NCBI GenBank assembly: GCA_963784155.1
Contig: CAWAQF010000004.1
Span: 553,422-617,421 of the forward strand
Reading direction: 5' to 3'
Source of the DNA: an uncultured Acidimicrobiaceae bacterium
Lineage (GTDB): Bacteria > Actinomycetota > Acidimicrobiia > Acidimicrobiales > RAAP-2
Length of the DNA stretch: 64,000 bases
In this document: in pieces, positions 1 through 64,000 of the stretch
Layout of the letters: each line of letters opens with the position of its first letter
Numbering within the stretch: the stretch's first letter is position 1
Program-made: the position numbers and the translations under genes
The notes under the pieces: model-generated
What the model was told of the DNA's origin: nothing
What the model saw: only the letters and a program-made list of their open reading frames with translations
Databases searched by the model: none

Positions 1-814
1 CGATGTGAGCTTCGAGGTGCCCGAGGGGGGCATCACCGCGCTCATCGGCTCGAACGGCGCCGGCAAGTCGACGGTCTCGCGGGTGGTGACCGGGCTCCTG
101 CCCACCACTGCCGGCAGCCTGTGTCTCAGCGGCAAGGTGATCACCGGGCTGCCCGCGTACAAGATCGCCCGGGCGGGTGCGGCGCACGTACCCGAAGGAC
201 GCGGTGTGTTCGCCAATCTGACCGTCGAGGAGAACCTCAAGCTGGCCTTCCGCCAGCGTGGCGGGCGGCGGTCGGTGTCCGAGTCGCTCGATCGGGCCTA
301 CGACGCGTTCCCCATCCTCGGGGCGCGGCGCCGGCAGGCCGGCGGGACCTTGTCCGGCGGCGAACAGCGGATCCTCTCGCTTGCGAAGGTGCTGATCGTC
401 CCGCCCCGGCTTCTCGTCGCCGACGAGATCTCACTCGGTCTCGCGCCGGTGATGATCGACGCGGTCTACGACGGATTGCGCCGGATCAACGGTGCCGGCA
501 CCGCGCTCTTGATCGTCGAGCAGCAGGTCGACCGTGTCCTCGACATCGCGGCCACCGCGGTGGTCCTCGAACACGGTGCGGTCGCCTATCTCGGACCGGC
601 GAGCGGTGCGATGGCCGCGGTCGAGAAGGTGCTGGCGGCGCGGGGCGAGCGGAAGACGATGCTCACTCCGTCGGCCAACGGCTCGGGTCCGCACGGCGGA
701 GCGAGAGCCGACGGCGAGACCGGCCTGGACCGCGAGCAGGGACCGGGCGGACCGAGCGATGGGGGTGACGAGCGTGCCGGGGACCGCGGCGCGCCGGGAG
801 AGGAGCCGACGTGA
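1..814 (+). CDS. ABC transporter ATP-binding protein, LivF-like (branched-chain amino acid type); 5' end lies outside the window
   Basis: ORF 5..814 has Walker A GSNGAGKST, signature LSGGEQ and Walker B LLVADE. The usual ~25 N-terminal residues are missing, so the gene runs off the left edge. A Gly/Asp/Pro-rich tail of ~50 aa follows the ABC domain. The stop overlaps the GTG of the next gene (GTGA at 811-814). Confidence 0.85.
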   Translation, partial: DVSFEVPEGGITALIGSNGAGKSTVSRVVTGLLPTTAGSLCLSGKVITGLPAYKIARAGAAHVPEGRGVFANLTVEENLKLAFRQRGGRRSVSESLDRAYDAFPILGARRRQAGGTLSGGEQRILSLAKVLIVPPRLLVADEISLGLAPVMIDAVYDGLRRINGAGTALLIVEQQVDRVLDIAATAVVLEHGAVAYLGPASGAMAAVEKVLAARGERKTMLTPSANGSGPHGGARADGETGLDREQGPGGPSDGGDERAGDRGAPGEEPT

Positions 815-2004
815 AGGTGACCGAGCGTGACGCAGTGGTGGTCGACACGGTGCGAACGACCCTGGGCAAGCGCGGCGGCTCCCTCGCAACTTGGCATCCG
901 ACCGACCTGCTCGGGTTCGCGCTGACCACCCTCCTCGACCGGACCGGTGTCGATCCGGGCCGGATCGACGACGTGGTGGGCGGGTGCGTGACCCAGGTCG
1001 GGGAGCAGAGCACCAACGTGACCCGCAACGCGTGGGTCGCGGCAGGTCTGCCCCAGAGCGTGCCGGCCACGACGGTCGACCGGCAGTGCGGTTCTTCCCA
1101 GCAGGCCATGCACTTCGCGGCGGCGGGCGTGAAAGCCGGCCACTACGACCTGGTGATCGCCTGCGGCGTCGAATCCATGAGCCGGGTCGCGCTCGCGTCG
1201 AACGCGCGGGGTGGCACCGGGCCCTTCTCTCCGTCGTTCCTCGAGCAGATCGACGGCCGCCTCTGGATGCAGTTCCGGGTGGCCCAGGTCCTCGCCGACC
1301 GCTGGGACATCAGCCGGACCGATATGGACGAGTACTCCCTCGAGAGCCACCGGCGGGCCGCGGCCGCGTGGGACAGCGGTCACTTCAAGGCCGAGACGAT
1401 CCCGGTACCCATGAAGGACGAGGAGGGTTCGTTGACCGGTGGCGTGCTCGAAGAGGACGAGGGTCTGCGTCGCAACGGCACGATGGAGTCCCTCGGTGCC
1501 CTGCCGCCTGCCCAGAGCTGGGAACCGGAGACCGCGCCCGACATCACCGCGGGCAACTCCTCCCAGATGACCGACGGCGCCGCAGCCATGCTGATCGCGG
1601 AGCGCTCGGTGGCCGAGAAGCTCGGACTGCCGGTGCGTGCGAGGTTCGCCCATGCCACCGTCGCCGCGGAGGACGCGGCGATCGTGCTGTCCGCACCCGT
1701 TCCCGCGACCGAGCGGTTGCTCCAGCGCTCGGGGATGACCGTCGAGCAGTTCGACGCGATCGAGTGCAACGAGGCGTTCGCCTCGATCCCGCTGATGTGG
1801 AACCGCGCGTTCCGTGCCGATCCCGAGCGGCTCAATCCGGTCGGCGGGGCGATCGCGATCGGGCATCCGCTCGGAGCGAGCGGCGTCCGCCTCGCGACGA
1901 CCTTGCTCAACCGGCTCGATGCGATCGGTGGCCGCTACGGCTTCCAGACCATGTGCGAAGGCGGCGGCCAGGCAAACGCCACCGTGTTCGAGCGCCTCGC
2001 TTGA
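811..2004 (+). CDS. thiolase (acetyl-CoA C-acyltransferase family)
   Basis: 397 aa ORF with thiolase motifs VDRQCGSSQQA (nucleophilic Cys), NEAFA, GHPLGASG and CEGGGQANA. Translationally coupled to the flanking genes. Confidence 0.9.
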   Translation: MKVTERDAVVVDTVRTTLGKRGGSLATWHPTDLLGFALTTLLDRTGVDPGRIDDVVGGCVTQVGEQSTNVTRNAWVAAGLPQSVPATTVDRQCGSSQQAMHFAAAGVKAGHYDLVIACGVESMSRVALASNARGGTGPFSPSFLEQIDGRLWMQFRVAQVLADRWDISRTDMDEYSLESHRRAAAAWDSGHFKAETIPVPMKDEEGSLTGGVLEEDEGLRRNGTMESLGALPPAQSWEPETAPDITAGNSSQMTDGAAAMLIAERSVAEKLGLPVRARFAHATVAAEDAAIVLSAPVPATERLLQRSGMTVEQFDAIECNEAFASIPLMWNRAFRADPERLNPVGGAIAIGHPLGASGVRLATTLLNRLDAIGGRYGFQTMCEGGGQANATVFERLA

Positions 2005-2630
2005 CGGCCATCTGGGAGACCCAGGCGGTCCCGCGCCTCACCAACCTCCTCCTCTCGTCCCGCGAGGTCGGTCGCCATCGCAGCGAAGCGGTTCGCGGCC
2101 TCGCGGGAACGGTCCTCGAGATCGGCTTCGGATCGGGCCTCAACGTGCCCTTCTATCCCTCCGAGGTCGAGCAGGTCCTCGCCGTCGAGCCCTCGAGCGT
2201 CGGCCGGAAGCTGAGCGCCAAGCGGGTGGCGGCCGGCTCCTCGCCGATCCGCCACGTGGGTCTCGACGGCCAGAAGCTCCCACTGGAGGACTCGAGCGTC
2301 GACGCCGCGCTGTCCACCTTCACCCTCTGCACCATCCCCGACGCGATGGCCGCCCTCTGCGAGGTGCGACGGGCGCTGCGCCCGGCGGGTCGGCTTCACT
2401 TCCTCGAGCACGGGCTCGCACCGGACCCCGCGGTCGCCGCACGGCAGCACCGGCTGAACGGGATCCAGCAGAAGGTCTTCGCCGGATGCCACCTCGATCG
2501 CCCGATCGACCGGTTGCTCGTCGACGCCGGCTTCGCGGTCGCCGAGCTCGATACCGGGTGGATGCAGGGGCCGGCGCTGCTGAAGCCCTGGAGCTACCTC
2601 TACACCGGTGTGGCGGTGCCCTCGTCCTGA
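2001..2630 (+). CDS. class I SAM-dependent methyltransferase
   Basis: In-frame tail of ORF 891..2630. Motif I is VLEIGFGSGLN, followed by ALRPAGRLHFLEH. TTG at 2001 overlaps the thiolase stop (TTGA). The upstream part of the long ORF is a GC-rich read-through over the thiolase. Confidence 0.75.
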   Translation: MTAIWETQAVPRLTNLLLSSREVGRHRSEAVRGLAGTVLEIGFGSGLNVPFYPSEVEQVLAVEPSSVGRKLSAKRVAAGSSPIRHVGLDGQKLPLEDSSVDAALSTFTLCTIPDAMAALCEVRRALRPAGRLHFLEHGLAPDPAVAARQHRLNGIQQKVFAGCHLDRPIDRLLVDAGFAVAELDTGWMQGPALLKPWSYLYTGVAVPSS

Positions 2631-2786
2631 GGCGAGTCCCCCGAACGGCGACTCACCGCCGAACGGAGCCGCCCGGCGGTCGCGCCCTCGGCAGATCACG
2701 CGATGGCGGCCCGATCCGGCCCGGGGTACTGTGCGCCCTGTCTCCGCTTCGATCGGCGGCCGGCGGTCGTTCCAGGGAGGTCGGCA

Positions 2787-2963
2787 GTGGGCGGTGGCAG
2801 GTCAGGTCCGAAGTGTCCGAGCTGCGGTTCCTCGGATGCACCGACGCTCATCGTCCGCGGCGACGGAGAGCACGGGAACGGTGATCGGCGCGTCGACTGG
2901 CGCTGCCGGCTGTGCCGGCAGGAGTGGTCCGAACGCCGGCCGGGGGCGCGGCAGGCCTGCTAG
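2787..2963 (+). CDS. small zinc-ribbon protein (two CxxC pairs), hypothetical
   Basis: GTG at 2787 lies 6 nt after GGGAGG. The 58 aa product carries CPSC...CRLC. In frame with listed ORF 2703..2963. Confidence 0.45.
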   Translation: MGGGRSGPKCPSCGSSDAPTLIVRGDGEHGNGDRRVDWRCRLCRQEWSERRPGARQAC

Positions 2964-2988
2964 AGGACCGGTCCGCCGACGCCGGGGA

Positions 2989-3873
2989 TCACGACGCGGA
3001 AGGCCCGATCTCCGCGAGCTTCGGCACGACCCGGTCACCGACCTCGGCGACCCAGGCCGCGGGACCCGGCCCCGGTGGAATCAGTTCCACCAGTTCGACC
3101 CCGAGGCGCGCGTACTCCTCCATGTCGGCGAGGAATGCGTCGACGTCGTCGAGCGGGTCGGTGAAGCCGAGGATGGTCTTCTTGACGGTGGCCGGGTCGC
3201 GGCCCTCGGATTCGCAGTGCCGGCGCAGGACGTCGAGCTTGTGGGCGACCACGGCGGGCTCGGGTGCGAAGAGGTTGCAGGCGTCCGCGTACCGGGCGAC
3301 GAGGCGGAGGGTCTTCCGCTCGCCGCTGCCGCCGATCAGGATCGGCGGGCGGGGCCGCTGGATCGGCTCGGGACGGCAGATCGTCTCCGCCAGCCGGTAG
3401 TGCCGCCCCTCGTACGGCCCGTCGTCGTCGCTCCACATCTGCAGGCAGATCTGCAGCGCCTCCTCGAGACGCTCGAACCGCTGGCCGACCGGCGGGAAGG
3501 GAACACCGAGGCCGAGGTGTTCACGCTCGTACCACGCCGCTCCGATCCCGAGCTGGGCACGTCCTCCCGACACCACGTCGAGGGTGGTCACGATCTTCGC
3601 GAGCAGACCCGGGTGGCGGTAGGTGACACCGGTGACGAGCGTGCCGAGGGTGATCCGCCGGGTGCGGCCGGCGAGGAAGGCGAGCCCGGTGTATCCCTCG
3701 AGCATCGGATCGGTGGCCGACGCGCGCCACTCCATCTGGAACCAGTGGTCCATGAGGGTGAAGGTCGCGCACCCGCCCTCGTCGGCGGCCTGGGCGGTGT
3801 CCGAGAGGATCGGCCCGATCTGCTCGGATCCCCCCGGAAGCGTGAAGTTGACGAAATGGATTCCGAGCTGCAT
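2989..3873 (-). CDS. LLM class F420-dependent oxidoreductase (luciferase-like monooxygenase family)
   Basis: ORF 2989..3876 has typical LLM blocks: TLMDHW, GRAQLGIGAAW and ILIGGSGERKTLRLVARYAD. ATG at 3873 lies 6 nt after GGAGG. Confidence 0.85.
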   Translation of the reverse strand: MQLGIHFVNFTLPGGSEQIGPILSDTAQAADEGGCATFTLMDHWFQMEWRASATDPMLEGYTGLAFLAGRTRRITLGTLVTGVTYRHPGLLAKIVTTLDVVSGGRAQLGIGAAWYEREHLGLGVPFPPVGQRFERLEEALQICLQMWSDDDGPYEGRHYRLAETICRPEPIQRPRPPILIGGSGERKTLRLVARYADACNLFAPEPAVVAHKLDVLRRHCESEGRDPATVKKTILGFTDPLDDVDAFLADMEEYARLGVELVELIPPGPGPAAWVAEVGDRVVPKLAEIGPSAS

Positions 3874-3943
3874 CAACGACCTCCACCAACGGTGACGGCC
3901 CGAGCGTAGGGCGCTCGCGCCGGTGCCGCGTCCGGTCGCGCGC

Positions 3944-5680
3944 TCAGAGCACCCCGAGGACCATCAGGCTGGCCGCCGCGTCGAGGTCACCGTCGACCGC
4001 GAGCTGCTGGGAGATGAAGGCGTCGGCACCGGCCAGCTCCCCGTTCACGATCCTGGTGAAGTCCTCGGCGGTCGCCCGCACCGTGGCGGCGGCATCCGGG
4101 GTCGGCTGGTCGAGGGACCGGGTCTTGACGGAGCCGTCGTGCACCTCGAGGAGCCAGGTGCCGCCTCCCTCGCCACTCAGGACGAACTGGACGTCGAGGT
4201 CGAGCCCGACCGCGGCGTCGGTGTCCACCTTGGCGAGGAGGACCTCGTCGAAGAATTCCGCGGGCCCGTCGACTTCCACTGAGGGGCGGCTCGCACGTGC
4301 CCGCTCGCCCGGCATGACCACCGCCTCCATCGCCTCGATCGACTCGGCGAGGATCTCGACGATGCGGTCGGCCGTCTCGCGGTCGATGGTCAGTGGTGGC
4401 GCGAGACCGACGACTTCGAGACCCATCGCCCGGCAGTAGAGCCCCCGTTCCCATGCCTCGTGCTCGACCATCTCGCAGGCCTGGTGCGGGTTGGCGAACC
4501 CGCGACCGGTCGCCGAGTCCGCGACGAGCTCGAGGCCGACCATCAGCCCGAGGCCGCGGACCTGCCCGACCGTCTCGAAGCGCTCCAGCTCCCGCATCCG
4601 CTCGAGCAGGTAGGAGCCCACGTCGGCGGCGTTCGCCACCAGACCCTCCTCCTCGATGATGGCGAGGTTGGCGAGGGCGGCCGCGCACGCCGCCGGGTGG
4701 CCCATGTAGGTGAAACCGTGGCTGAAGGGCATCCGCTCGGGGAGCCGCTCGCTGATCGTCCCCCAGACCTTGTCGGAGACGACCGACGCACCGAGCGGTT
4801 GGTACCCACTGGTCAGCCCCTTGGCCAGGGTCACGATGTCGGGCCGGATCCCGTAGTGCTCGAAGCCGAAGCGGGTCCCGGTCCGACCGAAGCCGCAGAC
4901 CACCTCGTCGGCGACGAAGAGGATCTCGTGCCGGTCACAGATCCGGCGGATCTCCTCGAAGTACCCCGGCGGGTGGCGGGATGATCCCCCCGGCTCCGAT
5001 GACCGGCTCGGCGATGAAGGCCCCGACCTCGTCGGGGCCCGCCTCTTCCACGTACGACTCGAGGGTCCGAGCGCAGGCCAGCCCGCAGGACGGGATAGGT
5101 GAGACCGAGCTCGCAGCGGTAGCAGTAGGGGGCGGGGATGTGGGCGAAGCCCGCTGCCTCGGGACCGAAGTTCCAGTGCATCGGCATGATGCCGGTCGCG
5201 GACATCGTCGCGATGGTCAACCCGTGGTAGCCGTGGTGGCGGGCGACGATGGTCTTGCGCCGCTCTTCGCCGCGCAGGGCCCAGTACATGCGCACCAGCT
5301 TGAAGTTGGTCTCGTTCGCCTCCGAGCCACCGGAGGCGAACATCACGTGGTCGAGGCCGAGCTCCGGCGGGAAGTGCGAGGCGATGACCTCGGCGAGCTC
5401 GATCGCCTTCGGGTGCGATTGTCCGTGGAAGGTCGTGAAGTAGTCGAGGGTGGCGAGTTGTGTCGCTGACCGCGTCGATGATCCGGCGCCGTCCGTGCCC
5501 GACCGCCACGCACCAGAGGCCGGCGAACCCGTCGATGATCCGGCGGCCCCGATCGTCGGTCAGCCACCAGCCGTCCGCCTCGACGACGATCCGCGGTCCG
5601 ACGGTGGTCATCTCACGGGGAGAGGTGACCGGGTGGATGAGGTGGGCGGCGTCGCGCCGTCCGAGCTCGGAGAGGGTCAT
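3944..5680 (-). pseudogene. class III (omega) aminotransferase fused to a C-terminal SCP2 sterol-carrier domain; reading frame broken by three +1 insertions
   Basis: N-terminus is GFAGLWCVAVGHGRR. The middle block FASGGSEANETNFKLVRMYW...HGYHGLT sits in ORF 4831..5346, in another frame. The C-terminus is FVADEVVCGFGRTG...LAKGLTSGYQPLG, then an SCP2-like tail (FVLSGEGGGTWLLEVHDG...FISQQLAVDGDL). Frame junctions are near 5462, 5090 and 4975, and together they restore the original frame. Confidence 0.8.
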
Positions 5681-6318
5681 GGCAGGTCTTCTCCCGTCGA
5701 TCCGGCCAGTGAGCCGGGGGCGCTCGCGCTCACGCGGGAGGAAGCACCCGGATGAAGCGACTCGATGAGGTGCTCGATGACCGCGACCGTCGGCTCCCGC
5801 TCACCGGTCTTCAGCACGTGAAGGGTCGCTTCGACCCACGCGCCGACCAGCACGCGAGCGAGCGCCTCCGAGTCGAGAGGGACGATCTCGCCCCGGGCGA
5901 TGGCCGCGGCCAGGACCCCGTGCACGAGCTCGAGCGCGATCTCCTGGTCGCGCCGACCGCCTTCGTCGAGGGCGGGGATGGTCCAGGCGTCACGGAGGAA
6001 GAAGCGGGCCTTGCCGAGGGTCGGGAGGGCCCGTAGGAAGCCGTCGAAAGCGTGCCGCATGTTGGCCACGACGTCCCCCTCGGGGTCGAACTCGGCGAGG
6101 GCGGCCTCGGTGAGGCGTTCGTAGAGCTCGTGCTGGAGGTCGCGTCCGAGGTCGTCCTTGTCCGCGAACCAGTAGTAGACCGCGCCCTTGGTCACCCCGG
6201 CGGCATCGGCGATCTCCTCCATGGTGACCGCCGCAAACCCCCGTTCCGCGAAGAGCTCGAGCGCGACGGCCATGATCCGGTCCCGGGTCTCCATTCCCTT
6301 CGGATTGCGACGCGCCAT
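5677..6318 (-). CDS. TetR/AcrR family transcriptional regulator
   Basis: ATG at 6318. HTH is TMEEIADAAGVTKGAVYYWFADKDDL. The stop overlaps the aminotransferase ATG (ATGA), and the start overlaps the SDR stop (TGATG). Confidence 0.85.
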   Translation of the reverse strand: MARRNPKGMETRDRIMAVALELFAERGFAAVTMEEIADAAGVTKGAVYYWFADKDDLGRDLQHELYERLTEAALAEFDPEGDVVANMRHAFDGFLRALPTLGKARFFLRDAWTIPALDEGGRRDQEIALELVHGVLAAAIARGEIVPLDSEALARVLVGAWVEATLHVLKTGEREPTVAVIEHLIESLHPGASSRVSASAPGSLAGSTGEDLP

Positions 6319-7112
6319 CAGGATTCCTTCGTCTGGATCCGCACGAACTCGGCCGCACCGGCGAGGAACCCGGCGGGATTCTGGGCCTTGCCGGAGGCGA
6401 ACTCGGCGAAGTACTCGGGCACGTAGACCGAGAGCGCTTCGGCTTCGACGCCCGCGAGGATCGCCCGAACTGCCTCCTCCACCGTGATGGCCTCGACGCC
6501 CGCGGTGAAGGGGTCGTTGTCCGGCAGGGTGAACAGTTCGGTGTCGACCACACCCGGGTAGACGACGGTGATCTTGACGCCGGTGTCCCAGAGGTCGACC
6601 GCCATCGTCTCGGAGAAGACGGCGAGGGCGGCCTTCGAGGCGCTGTAGGCGGCCTCGCCGGGGGAGCTCAGCGGCGCGGCCACCGAGGAAACGTTGACCA
6701 CCCGCCCCGACCCGCGCTCGAGCATCTGGGGAAGCAGGGCGAGGGTGAGGCGTACGGGCGAGAAGTAGTTGATCTCCATCACGGCCTCGACGGTCGCCGG
6801 GTCGAGCCTGGTCACGTGCCGTCGCTTGGGGATGCCGGCGTTGTTGACCAGGATGTCGATCCCCCCGAACCGACCGCACGCGTCCGCGGCAAGTCGGTCG
6901 ACCGCCTCGGGGTCGGAAAGGTCGGCGATCCACATTTCGGAGTCCGGGGAGTGCGCGCGGCAGCGCTCGAGGACCGCGGACAGACGATCGCGTCGGCGGG
7001 CCGCGATCCCCACGGTCGCCCCTGCCTCGGCGAACGCCTCGGCGAGCCCCGCGCCGATGCCGGACGAGGCTCCGGTCACGAGGACCCGGGCGCCTTCGAA
7101 GGTTGTGGCCAC
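6318..7112 (-). CDS. SDR family oxidoreductase
   Basis: GTG at 7112 follows GGGAGGCAGCA. Motifs are VLVTGASSGIG and YSASKAAL. The longer listed ORF (to 7403) has no homology upstream of this start. Confidence 0.85.
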   Translation of the reverse strand: MATTFEGARVLVTGASSGIGAGLAEAFAEAGATVGIAARRRDRLSAVLERCRAHSPDSEMWIADLSDPEAVDRLAADACGRFGGIDILVNNAGIPKRRHVTRLDPATVEAVMEINYFSPVRLTLALLPQMLERGSGRVVNVSSVAAPLSSPGEAAYSASKAALAVFSETMAVDLWDTGVKITVVYPGVVDTELFTLPDNDPFTAGVEAITVEEAVRAILAGVEAEALSVYVPEYFAEFASGKAQNPAGFLAGAAEFVRIQTKES

Positions 7113-7214
7113 TGCTGCCTCCCCCCGGCGGGCCCACCCGGGCCCGTCGCCGAGGATCATAAACTGACCATCCGTAGGGAAACAATACGGAGCCCCCGCG
7201 GCGAAGTCGGCCCG

Positions 7215-8015
7215 ATGCCGGACTCGGTCAAGATCGGGGCGATGAGCGACGACATCTGGGCCCCACTCGCCGACCGGTTCGTCGAAGGTCACTACGGCAC
7301 GCTCCGCGGGCGCGTCCGCACCTACCTCATCGACCGGCACCTCCGTGAGCACCTGCCGCCGCCGCCGCTCAGGTTGGTCGACGTCGGCGGCGGAGCCGGC
7401 CATCAGACCTTGCCGCTTGCCCGAAGAGGCTACGAGGTCACGATCGTCGATCCGTCGACAGCGATGCTCGAGCGCGCCGAGACGAGATTGGCGAACGAGT
7501 CACCGGGAGTGCGGCAGCGGGTGGAGCTGGTCGAGGCAAGTGCCGAAGAGGCGACTCGGATCGTGGGCAGGGGCGTCTTCTCCGGCGTCCTCTGTCACGG
7601 CGTGATCATGTACGTCGAGGAAGAGGGTCCCTTCGTCGAGGCCCTGTCGGAGCTCGCGCAGCCGGGGGCCGTGGTGTCGGTCGTCGCGAAGAACGCCGAC
7701 GTCCTCGCCTCGAGGCCGGCGCTCGAAGGTGACTGGGCCGCGGCGCTCACGGCATTCGACGCCGATCGGCAGATCAACGGCCTCGGAGTCGAGACCCGCG
7801 GCCACTCGCTCGAGGGCCTCTCCCGACTCCTGTCGGGTGCCGGAATCGACCGGGTCGCCTGGTACGGGGTGCGGCTCTTCACCGACGGCTGGACCGAGGA
7901 ATCGACGATCACCGACCCCGAGACGACCGTGCTGGCGGTCGAACTCGAGGCGAGTCGGCGCGATCCCTATCGCGGGATGAGCAGGTTGTTGCACTTCGTC
8001 GGCGTCCGCCGCTGA
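7215..8015 (+). CDS. class I SAM-dependent methyltransferase
   Basis: In-frame part of ORF 6816..8015 starting at ATG 7215. Motif I is LVDVGGGAGHQTLPLARRGYEVTIVDPS. Confidence 0.8.
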   Translation: MPDSVKIGAMSDDIWAPLADRFVEGHYGTLRGRVRTYLIDRHLREHLPPPPLRLVDVGGGAGHQTLPLARRGYEVTIVDPSTAMLERAETRLANESPGVRQRVELVEASAEEATRIVGRGVFSGVLCHGVIMYVEEEGPFVEALSELAQPGAVVSVVAKNADVLASRPALEGDWAAALTAFDADRQINGLGVETRGHSLEGLSRLLSGAGIDRVAWYGVRLFTDGWTEESTITDPETTVLAVELEASRRDPYRGMSRLLHFVGVRR

Positions 8016-8018
8016 CGG

Positions 8019-9212
8019 TTACGCGGCGACCCCGACCCCGAGGAGCCGCGCGGTGTTGCCCCCCATCACCTTGCGAACGTCCTCGTCCGGCAATCCCTTC
8101 AGCTCGTCCACGAAGGAGAGCGGATCGCTCATTCCCTCCGGGTGCGGGAAGTCGGACCCGAAGAGGACGTGATCGGCGCCGAGGAGGTCCACCATGCCGA
8201 GCACGTCCTCCTCGTGGTAGGGGTGGACGTAGACGTTCCGCTTGAACGCGAGGACCGGGTCCTCCGGGCACTCCTGCGGCATCATCTTGTAGGTCTCCTC
8301 CAGCTTGTGGAGGAGGGGCCGCACGAAGCTGCTTCCGTTCTCCACCGACAGGATCCGCAACTCGGGGAAGCGGGTGAATGCCCCGTGCAGGGTCATCGCG
8401 GTGAACGTGTCGGTGATCGACCGGTATTGCATCGACGCGAAACGGAACGGGGTGGGCCGGAAGGGTTGGAACTCCATGCTTCCCTCCCAGTCGTCCGCGT
8501 AGCGCGCGTACCCGCTGTCGGAGGCGTGCATGGAGACGGGAATGCCCTTGTCGACGACCGCCTCCCAGAAGGGGTCGAACAGGGGCAGACCGGGTGAGGT
8601 GGTGCGCCCGGAGGCCAGCGGCACGGGTGCAGGCCGGACGAGCACGGTCTTCGCACCGCGCTCGAGGCACCACTCGAGCTCCTCGATGGCCTTCTCGACG
8701 ATGGGGAGGGTGATCACCGGAGTCGGATAGATGCGGTCCTCGTAGTCGAAGGTCCAGGTCTCGAGCATCCACTCGTTGAGCGCGTGGATGACCGCGTGGA
8801 TCGCCTCCACGTCGTCGCGGAGGCGTTCCTCGACCAGGCTGGCGAGGGTCGGGAACATGAGCGCCCGGTCGACGCCGAGCTCGTCCATGAGCTCGAGGCG
8901 CGGACCCGGCTCGCGAAAGGCGGGGATGGACTTCATCGGATCGCCGAGGATCTCGCGGATGCTCTTCCCATCGGGGTTCCCGTGCTTGAAGTACTCCTCC
9001 TGGGCCCCAGGACGCGCCACGACGTCGAAGGTCGGGTTCGGGATGTAGTCGCTGATCAATCCTTTGACCACGATCTTCGTCCTGCCCCGGAGCTCGACGT
9101 AGTCGATCAGCCCGTCGTACTTCTTCGGCAAGAATTTCGTGAGCGCCTCGCGCGTCTCGTACATGTGGTTGTCGGCATCGAAGACTTCGAAGCCCAAGGA
9201 CCGTGACGGCAC
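8019..9212 (-). CDS. amidohydrolase family protein (amidohydrolase_2 / ACMSD-like fold)
   Basis: GTG at 9212 lies 6 nt after GGGAGG. Motifs are FDADNH near the N-terminus and LFGSDFPHPEG near the C-terminus. Close paralog of 31876..33066. Confidence 0.85.
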   Translation of the reverse strand: MPSRSLGFEVFDADNHMYETREALTKFLPKKYDGLIDYVELRGRTKIVVKGLISDYIPNPTFDVVARPGAQEEYFKHGNPDGKSIREILGDPMKSIPAFREPGPRLELMDELGVDRALMFPTLASLVEERLRDDVEAIHAVIHALNEWMLETWTFDYEDRIYPTPVITLPIVEKAIEELEWCLERGAKTVLVRPAPVPLASGRTTSPGLPLFDPFWEAVVDKGIPVSMHASDSGYARYADDWEGSMEFQPFRPTPFRFASMQYRSITDTFTAMTLHGAFTRFPELRILSVENGSSFVRPLLHKLEETYKMMPQECPEDPVLAFKRNVYVHPYHEEDVLGMVDLLGADHVLFGSDFPHPEGMSDPLSFVDELKGLPDEDVRKVMGGNTARLLGVGVAA

Positions 9213-9297
9213 TGTCAACCTCCCGATCGTCCCTGATTCGTGAACATCAACAATAGTGACGCTGCGCTCGACCGAACCCCGCACCCGATCACGTCGT

Positions 9298-10548
9298 TCA
9301 ACCGACCGGCGTGAACTCGAGGTGGAGGTTCTCGAGGCCGCGCAACATCCAGGTGGGTGTGTACTCGAAGCGACGCTCGCCGGCGGGACCGTGGTGGGAT
9401 TCCGCGATCCGGATGTGCTCCATCCGGTCGAGTAGCCGCTGGAGGGACACGTTGGCCTCGGCCCGGGCAAGAGGAGCCCCCGCGCAGGTGTGGATCCCGT
9501 GGCCGAACGCGATGTGCTGGCGGCCGTTCTCGCGATCCAGGCGGAGCTCCACGGGGCACTCGAACTCGCGAGGGTCGTGGTTCGCCGCGCCCGGCAGCAC
9601 CATCACGGTGGAGCCGGCGGGGATTTCGGTCCCGCCGACCGTGGTGGGCACCCGAGAGAGCCGGAAGGTGCCCTTGATGGGACTCTCGAGGCGCAACACC
9701 TCCTCGATGAAGACGGGTACCAGGCCGCGGTCGTCGCGGATCCTCTGCTGGAGCTCCGGGCGATCGCCGAGGATCTGCAGCGATGTGCTGAGCAGTCGTG
9801 CAGTCGTCTCCTGTCCGGCGGCGAACAGGTTGGCCGCGATGCGCATCACGTCGTCGACCGGTGGAAGCGAGCCGTCGGGAAAGCTAGCGGTCGCGAGACC
9901 GGTCATCACGTCGTCGCGCGGTTCCGCCCGCCGATCCTCGATGTAGGTCGTGAATTTCTCGTAGAGATACTCCAGCGGTTTGTGGCTCATCTTGAGTTCG
10001 TGGTGCACGAGGCGCTCCACGAACTCGTCGTGGTCGGACTCGGGGACACCGAGCAGGTCGGCGACCACGAGGAGCGTGTAGGGGCCCGCGTACTCGGCGA
10101 CGAACTCGCACCCGCCCCGTGCGTGGAAGGTGTCGATCCGGCGATCGGCGAGCTGCCCGAGGAACTCCTCGTTCTCCTTCAGGCGTTTCGGCGTGATCAG
10201 CCGCATCAGCAGCCCTCGGTGCGCAGTGTGCTTGGGGGGATCGAAGGTGGGGAGCTGGTCGCTGAAGGGGAGCTGGTCGCGGTAGGTCTCGATGATCTCG
10301 GAGACGTCGTCGCCCTCGAGGGGAACGGGGAACCGGGCGAAGGGTCCGATGGCCGAGTTGCAGTTCGAGAAGGTCGCCTGGTCGTGATAGACCGCGATCG
10401 CCTCGTCGTAGCCGGTCACCATGTAGACGTCACGAGAGGACTTGGTCACGGGACACCGCTCGCGGAGGTGGTCCCAGTAGGGGTAGGGATCGTCGTCGAG
10501 CGCGTCCGTCTTGAAGTAGTCGATGGCGTCGAACTCAGCGTCGTTCAC
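9298..10548 (-). CDS. cytochrome P450
   Basis: 416 aa with heme loop FGHGIHTCAGAPLA and an EXXR region. Paralog of 42481..43752. Confidence 0.92.
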   Translation of the reverse strand: MNDAEFDAIDYFKTDALDDDPYPYWDHLRERCPVTKSSRDVYMVTGYDEAIAVYHDQATFSNCNSAIGPFARFPVPLEGDDVSEIIETYRDQLPFSDQLPTFDPPKHTAHRGLLMRLITPKRLKENEEFLGQLADRRIDTFHARGGCEFVAEYAGPYTLLVVADLLGVPESDHDEFVERLVHHELKMSHKPLEYLYEKFTTYIEDRRAEPRDDVMTGLATASFPDGSLPPVDDVMRIAANLFAAGQETTARLLSTSLQILGDRPELQQRIRDDRGLVPVFIEEVLRLESPIKGTFRLSRVPTTVGGTEIPAGSTVMVLPGAANHDPREFECPVELRLDRENGRQHIAFGHGIHTCAGAPLARAEANVSLQRLLDRMEHIRIAESHHGPAGERRFEYTPTWMLRGLENLHLEFTPVG

Positions 10549-10610
10549 GCGTGCTCCATTTCCTCGGTTCGATGTCCCTCGCCTCCCGCGACCACGGCTA
10601 TGTTCGGGTG

Positions 10611-11402
10611 ATGGCCCAGGAGCTCGCGGGAAAGGTCGCGATCGTCACCGGCGGCGCGAGCGGGATCGGACGTGCTACCGCGGAGTTGTTCGCGGAGGAA
10701 GGCGCCAAGGTGGTCGTCGCGGACGTCGACGTCGCGAGGGGGGAGGAACTCGCCGCTCGCCTCGGTGACGCGGTCGCGTTCAGGCGCGCCGACGTGTCCG
10801 AACCTCGAGAGGTCGAGGATCTCGTCGCGTTCGCCGTCGCCACCCACGGCGGGCTCCACGTGATGTGCAACAACGCGGGAATCTCGAGCTCGTTCCACCG
10901 CTTCCTTCGGGACGACCTCTCCGATCTCCATCACGTGATGGCGGTGAACCTCTACGGGGTGATCTACGGCAGCCAGTGCGCCGCTCGGCACATGGCCGAA
11001 CACGGGGGCGGCTCGATCGTGAACACCTCCTCGATCGGCGCCCTCTCCGGAGGGGGACCTCCCATCGCCTACCGGACGTCCAAGGCGGCGATCATCCAGT
11101 TCAGCCGTGCCATCGCGGTCGATCTGGCCGAGTACGGCATCCGGGTCAACTGCATCGCACCGGGTCACATCCCGACCGACATCACCCATTACGACCTCGG
11201 CCCGGTCATCCGGGTCCATCAGCCACTCCAGCGCCAGGGGACGCCCGAGGACGTCGCCGCGACCGTCTTGTTCCTCGCCGGCGAGCGTTCCGCGCAGATC
11301 ACCGGGATCGTGGTCCCCGTCGACGGCGGGACGACGGCCGGTCCCCCGCTGAGCCAGCTGAAGGTGCTGCGGGCGGGCGTGGCCGCTCTCGACCAGGACT
11401 GA
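10611..11402 (+). CDS. SDR family oxidoreductase
   Basis: ATG at 10611 in ORF 10551..11402. Motifs are AIVTGGASGIGRA, NNAG and YRTSKAA. Confidence 0.88.
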   Translation: MAQELAGKVAIVTGGASGIGRATAELFAEEGAKVVVADVDVARGEELAARLGDAVAFRRADVSEPREVEDLVAFAVATHGGLHVMCNNAGISSSFHRFLRDDLSDLHHVMAVNLYGVIYGSQCAARHMAEHGGGSIVNTSSIGALSGGGPPIAYRTSKAAIIQFSRAIAVDLAEYGIRVNCIAPGHIPTDITHYDLGPVIRVHQPLQRQGTPEDVAATVLFLAGERSAQITGIVVPVDGGTTAGPPLSQLKVLRAGVAALDQD

Positions 11403-11440
11403 GTGCTTCGCTCCCCGGCTCGGGCAGCTCCGATCCGGCA

Positions 11441-12094
11441 TCATCCCGGACCGCGACCCTCGCGGACCGCCGCCTCGACCAGCTCGATCACCCACGAGAT
11501 GCCCCGGACGGCTCGCTTCTGGTCGACCTGCCAGTCGACCACCAGTCGCTCGTAGGTCGCCACGCTCCAGAGCACGTCGAACATCGCGGCGGCGACCGTC
11601 TGGTCCTCGGCCGACCAGTCGGCCGCCTGGGCGGCGATGGCGCCGAGGAGGGCGTCGCGCTGGCGCTGGTTCGCCTCGGCGAGGGTCGGATCGAGCGGCG
11701 CTCGCGGCTCGGTCGGGTACGACGAAACATGGTCGAAGATCCGGGAGGCGATGCCGGCGATGTCGTCGAGCTGCATCCCGTCGAGGTCGATGCCGGCGCT
11801 CTCCTCCTCGCGCTGCATCACCGCGTCTCGCAGTCCCCGTTCGTTGCCGAAGTAGCGGTAGACGGTCCTCTCGTTGACCCCCGCGCGCTCGGCGACCGCC
11901 CGGATGGTCAGGCCGCGCCAGTCGCGGATGGACGATCGGTGGAGAAGTTCACAACCTGCCGACACGATGCGGTCCCGCGTCTCCGCGGCCTGCTCACGCC
12001 GGCGCGCCCCGTTGTAGGGCCGGCGCGGCGGTTCGGGACCGGCCGGCACCGACGTCTTGGCGGGGCCCGGCTTGCGCTTCGGCTCGGTCGGCAC
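11441..12094 (-). CDS. TetR/AcrR family transcriptional regulator
   Basis: GTG at 12094 lies 5 nt after the stop of the upstream P450. HTH is TIRAVAERAGVNERTVYRYFGNERGL. The rest of listed ORF 11441..12715 overlaps the P450 out of frame. Confidence 0.8.
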   Translation of the reverse strand: MPTEPKRKPGPAKTSVPAGPEPPRRPYNGARRREQAAETRDRIVSAGCELLHRSSIRDWRGLTIRAVAERAGVNERTVYRYFGNERGLRDAVMQREEESAGIDLDGMQLDDIAGIASRIFDHVSSYPTEPRAPLDPTLAEANQRQRDALLGAIAAQAADWSAEDQTVAAAMFDVLWSVATYERLVVDWQVDQKRAVRGISWVIELVEAAVREGRGPG

Positions 12095-12099
12095 CGTCT

Positions 12100-13302
12100 C
12101 TAGGGGGTGACGACCGGGAGGACCTCCCAGCCCCGGACCGTCGAAGTGGGGGAGAGCTTTGCGTTGGCCAGGTCGACCTCCCACTCGGGGAAGCGGTTCA
12201 GCAGTTCGTCGAGGACGATTCGCCCCTCGAGACGGGCCAACGCGGCGCCCATGCAGAAGTGGATGCCGTACCCGAAGGTCAACGATCGCTCGAACTCGCG
12301 GTGGATGTCGAACCGGTCCCCGCCGGGGAACCGCCGGTCGTCGCGGTTGGCGGAACCGGTCAGGAAGACCATGACGCTGCCCTCCGGCACGGTCTGCTCC
12401 TGCACCTCGACGTCGTTCGCGACGTAGCGTGCGACGTGGGGAGCCGGCGACTCGTAGCGCAGGATCTCCTCGATGGCGTTCGGGATGAGCGACCGGTCCG
12501 CGACCAGTTCGCGCCGCTGGTCGGGGTGGTCGGCCAGCACTCTTCCGGTCCAGCCGATCAGCCGGTTGGTGGTCTCGTTGCCCGCACCGGCGATGACGTT
12601 GACGAAGGTGAGCAGCTCGTTGCGGTTCAGTCGGCGGACCGTTCCGGTCTCGTCTTCGAACTCGACCTGCAAGAGCTCGGTCATCAAGTCGTCGGAGGGA
12701 TGATCGGCCCGCCACTCGATGTACTCGGCGAACATCTCACCGGTGACGATGTCGCTCTCGCCGGTCACCTGCATGGGCTTGCCTTCCTCGGTGCGGAGGC
12801 TGGCGTCGACCTGGTCGCGGATGGCGACCTGGTCCCTCTCGGGGATCCCGAGGAGCATGCCGATTGTCTGCATCGGCACGAGTCCGCCCAGATCGGCGAT
12901 GAAGTCGAACCCCTTCGCTCCGACGAGCGGGTCGAGGCAACGCCCGCAGAACTCCCGGATCTTCGCCTCGAGCTCGGCGACCCTCCTCGCGGTGAACGCA
13001 CGGGAGACCAGCCGGCGATGGACGCTGTGGACGGGAGGGTCCTCGAAGATGAGCACGCCGGGTGGCATCGGGATGTTCGCCCTGATGACCTCGAGGATCG
13101 CCCCGCGTCCCGAGATGAAGGTCTGCGGATCGAGCAATCCCCGCTCCACGTCCTCGAAGCGGCTGACCGCGTAGAAGTCGTGAGCCTCGTTGAAGTAGAG
13201 AGGCGCTTCCTCCCGCAGACGGCGGTAGACCGGGTACGGGTCCACGTTGATCTCGACGTCGTACATGTCGTAGTAGACGTCGCTCCGGCTGGTCACCGTC
13301 AC
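12100..13302 (-). CDS. cytochrome P450
   Basis: GTG at 13302 lies 7 nt after GAGGAGG. Heme loop is FGYGIHFCMGAALA, with AGNETT in the I-helix. Confidence 0.9.
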   Translation of the reverse strand: MTVTSRSDVYYDMYDVEINVDPYPVYRRLREEAPLYFNEAHDFYAVSRFEDVERGLLDPQTFISGRGAILEVIRANIPMPPGVLIFEDPPVHSVHRRLVSRAFTARRVAELEAKIREFCGRCLDPLVGAKGFDFIADLGGLVPMQTIGMLLGIPERDQVAIRDQVDASLRTEEGKPMQVTGESDIVTGEMFAEYIEWRADHPSDDLMTELLQVEFEDETGTVRRLNRNELLTFVNVIAGAGNETTNRLIGWTGRVLADHPDQRRELVADRSLIPNAIEEILRYESPAPHVARYVANDVEVQEQTVPEGSVMVFLTGSANRDDRRFPGGDRFDIHREFERSLTFGYGIHFCMGAALARLEGRIVLDELLNRFPEWEVDLANAKLSPTSTVRGWEVLPVVTP

Positions 13303-13323
13303 CGCGCCACCTCCTCGGGGACT

Positions 13324-13346
13324 TTCGTGTCGCACTCTGACACGAA
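13324..13346. promoter_or_regulatory. inverted repeat TTCGTGTC-N7-GACACGAA, candidate TetR operator of the P450-TetR operon
   Basis: Perfect 8 bp arms lie 22 nt upstream of the P450 start. The repeat sits in the divergent region shared with the alcohol dehydrogenase gene. Confidence 0.45.
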
Positions 13347-13502
13347 GGCTATAGTCGGTCAAGCGCAGTCGGTCGAGGAGCGCCGTGGCCGTCTCGGCGT
13401 CCGCCGGCGGGCTCGGTGCCGGCTGGTGCGTCGACAGGACGGTGATGGAATGTTTCCCATCCCCGCCGGCAGCGGCCCGGGGGGAGCGAGGGGGAGGACG
13501 TC

Positions 13503-14657
13503 GTGAAGATACGTGCTGCGGTGCTGTGGGGCAGAGGGCAGGACTGGCAGATCGAGGAGATCGACCTCGATCCACCGAAGGCCCAGGAGGTGCTCGTCAA
13601 GTGGGGGGCGGCCGGGCTCTGCCACTCGGATCAGCACCTCCGGGCGAGCGACCTCGGCGCCAACGAGCGTCCGCCCGAGGTGCGCGCACCGCGACCCGGT
13701 GGCCTGTTCCCGATCGTCGGGGGCCACGAGGGTGGGGGCGTGGTCGTAGACGTCGGCCCGGACGTGCACACGCTGCGGGTGGGTGACCACGTCGCGGCGA
13801 GCTTCTTCCCGATCTGCGGCCGGTGCAAGATGTGCATCACCGGACACTCCAACCTCTGTGACCTCGGCGCGGCGACCTTTGCCCCGGGGCAGATCTCGGA
13901 CGGCACCATCCGCTACCACCTCGGCGGACAGGACCTCAACGTCATGGCCAAGCTGGGCACCTTCGCCGAGTACAGCGTTGCCCACGAGGCGTCGCTGGTG
14001 AAGGTGGAACCCGACTCCCCGCCCCAGGCGGTGGCCCTGGTGTCGTGCGGCGTGACCACCGGCTGGGGCTCGGCCGTCTACCGGGGCGAGGTCCTCCCCG
14101 GCGACACGGTCGTCGTCGTCGGCGTCGGCGGTGTGGGGATGAGCGCGGTGCAGGGGGCGCGGATGGTCGGAGCCCGCAACGTCGTCGCGGTGGACCCGGT
14201 CGAGTTCAAGCAGAAGTCGGCCCTCGACTTCGGCGCGACCCATACCGCGGGGTCGATGGACGAAGCCCTCCCGATGGTCACCGAGCTCACCCGCGGGCAG
14301 ATGGCCGACGTCGTGATCCTGGCGCCGAGCGTGATGTTCGGGGACCTGATGGAAGGCGCGCTCTCCCTCACCGGAAAGGGCGGTACCTGCGTCGTGACCG
14401 GTGTCGCACCGCAGGGACAGAAGGAAGCGAGCGTCAACCTCTTCGAGCTGGCCATGTTCCAAAAGGAGGTCCGAGGGGTGGTGTTCGGCGCCGCCAACCC
14501 GCGCTTCGACATCCCCAACCTCTTGTCGCTGTACAAGTCGGGGCAGCTCAAGCTCGACGAGATGATCACGAGGACCTACCGGCTCGAGCAGATCAACGAG
14601 GGCTATCAGGACATGCTCGACGGGGTGAACGTCCGTGGCGTCATCACCTTCGAGTGA
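13503..14657 (+). CDS. zinc-dependent alcohol dehydrogenase, NDMA-dependent-ADH-like subfamily
   Basis: GTG at 13503 follows GGGGGAGG. Motifs are GLCHSDQH, GHEGGGVV, CGRCKMC and the GVGGVG Rossmann motif. Confidence 0.88.
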   Translation: MKIRAAVLWGRGQDWQIEEIDLDPPKAQEVLVKWGAAGLCHSDQHLRASDLGANERPPEVRAPRPGGLFPIVGGHEGGGVVVDVGPDVHTLRVGDHVAASFFPICGRCKMCITGHSNLCDLGAATFAPGQISDGTIRYHLGGQDLNVMAKLGTFAEYSVAHEASLVKVEPDSPPQAVALVSCGVTTGWGSAVYRGEVLPGDTVVVVGVGGVGMSAVQGARMVGARNVVAVDPVEFKQKSALDFGATHTAGSMDEALPMVTELTRGQMADVVILAPSVMFGDLMEGALSLTGKGGTCVVTGVAPQGQKEASVNLFELAMFQKEVRGVVFGAANPRFDIPNLLSLYKSGQLKLDEMITRTYRLEQINEGYQDMLDGVNVRGVITFE

Positions 14658-14661
14658 GCAG

Positions 14662-15921
14662 ATGGGCGCACCGTCCGACTCGAGGTCGACCGTGACCGTC
14701 GACATCGACCCGCTCGAGCTCGTCGAACCCTCCCGATTCGCCCAAAAGGGGTATCCGCACGACCTCTGGACCCGGCTCCGGGCAGAGGCCCCGGTGATCT
14801 ACCTCGAACCCCCCGGCCATCCGCCGTTCTGGGCGGTCACCACCCACGCGGACATCGTCGAAGTGGCCACCCAGCCCCAGATCTTCTCGAACGCGAAGGG
14901 GATCACCCTCGATCTCGACCTGAGCGGGCTCGACCAGATCGTCGAGATGATCGTCTACCTCGACCCCCCACGGCACGGTCCGATGCGCAAGGTGGCGGTC
15001 CGCAAGTTCGTCAAGAGCGCGGTCCGGGCCCGGATCGAAGAGATCGAGCGCATCGCGACCGAGATCGTCGACCGGGCCTCCACCGGCGGTGAGATCGCCG
15101 AGGGCGACTTCGTCGACCTGTTCGCGGGTCCGTTCCCCATGGCGGTGATCTCGTGGGTCCTCGGTGTGCCACGGGAGGACTGGCAGCGCCAATTCGACTG
15201 GACCAACGAGATCATCGGGAAGGACGATCCCGAGTACCGGAGAGAGGGCGAGACCCCCGAGGAGACCTCGGCTCGTGCCCGTGGCGAGATCCACCGCTAC
15301 TTCAAGCAGATGATCGAGGAGCGCCGCGCCGATCCGAAGGACGACCTCGTGACCGAGCTGATCCAGAGCGAGATCGACGGCGCCCCGCTCACCCGCCCGC
15401 AGCTGCTCGCCTACTGCGAGCTCCTGGTCGAGGCGGGCAACCAGACCACCCGCGACGCGATCGCCGGCGGCATGCAGGCCTTCTGTGAGCATCCCGCACA
15501 GTGGGATCGGTTGCGGACCCGCCCCGAGCTGCTGCCCGGCGCAGTCGAGGAGATCCTCCGCTGGGTGAGCCCGATCAGCCATTTCGTGCGCACCGCGACC
15601 GAGGACTACGAGTTGCACGGACAGAAGATCCGCGCCGGCGACAAGCTGGCCCTCTACTGGGCATCGGCCAACCGTGACGAGATGGTGTACGAGGATCCCT
15701 TCGAGTTCCGGATCGACCGCCCGCCCGCGCAGTCCCTCGTCTTCGGGTTCGGTCCGCACCTCTGCATGGGGTCGCACGTCGCCCGCGCCGAGCTGGAGAT
15801 CATGTTCGGCCAGCTCGCGTCGCGGATGGAGTGGTTCGAACCGTCGGGGCCGGTCGAGCGGCTCAACTCGACGGTCAACGGGGCGATCAAGCACCTGCCG
15901 CTCCGCTACCGGCTGCGGTAG
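14662..15921 (+). CDS. cytochrome P450
   Basis: ATG at 14662 lies just after the ADH stop. Heme loop is FGFGPHLCMGSHVA, with AGNQTT in the I-helix. Confidence 0.9.
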   Translation: MGAPSDSRSTVTVDIDPLELVEPSRFAQKGYPHDLWTRLRAEAPVIYLEPPGHPPFWAVTTHADIVEVATQPQIFSNAKGITLDLDLSGLDQIVEMIVYLDPPRHGPMRKVAVRKFVKSAVRARIEEIERIATEIVDRASTGGEIAEGDFVDLFAGPFPMAVISWVLGVPREDWQRQFDWTNEIIGKDDPEYRREGETPEETSARARGEIHRYFKQMIEERRADPKDDLVTELIQSEIDGAPLTRPQLLAYCELLVEAGNQTTRDAIAGGMQAFCEHPAQWDRLRTRPELLPGAVEEILRWVSPISHFVRTATEDYELHGQKIRAGDKLALYWASANRDEMVYEDPFEFRIDRPPAQSLVFGFGPHLCMGSHVARAELEIMFGQLASRMEWFEPSGPVERLNSTVNGAIKHLPLRYRLR

Positions 15922-15966
15922 GCAGACCCTCGACACCTCGGGTTCCGGGGAAGGAAGGCACGACGA

Positions 15967-17097
15967 ATGGACGACTCGAGGATCTACTCCTGCGACGACC
16001 ACCTGGACCTCTACGCGGTCCCGCCCCATCTGTGGGAGTCCCGGCTGCCGAAGGACCTGGTCGAGCGAGGACCGCGGGTGGTCACCCGGGACGGCGAGAG
16101 GCGATGGGTCTGCAACGATCGCCTGGTCGGCCGCAGCGGACAGCCGAAGGGCACCAACGTCTACAACGAACTGAGCGCGGTCGGGCGGGCGGGTCTCGAA
16201 GACGACGGGTTCCGGGTCAGCGATCCGAAGCTCCGTCTCGCGGACATGGACCTCGACGGGGTGTGGGCGTCGGTCATCTACGGGCCGGTCCCGCTCACTC
16301 TCGCGATCCCCGAGCCGGACCTCCAGGACGCGTGCTACGCCGCCTGGAACGACTGGGCGATCGAGGAATTCAACGCGGTCGCGCCCGATCGGCTCTGCAT
16401 CCTTCCCTTCCTTCCCAGCCATTCACCCGACGCCGCGGTCGCCGAGCTCGAGCGCTCCGCCGAGAAGGGGCACCGCGGCGCGATCATCGACGTCTTCGAA
16501 TTCGACGCCGGCGACCCGGCTTGGGAGCCGCTGTGGGCGGCTGCGGAGCAGACCGGCCTGGCGCTGAGCTTCCACATCAAGGCCGGCGCCTCGAACCGGC
16601 TGAGTTACCGGATCGGCAAGTGGCAGTCGGCTGCGTTCGCCTCACTGCTCCCGCTCCAGCTCGACGAGGCCTTGGCGATCATGATCTTCTCGGGGGCGCT
16701 CGAGCGACATCCCGGCCTCCGGTTGGTGCTCGCCGAGGCGGGGATCGGGTGGCTTCCCTACTTCCTCACCCGGATGGACCTCGAGTGGCGGAACCTCCGC
16801 GAGCGGATCGACTACGCGCCGGCCGTCGCACCGTCCGAGCTCTTCCGCCGGCAGGTGATCGCGACCTTCGAAGAAGAGGAGCAGGCCGCGCGGTCGATCC
16901 CGGACATCGGTGCCGACTCGTGCATGTGGGCGTCGGACTACCCCCACACCGACAGCACCTTCCCCGAGTCACGGCGGGCGATCGAAGACACGCTCGGCAC
17001 CCTCTCTGCGGAGGACCGGGCCAAGATCACCGCACGCAATTGCGCCGAGCTCTATCGGTTCGACGACGTCGCCCGGGGAGAAGGAGCACACCCATGA
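15967..17097 (+). CDS. amidohydrolase family protein (amidohydrolase_2)
   Basis: 376 aa with N-terminal SCDDHLD and C-terminal MWASDYPHTDS. The stop overlaps the next ATG (ATGA). Confidence 0.82.
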   Translation: MDDSRIYSCDDHLDLYAVPPHLWESRLPKDLVERGPRVVTRDGERRWVCNDRLVGRSGQPKGTNVYNELSAVGRAGLEDDGFRVSDPKLRLADMDLDGVWASVIYGPVPLTLAIPEPDLQDACYAAWNDWAIEEFNAVAPDRLCILPFLPSHSPDAAVAELERSAEKGHRGAIIDVFEFDAGDPAWEPLWAAAEQTGLALSFHIKAGASNRLSYRIGKWQSAAFASLLPLQLDEALAIMIFSGALERHPGLRLVLAEAGIGWLPYFLTRMDLEWRNLRERIDYAPAVAPSELFRRQVIATFEEEEQAARSIPDIGADSCMWASDYPHTDSTFPESRRAIEDTLGTLSAEDRAKITARNCAELYRFDDVARGEGAHP

Positions 17098-18750
17098 CCG
17101 CTGACCTGGTGATCCGAGGAGGGACGGTCGTCGACGGGAGCGGGGGACCCGGCCGGCTCTCCGACATCGCGATCTCGGGCGACACGATCGAGGAGATCGG
17201 GCAGGGCCTCGCCGGCACCGTCGAGCTCGACGCGTCGGGATGCGTGGTCGCACCGGGATTCATCGACATCCATACGCACTACGACGCGCAGGTCTTCTGG
17301 GACCCGGATCTCAAGCCGTCCGCCTACCACGGGGTGACCACCGTGATCGCGGGCAACTGCGGATTCACCATCGCGCCGTGCCGCCCCGAGCACCACGACG
17401 CCATCGTGCACACCCTCGAGAACGTGGAGGGCATGAACGCCGCGTCGCTCGCCGCCGGTATCGCCTGGGAGTTCGAGACGTTCCCGGACTACCTCGATGC
17501 GGTCGCCCGGCGTGGCACGGCGGTCAACTTCACCGCCTACATCGGGCACAGCGCCTTGCGCCTCTTCGTGATGGGCGACGCCGCCTACGAGCGCGCCGCG
17601 ACACCCGAGGAGATCGACCGGATGTGCCAGTTCGTGACCGAGGCGATCGAGTACGGCGCGGCCGGGTTCTCGACCAGTTTCTCCTTCGCCCATCGAGGAG
17701 TCGACGGCAAGCCCGTTCCCAGCCGGTTCGCCGAGATGGACGAGGTCGAGGCCCTCTTCACCGTCGGTCGGCAAGACCGGTAAGGGGGTGGTGCTCACCA
17801 CGCCGGGCTGGCAGTGCGAGTACGCCGACGTCTTCACCTGGCAACCCAAGATCGGCCGGCCGTTCACCTGTCCGCTGTTCACCTCGGTGGGCGGCAAGCA
17901 CCTCGAGGTGATCGAGCTCCATCGCAAGGCGCTCTCCCGAGGCGCCGACGTGTGGCCCCAGGTGACACCGCGGCCGCTGACCATGCAGTTCACCCTCGCC
18001 GACGCCTACAACCTCAATGTCGGGGAGGTGTTCGCCGAGCTGATGAAGGTCAGTCGCGAGGTCCGCAAGGCGGCGTTCCGCGACCCCGAGTGGCGGGCCC
18101 GGGCTTTCAACGACCTACAGCACCACTCGACCGGGATGGCCCCTCGCTGGGAGACCTACGAGGTCTCCGAGTCGGAGCAGTTCCCCGAATTACTGGGTCG
18201 CCGGGTGACCGACATCGCACGCGAGCGGAACGGCACACCCCTCGACGTGATGTGCGAGCTCTCCCTTGCCGAGGACCTCCGGACCCGCTTCCGCGCCTAC
18301 ATCGCCAACGACGATCCCGATGCCGTGGCGGGTCTCCTCACCGAGGACCACGTCGTGCTCGGTCTCACCGACGCGGGCGCGCACGTGGACCAGCTGTGCG
18401 ACGCACCTCAGCCGACCGATCTGCTCGGGAACTGGGTCCGTGACCGTCAGGTGATGACCGTCGAGCGCGCGGTCCGGAAGCTGACCGGCGAGGCGGCCGA
18501 CATGTTCGGCATCGAGCGCCGTGGCTATCTGCGTGAGGGGGACTTCGCCGACGTGTGCGTCTTCGACCCGGCGACCGTCGACACCGGGCCGGTCCGGCGT
18601 CTCCGCGACCTGCCCGCCGACGGCGAACGGCTCACCTTCGAGGAGCCGGTCGGGGTGCGCCACATCCTGGTCAACGGGGTACCCATCCGTCGGGACGAGG
18701 TGCAACTCGACCTCGACCGACGACCCGGCACGCGCCCGGCCCTGGTCTGA
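17094..18750 (+). pseudogene. N-acyl-D-amino-acid deacylase (D-aminoacylase) family amidohydrolase, split by one +1 frameshift
   Basis: The N-terminal part (in ORF 15831..17783) has APGFIDIHTHYD. The C-terminal part is ORF 17788..18750. The junction near 17770 reads FTV|VGKTGKGVVLTTPG once one base is removed. Confidence 0.8.
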
Positions 18751-18765
18751 ATGCCGAAGCTCGGC

Positions 18766-19911
18766 TCAGCGCACGCCTCGGAAGAAGCGGCGGAGATCCT
18801 CGACGAACGCCTCCGGCTGCTCCATGGCAGCGAAGTGGCCGCCGCGGTCCATCACCGCCCAGTGGACCACCCGGTACTGGGCCTCGACCCACGACCGCGG
18901 CCAACGGAGCACCTCTTTCGGATACCGCGCGACACCGGTCGGGACGTCGACGAACGGCAGGGGGCCCGAGGACCGCGCGCTGTGCCGGCTCTCCCAGTAG
19001 AGACGGGCCGAGGAGGTGACGGTCTGGGTCACCCAGTAGAGCATCACGTTGGTGATCAGCTGGTCGCGGGTGAAGCAGTTCTCCGGATCACCGCCGCAGT
19101 CGCTCCAGGCACGGAACTTCTCGACGATCCACCCGAGCAACCCGGCCGGCGTGTCGTTCAGCGCCGCTCCGACCGTCTGGGGTTTGGTGCCCTGCTCGCT
19201 GGCGTAGCCCGACTCCTCCTTCACGAACCGGCGCATCGCGGCCAGATCGGTCTGCTCCTCGTCGGTGAGCGGTCCGATCTCCTTCGGCTGCACGCCGATC
19301 GGCATGTTGAGGTGGATGCCGGCGCAGCGGGCCGGGTCCAAGAGGCCGATCCGGGTGGTGACCTGGGCACCCCAGTCGCCCCCCTGGGCCCCGTAGCGCG
19401 CGTAGCCGAGCCGGCTCATCAGCTCGGCGAACGCACGGGCGATGCGTTCCTCGTCCCAGCCGGCCGAACGGGTGGGCTCCGAAAAACCGTAACCCGGCAA
19501 CGAAGGGGCGACCACGTGGAATGCGTCGGCGGACTCGGCGCCGAATGCCTCCGGATCGACCATCCGGGGTAGGACGTCGTGGAATTCGACGATCGAACCG
19601 GGCCAACCGTGCGTGAGCAACACCGGGAACGCGTCCGGGTGTCCGGATCGTGCGTGGACGAAGTGGATCGACTGCCCGTCGACGGTCGTACGGAAATGGT
19701 CGAATCGGTTGAGCTTCGCTTCCTCCTCGCGCCAGTCGTACCCGTCCAGCCAGTAGCCGACCAGGTCCGCCAAGTAGTCGGTCGGGATGCCGTACTCCCA
19801 GCCGGTGCCCTCGATCTGATCGGGAAAGCGCGTTCGCGAGAGCCGATCGCGCAGGTCGTCGAGCACCGATTCGTCGACGCGGATGGGGAACGGTTCGAGC
19901 TCGGACGTCAC
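18766..19911 (-). CDS. epoxide hydrolase (alpha/beta hydrolase with N-terminal EH domain)
   Basis: 381 aa with THGWPGS, GGDWG and the typical EHN N-terminus (FPDQIEGTGWEYG). Confidence 0.88.
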   Translation of the reverse strand: MTSELEPFPIRVDESVLDDLRDRLSRTRFPDQIEGTGWEYGIPTDYLADLVGYWLDGYDWREEEAKLNRFDHFRTTVDGQSIHFVHARSGHPDAFPVLLTHGWPGSIVEFHDVLPRMVDPEAFGAESADAFHVVAPSLPGYGFSEPTRSAGWDEERIARAFAELMSRLGYARYGAQGGDWGAQVTTRIGLLDPARCAGIHLNMPIGVQPKEIGPLTDEEQTDLAAMRRFVKEESGYASEQGTKPQTVGAALNDTPAGLLGWIVEKFRAWSDCGGDPENCFTRDQLITNVMLYWVTQTVTSSARLYWESRHSARSSGPLPFVDVPTGVARYPKEVLRWPRSWVEAQYRVVHWAVMDRGGHFAAMEQPEAFVEDLRRFFRGVR

Positions 19912-20080
19912 GGGTCACCTTCTCGAGGGGCGTGCCAGCGGCCGCCGCAAAGGGTACGCCATGGCGACGGGCGTTCCCGCCGGTTCGCGGTGGAAGGTGT
20001 CGAGCGAGGGTTGCCCCCGACCAGGATGGCGCCGAAGAGGGGACTGTTACCCTTGGGCGGTGTTCGAGGAGGCAGGTGAG

Positions 20081-20293
20081 GTGAACCCGGGCGCCGACGA
20101 GGTGGTCGTGGACCGAGATGCCTGCATGGGTTCGGGGAACTGCGCGTTCTGGGCGCCGGGTGTCTTCGACCTGGACGACGAAGGGGTGGCGGTCGTGTGC
20201 GGCGACCCGGCGGGGCGCGAGGAGAGGTCCGGCGCGGCGATCATCAACTGCCCGACGAAGGCCATCTCGATCCGAAGGGTGGCCCCTCGATGA
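20081..20293 (+). CDS. single-cluster ferredoxin of the P450-partner type
   Basis: GTG at 20081 follows GAGGAGG. The ~70 aa product has CMGSGNC...CP (a CxxSxxC...CP pattern). The stop overlaps the next ATG. Confidence 0.75.
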   Translation: MNPGADEVVVDRDACMGSGNCAFWAPGVFDLDDEGVAVVCGDPAGREERSGAAIINCPTKAISIRRVAPR

Positions 20294-20784
20294 CATCGCA
20301 CGACGCCTCGCCGGCACCGCAGGAGACGAGAGTGGCAACGTACAACCACACCGGACAGGTGGTCACCGACCTGGAGCGTTCGAAGCGCTTCTACCAGGAG
20401 GTCCTCGGCTTCAGGCTCTGGTACGAGATCTCGCCGCCCGACGAGGCGACCGCCAAGCTCTGTTCGCTCGAGCCCCCGCTCGGGGTGACCGCCTGCTACC
20501 TGACCCTCGACGGATTCGTCCTCGAGTTGATGCACTATTCGGCACCGGGCGCGACGGCTCCGTTCCGCGTCCGCACCATGGCCGATCCGGGGCTCACTCA
20601 TCTCTCCATCTCGGTGGAGGACGTGCGGGAGTCCGCGAACAAGGCGGTCGAGTTCGGCGGGGCCATCGTCGAGGAGAGCGACATCGGAGTGGCGCTGTTC
20701 ATCCGCGATCCGGACGGGCAGTTGATCGAGCTGTTGCCGACCAGCTACCGCGACCATCTTCCGCCGAAGCCAACGAAGGGATGA
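20290..20784 (+). CDS. VOC (glyoxalase/bleomycin resistance/dioxygenase) family protein
   Basis: ATG at 20290 (ATGA overlap). VOC-like blocks are HTGQVVTDLERSKRFYQEVLGF and IRDPDGQLIEL. Confidence 0.75.
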   Translation: MTSHDASPAPQETRVATYNHTGQVVTDLERSKRFYQEVLGFRLWYEISPPDEATAKLCSLEPPLGVTACYLTLDGFVLELMHYSAPGATAPFRVRTMADPGLTHLSISVEDVRESANKAVEFGGAIVEESDIGVALFIRDPDGQLIELLPTSYRDHLPPKPTKG

Positions 20785-20787
20785 TCG

Positions 20788-22273
20788 ATGACCACCACAG
20801 CTGAGACCGTGGTCCCACTCCGGCACGCCGACCGGTTCTTCGTCGCCGGGGAGTGGGTGGCCCCTTCCTCCGCGGCCACCATCGACGTGATCGACTCGAG
20901 CACCGAGACGGTCTACTTCCAGGTGCCCGAGGCGCAGCCGGCCGACGTCGACCGCGCGGTCGCCGCCGCCCGTCGGGCCTTCGACGAGGGCCCCTGGCCC
21001 GGTCTCACCCATTCCGAGCGGGCCGAATACCTCCGCGGGCTCGCGGCAGGCCTGCGCGATCGGGCCGAGGACATCGGTCAGATCTGGCCCCGCGAGTCCG
21101 GTGCGCTCCAGGTCGTCGCGCGCTACGGGGCGGCCGGCATCGCCGGTGCCTTCGACGACTACGCCGATCTCGCCGAACGATTCCCCTTCGAGGAGCCTGC
21201 CAAGCCGTCGTCGGGCGAGTTCGGCCTCCTGGTCCGCGAGCCGGTGGGGGTGGTCGGCGCGATCATCCCGTGGAACGCACCGATCGGCCTGATCACCTAC
21301 AAGCTCGCTCCGGCCCTCCTCGCCGGCTGCACGGTCGTCCTCAAGTGCTCGCCCGAGGCGCCCGGCGACGCCTACGTCGTCGCCGAGATCGCCGAGGCGA
21401 TCGGTCTGCCCCCCGGGGTGCTCAACGTCGTGACCGCCGACCGGGAGGTCTCCGAGCTGCTTGGTACGCGATCCGCGCGTCGACAAGATCACCTTCACCG
21501 GATCGACCGCTGCCGGCCGGCGGATCGCCTCGATCTGCGGCGAACGGATCGCACGGTGCACCCTCGAACTCGGCGGGAAGTCCGCCGCGGTGATCCTCGA
21601 CGACATGGACCTCGCAGAGGCGGCCGCCACCCTCGCACGTGCCGAATGCATGCTCGCCGGGCAGGTGTGCTCGTCACTGACCCGCATCGTGGTCAGCCGT
21701 CCTCGCCACGACCAGCTGGTCGACGCGCTCGCCGGCACCTTCTCCGCCGTCCGCGTCGGCGACCCGTTCGACCCGGCAACCCAGATGGGACCGCTCGTCT
21801 CGGGCCGTCAGCGAGACCGGGTCGAGGGCTACATCGCCAAGGGGAAGGAACAGGGAGCCACATTGGTCACCGGTGGTGGACGGCCGAAGGGTCTCGATCG
21901 GGGTTACTACGTCGAGCCCACGGTCTTCGCCAATGTGGACAACTCGTCGGTGATCGCGCAGGAGGAGATCTTCGGCCCGGTGCTCTCGGTCATCCCTGCC
22001 GACGACGAGGACGATGCGGTGGCGATCGCCAACGACACCATCTACGGGCTCAACGCCTCGGTGTTCACCCACGACGTGGACCGGGCTCGGGCGGTGGCCC
22101 GCCGGCTCCGCACCGGCACCGTCGGTCACAATGCGTTCCGCACCGACTTCGGCATCGCCTTCGGGGGCTTCAAGCAGTCCGGCATCGGGCGCGAGGGGGG
22201 CGTCGAAGGCCTCCTTCCCTTCCTCGAGACGAAGACGGTGGTGCTCGAGGGCGTGCCGGCCGAGTACCGCTGA
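20788..22273 (+). pseudogene. aldehyde dehydrogenase family protein with one +1 frameshift
   Basis: The N-terminal half is in ORF 20788.. (IIPWNAP, VLKCSPE). The C-terminal half is in ORF 21461..22273 (FTGSTAAG, ELGGKS, EEIFGPV). At the junction near 21461, ELL|VRDPRVDKITFTGS is restored by removing one T. Confidence 0.85.
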
Positions 22274-22325
22274 GCCGCGGTCCCGACGCGGCCTCACACA
22301 TTCGGTGATCGGAAAGGACGGAGGG

Positions 22326-23088
22326 GTGACGGACGCACCTCGACTCGAACTGAGCGAGCTGGCGATCTCGGGCTCGACCGCGGTGCTGACCTTGACCGGC
22401 GACAAGGTTCACTCACTCGGCAAAGCGGCACTGGACGAGATCGTCGCCGTTGTCGACCACTGCGAGAAGGATCCGGATGTCTCCGCGCTCGTGCTCACCG
22501 GCCAGGGCGAGATCTTCTCGGCGGGTCTGAACGTCAACGAGGTCCTCACCGACTCCGCGGACTCGGTCCTCGACGCCTTCCAGGCCGCCCTCCTCCGGAT
22601 CTTCGAGTGCCCGCTGCCGACGGTCGCCGCGGTCAACGGGGCGGCGATCGCCGGGGGTTGTCTTCTCGCCTGCGCGTGCGACCGCCGGCTGCTCGCGGAC
22701 GAGGCGCGGATCGGGGTGACCGAACTCCGTGTCGGCGTCGCATTTCCGGTCCTGGCGGTCGACCTGATGCGCCATGTCTGTGGACATCGCGCCGAGGAGG
22801 TGATCTTCGGCTCGGCGCTCCTCGGCGCGGAGGAGGCCTGCGCGGTGGGGCTGATCGCACCGGTACGTCCCGCGCGGGGAGCTCCAGGCGGTCGCAGTCG
22901 CCGACGCGGAGCAGCTTGCCTCCCTCGATCCGCGTGCGTATGCGCTCGCCAAGGCGACGGTTCGTCGGGAGATGCTCGCATCCGCTCGGGACGACCGTGC
23001 CCGAACGCTCGATCGAGAGGTCCGCGCCCACTGGCAGGACGACACGACGAGGGCGAACCTCGAACAACTCGTCGCGCCGAAGCGATGA
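22326..23088 (+). pseudogene. enoyl-CoA hydratase/isomerase family protein with one +1 frameshift
   Basis: GTG at 22326. Motifs are FSAGLNV and AAVNGAAIAGG. After about 22856 the frame must shift by +1 to read GLIDRYVPRGELQAVAVADAEQLASLDPRAYALAK and reach TGA at 23086-23088. Confidence 0.75.
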
Positions 23089-23101
23089 CGGGGTCGACGG
23101 C

Positions 23102-24135
23102 ATGGACCTGAACCCGACCGAGGAACAACAACAGCTGATCGACACCTTCGGGGCCTTCTACGCCAAGGAATGTCCGGTCGAGCGGGTGCGGGGAGCCGAA
23201 CCGTCCGGCCACGACCCCGAGCTGTGGACGCGGCTCCGCGAAGTGGGCGCCTTGGACATGGCAGTCGACGAGGCGTCCGGGGGTTGGGGTGCCTCGTTGC
23301 TCGACCTCGCGCTGGTGGCCGAGCAGCACGGCCGTCACCTCGGGCCCGCACCGCTGATCGAGGCGCAGGTCGCAGCCCGCCTGCTCGCTCGCGTCGGTGG
23401 TCCGGCGGCAACCGACGCGCTCGGCCGGGCCATGGGAGAAGGGCGGCTGATCACCGTTCGCGCTCCATCCGCCGAGAGACGGACTTCTCGCCATGGTGCG
23501 CCGCCGGAGCCGTCGCCGACGAAGTCGTCTTCCTCGACCGCGATCGGTTGCGGTGCATGACCCTCCCCGAAAGCGGGGGACAGGTCCGGAACATCGCCTC
23601 GATGCCGGTTGCCGACCTGCCGGTCGATCCGACCGCTGTCGAGCTGGCGGCGGGGGCGCGGGCTGACCGCCTGCTTCGAACGGGCACGGGACGAGTGGCT
23701 GGCCCTGACGGCCAACGCGCTGGTCGGGATCGGCGCCCGTGCACTGGAGCTGGGTGTTGCGTACGCCAAGGATCGGCATGCGTTCGGCGTGCCGATCGGC
23801 TCGTTCCAGGCGGTCGCGCACGGCCTGGCCGATGCGGCGACCGCCGTCGACGGTGGCACCCTGCTCGCCCGCGAGGCCGCCTGGTCGGCCGACGAGGACC
23901 CGAACGTGCGACCGAGCTGGCGTGCTTCGCCTGCCGCGTTCTGCGCACAGACGGCCCGCGCCAGGCGAGCTCCCGCAGCCTCCACTATCACGGCGGCTAC
24001 GGCTTCATGCTCGAGTTCGACGTGCAGCTGTACTTCCGGAGGGCGACCGGCTGGCCTGCGGTGTTCGGCGAGCCCTCCTCGATCTACGCGCGTGGAGAGG
24101 CGGACCGGCTGTCGCCCACGAGAAGGGGTCGCTGA
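23102..24135 (+). pseudogene. acyl-CoA dehydrogenase family protein (non-catalytic partner-type subunit), at least 5 frame switches
   Basis: Recognisable ACAD segments are spread over all three frames. They are MDLNPTEEQQQLIDTFG..., FALHPPRDGLLAMV, AGAVADEVVFLDRDRL, ERARDEWLALTANALVGIGARALELGVAYAKDRHAFGVPIGSFQAV and SLHYHGGYGFMLEFDVQLYFRRA. Junctions are near 23457, 23493, 23650 and 23905. Confidence 0.7.
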
Positions 24136-24138
24136 CGG

Positions 24139-25306
24139 ATGGACTTCCGGTTGGGTGAACGCAGCGACGCCTTCCGCGACGAAGCCTGGCGGTTCCTCGA
24201 CGAGCACCTCACCGAAGAGGTGCGCGAGGGGATCCACACCACCGGCGTGTACCACGACCGCGACTTCCACCGGGCCCGGGCCGAGCACGGTCTCCTCGCC
24301 CCCGGATGGCCGAAGGAGTTCGGCGGCCAGGGCCGCGACCCGATCGAGGTTCTGGCCTTCGGGGAGGCGTTCCAGAACGCGGGGGCGCCCACCTATGCGG
24401 TGGGGACCACCCTCATGGTCGCCAACATCATCCGCCACGTGGGGAACGAGTCACAGAAGCAGGAGATCCTTCCCCGGGCGCTCTCCGGGGAGATCCTCAT
24501 CGTGCTCGGCTTCACCGAGCCCGAGTCGGGCTCCGACGTGGCCGCCGCACAGACCCGCGCCGTGCGGGACGGGGACGAGTGGGTGATCAACGGGCAGAAG
24601 ATGTTCACCACCAACGCGCAGGAGGCGCGACTACGTGTTCCTGCTCACCCGTACCAATCCCGACGTGCCGAAGCACAAGGGTCTGACCACCTTCCTCGTG
24701 CCGTTGCGCCAGCCCGGCGTCGAGATCCAGCCGGTGTACACCGTGTCCGGCGAGCGGACCAACCTGACCTTCTACACCGACGTCCACGTCGACGACTCGC
24801 TGCGGATCGGGGAGGTCGACGGAGGCTGGGACGTGATGACCGTCAGCCTCACCTTCGAGCGATCCGGACCGCAGGGAGGCCACTCGGTCCGGCTGCTCCA
24901 CGCCATGGAATCGTGGGCCGCCTCCTCGGCCGACGGGGAGGGACGTCCGCGATCGGAGGACCCCGACGTACTGGGGAGGCTCGGCCGGGCCGCCGCCGAG
25001 ACGGAGATCGCGGTCCTACTGGCCCGCCGCTGCGCGTGGATCGAGCACTCGGGAGGTCTCCCCGGTGTCGAGGGGTCGATGGCCAAGCTCTTCGCGTCGG
25101 AGGCGCTGACAAGGCAGGCCGCCGACTTCGTCGACCTGCTCGGCCCCGACGGGGTTCGGAGCGCCGACGACGCGAACTCGATCGAGGGCGGGCTCGCCGA
25201 GTACTTCCACCGCTTCGCGCTCGGGACGACGATCTACGGGGGCACGAGCGAGGTCCAGCGCAACGTCATCGCGCAGCGAGGCCTCGGTCTGCCCCGCTCT
25301 TCCTGA
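24139..25306 (+). pseudogene. acyl-CoA dehydrogenase with one +1 frameshift
   Basis: The N-terminal part has GFTEPESGSDVAAAQT and WVINGQKMFTTNA. The C-terminal part is ORF 24635..25306 (IYGGTSEVQRNVIA). The junction near 24630 restores NAQEADYVFLLTRT. Confidence 0.85.
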
Positions 25307-25437
25307 CCGCGGGCGTGCACCGTCGGTCGCTCGGCCCCTACCACCACTCGGCCCCGCCGTGGAGGACATCGTCGGAGCGGTCTCGAGCAACGCGAGCGGC
25401 TGAGGGAGTGGCCGCCCGAGGTCGGTGGTCGGGGCCG

Positions 25438-25878
25438 TTACCGCCTTTCGATCTTCGCAGCGAGCTCGTCGAAGAGGTCGGCGAGATCCTTGAGCCCCCC
25501 TTGGGTGTGGACATTGAGCCGATCGAGGATCTGCACGGTGTCGTCGTACGTGTGCTGCGACCGGACGTCGCTCGCCTGACTCTGCACGTTCTGGCCGACC
25601 ATGATCACGGACAACAGGACCAGCTGGAGGAACGTCTGTGCGATCCACGCGATGATGCCCTCGCCCCCCGGCTTCAGCGCCGGCGGCAATCCGACGAGCG
25701 CGAGCGCAGCGAACGCGTAGGCGCACCACATCGATCCGACAATGTTCGTGAGGAAGACGGCGATCTTCGCATTGACTCCGTTGGCTCTGCTGACTTCGCT
25801 CTGCAATCCACGGATGCTGATCGCCTGACTGATGAGGTGGTGCGCCTTGACGGGCTGCGGAATCTGGGTGTCGGCCAT
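25438..25878 (-). CDS. small integral membrane protein (DUF1003-like / low-affinity iron permease-like; family uncertain)
   Basis: 146 aa with two hydrophobic helices (VFLTNIVGSMWCAYAFAALALVGL and FLQLVLLSVIMVGQNVQ) followed by a charged helical tail. Confidence 0.6.
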   Translation of the reverse strand: MADTQIPQPVKAHHLISQAISIRGLQSEVSRANGVNAKIAVFLTNIVGSMWCAYAFAALALVGLPPALKPGGEGIIAWIAQTFLQLVLLSVIMVGQNVQSQASDVRSQHTYDDTVQILDRLNVHTQGGLKDLADLFDELAAKIERR

Positions 25879-26017
25879 CGGATCTCCTTGTCGGGTCGCC
25901 GTCGATCACTGCACTCTCCGCACCGTAGGTGCTCTCCGGCTGATCCCCTCGGATCCGCCGACAACCGGAGGCGCCGGTCAGGGAGTCGCTGCCCAGGGCC
26001 CCGGAAAGGGCTGGTGC

Positions 26018-26458
26018 TCAGCGAGCCGGGGTGACCGACCGCACAGGTTGGCAGGACCTAAGAGAACCGAGTAATTCGCTCTTGACCTCGTGAAGTGGCC
26101 CTCGTCCGCGACGCGGAATCCGGGGGTTGTCAGCATTCGTGGGTCGCTCGGTTACCCGCCACGGCCACACGATCGGAGTAGCCGGGGTGGCGGGCGACGT
26201 GTCGTGAGCGAGGGTTGGTGAAGCTGTCGGTCGCCCCTCCATCTCAGGAGCAGACCCGGTGGGTCCGAGTCGTGGAGGGGGAGGCTGTTTGGGTGGGATC
26301 ACCGTCCCCCAACGGCACATGGAGAGCACGCGGTAGCGGCGATCAAGGGACCTCGTCAGTCGAGCAAGTGTCGACTTTCCCGAGGCTGGGAGCCCGCAGA
26401 TCAGCACGAGTCGAGTCCGGGGTCCAGCGACCAGATCGTCAGTCCGGTCTGAGGTCAC
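26018..26458 (-). pseudogene. remnant of a P-loop kinase/AAA-type ATPase gene
   Basis: Only the first ~45 aa look protein-like (RLVLICGLPASGKSTLARL, a Walker A motif). The remainder is Pro/Arg-rich and looks like out-of-frame text. Confidence 0.35.
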
Positions 26459-26658
26459 GGAGCAAGGCTACGGGACTCTGAGCGGCCTGCCCCCGAACGC
26501 GGGATGGGTGGTCCACTTCGGCACGGCGGGGCAGTCAACGCTCACTCGCTGCACACCGATAGCGGGCAATTCTGGCGGCCGCCCGGCTGGCCCAAACGTT
26601 TCAGAGTGCTCTTCACGCACCGGTCACATGCTGAGCGATTCGTCGTGTCATTTCATCG

Positions 26659-26687
26659 TTGATTTGTTCCCCGTCCCTGCTGACAAT
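26659..26687 (+). promoter_or_regulatory. candidate promoter (TTGATT-17 nt-GACAAT) for the Hcp-fusion gene
   Basis: Sigma70-like hexamers with 17 nt spacing lie ~70 nt upstream of ATG 26760. The direct repeat CCCGTCCCTG occurs at 26670 and 26711. Confidence 0.3.
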
Positions 26688-26759
26688 TGGCGAGTCCATC
26701 GTTTGCGACGACAAGGCAACCCGTCCCTGAGTCGCCAACGAATCGAAAAGGAGCGACCA

Positions 26760-27593
26760 ATGAAGATCAGGAAACAGGCGACACTGCTGGTCATCGCGGT
26801 GGTGGCGACTGCCGTAGTGGCGGTGGGAGTAACGGCGGCGGTCACCGCTGGCGCGAGCACTGGCGGTACGACCTACTACGCGTGCATCAGATCAGGGAAG
26901 CTGGTCGATGTGGGCGTGGCAGCGCCGTCATGCCCGGGTGGAGCGAGCCAAATTTCTTGGAACTCGCAGGGTTCTGCGGGTCCGACCGGTCCCCAGGGGC
27001 CGGTCGGTCAGGCGAGCGTGGTCAACGCGCCGGCCGCGTCCGATTTCGCCGCAGCCTGTCCGCAGCCGCCCCCGCCCACCAGCGATGGGGGGACGCCGTC
27101 GCCATCCGGAGTACATGCGTTTCTGAACATTCCGGGCATACCAGGTGAGTCGACCGATTCAACCCATACAGGTCAGATTGATGTGCTGTCGTGGTCGTTC
27201 GGGATGGCCGGTCCGACGAACGGTCAAGGATGTGTGGCCAGTCATTCGTCGACAGGGCAAGGAGGAGTGAGCGGTCAGCAGCTGTCGATCGTCAAGAATG
27301 TCGACAAGGCATCGCCGATGCTCATGGTCTCGTCGGGCGACGGTGGCCACATCTCGAGCATGACCCTCAGTCTGCACAAGGGCACCTCCTCGGCGGATTA
27401 CCTCGTCTTCACCTTCAGCAACGTAGCCGTTACCAGTGTTCAGTGGGCACACGACGGCAGCGGTGGTCCGCAGGAGGAAGCGACCTTCGAGTATGGCCAC
27501 CTGAGTGTCAGCTACGCGCCGCAGAACCCAGACGGGACGCTCGGGTCGCGGGTCCTCGGCTGCTTCGACATCGATCTTCAGCAGTCCTGCTAG
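26760..27593 (+). CDS. secreted fusion protein: signal peptide + conserved 2-Cys module + short collagen-like G-X-Y run + Pro-rich linker + C-terminal Hcp (T6SS tube protein, PF05638-like) domain
   Basis: ATG at 26760 lies 7 nt after AAGGAG. The signal peptide is MKIRKQATLLVIAVVATAVVAVGVTAAVTAGA|S. The 2-Cys module is TTYYACIRSGKLVDVG..C..ISWNSQG (26868-26969), followed by GSAGPTGPQGPVGQA (26970-27014). Residues ~118-277 (27111-27590) align motif-by-motif with canonical Hcp: FLNIPGIPGESTDSTHTGQIDVLSWSFGM, VKNVDKASPMLMVSSGDGGH, DYLVFTFSNVAVTSV and EEATFEYGHLSVSYAPQNPDG. Confidence 0.8.
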   Translation: MKIRKQATLLVIAVVATAVVAVGVTAAVTAGASTGGTTYYACIRSGKLVDVGVAAPSCPGGASQISWNSQGSAGPTGPQGPVGQASVVNAPAASDFAAACPQPPPPTSDGGTPSPSGVHAFLNIPGIPGESTDSTHTGQIDVLSWSFGMAGPTNGQGCVASHSSTGQGGVSGQQLSIVKNVDKASPMLMVSSGDGGHISSMTLSLHKGTSSADYLVFTFSNVAVTSVQWAHDGSGGPQEEATFEYGHLSVSYAPQNPDGTLGSRVLGCFDIDLQQSC

Positions 27594-27622
27594 GCAGTCG
27601 TCGTTTCCGACGGAGCATCGAC

Positions 27623-27670
27623 AGCTGCGCGGAGTGTCCCACCGACAGGCGTGGGCCACTCCGCGCAGCT
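27623..27670. terminator. large perfect hairpin (14 bp stem AGCTGCGCGGAGTG / CACTCCGCGCAGCT, 20 nt loop holding a second 5 bp stem), probable bidirectional terminator
   Basis: Lies 30 nt downstream of the Hcp-fusion stop, between convergent genes. No U-tract is present, as is common in high-GC actinobacteria. Confidence 0.55.
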
Positions 27671-27844
27671 CCGGCTCCACACAGCCCCTTGATACTGAGA
27701 ACTGACGTGCACCCTCCACTGAACTCACGGTCCGGTCAACGGTGAGGCACGAGTAAGTCTCTCGGTATGGCGATCAAGAGGTGTCGGCGACTGAGGGAGC
27801 GAGACTGCCCCGTGATGCAGGGTGGATCGGGCAGTACTCCAGTG

Positions 27845-28273
27845 CTACGAGCCGGCGAGATAACCACGCTCGACGTACGGGAAGTCCGCCATCTCGCTGT
27901 CGGCGATGCCATCGTCGAAGTACGCACGCACTTCGACGATCTTTCCTTCGCGCATGACGTACCACTCGGTTCCCCGCGACATGACCCATTGAGCGGTGCC
28001 GGGAGGCCGCCAACGGCAGCTCCACTCGCTCACGACCACGTCTCCGGAGGCGATGATCTGGTCAATCCCCCAGGTTGGGTCGAGTGTCCGCTTGAACGAC
28101 CGCCAAAACCGCGCGAGGTGCTCAGAGCCCCGGATCGTGTCATAGCTCTGGGGAAGGAAGTAGTGGACGACGTCATCGGCAAGCGTTGGGGATGAGTCGT
28201 CCAGTTCGCCGTTCTTGCATCTGTCGAAGTAGCGCCGCACGACCTCGACGTTGTGCTCCTCGACGGCCTCCAT
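27845..28273 (-). CDS. nuclear transport factor 2 / SnoaL-like family protein
   Basis: ATG at 28273 follows GGAGGTGAAGGC. The 142 aa product begins MEAVEEHNVEVVRRYFD and contains ASGDVVVSEWS, typical of a SnoaL-like polyketide cyclase fold. Confidence 0.7.
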   Translation of the reverse strand: MEAVEEHNVEVVRRYFDRCKNGELDDSSPTLADDVVHYFLPQSYDTIRGSEHLARFWRSFKRTLDPTWGIDQIIASGDVVVSEWSCRWRPPGTAQWVMSRGTEWYVMREGKIVEVRAYFDDGIADSEMADFPYVERGYLAGS

Positions 28274-28557
28274 GCCTTCACCTCCGACGGTTGGAGCCTG
28301 GCGCCGGAGATGGTACTCGTGCTCCTGAACGCAGGTCGGCGTCACCGACCGGCACTCCGGGCAACCCTTGCTCGAGTTGAGCTCGGGCATCCGACAGCTC
28401 CGCTGGGAACAATCCCAGGAAGTTCAGGGCGACCGAGGTCGAGCCTCTCGACGCACTCCGGATGCCACTGACTTGATGGCGGTTCCTCACGGAGGTTCTG
28501 GGCACAATGCTCCCGCAACATCGCCCTTCCTCACGCCGGTGATCGACCCCGAAGGGC

Positions 28558-30025
28558 TCAATCACTTCGCGGTGCGGGACCGATGGTGGCGGCAACACGT
28601 TGGCCCGAGCGGATGGCGCTCTCCATATAGCCGGCCAGTGTCTCGGTGTGTTCACCAGCGAACCAGATCGGTCCGTAGGGTTCCCGTAGCAGAGGCCAGA
28701 ACCGGGTCATCTGTCCCGGGGCGTAGACGGCATACCCGCCGCGGGTGTAGGGCTCGTTCGCCCACGCCATGGTCGTGGCGATGGTCGACTTGCCGGCCCT
28801 CCCTTCGGGGTAGACGAGGTCGAGTTGTTGTTGGAACGACTCGATCCGGGCTTGATCACCAAGGGCCGCCCCCTGCTGGGCAGCAGAGCCGGTGACGAAC
28901 TGGGTCAAGACACCAGCGCTGTCGGCGCTCCCAAGGATCGAGTCGGTGGCGTCCCAGCCGACCCCGAAGGGCTGGTCGGTAATGGTGAACCCCGACAGTC
29001 CCTCGGACAGCCAGAAACGTTCGTCGTACTGGGTGGACACCTTGAGGGCGTGCCCGAGATCGAGCTCGGCGATCATGGAGCTGAGACCGGCCGACAGCGG
29101 TGGGTCGAATGTGACGTTCCGGAGCACTGGCGGGGGAACGGCGAGTACTAGCTTCGCCGCGTCGACAGTGCCATTCGCACCCGCTCCCGATCGGAAGTGG
29201 ACGCGCACACCCCAGGGTTGCTGTTCAACCCTGGTCACCGGTGAGTCGAGCCTTACGGACGATCCGAGGTCGTGTGCCATGGCCTCGGGCAACGCGCTGT
29301 TGCCGTTCGCGATCCGCATGGTCTCTACACCGGATTCCGGCAGCGCCTCGTCGACCACCGATTGTTGCAGGACAAAGAGAAGCGATACCTGATCGAGCTC
29401 GGCGTTGTAGTTCCCGCGGTACTCCGACTGGACGAGCAACATCGCATTGGGATCGAGCGTCTGGGTTGCGGCGAAGCCAGCGAGGCTCTGCTGGTCCCAC
29501 TCCTCGGCCTTGCCTGCCCGCTCAGGATGGGCCGGGTCGAGGTCGCCGGCCATGGTGATCAAGGCGTTGCCAAAGGCCAAATATCCGGACAGTGCTTCCG
29601 GATCGGCGTTGCCGACTGCGGACAGAACGCTGCGTCGACCCGCCCGGTAGAACGCGGCCGTCTCGAGCTTGTCGGCGGGTCGACGGGACAGAGCAAGGTT
29701 GTAATGGCGGGAAAGCGCCTGGATATGACCGTGATTGTCGTCGATCGACTCACCACCGGCCTCGACGTGGAGGTTGTCGGTGAACGGCTCATGGACAGTG
29801 TGAACGCGGCCTCCCACCCGGCCGCGCGCCCTCCAGCACAACGACGTCCCAGTGTGCGTTCCGGAGGGCCACGGCCGCCGAGAGCCCGGCCAACCCGCCG
29901 CCGACGATGGCGACCCGGTGCCTCGTCGGGACGTCGGGGCGTGCCTGAGTGCTACAGCCCGAGAGCGCGGGGATCGTCGCCGCCAGGCCTGCGGCGTTCA
30001 AGAACTGGCGTCTCGTCGGCGTCAC
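28558..30025 (-). pseudogene. flavin-dependent amine oxidase with Tat signal and lipobox; one +1 frameshift
   Basis: The N-terminal ORF 29789..30025 has TRRQFL (twin-arginine), LSGC (lipobox) and VAIVGGGLAGLSAA (FAD fold). The body is ORF 28558..29841 (amine-oxidase blocks, FAGEHT). The junction near 29833 restores VVLEARGRVGGRVHTV. Confidence 0.8.
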
Positions 30026-30459
30026 TGCACGGCCACACCGTCACGGCTTTGCAACACGGACTCACCTTAGGTCTGCACCGTTGGCAGAACCTCAGGCATC
30101 AGGTTCGTCGAAGATCCGCCGACCCTTCCTGCCCGGGAGACCCAGAAATTGCCTGCTTGGCTCAAAGAGATTCGTTCCCCGGACACCTCTTGTGTCCCAC
30201 CGAGCCGGCGTTACCTGTGTGAGCCGCCGGACGCAAGGCATGGGCAACCAACCGGTCGAGAAACGGGAGCAGTCGGATGATGATTCGGACGTGGACGGCG
30301 TGGGGGCGCCCTGCGTTACCCAGGTGCTCGACGGATCCTCTTCCGTCGGCGACAACAATCGAGATTGGGTGACCCCCGGGTGGGAGAGCAGTCGCGTCAG
30401 TGTTCGAAGGCCGTCCAGCACGAGTGCTGGCGGGCACGCCGGCACAGGTCGGGATCAGC

Positions 30460-31845
30460 TCATGACGGCCCGGTGAACCCTCCCATCAGCGAATGCACCG
30501 GTATGCCGTCGATCACGGTCATCGCGACCGTCGGCCGATCGAGCAACGAGTCCCACTCGCTGTCGAGGACGATCAGATCGGCGGGATCGCCCGACTGCGG
30601 TCGTCCCCGAGGTGGCGTGCCTCGCGGATCCGCGGCGAACAGGGCGAGCGCAGTCTCGAGTCCGACCGCCTCCGAGGGGTTGACTTCCCGGCCCGACACC
30701 GTGCGGCGCCGAACCGCGGCCGAGATGGTCACCCATGGATCGAGGGGACCGTAGGGCGCGTCCGAGCTGAGCACCGTCGGGACACCGGCGGTGAGCAACG
30801 ACGCGAGCCGATGGAGGTCGGACTCCTCGGAGGGCTCGATCTCTTCGAGGTACCGGTCGCCTCGGGTGAAGACGAGCCCGGGCTGGACGGTGACGCTCAC
30901 CCGGCTTCTGGCGAGCAGGCCGACGACGTCGCCGTCGACCAGCGAGGCGTGCTCCACCCTGTCCCGCTGATCGAGTCCGCACGAGAGCGCCAGCACCACG
31001 CTCGCCGAATCGAGACAGTGCACCGCCACGGATCGTCCTGCCGAGTGTGCGTCCGAGATTCGCGCCGAGAGCTCGTCGGCAGAGGGGAGCTGGGTCTCGT
31101 CGAGCACGATCTTGACCGGGCCGAGGTGGACCCCGTCGACGCCGGTGGTCTCGGGATCCCCGGTCATGGCGGTGACCCGCTGGGGGAGCGCGGCGCGCGC
31201 GAGGATCTCGAGCTCCTCGGGTCCGTTGGTGCCGGTCGCGTCGGTGACCGCGACGACGCCTCGCCGGGCCATCCAGCGGCCGACGCGGACGAGATCGGGG
31301 GGCATGGCAGGGAGGCGGCTGCGGATCCAGCCGTCGAGGCGGTAGAGCACCCCGGTCGGTTGCCGCGCCCCGTCCACGAAGATCCCCGCGGGCCAGTCGG
31401 CGGGGGAGGTGGACAACACGGCCTCGAGGCCGGCCGAGTCGAGCACCCAGTACATCCCGGTTCGGTCTTGGATCCGGACCGGCCCGGCCGCCGCCTCGTC
31501 GAGCCGGCCGCGGTCGAGGGCTCCACTCGCCGCGAGGTCGTACCCGACGCCGCGGAGCCACCCCTCCGGACGGCTCGCTCGCGCTTCGTGGAGGACCGCG
31601 CCGAGCCCCCCGCCTGCGGCGAGCGCAGCGGGGGAGCAGTCGACCGAGTCCCACGCGGCGGCCTGGGACATCAGGTGGACGTGATGGTCCACGAGACCGC
31701 GGACGGTGGGACGCCCCTCGAGATCGACGACGTGCCCGATCGGATCTTCCTCGGGGTCGAGATCGACCACCCGACCGTCGCGGACGACGAGATCGACCTC
31801 GACCCCGGGCGCGGTGGAGGCGCGTCGCAGGAGCCAGGCTGTCAT
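30460..31845 (-). CDS. amidohydrolase family protein (amidohydrolase_3-like metal-dependent hydrolase)
   Basis: 461 aa with the HxH motif GLVDHHVHL, plus AVHC and SDAP blocks. Confidence 0.8.
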   Translation of the reverse strand: MTAWLLRRASTAPGVEVDLVVRDGRVVDLDPEEDPIGHVVDLEGRPTVRGLVDHHVHLMSQAAAWDSVDCSPAALAAGGGLGAVLHEARASRPEGWLRGVGYDLAASGALDRGRLDEAAAGPVRIQDRTGMYWVLDSAGLEAVLSTSPADWPAGIFVDGARQPTGVLYRLDGWIRSRLPAMPPDLVRVGRWMARRGVVAVTDATGTNGPEELEILARAALPQRVTAMTGDPETTGVDGVHLGPVKIVLDETQLPSADELSARISDAHSAGRSVAVHCLDSASVVLALSCGLDQRDRVEHASLVDGDVVGLLARSRVSVTVQPGLVFTRGDRYLEEIEPSEESDLHRLASLLTAGVPTVLSSDAPYGPLDPWVTISAAVRRRTVSGREVNPSEAVGLETALALFAADPRGTPPRGRPQSGDPADLIVLDSEWDSLLDRPTVAMTVIDGIPVHSLMGGFTGPS

Positions 31846-31875
31846 CCGTCGTGACCGGCCCGGCTCAGGACCGGG

Positions 31876-33066
31876 TCAGACCGGCACTCCCACCTTCATC
31901 ACGCGGGCCAGGTTACCGCCCATGATCCCGGCGACTTCGTCCCCGGACAGCGACTTCGGGAGGCACTCGGCGAAGCGGCGAGGCTCGGCCAGGCCCTCGG
32001 GGTGCGGCCAGTCCGATCCGAAGACGACATGGTCCGCGCCCATCGCATCGATGAGCTCGTCGAAATCGTCCTCGTGGAACGGGCTGATCCAGCAGTTGCG
32101 CCGGAAGGCCTCGACCGGGTCCTCGAGGAAGAGCTGGGGCATCTTCTTGTGCGTCGCGTGGAGATCTTCGAGGAGCGGCACCAGCCATTCGCTGCCGTTC
32201 TCGACGAACACGATCCGGAGATCGGGGAACCGCGACAAGAGACCGTGGCAGGTCATCGAGGCCGCCGCATCGAGTGCGGGCCGGTGGGAGAGCAGCATCA
32301 TCTTGAACGGCTCGAGCTGGAACGGGAGGTATTCGATCGGGCCCGTCCACTCGTTCATGATGCGCGAATACCCGCTGTCGGACGCGTGCATCGAGATCGG
32401 AATGTCGGCCTCGACCACCTTCTCCCAGAACGGGTCGAAGTAGGGCATTGCGAAGGACCGTGCACCGCTCGGCACCGGCACCGGTGCCGGCCGGATGAGG
32501 ACGGTCTTGGCGCCACGCTCGAGGCACCACTCGAGCTCGGCGATCGCCTTGTCGAGGAGCGGCAGGGTGATCACCGGTGTCGCGAAGATCCGCTCCTTGT
32601 AGTTGAAGGTCCACGTCTCGTACATCCACTCGTTGAGCGCGTGGACAGCGGCGTGGGTCAGTTCCGCGTCGTCGCGCATGCGCTCCTCGAGCAGGCTGGC
32701 GAGCGTCGGGAACATGAGAGTCTGGTCGAGGCCGAGCTCGTCCATGACCTCGAGCCGGGGCTCGGGTTCACGGAACGCCGGGATCGAGCGCATCGGCTCG
32801 CCGATGAGCTCGCGGTAGGACTTGCCCTCCGGGTTGCCGTTGCGGAAGTACTCCTCCTGGGCACCCGGTCGGGCCACGACGTCGAAGGTGGGGTTGGGGA
32901 TGTAGTCGCTGATGGTGCCGCGGACGACGATCTTCGTGCGGCCGTCGACCTCGACGTACTTGATCGCCCCCGCGTACTCCTCGGGCAGGTGCCGCGTGAA
33001 GGCGTCCTTCGTCTCGTAGAAGTGGTTGTCGGCGTCGAACGTACGGATATCGGGTGAAACTGACAT
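31876..33066 (-). CDS. amidohydrolase family protein (amidohydrolase_2), paralog of 8019..9212
   Basis: ATG at 33066 (MSVSPDIRTFDADNHFYE) and GSDWPHPEG. Long identical runs are shared with the paralog (ISDYIPNPTFDVVARPGAQEEYF, ELEWCLERGAKTVL). Confidence 0.88.
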   Translation of the reverse strand: MSVSPDIRTFDADNHFYETKDAFTRHLPEEYAGAIKYVEVDGRTKIVVRGTISDYIPNPTFDVVARPGAQEEYFRNGNPEGKSYRELIGEPMRSIPAFREPEPRLEVMDELGLDQTLMFPTLASLLEERMRDDAELTHAAVHALNEWMYETWTFNYKERIFATPVITLPLLDKAIAELEWCLERGAKTVLIRPAPVPVPSGARSFAMPYFDPFWEKVVEADIPISMHASDSGYSRIMNEWTGPIEYLPFQLEPFKMMLLSHRPALDAAASMTCHGLLSRFPDLRIVFVENGSEWLVPLLEDLHATHKKMPQLFLEDPVEAFRRNCWISPFHEDDFDELIDAMGADHVVFGSDWPHPEGLAEPRRFAECLPKSLSGDEVAGIMGGNLARVMKVGVPV

Positions 33067-33072
33067 GCCGTC

Positions 33073-33101
33073 AGAGTAAGGGTTTTTGACAACGACGTCA
33101 A
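33073..33101 (-). promoter_or_regulatory. candidate leaderless promoter TTGACG-17 nt-TACTCT, 6 nt before ATG 33066
   Basis: No RBS is present. The -10 hexamer fits TANNNT. The -35 hexamer is embedded in the short inverted repeat TTGAC-N6-GTCAA. Confidence 0.45.
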
Positions 33102-33183
33102 TATCAGGTCGAGCCCGGCGCAGAGATCCTGGTCGCCGGGCGGGCGCGGCTCGCCGGCCGGTGAAGAGGCGCGGTGCAATGGC

Positions 33184-33210
33184 GGGAGGGCGCCGAGCGG
33201 GCGCCCTCCC
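33184..33210 (-). terminator. GC-rich hairpin (11 bp perfect stem GGGAGGGCGCC/GGCGCCCTCCC, 5 nt loop)
   Basis: Lies 12 nt downstream of the stop of the 33222..33557 ORF and upstream of the promoter above. Confidence 0.55.
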
Positions 33211-33221
33211 GGGTCGGCCGG

Positions 33222-33557
33222 TCAGAGCGCGGGTTCGACCACCGCGTCGAGTGAGGCCGCGCCGGCGTCGGGGACCCGCGGCTGGCGCCAGACCTCGACC
33301 GGGAACGACACGGTGCAGAGCGCGCAGAAGAGCCACATGAGGTGCTTGTCCTCGTCGCTCATGTTCCGGTCGTAGGGGACGCGCTCGAGGTGCTCCCGTG
33401 CCGCGTCGAGGAAGGGGAAGGCCGCGTCGTAGAAGGTCTGGAGCTCCTCGATGGTGCTGTGAACTCGCTTGTCGTAGGCGGCACGCTCGCCGCGCACGGC
33501 CCACTCGGCGAACGGCTCGAGGGCGGCGAAACGCTCGGGGAAGACCGACACGATCAA
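33222..33557 (-). CDS. hypothetical protein translationally coupled to the Rieske oxygenase
   Basis: TTG at 33557 overlaps the Rieske stop (TTGA); GTG at 33551 is the alternative start. The ~111 aa product matches no family I recognise. It is not the usual NTF2-like oxygenase beta subunit. Confidence 0.5.
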   Translation of the reverse strand: MIVSVFPERFAALEPFAEWAVRGERAAYDKRVHSTIEELQTFYDAAFPFLDAAREHLERVPYDRNMSDEDKHLMWLFCALCTVSFPVEVWRQPRVPDAGAASLDAVVEPAL

Positions 33558-34846
33558 GCCATTCCCATGATCGAGACGGGATTGTCCGGATGCCGGCTCA
33601 GGTAGTCGGCGACGTACTCGGCCGTCGTCTGGTGGAGGTGACGCAGGAGGATCTCCTGATCGTTGAGGGGGAACTCCTTGACCACCCGTGACTCGAGCAT
33701 GATCTGTGTCGCCTCGAGCGTATTGGCGTCCTGGAGGCCGTACTCCTTGAACGAGACCACGCCGAGCTCCTGTTCCACCCGCTGCCAGGCATTGCCCGGC
33801 GGGACGAAATAGCAGGTCCCTTCGAAGATGTGGGTATGGTACGAGGTCGGCCAGTAGTGGTAGGTCAGGACCCAGCCGGGCTTCCAGATGAGCACCATCC
33901 AGTTGGGGAAGAAGAGGTACGAGTCGAGTCCCCAGGCCTTGTTCTTCGCGGGGTTGAGCCCCGTGGGGAGGTCGATGTCGATCGGCGGGTCCCAGGGACC
34001 GAACAGCCCGCTCCGGACCTTTCGCTCGATCGGCTTGACCATCGTCTCGTCCCTCGGCGGCGCCATGCCGCCCCACGACGAGACGAGACCGTGCGGGCCG
34101 TCGATCGCGTAGTAGAGGGCCTCGTAGCCGACGTTCTGGAGTTTCTGGGATTCCTCCTGCACGGACTGCTTCGAGTGCAGTACCGGCGCGTGGTAGAACT
34201 CGGTGAAGGCGTCGATGTAGAGCTTCCAGTTGCTCCCGACCTCCGCCCGGTACTTGTGCACCTGGGTCATCTCGTGGAACGGGTAGCCCTCGATGCCGGC
34301 CGCGAAGGCACCGAGGTACTCCTTCAGCGGCTGCGGCGTGCCCTCACGATCGAGGTTGACGAAGATCCAGCCCTCCCAGACGTCGCAGTGCACCGGCACG
34401 AGCCCGTAGTCACCTTTGTCGAGGCCGAAGAACTCCGACTCCTGCTGGACGAAGGTGCACGCTCCTTCGAGGTCGTAGCGCCACCCGTGGTACTTGCAGG
34501 TGAACTGGCGGCACACACCGGAGGTCTCGTCCTGGGGGAAGTCCTGCCAGACCAACTTGTTCCCACGGTGTCGGCAGATGTTGTAAAAGGCGCGGACGTC
34601 GGTTTCCGAGGACCTGACGACGATGATCGACGTGTTGAGGACTTCGATCTCCTTGGTGAAGTAGGAGCCTCGCCGGGGGATCTGCTCGACGCGCCCGACG
34701 TTGAGCCACGTCTTGGCGAAGACGGCCTGCCGCTCGAGTTCGTAGTAGCCGGGAGAGATCGAGTCTTCGTAGTCCACCGGGGTCGTCTTCAGCTGGGGGT
34801 AGTGGGCGGTCCAGCTGCCTTCGTCCGGCTTGGTGAAGTGAGCCAT
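33554..34846 (-). CDS. aromatic ring-hydroxylating oxygenase alpha subunit (Rieske 2Fe-2S)
   Basis: 430 aa with Rieske motif CRHRGNKL...CKYHGWRY, followed by a catalytic domain. Confidence 0.9.
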   Translation of the reverse strand: MAHFTKPDEGSWTAHYPQLKTTPVDYEDSISPGYYELERQAVFAKTWLNVGRVEQIPRRGSYFTKEIEVLNTSIIVVRSSETDVRAFYNICRHRGNKLVWQDFPQDETSGVCRQFTCKYHGWRYDLEGACTFVQQESEFFGLDKGDYGLVPVHCDVWEGWIFVNLDREGTPQPLKEYLGAFAAGIEGYPFHEMTQVHKYRAEVGSNWKLYIDAFTEFYHAPVLHSKQSVQEESQKLQNVGYEALYYAIDGPHGLVSSWGGMAPPRDETMVKPIERKVRSGLFGPWDPPIDIDLPTGLNPAKNKAWGLDSYLFFPNWMVLIWKPGWVLTYHYWPTSYHTHIFEGTCYFVPPGNAWQRVEQELGVVSFKEYGLQDANTLEATQIMLESRVVKEFPLNDQEILLRHLHQTTAEYVADYLSRHPDNPVSIMGMA

Positions 34847-34893
34847 CGATCTCCTCTGACGGGCGTGCCCCTCCCGGGGAAGTCTACGCTAGG

Positions 34894-34928
34894 TCTCAAA
34901 GTTGGGAAGGGGAATCTCTAACTTGAGA
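34894..34928. promoter_or_regulatory. imperfect inverted repeat TCTCAAAGTT-N16-AACTTGAGA in a divergent promoter region
   Basis: AT-rich element between the Rieske gene (-) and the nitroreductase gene (+). Confidence 0.25.
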
Positions 34929-34939
34929 ATAGCATTTCC

Positions 34940-35646
34940 GTGAGCGGGCCACCGACCGACGTCTGGACGGTGATGTCCACGGCGAGGCGATCCGCCGGTT
35001 CACCGACCAGCCGGTCGACGATGCACTGCTGGCCCGGTGCCTCGAGGCCGCGACCTGGGCTCCGAACGGTGCCAACGTGCAGGAATGGCGATTCGTCGTC
35101 CTGCGCTCGCCGGCGTCGCGGGCCTCCGTCGCCGACGCCGCCGCGCAGGCCTTGCAGGTCATCGAACCGGTCTACGGGATGTCCCGCCCTGCCGACGACG
35201 ACCACGGCCGGCGGGCACGGACCGACCGCGCCACCTACGAGCTGCACGACCGTGCGGGTGAGTTCACCTCCGTTCTGTTCGTGCAGCGGCGGTTCCCGTC
35301 CGCGTCGGAACTGCTCCTCGGCGCTTCGATCTTCCCTGCGATGCAGAACTTCCTCTTGGCGGCCCGCGCGCTCGGACTCGGGGCCTGCATGACCAGTTGG
35401 GCGTCGTACGGCGGTGAGCCGTTGGTCCGGAGGGCGGTCGGGGTGCCCGACGACTGGATGCTCGCCGGGCACGTCGTCGTGGGGTGGCCCCGGGGACGGC
35501 ACGGACCGCTCCGTCGCCGGCCTCTGTCCGACGTGGTCTTCCTCGACCGGTGGGAAGAACCGGCCGGCGAGCTCGTCGGCGAGGCCGCGGTCACCGGTCG
35601 AAATGGTGGCTCGAACGGACACGACCCAAGGGAGAACCATGAGTGA
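34940..35646 (+). pseudogene. nitroreductase family protein; start region out of frame with the body
   Basis: The body is ORF 35077..35646. Homology (AIRRFTDQPVDDALLARCLEAATWAPNGANVQEWRFVV) continues upstream in the same frame to ~34980, but that frame has no start codon. The only starts (GTG 34940, ATG 34973) are in another frame. This implies a frame error near 34985 or a non-canonical start. Confidence 0.65.
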
Positions 35647-36400
35647 ACGGCCTGCGAAGGTCGGCATCGTCACCGGTGCCGCATCGGGCATCGGGCTCGG
35701 CATCGCCGAGCGCCTGGCACGCGACGGCATCAAGGTCGCGTTGTTCGATCTGAAGGCCGAGGAAGCCGAATCCGCAGCCGAGCGGCTCCGGGGCGAGGGG
35801 CACCAGGCGATGGCGGTCCAGGTCGACGTCGCCGACCGGTCCGCTGTCGAGCGGGGCGTCGAGGAGGTTCGGGCACGCTGGGGGCCGGTGACCGTCCTCG
35901 TGAACAACGCGGGGAAGGAGGGCTTCCGTCGGTTCCTCGACATCTCGCCCGACGAGTTCGAGCTGCTGCTCCGGATCAACCTGGTCGGCACCTTCCACTG
36001 CTGTCAGGTGGTCCTTCCCGACATGATCGAAGCCGGCTGGGGCCGGATCGTGAACATCTCCTCCTCCAGCACCCACGGCGGGCAGCCGCTCATGGCCCAC
36101 TACGTCGCGTCCAAATCGGGGATGGTCGGACTGACCAAGTCGCTGGCACTCGAGTTCGGGCCCTCGGGCGTCACGGTCAACACCATCCCGCCCGGCTTCA
36201 TCGACACGCCGATGATCCGCCGAAACGACGAGAAGGGCCGGCTCGGCCCGGGCGGCATGAAAGATGCCGTGGCACGGACCCCGGTGCGGCGTGCCGGTCT
36301 TCCCGAGGACATCGCCGCGGCCTGCGCGTTCCTGGTGTCGGACGAGGCCGGCTACGTCACCGGCCAGATCATCGGTGTCAACGGAGGCCGCAACACCTGA
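35639..36400 (+). CDS. SDR family oxidoreductase (3-oxoacyl-ACP reductase-like)
   Basis: ATG at 35639 follows AAGGGAGAACC. Motifs are GIVTGAASGIG, NNAG and YVASKSG. Confidence 0.88.
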   Translation: MSERPAKVGIVTGAASGIGLGIAERLARDGIKVALFDLKAEEAESAAERLRGEGHQAMAVQVDVADRSAVERGVEEVRARWGPVTVLVNNAGKEGFRRFLDISPDEFELLLRINLVGTFHCCQVVLPDMIEAGWGRIVNISSSSTHGGQPLMAHYVASKSGMVGLTKSLALEFGPSGVTVNTIPPGFIDTPMIRRNDEKGRLGPGGMKDAVARTPVRRAGLPEDIAAACAFLVSDEAGYVTGQIIGVNGGRNT

Positions 36401-36409
36401 ACGGCACGC

Positions 36410-37894
36410 TCATTCGGCCGGCCAGGCGACCGACTTGATCTCGAGGTACTGCTCGAAGCCGGCGTAGCCGTTCTGCCGACCGACGCCGCTCGCCTTGTAC
36501 CCGCCGAAGGGCACGTCCGCGAAGTACGGAGCACCACCGTTCACGCCGACGAACCCGGCACGGAGACGACGTGCCGCGCCGAGCGCGCCCTCGAGGGTGC
36601 CGGCCATGACGTTGCCCGCGAGACCGTACTGGCTGTCGTTCGCGATGCGGATGGCGTCCTCCTCGTCATCGAAGGGGATGACCACGAGCACCGGTCCGAA
36701 GATCTCCTCCTGCGCGATGGTCATGGAGTTGTCGACGTCGGTGAACAGGGTCGGCTCCACGTAGAAGCCCTTCTCCAGCCCCGCAGGCGTCTCGGTGCCC
36801 CCGACGAGGAGCGTGGCACCCTCGTCGATCCCCTTCTGGATGTAACCGCGCACACGCTCGCGCTGCTTGGCGGAGATGACCGGGCCGCACAGCACGTCGG
36901 GCTGCTGTGGATCACCGGGTGCGATGCCCTCGTACATCGCCTTCAGGATCTCGACCCCTTCCTCGTAGCGCGAACGAGGGAGGAGCATCCGGGTGGGGAT
37001 GGCACAGCCCTGGCCCGCGTGCATGCACGGGGCGATACCGATCATGCAGGAGAGCGAGAGATCGGCATCCTCGAGGACGATGGTCGCCGACTTGCCGCCC
37101 AACTCGAGGAAGAGGCGCTTCATGGTGGCGGCACCCTTCTCCATGATCCGTTTGCCGACGGCCGTCGACCCGGTGAACGAGATCAGGTCCACCTTGGGGG
37201 AGAGGGTCAGCTCCTCACCGACCAGGTGGTCCGAGGAGGTGACGACGTTGACCACCCCGGCCGGAGTGTCGGTGCGCTCGGCGATCAGCCGACCGAGCCG
37301 TGTTGCATTGAAGGGCGTGTCCGGTGCCGGTTTCAAGACGACGGTGTTGCCGGTGGCGAGCGCCTGCCCGAGCTTGTTGATGGTGACCTCGAAGGGGTAG
37401 TTCCACGGGACGATCGCCCCGACCACACCCACCGGCTCGCGCCAGATCCTACGTGTCGTGACCTGGCCGGTGAGCTCGGAGAGCGTTTCTCCGAGATCGA
37501 CCTCCCACGGGTACTCCTCGATCAGCTTGGCCGGATAGGTCAACCCGCCCGACAGGGGAGCGTCGAGCTGTGGTCCGTGGGTCACCATCCGCGGGCAGCC
37601 CACCTCGAGGATCAGCTCCTCGCGGAGCTCTTCACGTTCGGACTCCAAGGCCTCTTGGAGCTGCTCGAGACAGCGCTTGCGAAGAGCACCATCGGTCGAC
37701 CAGCTCGACTCGTCGAAGGCTCGTCGGGCCGCGTCGATGGCCCGGTGCATGTCCGCGGTGGACGCGTTCGGGGCCTCGCCCAGGACTTCCTCGGTGGCCG
37801 GGTTGATGTTGGTGAAGGTCCCCGATTCGCCGTCGACGAGCTTCCCGTCGATCAGCATCCTCGTCTCGAACCGAACCTGGGGCGTCGTCGACAC
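36410..37894 (-). CDS. aldehyde dehydrogenase family protein
   Basis: 494 aa, intact. Motifs are VPWNYP, FTGSTAVG, ELGGKS, EEIFGPV and catalytic Cys (GQGC). Confidence 0.92.
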   Translation of the reverse strand: MSTTPQVRFETRMLIDGKLVDGESGTFTNINPATEEVLGEAPNASTADMHRAIDAARRAFDESSWSTDGALRKRCLEQLQEALESEREELREELILEVGCPRMVTHGPQLDAPLSGGLTYPAKLIEEYPWEVDLGETLSELTGQVTTRRIWREPVGVVGAIVPWNYPFEVTINKLGQALATGNTVVLKPAPDTPFNATRLGRLIAERTDTPAGVVNVVTSSDHLVGEELTLSPKVDLISFTGSTAVGKRIMEKGAATMKRLFLELGGKSATIVLEDADLSLSCMIGIAPCMHAGQGCAIPTRMLLPRSRYEEGVEILKAMYEGIAPGDPQQPDVLCGPVISAKQRERVRGYIQKGIDEGATLLVGGTETPAGLEKGFYVEPTLFTDVDNSMTIAQEEIFGPVLVVIPFDDEEDAIRIANDSQYGLAGNVMAGTLEGALGAARRLRAGFVGVNGGAPYFADVPFGGYKASGVGRQNGYAGFEQYLEIKSVAWPAE

Positions 37895-37977
37895 AGTGCG
37901 CGCAACCTTTCCGGATGAGGAACCGTCCTTCGCCGCGGTCGAGCCCGCCCTTTTCTGGCCTGCGAGAACGTTGCTTC

Positions 37978-38006
37978 CAATATTGTAGAATCAGCCTATA
38001 CAGGCT
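37978..38006. promoter_or_regulatory. AT-rich divergent promoter/operator candidates: palindrome CAATATTG and hairpin AGCCT-atac-AGGCT
   Basis: These lie in the 148 nt spacer between divergent ALDH and amidohydrolase genes. TACAAT (minus strand) and TAGAAT (plus strand) -10-like hexamers overlap the palindrome. Confidence 0.3.
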
Positions 38007-38042
38007 CGCGGCCCTGTCGCGTGCGGTCCAAGGAGCGAGAGC

Positions 38043-39305
38043 ATGGCGCGTCCAACCACACCGCAGCCGCCGGTGCACCTGAAGTGCACCCGCCTCCTCG
38101 ACGTGGACAAGGGCACGCTGGTCGAGCCGGGAGGGCTGCTCGTCGACGGCGAACGGATCGTCGAAGTGGGCCCGACCTCCGTGCCGTCGGACGCGGTCAC
38201 CGTCGAGCTCGGCGATCTCACCCTGCTCCCGGGCCTCATGGACATGGAGGTCAACCTGCTTCTCGGGGGTCCGGACCACACGAGTCCGCTCAACCCGGTG
38301 CAGGACGATCCTGCCGTGCGCACCCTCCGCGCGGTGGCGAATGCGCGGCGAACCCTACGATCCGGCTTCACGACGGTCCGCAACCTCGGTCTGTTCGTGC
38401 AGACCGGCGGCCTCCTGCTCGACGTGGCGCTGAAGAAGGCCATCGACTTCGGTTGGATCGACGGCCCCCGCGTCGTTCCCGCCGGTCACGCCATCACCCC
38501 GACCGGGGGCCATCTCGATCCCACTATGTTCCAGGCGCTGGCACCGCACGTCCTCCCGCTCACCGTCGAGGAGGGGATCGCCAACGGGGTGAGCGAGGTG
38601 CGCCAGGCGGTGCGGTACCAGATCAAGTACGGAGCCGAGTTGATCAAGGTCTGCGCGTCGGGGGGCATCATGTCGCATACCGGCCCTCCGGGAGCCCAGC
38701 AGTACTCCGACGAAGAGCTGAGGGCGATCGTCGACGAAGCGCACCGCCGGGGGCTCCGGGTGGCGGCTCATGCCCATGGCGACGACGGCATCCGTGCAGC
38801 CATCGAGGCGGGGATCGACTGCATCGAGCACGGCTCGCTGATGAGCGACGAGACACTCGACCTCCTCGTCGAACGCGGCACCTTCCTCGTTCCCACCACC
38901 TACCTCGCCGATGGAATGGACGTCTCGCGTGCGGCACCGGAGCTGCAGGAGAAGGCCGCCGAAGTGTTCCCCCGCGCGAAGGAGACCATCCGGAAAGCCG
39001 TCGCCCGTGGCGCTCGGATCGCATGCGGCACCGACGCGCCGGCCATCCCGCACGGACGGAACGCAAAGGAACTGATCGCACTCGTCGACCGTGGCATGTC
39101 GCCCCTCGACGCGATCCGCTCCGCGACGACCGTGTCCGCCGACCTCCTCGACGTGGACGACCGCGGTCGTCTCGCGCCGGGACTCCTGGCGGACGTCATC
39201 GCCGTCGAGGGCGACCCACTGGCGGACATCACGGCGACCGAGAAGGTGCGCTTCGTGATGAAGGGCGGTCAGGTCTACCGCCACGACGACCCAACGACGC
39301 CCTGA
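38043..39305 (+). CDS. amidohydrolase family protein (imidazolonepropionase/prolidase-like, COG1228-like)
   Basis: 420 aa with AAHAHGDDG, IEHGS and GTDAP blocks. The usual N-terminal HxH is replaced by ExN (PGLMDMEVNL). Confidence 0.8.
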   Translation: MARPTTPQPPVHLKCTRLLDVDKGTLVEPGGLLVDGERIVEVGPTSVPSDAVTVELGDLTLLPGLMDMEVNLLLGGPDHTSPLNPVQDDPAVRTLRAVANARRTLRSGFTTVRNLGLFVQTGGLLLDVALKKAIDFGWIDGPRVVPAGHAITPTGGHLDPTMFQALAPHVLPLTVEEGIANGVSEVRQAVRYQIKYGAELIKVCASGGIMSHTGPPGAQQYSDEELRAIVDEAHRRGLRVAAHAHGDDGIRAAIEAGIDCIEHGSLMSDETLDLLVERGTFLVPTTYLADGMDVSRAAPELQEKAAEVFPRAKETIRKAVARGARIACGTDAPAIPHGRNAKELIALVDRGMSPLDAIRSATTVSADLLDVDDRGRLAPGLLADVIAVEGDPLADITATEKVRFVMKGGQVYRHDDPTTP

Positions 39306-39312
39306 ACGTCAC

Positions 39313-40443
39313 ATGCAGCTCGACGCGTTCAGAGCGTCTCTCGAGACCTGGCTCGACGACCACGCGTCGGAGCTCGCGCCCGACTTCGATGGGACGGGGA
39401 CCCTCGACCAACAGGTCGCGCAGCTCGACAAGGTGAAGCGCCTCATCTTCGACGACGGCTGGATGCGCTGGGGATGGCCGGAGCGGGTCGGCGGCCTCGG
39501 GGGCTCACCGCTCTTGCGAGCGTCGCTCGCCGAGGCGTTGGTCGCCCGCGACCTGGTCGAGCCCGGTCTCTATTCACTGGTCGAGGTGTTGGCCCCGACG
39601 ATGATCGACTACGCGTCTCAGGATCTCGCCGCGAGAATGGTGCCCCGGCTCCTGCGGGGAGAGGAGACCTGGTGCCAGGGGTTCTCCGAGCCCGGGACCG
39701 GGAGCAACCTCGCGTCGCTCTCGTGCCGGGCGACGCGGGACGGCGACGGCTGGCGGGTCAGCGGTCAGAAGCTCTGGACCAGTCTCGCCCAGTACGCCGA
39801 TCGCTGCGTGCTCCTCACCCGCACCGGATCGCCCGAATCCGCGCACCGGGGGATCACCGCCCTCTTCGTCGACATGGACAGCCCCGGCATCACGGTGCGG
39901 CCGGTGCAGACCATGCACGGCGTCGAGGAGTTCTGCGAGGTCTTCTTCGACGAGGTGGCGGTGCCACTCGAACGGACCCTGGGCGAGGTGGGGCAGGGGT
40001 GGTCGGTGGCGATGGACCTGCTCCCCTTCGAACGCAGCACCGCCCTCTGGCAGAGGTGCGCCTACCTCCACCGGCGCCTCGAGCAGCTGGTGACCACCGC
40101 GCCGCCAGGGGCGCTCGGCTCCGAGGAGGTCGGAGAGGTCTTCGCGCAGCTGTACGCGCTGCGGGCGCGCTCGCGGGCGACGCTCCGGCGCTTGGACGCG
40201 GGCGGACGCCTCGGACCGGAGACCTCGGTCGACAAGATCCTCGTCGCCACCACCGAACAGGCGGTCTTCGACCTCGCCACCGACGCACTCGCGCCGTCGG
40301 TCTGGACGAGCGAGGACACCTCGAGCCGGCAGTGGCGCACCGAATTCCTGTTCTCCCGCGCCGCCACCATCTACGGGGGGAGCATCGAGATCCAGCGCAA
40401 CATCGTCGCCCGCCGCCTCCTCGACCTCGGGGCCGAACCGTGA
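39313..40443 (+). CDS. acyl-CoA dehydrogenase (FAD-binding/catalytic-type subunit)
   Basis: 376 aa, intact. Motifs are QGFSEPGTGSNLASL, WRVSGQKLWTS and IYGGSIEIQRNIVA. Confidence 0.9.
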   Translation: MQLDAFRASLETWLDDHASELAPDFDGTGTLDQQVAQLDKVKRLIFDDGWMRWGWPERVGGLGGSPLLRASLAEALVARDLVEPGLYSLVEVLAPTMIDYASQDLAARMVPRLLRGEETWCQGFSEPGTGSNLASLSCRATRDGDGWRVSGQKLWTSLAQYADRCVLLTRTGSPESAHRGITALFVDMDSPGITVRPVQTMHGVEEFCEVFFDEVAVPLERTLGEVGQGWSVAMDLLPFERSTALWQRCAYLHRRLEQLVTTAPPGALGSEEVGEVFAQLYALRARSRATLRRLDAGGRLGPETSVDKILVATTEQAVFDLATDALAPSVWTSEDTSSRQWRTEFLFSRAATIYGGSIEIQRNIVARRLLDLGAEP

Positions 40444-41405
40444 TGGACGACGACGAGCTGGCCTCTTTCCGAGAGGGCCTTCGCCACGCCGTCGCCACCC
40501 ACTCGGGGGAGGCCCTCGACGCCGCCGTCGAGGGGCTCGGCTGGTCCGACGCGCTGGCCGCGGACCGCCGCGCCGCGGTCTCGTCCCTCTTCGAGCTGCT
40601 GGGCCGCGCCGACGTGACTTCGTCCGCGCTCGACCTCGTCCTCGCCGACGCATTGGGGCTCTCGCCGGAGACCGGAGCGGGTGTCGTGCTGCCTGCCGTC
40701 GGGTCGTGCGAACCCCCTGCCGACCTGGAAGGGGAGCAGGTCACCCTCCGGGGTGTCGGCACCGCGGCCCTTCGGTCTCGGGATCGGGCGCTCGTCGTCG
40801 CGCGGTCCTGCGGCGAGCAGGTGGCGGTGACCCTCGACACCGCCGAGCTGGAGATGCGAGCGATGGCGGGCCTCGATCCCGCATCGGGTCTGGTCGAGGT
40901 GACCGCCGTTCGAGCGGGTGCCGGGCCGGCACCCGAGGCGCGACCGGACAGATGGGAGGTCGCGGTGGCGGCCGGGCAGCTCGCGCTCGCGCACCAGCTC
41001 GTCGGGGCGTCGAGGGCGATGCTCGGATTGGCGGTCGAGCATGCCCGCGAACGAGTCCAGTTCGGCAAGCCGATCGCCGCCTTCCAGGCCGTGCGCCACC
41101 GACTGGCCGACGCTCTGGTCGCCGTCGAAGCGGCCGACGCGGCGCTGGCCTCCGCATGGGACGACGGGTCGGCGCTGCACGCCGGCCTGGCAAAGGCGAT
41201 CGCGGGGCGGAGCGCGCACACCGTCGCCCGTCACTGTCAGCAGGTGCTCGCCGGGATGGGCTTCACCACCGAGCACCCCTTTCACCGCTACTTCCGCCGG
41301 ACGGTCCTCCTCGACCAGCTCCTCGGCGACTTCCGGTCCTTGTTCCGCGTCATCGGTGAGGAGCTGGTCACCAACCGGGAGCTGCCCTCGCTCGTGCCGC
41401 TCTGA
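40440..41405 (+). CDS. acyl-CoA dehydrogenase family protein (partner subunit, C-terminal ACAD domain)
   Basis: The start (GTG 40440 or ATG 40443) overlaps the upstream stop. ACAD C-terminal blocks are AMLGLAVEHARERVQFGKPIAAFQAV and GMGFTTEHPFHRYFRR. There is no GFSEP motif. Confidence 0.82.
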   Translation: MMDDDELASFREGLRHAVATHSGEALDAAVEGLGWSDALAADRRAAVSSLFELLGRADVTSSALDLVLADALGLSPETGAGVVLPAVGSCEPPADLEGEQVTLRGVGTAALRSRDRALVVARSCGEQVAVTLDTAELEMRAMAGLDPASGLVEVTAVRAGAGPAPEARPDRWEVAVAAGQLALAHQLVGASRAMLGLAVEHARERVQFGKPIAAFQAVRHRLADALVAVEAADAALASAWDDGSALHAGLAKAIAGRSAHTVARHCQQVLAGMGFTTEHPFHRYFRRTVLLDQLLGDFRSLFRVIGEELVTNRELPSLVPL

Positions 41406-41420
41406 GCCTGCCGGTCGGCA

Positions 41421-42375
41421 TCAGAGAGAGCTCGCCAGCGAGGCCAGCAGTTCCTTGGTGCGAGTGGCCGACGCGAGTCGCTCGTCACGGTTCTCGCCGA
41501 TGGGCACCACCCGAGCCGAGATGTCGGTGGCGCCGGCCTCGCCGAAGGCGCGGAGCCGCTTCTCGACCGCCGCCTCGGTACCCGCGGCCAGGATGTCGCC
41601 GACGTTGCGGGCATCACCGGTGTCGAGCAGGCGCTGGTAATTGGGGGAGATCTCCGCCTCGGCCAGGATCCGGTTGGCCCGCTCCACCGCGCTCGCCACC
41701 TCGTCCTCGCGGCAGAGGCAGACGGGAACTCCCGCGACGACGCGTGGAGCAGGGCGCCCGGCCGCGTGCGGCCGCGCGGGTGATCCGAGGAACGACGTGC
41801 GCTCCGATCGCCTTCTCGTCGGCCATCCACAAGATGGTGCCCGCGGTCCGCTCGCCGGCGAGCCGGAGCATCTTCGGGCCGAGGGCGGCGACGAGGACGG
41901 GGGTGGGGGCGAGGTCGGTGATGTCGAGGGGATTGTGGATCCGGAACCGTCCGTTCTCGACGTCGACCGGGCCGGGCCCCGCCAGGGCCGCATCGAGGAC
42001 GTCGAGGTACGCGCGCAGGGTATCGGCCGGGCGTTCGTAGGGGAGACCGAGCATCTCGTCGATGATCCAATGGTGCGACACACCGAGGCCGAGGGAGAGC
42101 CGCCCTTCGCAGACCGCCTGGACCGACAGCGCCTGCTGGGCCAGCGCGATCGGGTGACGGGGCTGGATCGGGACGACGGCGGTCCCGATCTCGAGCCGCG
42201 TGGTCGCCGTTCCGACCAGCGCGGCGGCGGTCAGCGCGTCGAACTCGTCGGGAATCTGGGGAACCCACACCGAGGCGAGCCCGGCTTCGTCGGCCCACCG
42301 GGCGTCCTCGCACATCCGCGCGACCTTGGTGCGGTAGCGCCCTCGCTCGGGGCCGATCATCAACCCGATGCGCAT
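41421..42375 (-). pseudogene. LLM class F420-dependent oxidoreductase with one +1 frameshift
   Basis: ATG at 42375 follows GGGAGGATCGAG. The N-terminal part is in ORF 41614..42399 and the C-terminal part is in ORF 41421..42083. The junction is near 41755. Confidence 0.8.
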
Positions 42376-42480
42376 CTCGATCCTCCCGCTCGCCCGCACG
42401 GTGCCGAAGGCGCCCGTTGCAGCGGAACTGTCACTCTCCTAGGATGGGAACACCATACTCGCACAGCGGGAGCCCTATTC

Positions 42481-43752
42481 GTGAGCGAGCTCGACGCCCT
42501 CGACTTCTTCAGCGACCGGTCACTCGTCGCCGATCCCTACCCCTACTTCGATCATCTGCGCGAGGGCTGCCCGGTGCAGCGCGAACCGCATCACGAGGTG
42601 GTGATGGTCACCGGGTACGACGCCTCGATGGACGTGTACCACGACGTGGAGCGGTTCTCGTCGTGCAACTCGGTGAGCGGTCCCTTCCCCGGCTTCCCGG
42701 TGCCACTGGTCGGCGACGACGTGAGCGAGCTCATCGAGGCCCACCGTGACGAACTGCCGATGAGCGATCAGCTGCCGACGCTCGATCCTCCGAAGCACAC
42801 CGAACACCGCGCACTGCTCGGCCGCATGCTGACCCCGAAGCGCCTGAAGGAGAACGAGGACTTCATGTGGCGACTGGCCGATCGCCAGATCGACGAGTTC
42901 CTCTCCAGGGGGGAGTGCGAGTTCGTCGGCGAGTACGCGAGCCCGTTCACCCTCCTCGTGATCGCCGATCTGCTCGGAGTGCCGGAAGGCGACCACGAGC
43001 AGTTCCGCGACGAATGGCTCGGGCGCGGGAAGACCATGGGGAGCACCCGGCACGACGCGCTGGCGCGCAACCCGCTCGGATTCCTCTACGGGGCGTTCAC
43101 CGGGTACATCGAAGACCGGCGAAGGGCGCCGCGCGGCGACGTGCTGACCGGTCTCGCGGGCGCCACCTTCCACGACGGGAGAACCCCGGAGGTCATCGAC
43201 GTCGTCCGCATCGCGGTCAACCTTTTCGCCGCGGGGCAGGAGACGACGGTCCGGCTGCTCGGCGCCGCACTCCAGGTCATCGGCGAGCGCCCCGACCTGC
43301 AGGCCGCACTCCGGACCCACCGCGATCGGATCCCCAACTTCGTCGAGGAGACCCTGCGGACGGAGAGCCCGGTCAAGGGCGACTTCCGGCTCTCACGTGT
43401 CCCGACCACGATCGGTGGCGTCGGCATCCCGGCGGGCACCACGGTGATGGTGCTGAACGGAGCGGCCAACCGTGATCCCGACCGGTTCGAGAACCCCGGG
43501 AAGTTCGACGTCGACCGGGTGAACGCTCGCCAGCACGTCGCGTTCGGTCACGGCGTGCACACCTGCCCCGGGGCCTCGCTCGCACGGGCCGAGGCCCGGG
43601 TGAGCCTCGAGCGGCTGCTCGATCGCACCGCCGACATCCGGATCTCGGAGGCGGAGCACGGACCGCCCTCCGACCGCCGCTACCGCTACGTCCCGACCTT
43701 CATGCTGCGCGGCCTCACCCACCTCCACCTCGAGTTCGATCCGGTCGGCTGA
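42481..43752 (+). CDS. cytochrome P450, paralog of 9298..10548
   Basis: GTG at 42481 in ORF 41641..43752. Heme loop is FGHGVHTCPGASLA. Shared blocks with the paralog include DPYPY, KRLKENE and ADLLGVPE. Confidence 0.9.
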   Translation: MSELDALDFFSDRSLVADPYPYFDHLREGCPVQREPHHEVVMVTGYDASMDVYHDVERFSSCNSVSGPFPGFPVPLVGDDVSELIEAHRDELPMSDQLPTLDPPKHTEHRALLGRMLTPKRLKENEDFMWRLADRQIDEFLSRGECEFVGEYASPFTLLVIADLLGVPEGDHEQFRDEWLGRGKTMGSTRHDALARNPLGFLYGAFTGYIEDRRRAPRGDVLTGLAGATFHDGRTPEVIDVVRIAVNLFAAGQETTVRLLGAALQVIGERPDLQAALRTHRDRIPNFVEETLRTESPVKGDFRLSRVPTTIGGVGIPAGTTVMVLNGAANRDPDRFENPGKFDVDRVNARQHVAFGHGVHTCPGASLARAEARVSLERLLDRTADIRISEAEHGPPSDRRYRYVPTFMLRGLTHLHLEFDPVG

Positions 43753-43783
43753 GCCGGCCCGCCGCACACGCCGGCCGGCGGCC

Positions 43784-44934
43784 TCACGAGGTCGGGAGCC
43801 CGAGGATGCGGGTGGCGACCAGGTTGCGCTGGATCTGCGAGGTCCCCCCCATCACGCTCTGGGCCCGGCTGTAGAGGTAGGCCTTCAGCCAGGTGTCGTC
43901 GTCACCGCGGTGTGCGCCGCCGCCGATCGAGAGCCCGGCGTGTCCGACCGTCTGCTCGGCGGCGGTCATCAGCAATTTGTCGACCGAGCCCTCCGGTCCG
44001 TGCGCGATGCCGTCGATGCGGTCGGAGAGGCGTCGCCGGACATGGAGACGGAGCATCTCGGCCTCGACGATCGCCCATGCGAGTTCGCGGACCTGCTCGG
44101 TCCCGAAGGAGGTGCGGTCCGCCCGCACCTTCGCGGTCAACTCGTTGACCATCTTCTGGTAGCGCGCCACGTAGCCGAGCTCGCCCGGTTCACGCTCGTG
44201 GCTCACGACGGTCATGGCGAGCGCCCATCCCTCGCCGGGCCCGCCGATCATGTTCTCGGCCGCGACCCGCGCCCCGTCGAAGAGCACCTCCCCGAACTCC
44301 TTGGTGATCCCGTTGATCATCCGCAGCGGTCGCTGTTCGATACCCGGCTGGCGCATCGGGACGGCGAACGCCGAGATCCCCTTGTGCTTCGGGACATCGG
44401 GATCGGTCCGCGCGAGCAGGAGGCACCACTCGGCGTCGTCGGAGTAGCTGGTCCACACCTTGTGACCGGTGATCACGTAGTCGGCGCCGTCCCGTGTCGG
44501 CCCGGGTCCGCAAGGACGCGAGGTCCGATCCCGCCTCGGGCTCGCTGAACCCCTGGCACCAGCGGTCGTGTCCGTCGACGATCCCCGGCAGGAAGCGCTC
44601 CTGGATCTCCCGGCTGCCGTGTTCGAGGATCCCCTGGACGAGATAGCCGACGCTCGGCCGCGGGGGAGCACCTGCCTCGGCGAGCTCCTCGTCGAGGATC
44701 ACGTCGTAGACGGGTGGCAGCTCGTGGCCACCGACGTGGGTCGGCCACGAGAGGCCGAAGAAGCCGGCCTGGTAGAGCGACTGGTGCCAGGCCGCCTGGC
44801 CTCTCCAGTAGGCGTCGTCGGTCGACGAAGCCGGCAGGCCGGGGTTGTTGGCTTCCAACCAGGCGGCGCAGGCGGAGACGGAACTCCGCCTCCTCGGGCG
44901 CGTCACCGAAGTCCACGGCCGGCTCCGATCCCAT
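43784..44934 (-). pseudogene. acyl-CoA dehydrogenase (catalytic-type subunit) with two +1 frameshifts
   Basis: Start is ATG 44934 or GTG 44916 (VDFGDAPEEAEFR). Segments lie in three frames: AWLEANNPG...QGFSEPEAGSDLASL, then DGADYVITGHKVWTSY...MGGTSQIQRNLVA. Junctions are near 44865 and 44491. Confidence 0.8.
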
Positions 44935-45914
44935 GGTGTTCGAGCACGCGTTCGAGGTTGTCGCCCACCCCTCCGAGCAGATCGATCGAGAGGAGGGCCC
45001 GCCGCAGATAGGCGTGGGCGAGGCACTCCCAGGTGTTCCCGATCCCCCCGTGCACCTGGATCACGGTCTCGCACACCGCGAGGGCGGACCGTGCGCAGTA
45101 GGCCTTGGCAAGGGCCGCTGCGGCCAGCGCGTCGGAGGGTTCGAGCGCGTCGACGCTCCATGCCGCGTGCATCGCGACACTCGCGCGACCCCTCCATCGC
45201 GACGAAGGCGTCGGCGAGGAGGTGCTGCACGGCCTGGAACGAGCCAACCGGCACGCCGTACTGGCGCCGCATGGTCGCGTGCTCGCACGCGAGCCCGATC
45301 GCGCCGCGCATCACTCCGACCAGGTCGGCGGAGGTGAGCGCGAGTCCGAGCGCCGTCCAGCGGGTGAGCTGCTCGTCGCCGAGTCGGTGGGCGCCGAGCG
45401 CCGTGACCTGAACCGTGCCGTCGAGCACGACCGCGGGACGGGTGAGGTCCGTCCGGACCGAGGTGCCGGCGAGCGGCACGGTGCCGAGCACATCTGCCTC
45501 GACGAGGAGTGCACGGTCAGCGCCCGCCGCGTCGATCGCCACCGCTCCCGCAACGGAGGCGGCCGGGCCACGGAGATCGGGGGTGAGGGCCACCGTCTCG
45601 GAGGTCGGTCCCGTCGGCGCCCCCCCCAGTCGGCGCAGGTCGGCCGCGAGGGTCGGCCCGAGGTACGCGGCGTCGGCGAGGCCCCGTGCGAGCTCTTCGG
45701 CGACGATCGCGACCTCCACCGCGGAGGCCCAGGGGCGTCCGTCGTCGGCGGTGGTGCGCAGCTCGCGCCACTCCGAACCGGCGACCGCCGCGTCGAGCTT
45801 GGCGGCGCGGTCGTCGTCGTCGAGCCCGCCGACCGAGTGGGGCGCGAGTCGATCGACCACCTGGGCCGCCGCATCGCGCAGGTCCTGTTGCTCGGTTGAG
45901 AGGCGGACGTCCAT
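44903..45914 (-). pseudogene. acyl-CoA dehydrogenase family protein (partner subunit) with one +1 frameshift
   Basis: ATG at 45914. The sequence reaches ACEHATMRRQYGVPVGSFQAVQH, then shifts near 45185 into ORF 44903..45247 (VIQVHGGIGNTWECLAHAYLRRA). The 3' end overlaps the next gene. Confidence 0.75.
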
Positions 45915-45964
45915 CGGCGATCCGGTCGCTCCTCAGGCTGCCGGAGAAGGCGGGCGCACCGAGC

Positions 45965-47548
45965 TCACGCCGACACCTGTGCCCGGAGCTCGTCCTTCAC
46001 CACTTTGCCCGTCGCGTTGAGCGGCAGTGCCTCGAGGATCTCGACCCGGCGAGGAACCTTGTAATTGGCCATGTTGGCGCGCGCCCATGCGACGAGGTCG
46101 GACGCCGCGATCGTCGCACCGGGACGGAGGACCACGAAGGCCATCCCGACCTCGCCGAGTCGGGCGTCGGGGATGCCGAGCACCGCTGCCTGCCGGATGT
46201 CGGGGTGCCGGAGCAGGATGTTCTCGATCTCGGCGGGATAGGCGTTGAACCCGCCCACGATGAACATGTCCTTCGAGCGCCCGACGATGCGCAGGCACCC
46301 GCCCTCGGTCATCACACCGAGATCGCCGGTGGAGAGCCACCCCTCCGGCGAGAGCGCTTCGGACGTCGCCTCCGGATCGTCCAGATAGTGCAGCATGACG
46401 CTCGGACCGCGCAGCAGGATCTCGCCGGCCTCGCCGGTTCCGACGTCGCGGCCCTCGTCGTCGGCGATCCTCACCTCGAAGCCCGGCCGTGCACGTCCCA
46501 CCGTCGTCGCGATCGTCTCGAAGTCGTCGCCGGGTCCGGTGGAGCACGCAGTGCCCGCCTCGGTCAGTCCGTAGCCCGAGACCACCACCGAGAAGGGGAG
46601 GTCCTCGTGGATGCGGCGGATGAGCTCGACCGGGATGTCGGCGCCCCCGATCGTGGTGACCCGGAGGCTCGAGATGTCGTGCTGCTCGCGCCCGGGATGA
46701 TCGAGGATCGTCTGGTGGAGCGTGGGTGTTCCGGGGAGCACCGTCACCCGTTCGGTCGCGACCCGGGCGAGGACGCGGTCCACGTCGAGCACAGCCTCGG
46801 GCAGCATCGTCGCGCCCGCGGCGAGCGACGCGAGGATCCCGGCCTTCAGACCGAACATGTGGAAGTAGGGATTGACCATCAGGTAGCGGTCGCCTTCGGT
46901 GAGGCCGGTCATCGTCACCCAATCGGTCGCCACCTGGAGGGTCCGTCCGTGGGTCTGGACGACACCTTTCGGGCGGCCGGTCGTTCCCGAGGTGAAGAGG
47001 ATGTCCGAGGGATCGTCGCTCCGGACCGAGGCTGCACGGCGCTCGAACTCCTCTCGGGCGTCGGAGGTCGCGAGCGCCTCGAGGTCGTCCCACCCGATGC
47101 ACGGCACCCGGCAGGCATCCGGCGGCGGGCCGCTCGCGACGACGATCGTCCCGAGGGACGGCAACGCGACACCGCCTTCTTCGAGCAAGGCGACGTAGTC
47201 GGTGTCGAGGAAGTCGGTGACGGTGACCAGCACCTTGGCCGCACTGCGCGCCAGGATGTCGCCCGCCTCGGCGCCTTTGAAGCGGGTGTTGACCGGCACG
47301 AGGACCGCTCCCGAACCGAAGACACCGAGCGCGGCCACGATCCACCGCGGACGGTTGGGCATCCAGATCCCGACCCGATCGCCGGGGTCGAGGCCCGCGC
47401 CGACCAACGCGGCGCCGAAGGTGCGAGCGGACTCGAGGAGCTGAGCGAAGGTGAGCTCGGTGTCCCCGTCGACCACCGCGGCCCGGTCGGCGGACCTCGA
47501 CGCCGCCGCGGCGAGGAGCGACGGGATGGTGTCGGCCGCGAGAACCAC
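45965..47548 (-). CDS. AMP-dependent acyl-CoA synthetase/ligase (FadD3-like by overall pattern)
   Basis: 527 aa, intact. Motifs are LFTSGTTGRPKGV, SGYGLTE, TGDLG and NATGKVVK. Confidence 0.9.
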   Translation of the reverse strand: MVLAADTIPSLLAAAASRSADRAAVVDGDTELTFAQLLESARTFGAALVGAGLDPGDRVGIWMPNRPRWIVAALGVFGSGAVLVPVNTRFKGAEAGDILARSAAKVLVTVTDFLDTDYVALLEEGGVALPSLGTIVVASGPPPDACRVPCIGWDDLEALATSDAREEFERRAASVRSDDPSDILFTSGTTGRPKGVVQTHGRTLQVATDWVTMTGLTEGDRYLMVNPYFHMFGLKAGILASLAAGATMLPEAVLDVDRVLARVATERVTVLPGTPTLHQTILDHPGREQHDISSLRVTTIGGADIPVELIRRIHEDLPFSVVVSGYGLTEAGTACSTGPGDDFETIATTVGRARPGFEVRIADDEGRDVGTGEAGEILLRGPSVMLHYLDDPEATSEALSPEGWLSTGDLGVMTEGGCLRIVGRSKDMFIVGGFNAYPAEIENILLRHPDIRQAAVLGIPDARLGEVGMAFVVLRPGATIAASDLVAWARANMANYKVPRRVEILEALPLNATGKVVKDELRAQVSA

Positions 47549-47554
47549 GCTTTC

Positions 47555-47583
47555 AGATTATAAGAAGTCTCTTCTTGTAATCT
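47555..47583 (-). promoter_or_regulatory. AT-rich inverted repeat AGATTATAAGAAG-tct-CTTCTTGTAATCT holding a perfect TATAAT 8 nt before the GTG of the ligase gene (leaderless promoter plus operator candidate)
   Basis: The arms match at 12 of 13 positions. TATAAT is on the minus strand at 47562-47557. No RBS lies between it and GTG 47548. Confidence 0.5.
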
Positions 47584-47685
47584 CGGCGAGACGCGCGTAT
47601 CACTGGTCGGGGTGGCACTCCGCGGGAGCGCTGCCGACTGCCCGAGGTGCCGACCGACGCGCCAGAGAACCACGAAGGAGAACCC

Positions 47686-48219
47686 ATGCCCCGACCGCCG
47701 CTGCCATACGACTTCCTACCCCCGGTGCCCACGCTCGCCGTCACGAGCGACGACATCGCCGACGGAGAGGAGCTCCCCAATGCACACCGTGCGGACATCA
47801 TGGGCATGACCGGCGACAACCTCTCGCCCCATCTCGCCTGGAGTGGCGCCCCGCAGGGGACCCAGTCCTTCGCCGTCACCTGCTTCGATCCCGACGCGCC
47901 GACCGGCAGCGGCTTCTGGCACTGGGTGCTCTTCGACATCCCCGCATCGGTTGCCGAGCTCCCCCGTGGCGCGGGGAGCGGTGCGATGGCCGGACTGCCG
48001 GCGGGCGCGATCCACGCACGCAACGACACGGGTGGGCTCGGCTACGTCGGGGCGGCTCCGCCCGGCGGCCACGGCGAGCACCGTTACGTCTTCGCGGTCC
48101 ACGCGGTGGGCCTCCCGAAGCTCGGTCTCGACGAGACGGCGACACCCGCCTACGTCGGGTTCACCTTGACCTTCAACACGTTGGCCCGCGGGCTGCTCAC
48201 CGCGTGGTTCGCTCGCTGA
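47686..48219 (+). CDS. YbhB/YbcL family Raf-kinase-inhibitor-like (PEBP) protein
   Basis: ATG at 47686 follows GAAGGAGAACCC. Motifs are CFDPDAPTGSGFWHWVLFDIP and HRYVFAV. Confidence 0.85.
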   Translation: MPRPPLPYDFLPPVPTLAVTSDDIADGEELPNAHRADIMGMTGDNLSPHLAWSGAPQGTQSFAVTCFDPDAPTGSGFWHWVLFDIPASVAELPRGAGSGAMAGLPAGAIHARNDTGGLGYVGAAPPGGHGEHRYVFAVHAVGLPKLGLDETATPAYVGFTLTFNTLARGLLTAWFAR

Positions 48220-49402
48220 GCGGTCCTCCCTCGAGCCCTCCTCGGGGCGTCGTGGCGTCGAGGATCTCGCCGGTGTGCTCGTGGAGGCGCGGCGGCGGCC
48301 GGTACTCGGGCCGGCTGTCGTCGCAGCGGATCGGGTTCCCGATCAGCTGGATCGGCCCCTCGTCGGTCTCCACCGACACCACCATCCCCCGCGAACGCAC
48401 CAGGTCGCCGTCGAGGGCGTCGGGAAGCTCCTGAACTTCGCCCACCGCGACCTCGAGCGGACGGAGGCGGGCCTCCCACTCGGCGGCGGAGGCCTCCTTG
48501 AGGACCTCCCCGAGGGCGCGCAGCAGCTCCTCGCGGTTGTCGAAGCGGGCTCGCATGGTGGCAAAGCGCGGGTCGTCGGCCCACTCCGGGCGACCGACCT
48601 CCTCACAGAGCCGTCGCCAGTGCTCGTCGCGGGTCACGAACAGGGCCAGGTAGCCCGAGCTGGTCTCGAACAACTGCGCCGGCACGTAGAAGGTGTGCGC
48701 GCCGAGCCTGCTGCGCCCGGGGCGCTCGCCGCCGTTGAGGTAGGCGGCGCCTTTGTAGTTGAGTTGCGAGAGCATCACGTCGAGGAGCGAGACGTCGACC
48801 TGCCCTCCGGTGCCCTCGAGGACCTTGGCGACCAGTCCGAGGGCGGCCATGATCCCTGCCGAATTGTCGACCGCCGAGTATCCGGCGAGCGTCGGAGGGC
48901 CACCGGGCTCGCCGGTCATCGCGGCGACCCCGGTGCGCGCCTGGACGACGTAGTCGAACGAAGGCCATTCGGCGGCCGGTCCGTCGAGCCCGTAGCCGGT
49001 GAGCGCGACGCACACGATCTTCGGGTTGTAGCGGCGCAGGGCGTCGTAGTGGAGCCCGAGCGTGCGGATCGCCGAAGGTCGCAGGTTCACCAGCAGCGCA
49101 TGCGCGGTGGCCGCCAGCGCGCCGAGTTGTGCCTGGCCCTCCTCGCTGGTGAGGTCGATCGAGACGCTCCGCTTGTTGCGGTTGAGGCTGGCGAAGTACA
49201 CGTTGTGCCCGCCGACCACCAGTGTCCCGACCTGGCGGGAGAGGTCACCGCCGGCCGCCTCGATTTTGATCACGTCGGCGCCGAGGTCGGCGAGGAGCAT
49301 CCCGCCGAACGGTCCGGAGAGGATGTGCCCGACCTCGAGCACCCGGATCCCGGTGAGCGGGCCTCGGCGGTCCGGCTGGGCTTCACGCACCGGTACCGTC
49401 AT
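48197..49402 (-). CDS. family III CoA-transferase (CaiB/BaiF family)
   Basis: 401 aa with GIRVLEVGHILSGPFGGMLLADLGADVIKIE. The ATG overlaps the stop of the mutase small subunit (ATGA). Confidence 0.9.
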   Translation of the reverse strand: MTVPVREAQPDRRGPLTGIRVLEVGHILSGPFGGMLLADLGADVIKIEAAGGDLSRQVGTLVVGGHNVYFASLNRNKRSVSIDLTSEEGQAQLGALAATAHALLVNLRPSAIRTLGLHYDALRRYNPKIVCVALTGYGLDGPAAEWPSFDYVVQARTGVAAMTGEPGGPPTLAGYSAVDNSAGIMAALGLVAKVLEGTGGQVDVSLLDVMLSQLNYKGAAYLNGGERPGRSRLGAHTFYVPAQLFETSSGYLALFVTRDEHWRRLCEEVGRPEWADDPRFATMRARFDNREELLRALGEVLKEASAAEWEARLRPLEVAVGEVQELPDALDGDLVRSRGMVVSVETDEGPIQLIGNPIRCDDSRPEYRPPPRLHEHTGEILDATTPRGGLEGGPLSERTTR

Positions 49403-49803
49403 CGCGGTCTCTGCGGCGCGCCCGCCAGGGTCCGCATGCTCTCGATCAGCGACTCGAGCGGCGTACCGGTCGGGTACACGGCTGCTGCACCCGCAGCCTC
49501 GAGGCGGGGTACGTCGCGGCGGGGAACGGTTCCCCCGACGACGAGGACGACGCTGTCGGCACCGGCGTCGTGCAGGGCGAGCGAGGTCTTCTCGGTCAGC
49601 GCGACGTGCGCACCGCTCAGGATGCTGAGTCCGACGATCCGGACGTCCTCTTGCACCGCGACCGACGCGATCACCTCGGGCCGTTGACGGATGCCGAGGT
49701 AGATCACCTCGAATCCTGTGTCGCGCAGCGCGCGTGCGACGAGCTTGGCTCCCCGGTCGTGGCCGTCGAGCCCGGGCTTCGCCACCAGCACCCGGACCGG
49801 CAT
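49399..49803 (-). CDS. cobalamin-binding small subunit of a split acyl-CoA mutase
   Basis: 134 aa with B12-binding motif GLDGHDRGAKLVARAL and the later block GGTVP. Confidence 0.88.
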   Translation of the reverse strand: MPVRVLVAKPGLDGHDRGAKLVARALRDTGFEVIYLGIRQRPEVIASVAVQEDVRIVGLSILSGAHVALTEKTSLALHDAGADSVVLVVGGTVPRRDVPRLEAAGAAAVYPTGTPLESLIESMRTLAGAPQRPR

Positions 49804-49825
49804 CAGGGGACGACCGTCATCGTTC

Positions 49826-51412
49826 TCAGAACACCACCGGCTGCTGGAACTCGCCCCAGCGGTCCTTCAGCACCTCCACCATCTCGCCCACCGTGCAGTA
49901 CGCCTTCGCACAGTCCACGAGACGCGGCATCAGGTTCTCGGTCTCTCCGGCGGCTGCGTCGGAGAGCGCGGCGAGCGTCGTCTTCACCTCGGACGCCGAG
50001 CGCGACCGCCTGACCTCCGCCAGGCGTTCGAGCTGTCGGACCCGTCCCTTCTCGTCGAGCTCGTACCCTTCGAGGTCGGGCGGCTCCTCCTCGGTCTGGA
50101 ACCGGTTGACCCCGACCACCACCCGCTCGCCGGTGCTCACCGCCCGCTCGACCCGGTGGGCCTCCTCGGCGATCAAGCTCTGCAGGTGGCCCTCTTCGAT
50201 GGCCCGGACCATCCCGCCCCGGCGCTCGAGATCGTCCATGATCTCCTCGACACGAGCCTCCATCTCGTCGGTGAGGGCCTCGACGTAGTAGGAGCCACCG
50301 AGCGGATCGGCGACCCGCGTGACGCCGGTCTCGTAGGCGAGGACCTGCTGGGTGCGGAGGGCGAGGGTGGCGGTCTCCTCGGTCGGGATGGCGAAGGGTT
50401 CGTCCCACGCAGCGGTGAACATCGACTGGACCCCGCCGAGCACCGAGGCCAGGGCCTCGTAGGCGACCCGCACGATGTTGTTCTGGGCCTGGGGGGCGTA
50501 GAGCGACGCTCCGCCGGCCACGCAGCCGACCCGGAACATGCAGGACCGGTCGTCCTCCGCACCGAACCGGTCGCGGACGATCCGCGCCCACCGCCGCCTT
50601 CCGGCACGGTACTTGGCGATCTCCTCGAAGAAGTCGCCGTGGGTGTAGAAGAAGAACGAGACCTGGGGCGCGAACTCGTCGATGCTCATCCTGCCCCGCC
50701 CGAGCACCTCCTCGCAGTAGGTGATCCCGTCCATCAGGGTGAAGGCCATCTCCTGCGCGGCGTTCGCCCCCGCGTCGCGGAAGTGGGCGCCGGCGACGGA
50801 GATGGCGTTGAAGCGGGGCACCTCCGCCGCGCAGAACTCGATGGTGTCGGCGATGAGCCGCAGAGAGGGACGCGGCGGCCAGATCCAGGTGCCGCGGCTC
50901 ACGTACTCCTTCAGGATGTCGTTCTGGATGGTGCCTCGCAGCTTCGCCCGTTCGACTCCCTGCTTCTCGCCGACGGCCACGTAGAAGGCGAGGACGATCG
51001 CCGCGGTGCCGTTGATGGTGAAGCTGGTGCTGATCGCGTCGAGCGGGATCCGGTCGAAGAGGATCTCGGCGTCGGCGAGGGTGTCGATGGCCACACCGAC
51101 CCGTCCGACCTCCTCTTCGACGTCGGGGTGATCGGAGTCGTACCCGCACTGGGTCGGCAGGTCGAAGGCCACCGACAACCCGGTCGCGCCCTGGTCGAGC
51201 AGGTACCGGTAGCGCTCGTTCGACTCCTCGGGGGTGCCGAACCCGGAGTACTGGCGGATGGTCCACGTCCGGCCGCGGTAGCCGTCGGGGAAATTGCCCC
51301 TCGTGAACGGGAAGACACCCGGTGGTGGGATCGAATCGGCGGAGGGAAGGTCGTGTGGTCCGTAGCTGGTGTGCAGCGGGATCCCCGCCTGGGAGTGGAC
51401 GGTCTCGTCCAT
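49826..51412 (-). CDS. acyl-CoA mutase large (substrate-binding TIM barrel) subunit, methylmalonyl-CoA-mutase-like
   Basis: 528 aa with blocks [22 protein letters not shown] and [11 protein letters not shown]. Tyr (PDGYRGRTW) and Arg (KEYVSRGTW) occupy the positions that bind the substrate carboxylate in methylmalonyl-CoA mutase. Confidence 0.88.
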
Positions 51413-51424
51413 GCGCCGAGCCTA

Positions 51425-51470
51425 CCGGAAATCAACGTTGCGATTTCCGGAAATCAGCACCGAGATTTGA
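51425..51470. promoter_or_regulatory. tandem operator-like palindromes: GGAAATC-N8-GATTTCC directly abutting GGAAATC-N8-GATTTGA (centre GATTTCCGGAAATC is a perfect 14-mer palindrome)
   Basis: Fills most of the 82 nt divergent spacer between the mutase operon (-) and the enoyl-CoA hydratase gene (+). Confidence 0.55.
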
Positions 51471-51494
51471 AAGAGCGCTATTATCGGCGCCGCC

Positions 51495-52292
51495 GTGGCC
51501 CCCGAACGCGATTCCGAACAGCGTTCCGCCGGCGGCGTGCGCCTCGAGACTGACGGAGGGGTCGCCGTCGTGACCATCGACCGCCCCGAAACGCGCAACG
51601 CGATCGGCTTCGCCACCGTCGAGGCGCTCGACGCGGCCCTCGACGAGGTGACCGGATCGGGCGCCGCGGTCCTCGTGCTGCGAGGTGGGGGCGACCGGGC
51701 ATTCGTGTCGGGAGGGGACCTGAAGGAGCTCGGCACCGTCCGCACCCACGAGGATGCGGTCTCGATGGCCCGCCGAATGCGTCGGGTGCTCGACCGTGTC
51801 TCCGCATTCCCGGTTCCCGTCGTCGCCGCCCTCAACGGTCACGCGCTCGGTGGGGGAGCGGAATTGGCCATCGCCGCGGACATCCGCATCGCGGCCGACG
51901 ACGTCACCATCGGGTTCAATCAGGTGCGGCTCGGGATCATGCCCGCGTGGGGTGGGGCCGAGCGCCTCGCCCAGACCATCGGGAGGGGCCGGGCGATCCT
52001 CGCCATCGCGACCGGCGAGGTCTACGACGCGCCGAGCGCCGAGCGCCTCGGGCTGGTCGACCTGGTGGTCCCGCGCTCGACGTTCGAGGAGGACTGGCGG
52101 GCCCTCGCCGGCCAGATCGCGGACACCGCCCCCGGCACGTCGCGCGCGGTCAAGTCGGTGATCGCCGCGGCGATCACCTCGGTGCACCCGCATCTGGAAG
52201 ACGACGCCACCGACGCCTTCGCCCAGCTCTGGACCGCGGAGGCACACTGGGCCGCGGTCGACGCACTGGTCGAGCGCCGGAAGCCGGGCTGA
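51495..52292 (+). CDS. enoyl-CoA hydratase/isomerase family protein
   Basis: 265 aa with AFVSGGDL and AALNGHALGGGAELA. Confidence 0.88.
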   Translation: MAPERDSEQRSAGGVRLETDGGVAVVTIDRPETRNAIGFATVEALDAALDEVTGSGAAVLVLRGGGDRAFVSGGDLKELGTVRTHEDAVSMARRMRRVLDRVSAFPVPVVAALNGHALGGGAELAIAADIRIAADDVTIGFNQVRLGIMPAWGGAERLAQTIGRGRAILAIATGEVYDAPSAERLGLVDLVVPRSTFEEDWRALAGQIADTAPGTSRAVKSVIAAAITSVHPHLEDDATDAFAQLWTAEAHWAAVDALVERRKPG

Positions 52293-52307
52293 GCGCGGGA
52301 CGGCAGG

Positions 52308-52736
52308 TCACTCGCGGTCAGCGAGCGGATCGTGCTGGTGTCCGGAGTCGAACCCGCCGTGCTTGCGGAGGAACGTCGTGGAACGCCGACGGATCCGCCA
52401 GCCGTCGGGGGTGCGAACGTACTCGTCGTTGTACCAGCCGAGCCGCATGGCGTGGGTCTGCTGGTCCACGAACACGAAGTGCTGCACGCCGGTCGCCCGG
52501 TCACCGTCGAGCTCGACGACCGGCATGTTCCCGATGAACTGGCCACGGGGTGCGGCCGCCAACAATTCCGGGAACCGATCGAGGGTGTAGGCGCTGCCGA
52601 ACGCGTGGTATTCGGCGTCGGCGGCGAAGACATCCCGCCAGCGGTCCGGGACGAACTGGCTGGTGTACTCCATGTACCGCGAGCAGAGCTGGTGCAGCTC
52701 GACGAGATCGGCGACTCGGTCGGAGGGATCGGGCAT
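52308..52736 (-). CDS. nuclear transport factor 2 family (SnoaL_4-like) protein
   Basis: 142 aa. It begins DRVADLVELHQLCSRYMEY and ends GWRIRRR, typical of this fold. Confidence 0.7.
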   Translation of the reverse strand: MPDPSDRVADLVELHQLCSRYMEYTSQFVPDRWRDVFAADAEYHAFGSAYTLDRFPELLAAAPRGQFIGNMPVVELDGDRATGVQHFVFVDQQTHAMRLGWYNDEYVRTPDGWRIRRRSTTFLRKHGGFDSGHQHDPLADRE

Positions 52737-52740
52737 CGGG

Positions 52741-53811
52741 TCAGAGCTCCTCGTAGACGACGTGCACCGCGGGAGTGACCGGCACCGACTGGCAGGTGAG
52801 CACCCAGCCCTCGGCGAGCTCCTCGTCGGTCAGGGCGTTGTTCGCCCGCATCGACACCTCGCCCTCGACCAACCGGGCCATGCAGGTGGCACAGTTCCCC
52901 GCCTCGCAGGAGAATGGTGGCGCCATCCCCATCTGGCGGGCCGTCTGGAGGATCGTCGTGCCCGGCCGGTGCTCGACGGAATCGGCCCGGCCGTCGAACT
53001 CGACCGTCACGTGGGTCGCGCCGGCGGAAGGCGGCGCGACCGCCGGAGCCGGATCCTGCTCGGGCGGCACGAAGCGTTCGATGCGGATCCGGTCCCGGTC
53101 GACGCCCGGCTCCGGTCAGCGCACGCTCGACGATCTCCATGAACGGCTCCGGCCCGCAGACGAAGATACTCCGCGTCGACCGGGTCGTCGCCGGCGAACC
53201 GCCGGGCAGCCTCGTCGTCCACGAAGCCCTTCTCGAGGTCGAGATGGTGGAGGACCTGCAGGCGCCCGGGATGCTCCCCGGCCAGCCGGGTGAGCCCCTC
53301 GTCGAAGATGACCGCTTCGCGGTCGCGGTTGGCGTAGAGCAGGCGTACCGGGCGGGAGGTGGTCGCGAGCGCGGTCTTGACGATCGAGTACACGGGCGTG
53401 ATCCCGCTGCCCGCGGCGAAGGCCACCACCGCGCCGCCCCCGGTGCCGAGGCAGAAGACGCCCGCCGGGCAGGTCGACTCGACCCCGTCGCCGGGAGCCA
53501 GCGAGTCGACCATCCAGTTGGAGACCGCACCGCCCGGCACCCGCTTCACCGTCACCTGCGAAGTCGTCGTCGACATCGGGGGAGGAGGACATCGAGTAGG
53601 AGCGGAGGAGGGTCTGCCCGTCGATGCGGGCGCGGAACGTGCAGAACTGGCCCGCCCGATAGGTGAACGCCCCCTCGAGCTCGGCAGGCACCTCGAGCAC
53701 GAAGGAGCTGGCCTCCTCGGTCTCGCGCACCACCCGTCCGATCCGCAGCGGGTGGAACCGGTGGTCCCGCCCGGGCGCGGTCTCGTGCGCCGTCGGCCCG
53801 GCGATCGCCAT
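52741..53811 (-). pseudogene. FNR-type oxidoreductase with C-terminal plant-type 2Fe-2S domain (PDR/KshB/PaaE-like oxygenase reductase); three +1 frameshifts
   Basis: Segments occupy four ORFs. They are RAGQFCTFRARIDGQTLLRSYSMSS (53116..53853), QVTVKRVPGGAVSNW...AAGSGITPVYS (53007..53576), FVCGPEPFMEIVERAL (52022..53530) and CEAGNCATCMARLVEGEV...LTC (52741..53070). Junctions are near 53560, 53166 and 53104. The start (ATG 53811 or GTG 53853) is uncertain. Confidence 0.8.
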
Positions 53812-53892
53812 GGAACCTATGATAATGGGATTCTCCAAATCGGGTAGCGACACTCACGTCCCACTGTCGGTATCGTGCCGCCCGAAGGAGGC

Positions 53893-55548
53893 ATGGTGGA
53901 CAGCCAACCCAGTGTGGCCCGAGCACGATGGCGGCTCCGTTCGGTCCCCCCGGATCTCGTGCAGCGCTACTCCGAGCACGAGCTGGTGGACCGACGCCGA
54001 GCCTCGGGTCGATGGTGGCCGACGGCCTCGCGGCCGCGGGGGCGCTCCGTTCGCGGTGCGGTCGGCGGTCCATCCCTGGCGAGGACACCTTGGGCGAGGT
54101 GGACCGGGCGGCCGCGCTCACTCGCCTCCTCGCTCGCGGGGAGGGGGGTCGGCCCGGGGAGTGTGGTGCTCTTCCAGCTGCCCAACTGGGTCGAGGCGGG
54201 CATCACGTTCTGGGGCGCGGCGTACCTCGGTGCGGTCGTCGTGCCCGGTCGTCCATTTCTACGGACCGAAGGAGGTCGACTACATCCTGCGCGGCGACCA
54301 CGCCCGACGTCGTCGTCACCGCGGACCGCTTCGGGCACGGCGACTATCTCGCCACCTACGACGCTCTGCTCGGGGGCGTCGGGCGATCCCCTGTGGCTGG
54401 TGGCGGGGGAGACCCCGTCCACGCGACCTTCCGAACAGGGCGCAGCCGTTCGCGAAGCATGCTCGACACCGACCCGTTGCGCGAACCGGCCGAGGTCGAC
54501 CCGGACGCACCGGCGGTGGTCGGCTTCACCTCGGGCACCACCCGTGACCCGAAGGGGGTCGTCCACTCGCACCGGACCATGGGGTTCGAGGCCCGCCAGC
54601 TCCACCTGATGTACCCGGGGGACGGGCCGCCGCAGATCATCGGCGCACCGGTCGGTCACTTCATCGGGATGCTGAACGCGTTCCTGATCACGCTCTTCGA
54701 GGACCAGGCGGTGAACCTGATCGACGTGTGGGACCCCGGCGAGGTGCTTCGTCTCATGCGCACCGAGCGTCTCGGCGTCGGCGGGCGGCGCGACCTACTT
54801 CCTCACCAGCCTGCTCGACCATCCCGACTTCACCGACGAGCACCTCGAGCTGATGCCCTACGCCGGGCCTCGGCGGGCGCACCGGTGCCCGGGGCGGTCA
54901 CCGAACGGGGCACCACGGCTCGGCATCAAGATGTGGCGTTCGTACGGGAGCACCGAGCACCCGTCGATCACCGGCTGCTTCATCGACGACCCCGAGGAGA
55001 AGCGACTCGCGACCGACGGGCATCCGCTGCCGGGCGTCGAGCTGCGTCTCGACCCGGACGGCCAGATCCTGAGCCGCGGCCCCGACTGCTTCCTCGGCTA
55101 CACCGACCCCGACCTCACCGAGGCGGTGTTCGACCGCGACGGTTGGTACCGCACGGGCGACGTCGGCGTGCTCGACGACGACGGCTACCTCACCATCACC
55201 GACCGGGTCTCCGACGTCATCATCCGGGGCGGCGAGAACATCAGCGCCCAGGAGGTCGAGGAGCTCCTCGCGGGACTCGACTCGATCGCCGAGGTCGGTG
55301 TGGTCGCTGCGCCGGACGAGCGCCTCGGGGAGCATGCGGCGGCCGTGGTGCGGGTCCGGCCGGGACAGGCGCCACCGACCCTCGAGGACCTCCGGATCCA
55401 GCTCTCGGCCGCCGGACTGGCCCGGCAGAAGTGGCCCGAGTCGCTGCACGTGGTGGACGACTTCCCACGGACCCCTTCCGGGAAGATCCAGAAGTTCCGA
55501 TTGCGAGCCGAACTCCGCGAGGGGACGCTCGGGACGGTCACCCGGTGA
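53893..55548 (+). pseudogene. AMP-dependent acyl-CoA synthetase/ligase riddled with about 12 +1 frameshifts
   Basis: Recognisable ligase segments cycle through the frames in the order 1>2>0>1. They are LFQLPNWVEAGITFWGAAYLGAVVVP, VVHFYGPKEVDYILR, TTPDVVVTADRFG, VGFTSGTTRDPKGVVHSH, GATYFLTSLLDHP, LGGAPVP and YGSTEHP...TGDVG...GGENIS...PSGKIQKF. All junctions lie between ~53985 and ~54910; the last 640 nt are clean. Confidence 0.8.
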
Positions 55549-56129
55549 GCGACCGACCGGTCCGGATCCACCCGCTGCCCCCGGCGGAGTGGCCCGACTC
55601 GATGCAAGAGGCACTGGCTGCGCTCGTGCCGCCCGAGCCGCGCCATCCGCTCCCCGCACGTCGTGACGACCGGCCGAAGGGGCTCAACGTCCTCGGCACC
55701 TTGGCGCGCTACCCGGCGCTCACCCGCGCCTATCACACCTTCAACGGTCATGTGCAGTTCGCAACCACTCTCTCGACGCGCCAACGCGAGCTCCTCGTGC
55801 TGAGGGTCGCGACGCTGCGGGAGTGCGAGTACGAGTGGGCACAGCACGCGGTGCTCGCGGGCGACGCCGGGCTGTCGGCGGAGGAGATCGCGCGGGTCGC
55901 AGCCGGGCCCGACGCACCGGAGTGGTCGGTTCTCGAGCGCTCCCTGCTCGCCGCGGTCGACGAGCTCATCGCAGAGGCCGCGGTGTCCGACACCACGTGG
56001 GCCGCGCTGGCCCACGAGCTCGATGAACGGCAACTGATGGACCTGGTCTTCACGGTGGGTGCCTACGAGGTGCTGGCGATGGCCCTGCGGTCCTTCGGCG
56101 TCGAGCTCGACGAGGATCTCCGACCCTGA
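55545..56129 (+). CDS. carboxymuconolactone decarboxylase (AhpD-like) family protein
   Basis: GTG at 55545 overlaps the ligase stop (GTGA). The CMD-type block is LRECEYEWAQH. Confidence 0.75.
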   Translation: MSDRPVRIHPLPPAEWPDSMQEALAALVPPEPRHPLPARRDDRPKGLNVLGTLARYPALTRAYHTFNGHVQFATTLSTRQRELLVLRVATLRECEYEWAQHAVLAGDAGLSAEEIARVAAGPDAPEWSVLERSLLAAVDELIAEAAVSDTTWAALAHELDERQLMDLVFTVGAYEVLAMALRSFGVELDEDLRP

Positions 56130-56172
56130 ACGTCGACGCGACGGAAACGAAGCTCTCACCATTGATAGGCCG

Positions 56173-56182
56173 GTTCGCGAAC
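56173..56182. promoter_or_regulatory. perfect 10 bp palindrome GTTCGCGAAC upstream of a TetR gene
   Basis: Lies 24 nt upstream of ATG 56206. It is a possible autoregulatory half of an operator. Confidence 0.25.
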
Positions 56183-56205
56183 TTCATCCACTAGGATTCT
56201 TTCCC

Positions 56206-56901
56206 ATGGCCACCGACGAGGTCGCAGCGGCTGCCACCGATTCCGCACCGCCGAGTTGGCGCGAACAGGCGGTTGCCCGCTCGCTCGACTCCGCCCGCTT
56301 GCGCGCGGAGAACCGGGTGCAGCGCTTCATCGACGCGGCCTTCGACCTCCTGAGCGGGAGTGCCCCGGGGGAGGACTTCACGGTCCAGGAGGTGGTCGAG
56401 AAGTCCGGGCAGTCCCTCCGGAGCTTCTACCAGTACTTCGGAGGCAAGCAGGAGCTGTTGCTCGCGCTCTTCGAGGAGTCGGTCCGCCTGACCACCGACG
56501 AGCTGCGTGATCGAGTGCAGGGGGAGAAGGACCCGCTCGGCCGCCTGCATTCCTTCGTCGTCGAGTACTACAACCTGTGCCGTCCGAAGGTCAGCACGCG
56601 AGGCAAGAAGAACGTCCCGCTCGCCCTGGCGGAGTTCGCCCAGCATCTGATGACCGCTGGCGCGGAGGACGCCACTCGCGCGTTCGCCCCGTTGGTATCG
56701 CTGTTCACCGAGGTCTTCGACGAGGCGGTCGCCGCGGGTGCCGTCCGGAGGGACCTCAACCGTCAGCGGGTGGCCGGCATCCTTCTCGAGATGATCATGT
56801 TCAACAGCTTCGCTTCGACCATCGGCGGGTTGGGCGCCGAGCCGGCCCGTGGTGAACCCGCCGAAGAGCTCTGGGACGTGATCCTCAACGGGATCCGCTG
56901 A
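56206..56901 (+). CDS. TetR/AcrR family transcriptional regulator
   Basis: ATG at 56206 in ORF 56059..56901. HTH is TVQEVVEKSGQSLRSFYQYFGGKQELL. Confidence 0.85.
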   Translation: MATDEVAAAATDSAPPSWREQAVARSLDSARLRAENRVQRFIDAAFDLLSGSAPGEDFTVQEVVEKSGQSLRSFYQYFGGKQELLLALFEESVRLTTDELRDRVQGEKDPLGRLHSFVVEYYNLCRPKVSTRGKKNVPLALAEFAQHLMTAGAEDATRAFAPLVSLFTEVFDEAVAAGAVRRDLNRQRVAGILLEMIMFNSFASTIGGLGAEPARGEPAEELWDVILNGIR

Positions 56902-56931
56902 GGCGACACCTCCGCGGAGGCGAGTCCGCCC

Positions 56932-57717
56932 TCACTTCTTCTTTTCGGATCCCTGCCGTCGCTCGAGGTTGGCGCGCAGTTCCACCGAGTCGAACGAACG
57001 GTGCTCCGCGGCGAGTGCGAAGTCGAGCGTGGAGAGGACCGCCCGCTCGAGGTGCAGGTTGAGGATGCGTTTGGTGTCCTCTGCCGCGCCCTGCGGCAGT
57101 TCGGCGATCCGCCCTGCGCAGGCCAGCGCCTGCTCGAGGACCTCCTCGTCGGCACAGACGTGGTTGGCGAGCCCGATCTCCGCGGCGCGCCGAGCAGGGA
57201 TGCGCTCGCCGGTCAACGCGTACTCCTTTGCCAGCTGGAGGCTGGTGAGGAGCGGCCAGGTCACCGGCCCGCCGTCGGCGGCCACCAGGCCGAGCAGGAC
57301 GTGCGGGTCGGCAAGGTAGGCGCTCTCCGCCATGAAGACGATGTCGGAGAGGGCGACCAGGCTGCAACCGAGGCCCACTGCCGGTCCGTTGACCGCGGCG
57401 ACGACCGGCACCCGGCATCGCACCATGTTGACCACGATGCGCCGCCCGTCCTCGAGCGTCTCGTGGCGGAGCCCGGTGTCGGAGGCGAGCGCACCCAGGT
57501 AGTCGAAATCACCTCCCGCGGAGAAGGCGCGCCCGTTGCCGGTGAGCACGACCGCCCGCGCGCCGGCGTCGGCGTCGATCTGCGGGAACAGATCGGCGAG
57601 CGCCTTGTGCAGTTCGTGGTTGGTGGCGTTCAGCTGTTCGGGGCGGTTGAGCCGGACCACCCGGACCGGACCGTCCAATTCCACCTCGATCACCGAGGGC
57701 AGGTCGTACACGGTCAC
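56932..57717 (-). CDS. enoyl-CoA hydratase/isomerase family protein
   Basis: 261 aa with AFSAGGDF and AAVNGPAVGLGCSL. Confidence 0.88.
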   Translation of the reverse strand: MTVYDLPSVIEVELDGPVRVVRLNRPEQLNATNHELHKALADLFPQIDADAGARAVVLTGNGRAFSAGGDFDYLGALASDTGLRHETLEDGRRIVVNMVRCRVPVVAAVNGPAVGLGCSLVALSDIVFMAESAYLADPHVLLGLVAADGGPVTWPLLTSLQLAKEYALTGERIPARRAAEIGLANHVCADEEVLEQALACAGRIAELPQGAAEDTKRILNLHLERAVLSTLDFALAAEHRSFDSVELRANLERRQGSEKKK

Positions 57718-57877
57718 CTCCGATGCGGTCGACGCGCGCGACGCGTTCGGTCACGATGCGTCGCGTTCTTGGCACTGCTGTCTCGAGGCGTGCTGGTGTA
57801 CATTGCCCAATCGGGATGAAAACGACGTTGCTGATTCGGAGAATATCATTTCGCCCCCGAGTGGACCGGACTGAACG

Positions 57878-59065
57878 GTGAGCGCACGGGTGCGCAGCGG
57901 GCTCGGCACGCTGGCCGGACTCAAAGTGGTCGAGCTCGGGGTGTGGGTGGCGGCGCCGGGCGCGGCCGCGCTGTTGGCCGACTGGGGTGCCGACGTGGTG
58001 AAGGTCGAATCGCCCGCGGGCGATCCGATGCGCTACGTGTTCGAGTCACTCGGCATCGGGGCGGACGTCGCCAATCCCGCATTCGCTCTGGACAACCGGG
58101 GCAAACGGAGTGTCGCCCTCGACTTGCGGGAGCCAATCGATCGGCAGCATATGGAGGATCTCCTCGAGTGGGCGGACGTCTTCATCAGCAACCTCCGCCT
58201 CGACGCCCTGGACCGTCTCGATCTCGAGCCCGCGTCGACCGTCGCCCGCCACCCTCGCCTCGTCTACTGCTCGGTGAGCGGCTTCGGGCTCCGGGGCGAC
58301 GACCGCAACCGGCCGATCTACGACATCGGCGCATTCTGGGCACGGTCCGGTCTGTCGGTGCAGATGGCCGACACCGACGGGGTGCCGCTGAACGCTCGCG
58401 GCGGCATCGGCGACCACATCACCGCGCTCGCCGCGGTATCCGGCATGCTCGCTGCAGTCCTCGAGCAGCGCGAGACAGGAGAGGGCCAGGTCGTCGAAGT
58501 ATCGCTTCTCCGCACCGGCGCGTACGTGCTCGGTTGGGATCTCGGCCTGCAGATGACCCTCGGGAAGGTCGCGCCCTCCGAACCGAGGAACGCCAACCAG
58601 GCTCCCCTGATGAACCCCTACCGCACCGGCGACGGTCGCTGGTTCTTCTTCACCGGACTCGAGATCGAGCGCCACATTCCCGCGGTGTGCCGCGCCCTCG
58701 GTCGTGCGGACCTGTTGGAGGATCCCCGCTTCGAGTCGGCATCCGCGATCCGGAGGAATCGGTCGGAAGTGATCGCGCTCCTCGACGAGATCATCGCCGA
58801 GCGACCGCTGTCCGAATGGGCCGAGCGGTTCGACCGCGAAGGTGTCTGGTGGGCGCCGGCTCAGACACCGGCCGAGGTGGTCTCCGACCCGCAGCTCCTC
58901 GCCAACGACGGGTTCGTCGAGATCGAGAACGACACCGGAGCCTCGCAGCGGTCGGTCAACGGTCCGGTCACTTTCTCCGCCGCGGGTCCGCCGGTAGCGG
59001 GGCCGGTCCCGACGCTCGGACAACACACCGACGAGGTGATCCGACAGGTCGGAGGTCGGGAATAG
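57878..59065 (+). CDS. family III CoA-transferase (CaiB/BaiF family)
   Basis: 395 aa with LKVVELGVWVAAPGAAALLADWGADVVKVE. Confidence 0.9.
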   Translation: MSARVRSGLGTLAGLKVVELGVWVAAPGAAALLADWGADVVKVESPAGDPMRYVFESLGIGADVANPAFALDNRGKRSVALDLREPIDRQHMEDLLEWADVFISNLRLDALDRLDLEPASTVARHPRLVYCSVSGFGLRGDDRNRPIYDIGAFWARSGLSVQMADTDGVPLNARGGIGDHITALAAVSGMLAAVLEQRETGEGQVVEVSLLRTGAYVLGWDLGLQMTLGKVAPSEPRNANQAPLMNPYRTGDGRWFFFTGLEIERHIPAVCRALGRADLLEDPRFESASAIRRNRSEVIALLDEIIAERPLSEWAERFDREGVWWAPAQTPAEVVSDPQLLANDGFVEIENDTGASQRSVNGPVTFSAAGPPVAGPVPTLGQHTDEVIRQVGGRE

Positions 59066-59171
59066 TTCGGCGTTCGAGCAAGGGAGCCGCGGGCCAGTTC
59101 GGCGGAGTACAGGTCGACGGTTAGAGGTATCACATACCGGCACAAGTGGGGCACCCCTCCCTCAGGCGCGA

Positions 59172-59199
59172 ACCGACCCCGGACTGAGCCGGGGCCGGT
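59172..59199. terminator. hairpin ACCGACCCCGG-actgag-CCGGGGCCGGT between convergent genes
   Basis: 11 bp stem with one mismatch. It lies between the CoA-transferase (+) and the collagen-like gene (-). Confidence 0.45.
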
Positions 59200-59241
59200 C
59201 CTAAAACTTCTCTCTACGTCTGGTTGCCTGTGAAACCCTTG

Positions 59242-60069
59242 TTACGAATAGGGTGTCGGAGGCGGCGTCACAGTGAAGGTCATGCTGAACGTAACGTCAC
59301 CCCCAGGAGTACCTACTTGGCAACCTGGTGGTTGGAAGGCGAGGTTGCTTGCTGCGGTGAGCACGCCCGACGTGGTGGACGTGCTATCGGCACCAACGTT
59401 GCTCAGAGTTGTCGGGTCGGTGCTGATGAAAACAGTCCAAATGAGGTCGACTCCGCTGCCCCCTGTCGCAAGTTGGACGCTGAAGAATCCAGGGGGACCG
59501 TCAGGAAAAAGGGGTTCACAACCTGTGAGGGTGCCGTTGAGCGTCGCGGACGTAACGGTGATGGTGTCGCCAGCGGGGAATGTCATTGTGCCGGCAGGAG
59601 CTGTCAAGAGATTGCCGCTCCATGTGTACGTCGTCGGCCCGGGCCCGGGCGGACCCTGGGCCCCTTGCAGCCCTTGGACGCCCTGCACACCCTGGACACC
59701 CTGTATTCCTTGCGACCCCTTGATGCTTGATCCGGTGTCGGTCCACGTGCCGTTCGACGAACAACTCCAGACCTCGTCGGTGCTGAGGGCGATGTCGGTG
59801 TTCCCGCTCACGCAGCTCCCGTAGGGGTTGCCGGAGCTTGTCAGGACGTTCGCGCCGTTGGTACCGGATGCACCCCAGGAGATCGCGACGGCCGGGAACT
59901 TGCAGGTCGCAGGCGCCGACCCAACGTTAGTCAGCTTCCCTTTCGACAAGCAGGCGTAGTACGTGGCCGCCCCACTTGCGGATGCCTGCACGACACCGAA
60001 GCCCAGTCCCGCAGTCAGCAGCGCTCCTATTACGAACCCAAGCGCGATTGATCTGAGTTTCACTTTCAT
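59242..60069 (-). CDS. secreted collagen-like repeat protein sharing the N-terminal 2-Cys module of the Hcp-fusion protein; C-terminal domain unknown
   Basis: Start is ATG 60069 or GTG 60063, after GGGAGG. The signal peptide is MKVKLRSIALGFVIGALLTAGLGFGVVQASA. The module is ATYYACLSKGKLTNVGSAPATCKFPAVAISWGASG (59866-59967). Eight to nine G-X-Y triplets follow, then a Thr/Gly-rich beta-type C-terminus. Confidence 0.75.
   Translation of the reverse strand: MKVKLRSIALGFVIGALLTAGLGFGVVQASASGAATYYACLSKGKLTNVGSAPATCKFPAVAISWGASGTNGANVLTSSGNPYGSCVSGNTDIALSTDEVWSCSSNGTWTDTGSSIKGSQGIQGVQGVQGVQGLQGAQGPPGPGPTTYTWSGNLLTAPAGTMTFPAGDTITVTSATLNGTLTGCEPLFPDGPPGFFSVQLATGGSGVDLIWTVFISTDPTTLSNVGADSTSTTSGVLTAASNLAFQPPGCQVGTPGGDVTFSMTFTVTPPPTPYS
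59641..59718 (-). repeat. coding tandem 9-nt repeat (G-X-Y: GSQ GIQ GVQ GVQ GVQ GLQ GAQ GPP GP)
   Basis: Reiterated ccctggac / ccttgcag-type 9-mers on the plus strand translate to a collagen-like run. Confidence 0.85.
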
Positions 60070-60239
60070 ACCTCCCGCCGAGGAGCCCTTGTCCGCCGGC
60101 TCGCCGCGAACGTTAGATGAAAGCGTCAGGGGTGTGCACCTGCCATTGGCCAGACTCCCCCCGATCAATGACACTGGGCTGAGGGTCCACCGCTTCGCTA
60201 CTGGGCCTCAATAGGTTCGGAAGCACAGTCAGAGGAACG

Positions 60240-61520
60240 GCACGCCCCGTCTCGAAAAGAGGGTGATTGGTCCGGGTTGCTGGAACAACTCGGACCGCCC
60301 GTCACTCCGATCCGGAACGGCCGTGCCATCCCTCACCAGTTAACGAGAGAAGGGATGGCCATGACCATCGTAGAAGCTGCGCGGGGGGTCACCGGTGGTG
60401 TCGATACGCACCTCGACGTCCACGTCGCCGCCGCACTGGATCCGATCGGTGGCTTGTTCGGCACCGCCGACTTTCCGACGACACCCGCGGGTTATCGGTC
60501 GCTTCTGTCCTGGCTCCGGTCCTTCGGGGAGGTGACCAAGGTCGGGGTCGAGGGCACCGGCTCCTATGGGGCGGGACTCTCCAAGTACTTGCGCACCGCA
60601 GGCGTCGCGGTGATCGAGGTGAACCGGCCCAACCGGGAGGAGCGGCGCCGCAGTGGCAAGTCCGATCCCCTCGACGCCATCGAGGCGGCCCGGGCGGCCC
60701 TCGGCGGCAAGGCGAAGAGCATCGCCAAGTCCAAAGACGGTGCCGTCGAGGGGATCCGAGCCCTCCTCGTCGCCAAGCGCTCGGCCCGAGTGGCCCGCAC
60801 CGCCGCGCTCGTCCAGATGCGCCAGCTGATCGTCACCGCCCCCGACCAGCTGCGAAACCGTCTGCGGGGCCTGACCGTGCACGCCCTCACCACCGAGGCG
60901 GCTCGCCTGCGTCCGGCTCGTCGCGGCGATCCGGTATTGACCGCAACCAAGGCCTCGCTGTGCTCGCTCGCCCGTCGGGTGGAATGGCTCGACGACGAAC
61001 TGGCCGAGCTCGACGCTCGGATCGAGGCGCTCCTCATGGAATGCTGTCCCGAGCTCCTCGGGCGCTTCGGGGTCGGACCCGACACCGCAGCTGCATTGGT
61101 GGTCTGTGCCGGAGACAACCCAGAACGTCTCCATTCAGAACCGGCGTGGGCGCATCTGTGCGGGGTGGCCCCCGTCCCGGCCGGCTCCGGGAAGACCTCT
61201 GGACGGGTCCGAGTCGATCACGCCGGCGACCGCCAGGCCAACGCCGCGCTCTGGCGCATCGTGATGGTGCGCATCGCCCACCACCCCGAGACGACGGCCT
61301 ACTTCGCCCGCAAGGTGCAAGAGGGGCGCCCCAAGCACGAGATCATCCGTCTCTTGAAGCGCTACGTCGCCCGCGAGGTCTACCGCTACCTGCCTCGCGG
61401 CTGAAGACCGCGGCCGTGGGTCTGGCTCACCCCCTATCTGTCGCCCGTCCGACGGGCTGACTTCCCGGCGACTCGTCGACCCACGGCCCGGAACCCATTG
61501 CAACCCGTGGCCTCATAGGA
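60240..61520 (+). mobile_element. IS110 family insertion sequence (boundaries approximate)
   Basis: A single transposase ORF is flanked by ~100-150 nt on each side. No terminal inverted repeats were found, which is usual for IS110. The ends are not determinable from one copy. Confidence 0.6.
60355..61404 (+). CDS. IS110 family transposase
   Basis: ATG at 60355 follows GAGAGAAGGG. The N-terminal DEDD-type domain has GVDTHLDVHVAAALD and VGVEGTGSYG. The C-terminal block is GVGPDTAAALVVCAGDNPERLHSEPAWAHLCGVAPVPAGSGK. Confidence 0.9.
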   Translation: MAMTIVEAARGVTGGVDTHLDVHVAAALDPIGGLFGTADFPTTPAGYRSLLSWLRSFGEVTKVGVEGTGSYGAGLSKYLRTAGVAVIEVNRPNREERRRSGKSDPLDAIEAARAALGGKAKSIAKSKDGAVEGIRALLVAKRSARVARTAALVQMRQLIVTAPDQLRNRLRGLTVHALTTEAARLRPARRGDPVLTATKASLCSLARRVEWLDDELAELDARIEALLMECCPELLGRFGVGPDTAAALVVCAGDNPERLHSEPAWAHLCGVAPVPAGSGKTSGRVRVDHAGDRQANAALWRIVMVRIAHHPETTAYFARKVQEGRPKHEIIRLLKRYVAREVYRYLPRG

Positions 61521-61692
61521 GCTTGTCCTCGAGATCGAGTGACTCATCATTGATCTGCCCGCTTGGTTGCACTCTGATGAAATCGGCCTTGACAAGTGAT
61601 AGGAGCGTCGCCGGGTAGGTCGCGCACTTCCTCTGGCCACGATCGCCATATCCGGTGCGACGGGAGTGGCCTCCGAGAGGGAACAAAAAAGC

Positions 61693-62886
61693 TCAGTTCA
61701 CGAATACGGCTGGCGACCCCGACTGACTTGAATCCGCCACTGAAGTGAACGTCGACAGACCGAGCGCGGACGTAGGACAGCTGGGCGCAAGCGGTCCTGT
61801 TCCACCCGTGAACGCAAGTGATGATCCACTGAAGGGCATCGAGTTGGTGCCGTTTCCGTAGCCGCCTGTCAGGGCACCCGATGATGCGTACGAGCACGAC
61901 GAGGAACCACCGATCACAGACATGGTTAGGCTCACCGTGCCCAAGGTGGCGGGATCACCGGGACCATCGCCAAGGGACATCGCATAGGGGAGGTTGTTGA
62001 CGACGACCGTCGCAGGGAGAGTGCCGACTGCAGGTCCCATATCGATGGTGCAGTTGCTGAAGTTGAGGCTCGTCAGTTGGAGAGTGGCCGTTCCCGGCAC
62101 TGCGGGATTGAACTGAACAGACGCCTGAGCGCTCGCCGATGTGCAGTTGGGACCACCAACCACATCCGAGGAGAGAACGTCGCCGACCGCTGCGTTTGTG
62201 CCCCCCACGCTTTCCGTCGTGAGGACGGTGACCCCTTCGGTCATTGAACTGAGGGTCGGGTCGACAGCCACGCTGGCAACCGGACTACCGGAGCCATTCA
62301 TGCAGTTCCGGAGTGCCTGGCCGGACGCCGTGGCTAAAGCCAAGGAGACGTTGACGGGTCCCCCCTCCGACCTACCCCATTTGAACTGCACCCTGAGACG
62401 GCCAAACTTGTCAGTGAATATCTCTTCACCACCCGAGCCCACCACCACCGCCGTCTGGAACGCCCCACCCCACTTGATCTTCTGCTTCACTGACACCTGG
62501 GAGAACTGGGAAGCGAGCGCCGGGCAGGCCCCGACGACTCTTTGGCCACCACTGATCGTGGCGGGCAGTTTGATGGGCTTGGTCTTCACCGACTGAGGAC
62601 TGGACGGCCCGCTTGTGCCAGGGCTCCCCACGCAGCTGGTGAGCGTCTCGCTAAGCACGATCTTCTCGTGACCACCACGCATCCCCGCTGACGTCAGCGG
62701 GGGGCTGAACGACATGCTGCCACCGGCATCGCAGGTCACATTGCCGATGGGTTGCTTTCCCGCGGTTACTGGGGAAGTGGTAGCCGAAAGTGTCCCGATA
62801 GACAAGACGACTGCAACAACAGCCCCGAAGAGAACGCTCTTCGACAAACGGGAGGTTATGCCAACACCCGGCACCACTTCAGCCAT
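61693..62886 (-). CDS. secreted Cys-containing hypothetical protein
   Basis: Start is ATG 62886 after GAGGGGGA, or ATG 62892. The signal/TM segment is SVLFGAVVAVVLSIGTLSA. The ~397 aa product is Ser/Gly/Thr-rich with paired cysteines and matches no family I recognise. Confidence 0.65.
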   Translation of the reverse strand: MAEVVPGVGITSRLSKSVLFGAVVAVVLSIGTLSATTSPVTAGKQPIGNVTCDAGGSMSFSPPLTSAGMRGGHEKIVLSETLTSCVGSPGTSGPSSPQSVKTKPIKLPATISGGQRVVGACPALASQFSQVSVKQKIKWGGAFQTAVVVGSGGEEIFTDKFGRLRVQFKWGRSEGGPVNVSLALATASGQALRNCMNGSGSPVASVAVDPTLSSMTEGVTVLTTESVGGTNAAVGDVLSSDVVGGPNCTSASAQASVQFNPAVPGTATLQLTSLNFSNCTIDMGPAVGTLPATVVVNNLPYAMSLGDGPGDPATLGTVSLTMSVIGGSSSCSYASSGALTGGYGNGTNSMPFSGSSLAFTGGTGPLAPSCPTSALGLSTFTSVADSSQSGSPAVFVN

Positions 62887-63201
62887 GTACATCCCCCTCG
62901 CCTACAACCGGCTGAGACTCATCTTGGCAACGGACCTCACCACCCCGGCCAGCGGCGACGCCGGGGGCGGCCCTGCTACTTCGAATTGTGAACCTTTGGT
63001 TAGATGATTGCCAGCGTTCGGCCCATTCGGATCGGGTTATCTCGGCGCGACAAGGGCGCGGTCGTACCTGCGGGATCCGACCAAACAGCTGAACTCGGGG
63101 TCTGCCCCATACCGCGCCGAGAGCGGGGCGGTTACGAAGCGTGGCGTAACGGCACGAGCGGGGCATCCCTGGTTCGTGCCTTCCCACCGAGGAAACGGAG
63201 T

Positions 63202-63678
63202 TCAGTCGGGTTGCCCGCCGGGGTTGATCGGTGGCCAGTCGGCGGGCCACCAGTCTCCCTGTGGGTCGGTGGTTTGCCCGACCTCGATGATGTAACCGTC
63301 GGGATCTCGGATGTAGCAACGGATCTCGTACTGGTGCTGCTTCGGCGGCGTCAGGAACTGCGCGCCCCGGGCGCTCCATTCGGCGTACACGGCGTGGATG
63401 TCTGCGACCCGGATATTGAGGAAGCTGCTGACCCGGTCGGGGTCGCTTGGCGTCTCGAGGGTGACCGTGGGCTTGTCGTCGGTGGGGCCTCCGCCGACGT
63501 TGATGATGATGAAGCTGTTGGCGAGTGCGATATTGGTCGGCTCTGGGCCGAAGACCACCGTGCCGCCGAGTACCTCGGTATAGAAGCGCCGGGAGCGCTC
63601 GACGTCATCGGAGACGATGAAGTGGGTCACTACCATTCGCTCTGCGGGCTGCGTGGGTTCGGCCACTGGCACCTCCAC
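63202..63678 (-). CDS. VOC (glyoxalase/bleomycin resistance) family protein
   Basis: Blocks are HFIVSDDVERSRRFYTEVLGG and YIRDPDGYIIEV. The start is uncertain (GTG 63678 or ATG 63636). Confidence 0.75.
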   Translation of the reverse strand: MEVPVAEPTQPAERMVVTHFIVSDDVERSRRFYTEVLGGTVVFGPEPTNIALANSFIIINVGGGPTDDKPTVTLETPSDPDRVSSFLNIRVADIHAVYAEWSARGAQFLTPPKQHQYEIRCYIRDPDGYIIEVGQTTDPQGDWWPADWPPINPGGQPD

Positions 63679-64000
63679 TCGTTGGACTCATGCCCCGCGT
63701 ACGACGGGGTCCGAAGCCTTCAGTCAACCAGGTCTGTTCGTCGAGGAGGTCCGACAGGTCGGGGCGGGTTAGTTAGGCGGCGATTGTGATGGTCTCGGCG
63801 ACGGTGGCACTGAAGTCGTCAAGTTTCCGGACCGTAGAGTGGTGAGTTCCAGATCGCTGCCGGGTATGCCCCCGCTCTGGGCTGACGACGCGTGATATCC
63901 GCTCACACGGATGAGTTGCGGGGACGATCGCCCGAGTTCGGCGCTCCTTCGGATGACTCGTCTTTTGGGACCGCCATATCGCTCGCGCGTCGTCTGCGAC

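What the first reader, a model, noticed from the sequence alone, without database searches (positions are those of the whole stretch)
26760..27593. Signal-peptide + collagen-like + Hcp (T6SS tube) domain fusion with no secretion machinery around it
The C-terminal ~160 aa match the canonical Hcp fold motif by motif. For example, FLNIPGIPGESTDSTHTGQIDVLSWSFGM corresponds to MFIKIGDVKGESKDKTHAEEIDVLAWSWGM of P. aeruginosa Hcp1, and the later blocks KNVDKASPML, DYLVFTFSNVAVTSV and ATFEYGHLSVSYAPQNPDG also fit.

Canonical Hcp has no signal peptide and is expelled by a contractile sheath. Here the domain sits behind a classical Sec signal (KIRK, hydrophobic core, AGA), a conserved two-cysteine module, four to five G-X-Y triplets and a PQPPPP linker.

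The genomic context looks actinobacterial (F420 LLMs, many P450s, FadE pairs, IS110), where T6SS is not expected. No TssB/C, VgrG, baseplate or ClpV gene is present in 64 kb.

A trimerising collagen stalk attached to a ring-forming tube protein, exported by Sec, would be an undescribed use of the Hcp fold. It could act as a surface or extracellular ring, an adhesin, or a domesticated phage-tail remnant.
Basis: partly seen in the sequence, partly recalled or inferred. Interest (0 to 1): 0.82.

Follow-up and report, generated by a model that had tools for sequence, protein, structure and literature searches.

The report
Exported collagen-stalked Hcp protein without T6SS
This is a real, conserved gene in soil actinobacteria (Acidimicrobiales) that places the tube protein of the type VI secretion "nano-syringe" behind an ordinary export signal and a short collagen stalk, so the protein fold appears to be used outside the cell with no syringe involved.

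Summary
ORF 26760-27593 (+, 277 aa, AAGGAG ribosome-binding site) has five parts:
- a basic and hydrophobic leader ending A-G-A|S;
- a two-cysteine hairpin module;
- five G-X-Y triplets;
- a Cys plus Pro-rich linker;
- a full-length Hcp domain (PF05638 E=2.8e-25; P. aeruginosa Hcp1 E=8.5e-21; AF2/Foldseek TM 0.78-0.88 to T6SS Hcps, against at most 0.57 to phage tube proteins).

About 23 full-length homologues (40-72% identity) share the architecture, six invariant cysteines and G-X-Y indels in whole triplets. Those that could be placed lie in Acidimicrobiales MAGs.

No T6SS, eCIS or phage gene turned up in the 43 window ORFs scanned or around seven other members and relatives. The gene carries its own conserved upstream region and a terminator hairpin.

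The leader, Cys-hairpin and collagen part is a widespread N-terminal chassis (184 representatives at E<=1e-10). It carries interchangeable heads, including pentapeptide repeats, Hcp, phage tail collar, BclA_C and Lcl_C. Leader-only Hcps also occur in metagenomes.

Best reading: a Sec-exported, disulfide-stabilised, trimeric collagen-like fibril with a co-opted T6SS-type Hcp head. Ring formation and function are inferred. I found no description in the literature searched. It is a new variant of known kinds.

The parts
26656..26759 (+). Conserved upstream region (probable promoter and 5' UTR), including the AAGGAG ribosome-binding site at 26748-26753
   Evidence: blastn identity to L004, L007, L009 and L002 extends 104-150 nt upstream of the ATG although the flanking genes differ. 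Alignment A4 shows conserved blocks TCGTTGATTTG, GCTGACAATGG and ATCGTTTGCGACG, and an invariant GGAGC. The simple sigma-70 scan found nothing.
26760..27593 (+). Complete coding sequence, 277 aa plus stop
   Evidence: There is a 100% identical database protein, P0001, and 23 full-length homologues.
26760..26855 (+). Leader, residues 1-32: MKIRKQ, a hydrophobic core with invariant G23, and A-G-A|S
   Evidence: Kyte-Doolittle peak 2.68. A-x-A is at the aligned -3/-1 positions in 19 of 23 homologues. 139 of 144 chassis proteins have such a leader, with Cys1 at median residue 41. Cleavage was not tested.
26856..26969 (+). Two-cysteine hairpin module, residues 33-70 (TTYYAC...GKL..VG..AP.CP....ISWNSQ)
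   Evidence: C42, C58 and W67 are invariant or nearly so. Mean pairwise identity is 0.61. The profile finds 184 representatives at E<=1e-10, almost always at residues ~30-80. AF2 predicts three short strands at low confidence.
26970..27014 (+). Collagen-like run, five G-X-Y triplets (GSAGPTGPQGPVGQA), residues 71-85
   Evidence: This is the most conserved segment (0.72). Family members have 4-8 triplets, and the length differences are in whole triplets. Distant relatives have 8-21 triplets, four of them with Pfam Collagen hits at E<=1e-3.
27015..27107 (+). Post-collagen segment with invariant SVV and C100, then the Pro/Ser/Thr-rich linker (PQPPPPTSDGGTPSPS), residues 86-116
   Evidence: A85, S86, V87, C100 and P101 are invariant. 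The linker is the least conserved part (0.37). A cysteine before the domain co-occurs with a cysteine in or near the beta2-beta3 loop in P0020, P0028 (both of its Hcp domains), P0036 and P0040.
27108..27590 (+). Hcp (T6SS tube protein) domain, residues 117-277, with C158 in the long loop and a C268...C277 C-terminal pair
   Evidence: PF05638 E=2.8e-25. Hcp1 1y12 E=8.5e-21. AF2 block-mean pLDDT ~70-94 outside loop 149-171. Foldseek PDB TM 0.78-0.88. Viral library TM at most 0.57.
27623..27670 (+). GC-rich hairpin 30 nt after the stop, a probable intrinsic terminator
   Evidence: A 14-bp outer stem. The 107-nt region folds at -54.6 kcal/mol, z=-4.8, and 0 of 200 shuffles do as well. The T-tract terminator scan did not call it.

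Best explanation
The gene encodes a T6SS-independent, exported, collagen-stalked protein whose distal head is a T6SS-type Hcp beta-barrel.

**Proposed mechanism**
1. The N-terminal leader takes the protein through Sec. It is probably cut by signal peptidase I after A-G-A32. This step is inferred from sequence.
2. Outside the cytoplasm the six conserved cysteines form disulfides. The likely pairs are C42-C58 in the hairpin, C100-C158 tying the linker to the long Hcp loop, and C268-C277 stapling the C-terminus. The pairing is inferred from co-occurrence.
3. The Cys-hairpin module and the 5-triplet G-X-Y run bring three chains together into a short triple-helical stalk. This is inferred from triplet-preserving indels and from relatives with long collagen runs.
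4. The flexible Pro-rich linker lets the Hcp heads associate. The most likely form is the usual six-membered ring, made from two trimers. This is inferred and is the weakest step.

**Where it comes from.** The protein is one product of domain shuffling on a widespread actinobacterial chassis of leader + Cys-hairpin + collagen. That chassis displays many different C-terminal heads, in the manner of BclA, Scl and Lcl surface fibrils.

**Likely role.** A surface or extracellular structural or binding element, not a projectile.
For: **The domain.** The Hcp domain is full-length and T6SS-like. It is much closer to T6SS Hcps than to phage tubes.

**It cannot be made on its own.** There is no in-frame ATG, GTG or TTG between residue 100 and M149 (sequence).

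**All parts are conserved.** Across 23 homologues every segment is conserved, and the G-X-Y run and hairpin are more conserved than the Hcp domain.

**Cysteines.** The family has six invariant cysteines, against 0-4 at unconserved positions in the ~160-190-aa Hcp-only hits (most have 0-2). Of the chassis proteins, 119 of 144 have an even cysteine count. Established knowledge: exported actinobacterial proteins are disulfide-bonded.

**Leader.** A-x-A sits at the end of the leader in 19 of 23 members, and comparable small-residue motifs appear in distant relatives.

**Collagen run.** G-X-Y length varies only by whole triplets, from 4 to 8. Relatives carry 8-21 triplets, several with Pfam Collagen hits.

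**Chassis.** 184 representatives match at E<=1e-10. Heads include Pentapeptide 14, Hcp 6, Gly_rich_2 3, Collar 2, BclA_C 1 and Lcl_C 1.

**No machinery nearby.** No T6SS, eCIS or phage genes were found in the window ORFs scanned or within about +-10 kb of seven other members and relatives. There is no conserved neighbour.

**Self-contained unit.** The gene has its own conserved upstream region and a terminator hairpin.

**Ring compatibility.**
- PDB entries 4kss, 4ksr, 6ap1 and 7o42 are engineered fusion proteins with Hcp1 at the C-terminal end of the chain, that is, with a partner fused to Hcp1's N-terminus. From my own knowledge, Hcp1 serves there as a hexamerising scaffold.
- Relative P0028 has two tandem Hcp domains behind a collagen run, so a trimer would supply six domains.

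**Broader pattern.** Plain leader + Hcp proteins also exist in metagenomes.
Against: - No signal-peptide predictor, membrane-topology predictor or multimer model could be run.
- The hydrophobic stretch is long (about 26 residues) and could be an uncleaved anchor.
- Five triplets is very short for a stable triple helix. Pfam Collagen does not hit the query itself.
- A trimeric stalk does not match a hexameric ring, which forces a two-trimer assumption.
- The N-terminal 116 residues are modelled at low confidence (block-mean pLDDT 27-61).
- The rest of the genome was not available, so a T6SS or eCIS elsewhere cannot be excluded.
- No functional clue comes from the neighbouring genes.
Confidence: 0.6

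Rival explanations
1. Same exported protein, but the N-terminal hydrophobic segment is not cleaved. It acts as a signal-anchor (N-in, C-out), so the short stalk holds the Hcp head a few nanometres above the membrane, inside the wall zone.
For: The hydrophobic stretch spans about 26 residues with a Kyte-Doolittle peak of 2.68, which is the length of a transmembrane helix. AF2 models residues 4-24 as one helix. There is no sortase, lipobox or other retention motif in the mature part (sequence), so an anchor would explain retention.
Against: G23 is invariant, and A-x-A sits at the aligned -3/-1 positions in 19 of 23 members. Similar small-residue motifs appear in distant relatives whose leaders otherwise differ. 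This is what a signal peptidase I site looks like. A total leader length of 32 residues is normal for Gram-positive signal peptides (established knowledge).
Confidence: 0.25
2. The Hcp head does not form rings. It is simply a globular cap on a trimeric collagen-like hair, like the C-terminal domain of BclA, and acts as a generic surface-nap or adhesin domain.
For: The same chassis carries trimeric heads such as BclA_C and phage tail collar, and non-ring heads such as pentapeptide repeats. A 3-chain stalk fits a 3-fold head more naturally than a 6-fold one.
Against: The Hcp hallmark motifs are retained. Tandem-Hcp relative P0028 gives exactly six domains per trimer. No trimeric Hcp assembly is known to me (own knowledge).
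Confidence: 0.3
3. It is an ordinary tube subunit of a T6SS or extracellular contractile injection system encoded elsewhere in the genome. The N-terminal extension would be an annotation or assembly artefact.
For: The Hcp domain is clearly T6SS-like. Orphan hcp genes away from T6SS clusters are common in Proteobacteria (bioRxiv 10.1101/2024.05.07.592589). The window shows several probable frameshifts.
Against: - There is no in-frame start codon that could give a stand-alone Hcp domain.
- The N-terminal 116 residues are conserved at protein level in 23 homologues from independent samples, with an invariant ribosome-binding site before the same ATG.
- The six invariant cysteines do not suit a cytoplasmic tube.
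- No machinery genes appear in eight contexts.
- T6SS has not been reported in Actinobacteria, and actinobacterial eCIS tubes belong to a different family (own knowledge).
Confidence: 0.04
4. It is a remnant of a prophage or tailocin tail (a tube or fibre protein) that has been domesticated.
For: - Collagen-like runs and tail-collar heads are typical of phage fibres, and the chassis includes Collar heads.
- The Hcp fold is homologous to phage tubes.
- The gene lies in a stretch of lower GC, 62-66% against 68-73% in the flanks, with GC3 0.73 against 0.85-0.9.
Against: - No relatives were found in IMG/VR.
- The phage GenBank set gave only two short unannotated records.
- Viral structural matches are weak (E=3e-5, TM at most 0.57, 10-17% identity), against T6SS Hcps at E=7e-14, TM up to 0.88 and 25-31% identity.
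- No phage genes appear in any context examined.
Confidence: 0.03

Closest known systems
Hcp / TssD, the tube protein of type VI secretion systems (e.g. P. aeruginosa Hcp1, PDB 1y12)
   Same: Same domain over its full length (PF05638 E=2.8e-25). About 30-35% identity to Hcp1, with the GES...H..EIDV.SWS and DKASP motifs. Same predicted fold (TM 0.78-0.88).
   Different: - It has a 116-residue N-terminal extension comprising a leader, a Cys hairpin, a collagen run and a Pro linker.
- It has six conserved cysteines.
- It scores below the NCBIfam TssD cut-off.
- Its relatives are in monoderm Acidimicrobiales.
- No sheath, baseplate, VgrG or ClpV genes are nearby.
- It would be exported by Sec instead of being expelled by a sheath.
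Bacterial collagen-like surface proteins with globular heads (Bacillus BclA, Streptococcus Scl1/Scl2, Legionella Lcl)
   Same: The layout of export signal, G-X-Y run and a C-terminal globular head. Chassis relatives actually carry BclA_C and Lcl_C heads. A trimeric fibril projecting from the cell surface is the expected form.
   Different: - The head is an Hcp domain, which none of these proteins has.
- The G-X-Y run is only five triplets.
- The N-terminal Cys-hairpin module is specific to this actinobacterial chassis.
- There is no LPXTG or exosporium anchoring motif.
Hcp fusion proteins: specialised 'Hcp-ET' effectors (Hcp with a C-terminal toxin) and engineered ATPase-Hcp1 fusions (PDB 4kss, 6ap1, 7o42)
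   Same: The Hcp domain is used as a module within a larger polypeptide. In the engineered chains Hcp1 lies at the C-terminal end, so a partner is fused to its N-terminus. From my own knowledge these fusions still form hexamers.
   Different: Natural Hcp-ET extensions are C-terminal toxins delivered by a T6SS (own knowledge; the N-terminal position of HCP1 in short toxins is noted in PMC3482391). Here the extension is N-terminal and is an export and stalk module with no toxin.
VgrG / phage T4 gp27 hub proteins (a trimer of tandem tube-like domains forming a pseudo-hexamer)
   Same: Relative P0028, with a collagen run and two tandem Hcp domains, would give six tube domains per trimer. That is the same 3-to-6 symmetry solution.
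   Different: This is a resemblance in logic only. The window protein has one Hcp domain, no gp5/needle part and no baseplate context. The comparison rests on my own knowledge and was not tested.

Membership tests
T6SS tube protein Hcp/TssD (functional member of a T6SS) | Hcp domain (Pfam PF05638) and Hcp fold | tested here: met
   PF05638 E=2.8e-25 over the full model. 1y12 E=8.5e-21. Foldseek TM 0.78-0.88.
T6SS tube protein Hcp/TssD (functional member of a T6SS) | Reaches the curated score of the NCBIfam TssD model TIGR03344 | tested here: not met
   40.2 bits against a cut-off of 58.9.
T6SS tube protein Hcp/TssD (functional member of a T6SS) | Leaderless ~160-aa protein that starts directly with the Hcp domain and assembles in the cytoplasm | tested here: not met
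   There is a 116-residue conserved N-terminal extension with a basic and hydrophobic leader. No internal start codon is available. The leaderless metagenome relatives start MAFDAFL at residue 1.
T6SS tube protein Hcp/TssD (functional member of a T6SS) | Encoded in a genome with TssA-M, VgrG and ClpV, usually clustered | tested here: inconclusive
   None were found in the 43 window ORFs scanned or within about +-10 kb of seven other members and relatives. The whole genomes could not be scanned.
T6SS tube protein Hcp/TssD (functional member of a T6SS) | Forms hexameric rings that stack into a tube inside a sheath | not testable with these tools
   No multimer prediction or experiment was possible. 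N-terminal stalks on one ring face would hinder head-to-tail stacking (inference).
Bacterial collagen-like exported proteins (BclA/Scl/Lcl kind) | N-terminal export signal | tested here: inconclusive
   Sequence features fit: K/R n-region, hydrophobic core and A-G-A|S, conserved in 19 of 23 members. SignalP was not available.
Bacterial collagen-like exported proteins (BclA/Scl/Lcl kind) | Uninterrupted G-X-Y repeats under selection for register | tested here: met
   The query has 5 triplets. The family has 4-8, differing only by whole triplets. This is the most conserved segment. Relatives have 8-21 triplets, several with PF01391 hits. PF01391 does not hit the query itself.
Bacterial collagen-like exported proteins (BclA/Scl/Lcl kind) | Forms a collagen triple helix (trimer) | not testable with these tools
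   This needs CD, collagenase digestion, SEC-MALS or multimer modelling.
Bacterial collagen-like exported proteins (BclA/Scl/Lcl kind) | C-terminal globular head distal to the stalk | tested here: met
   The Hcp domain is at residues 117-277. Chassis relatives carry BclA_C, Lcl_C, Collar and Pentapeptide heads.
Actinobacterial leader + Cys-hairpin + collagen chassis (unnamed; defined here by profile A2) | Module C-x(8-30)-C-x(5-16)-W-[N/D/G]-x(2-3)-G directly after a leader and directly before G-X-Y repeats | tested here: met
   The query seeded the profile. 12,553 representatives match at E<=1e-3 and 184 at E<=1e-10, with the module at residues ~30-80. 144 of 146 top hits fit the pattern and 139 have a hydrophobic leader. 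No Pfam family covers the module.
Phage tail tube / eCIS tube proteins | Closest structural and sequence relatives are viral or eCIS tubes, within a tail gene cluster | tested here: not met
   BFVD best E=2.8e-5, TM at most 0.57. There are no IMG/VR relatives and no tail genes nearby.

The most novel reading that the evidence does not exclude
Hcp has a second life independent of the T6SS. Sec-exported (and possibly Tat-exported) Hcp domains, either bare behind a leader or mounted on collagen or coiled-coil stalks, would assemble into rings or short tubes outside the cytoplasmic membrane of monoderm Actinobacteria and other bacteria. These would form a previously unrecognised class of extracellular or wall-associated ring structures, for example a conduit or docking platform in the wall, or a sponge that captures small proteins in the ring lumen as Hcp does with T6SS effectors.
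Probability: 0.2. Interest if true: 0.85.

Novelty: new variant of a known kind. Interest (0 to 1): 0.62.

Why it matters
Hcp is used as the marker of type VI secretion, both in genome annotation and in secretion assays. This family is labelled 'type VI secretion system secreted protein Hcp' or 'tube protein Hcp' in JGI and NCBI. Yet it sits in a lineage and in contexts with no T6SS, behind a Sec-type leader.

If the reading is correct, three things follow:
- Pfam-based Hcp counts would overestimate T6SS occurrence in soil metagenomes.
- The tail-tube fold has been recruited as an exported building block, which widens the known evolutionary repertoire of contractile-injection components.
- A large and unstudied chassis of actinobacterial collagen-like surface proteins with swappable heads comes into view. 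That gives a handle on cell-surface biology in uncultured Acidimicrobiia.

The practical stakes are modest until a function is shown.

Tried and rejected
- **Contig look-up for the window's own protein.** The exact-match look-up for P0001 was not on record, so the window's record name and wider genome could not be obtained.
- **Conserved partner gene.** Eight contexts were compared and none is shared. A 131-aa and a 134-aa ORF lie downstream in two loci, but by eye their translations look unrelated (no alignment was run). The only shared neighbour is an amine oxidase in L012, in a different arrangement.
- **Phage origin.** The IMG/VR scan found no relatives. tblastn against phage GenBank records gave only two short unannotated records matching the Hcp part. 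The BFVD fold search gave only weak tube and baseplate hits.
- **Promoter and terminator scan.** No sigma-70-like promoter was found, and the one terminator-like hit lies on the wrong strand inside the CDS. The downstream hairpin was found by folding instead.
- **Rfam.** Nothing in the whole window.
- **Upstream motif.** No second copy in the window with up to 3 mismatches, and no exact match in the 12 loci held at that point.
- **L003.** The second hit in one MAG is a frameshift-ridden copy at a contig end and is uninformative.
- **Cluster look-up.** It gave no organism names beyond one Solirubrobacteraceae MAG protein.
- **Literature.** Six full-text searches (Hcp with signal peptide, collagen-like, Actinobacteria, Gram-positive, PF05638 or T6SS-independent) found no description of leader-bearing or collagen-fused Hcp. 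Two papers were checked and were not relevant.
- **Not attempted.** A second structure job on the tandem-Hcp relative was not run, because the tools return no coordinates or multimers, so ring geometry could not have been read out.
Full report
**1. What is in the sequence**

The + strand carries an ORF at 26760-27593. It starts with ATG, seven bases downstream of AAGGAG (26748-26753), and encodes 277 aa. A longer GTG-initiated reading from 26508 is listed mechanically. However, the homologues begin at the MKIRK position, and GGAGC just before that ATG is invariant in seven loci.

The protein reads as follows:
- M-K-I-R-K-Q, then a hydrophobic stretch at residues 7-32 ending A-G-A|S;
- TTYYAC42...C58P...ISWNSQ;
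- five G-X-Y triplets (G71-A85);
- SVVNAPAASDFAAAC100;
- PQPPPPTSDGGTPSPS;
- a ~160-residue C-terminal domain ending C268FDIDLQQSC277.

**2. The Hcp assignment is solid**

- Pfam PF05638 matches residues 121-252 across the whole model, E=2.8e-25.
- phmmer against PDB sequences gives P. aeruginosa Hcp1 (1y12) at E=8.5e-21, then other T6SS Hcps.
- An AF2 model built on the family alignment has block-mean pLDDT of about 70-94 for the Hcp part, apart from a disordered loop at 149-171.
- Foldseek against the PDB returns only T6SS Hcps at the top (E=7e-14, TM 0.78-0.88 normalised to the target, 25-31% identity).
- Against predicted viral structures the best hits are tail-tube and baseplate proteins at E=3e-5, TM at most 0.57 and 10-17% identity.

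The head is therefore a T6SS-type Hcp and not a phage tube. It does not reach the curated cut-off of the NCBIfam TssD model (40.2 against 58.9 bits).

**3. It is a conserved family, not an artefact**

The protein database holds an identical protein plus 23 further proteins of 266-299 aa covering 88-100% of the query, at 40-72% identity. All carry PF05638; 22 of them were aligned with the query.

- Invariant positions in the alignment include six cysteines (C42, C58, C100, C158, C268, C277), the block G77-x-Q-G-P-x-G-x-A-S-V, and Hcp hallmarks.
- Mean pairwise identity by segment is: G-X-Y run 0.72, Cys hairpin 0.61, post-collagen 0.56, Hcp 0.49, leader 0.46, Pro linker 0.37. The N-terminal parts are thus at least as constrained as the Hcp domain.
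- No in-frame start codon exists between residue 100 and M149, so the Hcp domain cannot be made alone.
- The genome-borne homologues that could be placed are in uncultured Acidimicrobiaceae and Acidimicrobiales MAGs.
- The window itself has 68% GC and a metabolism-rich gene content typical of actinobacteria. Its assignment to that order is an inference.

**4. Export signals**

SignalP was not available, so I give the sequence evidence only.

- The n-region has three basic residues. The hydrophobic segment peaks at Kyte-Doolittle 2.68.
- G23 is invariant. A-x-A sits at the aligned -3/-1 positions before S33 in 19 of 23 members. The rest are small-residue variants, except one with a gap at -1.
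- Comparable small-residue motifs close the otherwise dissimilar leaders of distant relatives.
- There is no lipobox and no LPXTG.
- The six invariant cysteines contrast with 0-4 at unconserved positions in the ~160-190-aa Hcp-only hits of the same search, most of which have 0-2.
- A cysteine just before the Hcp domain co-occurs with one in or near the beta2-beta3 loop in P0020, P0036, P0040 and both domains of P0028. That pattern suggests a linker-to-loop disulfide.

An even and conserved cysteine count is the usual signature of exported, disulfide-bonded proteins in Actinobacteria (established knowledge). A cleaved signal peptide is my preferred reading. An uncleaved signal-anchor is the main alternative, because the hydrophobic stretch is about 26 residues long. 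Either way the Hcp domain ends up outside the cytoplasm.

**5. The collagen-like run**

Five triplets is short, and Pfam Collagen does not hit the query. Within the family, however, the run is 4, 5, 6, 7 or 8 triplets, so length changes come in whole triplets. It is also the most conserved segment.

More distant leader-bearing Hcp proteins with the same Cys hairpin have 8-21 triplets. Four of them (P0026, P0028, P0035, P0036) have Pfam Collagen hits at E<=1e-3 or close to it. This argues that the G-X-Y register is selected, which means a triple helix and hence a trimer. The helix itself is untested.

**6. The N-terminal part is a common chassis**

A 46-position profile of the hairpin plus the first triplets was scored against 1.84 billion representatives. 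It found 12,553 proteins at E<=1e-3 and 184 at E<=1e-10 (some of the weaker hits are surely owed to the collagen part). The module lies almost always at residues ~30-80.

Of the top 146 hits:
- 144 fit the two-cysteine pattern;
- 139 have a hydrophobic leader;
- Cys1 sits at median residue 41;
- the following G-X-Y run has a median of 7 triplets (range up to 28);
- 119 have an even cysteine count.

Pfam on 122 of them gave these domains:

| Pfam family | Members |
|---|---|
| Collagen | 43 |
| Pentapeptide repeats | 14 |
| T6SS_HCP | 6 |
| Gly_rich_2 | 3 |
| Phage tail Collar | 2 |
| PQQ_2 | 2 |
| BclA_C | 1 |
| Lcl_C | 1 |
| Lamin tail | 1 |

Other families appeared in single members, and many proteins had no hit beyond Collagen. 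The Hcp domain is therefore one of many heads shuffled onto a shared export-and-stalk module. This is the architecture of known bacterial collagen-like surface fibrils such as BclA, Scl and Lcl.

**7. No contractile machinery, and a self-contained gene**

I scanned 43 window ORFs spanning 2-61401. These were all those of 250 aa or more picked by GC3, plus smaller ones next to the gene. They gave only metabolic enzymes, an ABC ATPase, a TetR regulator and an IS110 transposase. Four had no Pfam hit.

The called genes within about +-10 kb of seven other members and relatives also show no T6SS, eCIS or tail genes, and no conserved partner. These are P0002, P0003, P0009, P0013, P0019, P0036 and P0031, the last sitting at a contig end with only one flank available.

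DNA similarity between the window and four homologous loci stops about 100-150 nt upstream of the ATG. It ends at the stop codon in three of them and 46 nt past it in L004, although the neighbours differ. The upstream block is conserved. A strong GC hairpin follows the stop at 27623-27670 (z=-4.8). The gene looks monocistronic.

It lies in a 25.5-30.5 kb stretch of lower GC, and its GC3 (0.73) is below that of its neighbours (0.85-0.9).

**8. A wider class of leader-bearing Hcps**

The metagenome scan returned 222 relatives of the Hcp head. Most of the 80 kept are leaderless ~160-aa proteins starting MAFDAFL. A subset carries a plain leader directly in front of a full Hcp domain:
- L021-L023 and L025 (4 Cys);
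- L026 and L032;
- L035, which has a TRRTLL twin-arginine-like motif;
- L045;
- L072, L077 and L083 (8 Cys);
- L086, which has two adjacent genes of this kind.

The neighbours of L072 are a haemagglutinin-repeat protein and serpin-NHL proteins, not T6SS genes. Others use coiled-coil-like spacers (P0029, P0059).

P0028 has a collagen run followed by two tandem Hcp domains. A trimer of that protein would supply six domains, the number in an Hcp ring.

**9. Mechanism, and what is shown versus inferred**

*Shown:*
- the architecture and its conservation;
- the T6SS-type nature of the head;
- the modular chassis;
- the absence of machinery genes in all contexts available.

*Inferred:*
- Sec export and cleavage at A32|S33;
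- the disulfide pairs;
- trimerisation through the hairpin and G-X-Y run;
- closure of the Hcp heads into a hexameric ring using two trimers.

Two observations make the ring plausible. PDB entries 4kss, 4ksr, 6ap1 and 7o42 are engineered fusion proteins with Hcp1 at the C-terminal end of the chain. From my own knowledge, Hcp1 serves there as a hexamerising scaffold, so N-terminal fusion partners are tolerated by the ring. The tandem-Hcp relative P0028 points the same way. Ring formation is still the weakest step.

Stalks attached to one ring face would hinder head-to-tail stacking, so I expect rings and not long tubes (inference). The function is most likely structural or binding at the cell surface. 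Nothing in the neighbourhood narrows it further.

**10. Known or new**

Full-text searches for Hcp combined with signal peptide, collagen-like, Actinobacteria, Gram-positive, PF05638 or T6SS-independent found nothing describing such proteins. Public annotations simply call them T6SS Hcp.

Both building blocks are known kinds, and the combination and its T6SS-free context appear undescribed. I therefore rate it a new variant of a known kind, of moderate to high interest. It matters mainly as a caution for Hcp-based T6SS inference, and as an entry point to an unstudied family of actinobacterial surface fibrils.

Noticed in passing
window 24139-25306 (also 20788-22305, 41641-43749, 17638-18747): Several genes look frameshifted. 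An acyl-CoA dehydrogenase is split between two frames: the N and part of the M domain in 24139-24640, and the rest of M plus the C domain in 24587-25303. An aldehyde dehydrogenase ORF matches only positions 1-200 of 461. A 703-aa ORF matches only the last third of P450. This probably reflects indel errors of a long-read MAG assembly and not pseudogenes.
   Followed up: partly
window 28474-30087 (- strand amine oxidase) and L012 5729-7325: The flavin amine oxidase 1 kb downstream of the Hcp gene is 85% (nt) and 87% (aa) identical to one on a JGI contig. That contig also carries a family member (P0019), which is only about 49% identical to the window protein and sits in a different arrangement. 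It is the only neighbour shared between contexts.
   Followed up: partly
window 26656-26759: The upstream non-coding block is conserved across loci whose flanking genes differ. It includes TCGTTGATTTG, GCTGACAATGG and a possible GCGAC...GTCGC stem just before the ribosome-binding site. It may be a promoter plus a regulatory 5' UTR element. There is no Rfam match and no second copy in the window.
   Followed up: partly
window 25500-30500: This stretch has lower G+C (62-66% against 68-73% in the flanks) and contains the Hcp gene (GC3 0.73 against 0.85-0.9 in neighbours). It also holds a small membrane-protein-like ORF (25438-25878, -), a P-loop-containing ORF with no Pfam hit (26018-26458, -), a SnoaL-like gene and the amine oxidase. 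It is possibly a horizontally acquired or rearranged patch.
   Followed up: no
P0028 (metagenome protein, 441 aa): This protein has a leader, a Cys hairpin and 17 G-X-Y triplets, followed by two tandem Hcp domains, each preceded by a cysteine. A trimer would give six Hcp domains, the same 3-to-6 symmetry solution as VgrG/gp27 hubs.
   Followed up: partly
L021-L026, L032, L035, L045, L072/L077/L083, L086: These metagenome genes encode a plain N-terminal leader directly followed by a full Hcp domain. One has a TRRTLL twin-arginine-like motif (L035). L086 has two adjacent leader-Hcp genes. The L072 type has 8 cysteines and lies next to haemagglutinin-repeat and serpin-NHL proteins. Exported Hcp therefore seems to extend beyond the collagen-fused family.
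   Followed up: partly
L012 11603-13666: A 687-aa exported-looking protein with a weak lysyl-oxidase Pfam hit and a Big_7 domain lies 0.8 kb downstream of a family member. This is curious next to a collagen-like protein. It was not seen in the window or in the other 11 loci held at that point by tblastn.
   Followed up: partly
L003 174-942: A second, frameshift-ridden copy of the family gene sits at the end of a short contig, in the same Acidimicrobiales MAG that carries an intact copy (L002). It may be an assembly duplicate or a decaying paralogue.
   Followed up: no
   Followed up: no
P0045, P0057 and 144 chassis proteins (P0065-P0210): The leader + TTYYAC...C...ISWNSQG + collagen module has no Pfam family of its own. 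It fronts many proteins whose C-terminal parts have no Pfam hit at all, so this is a large uncharacterised family of putative actinobacterial surface proteins.
   Followed up: partly
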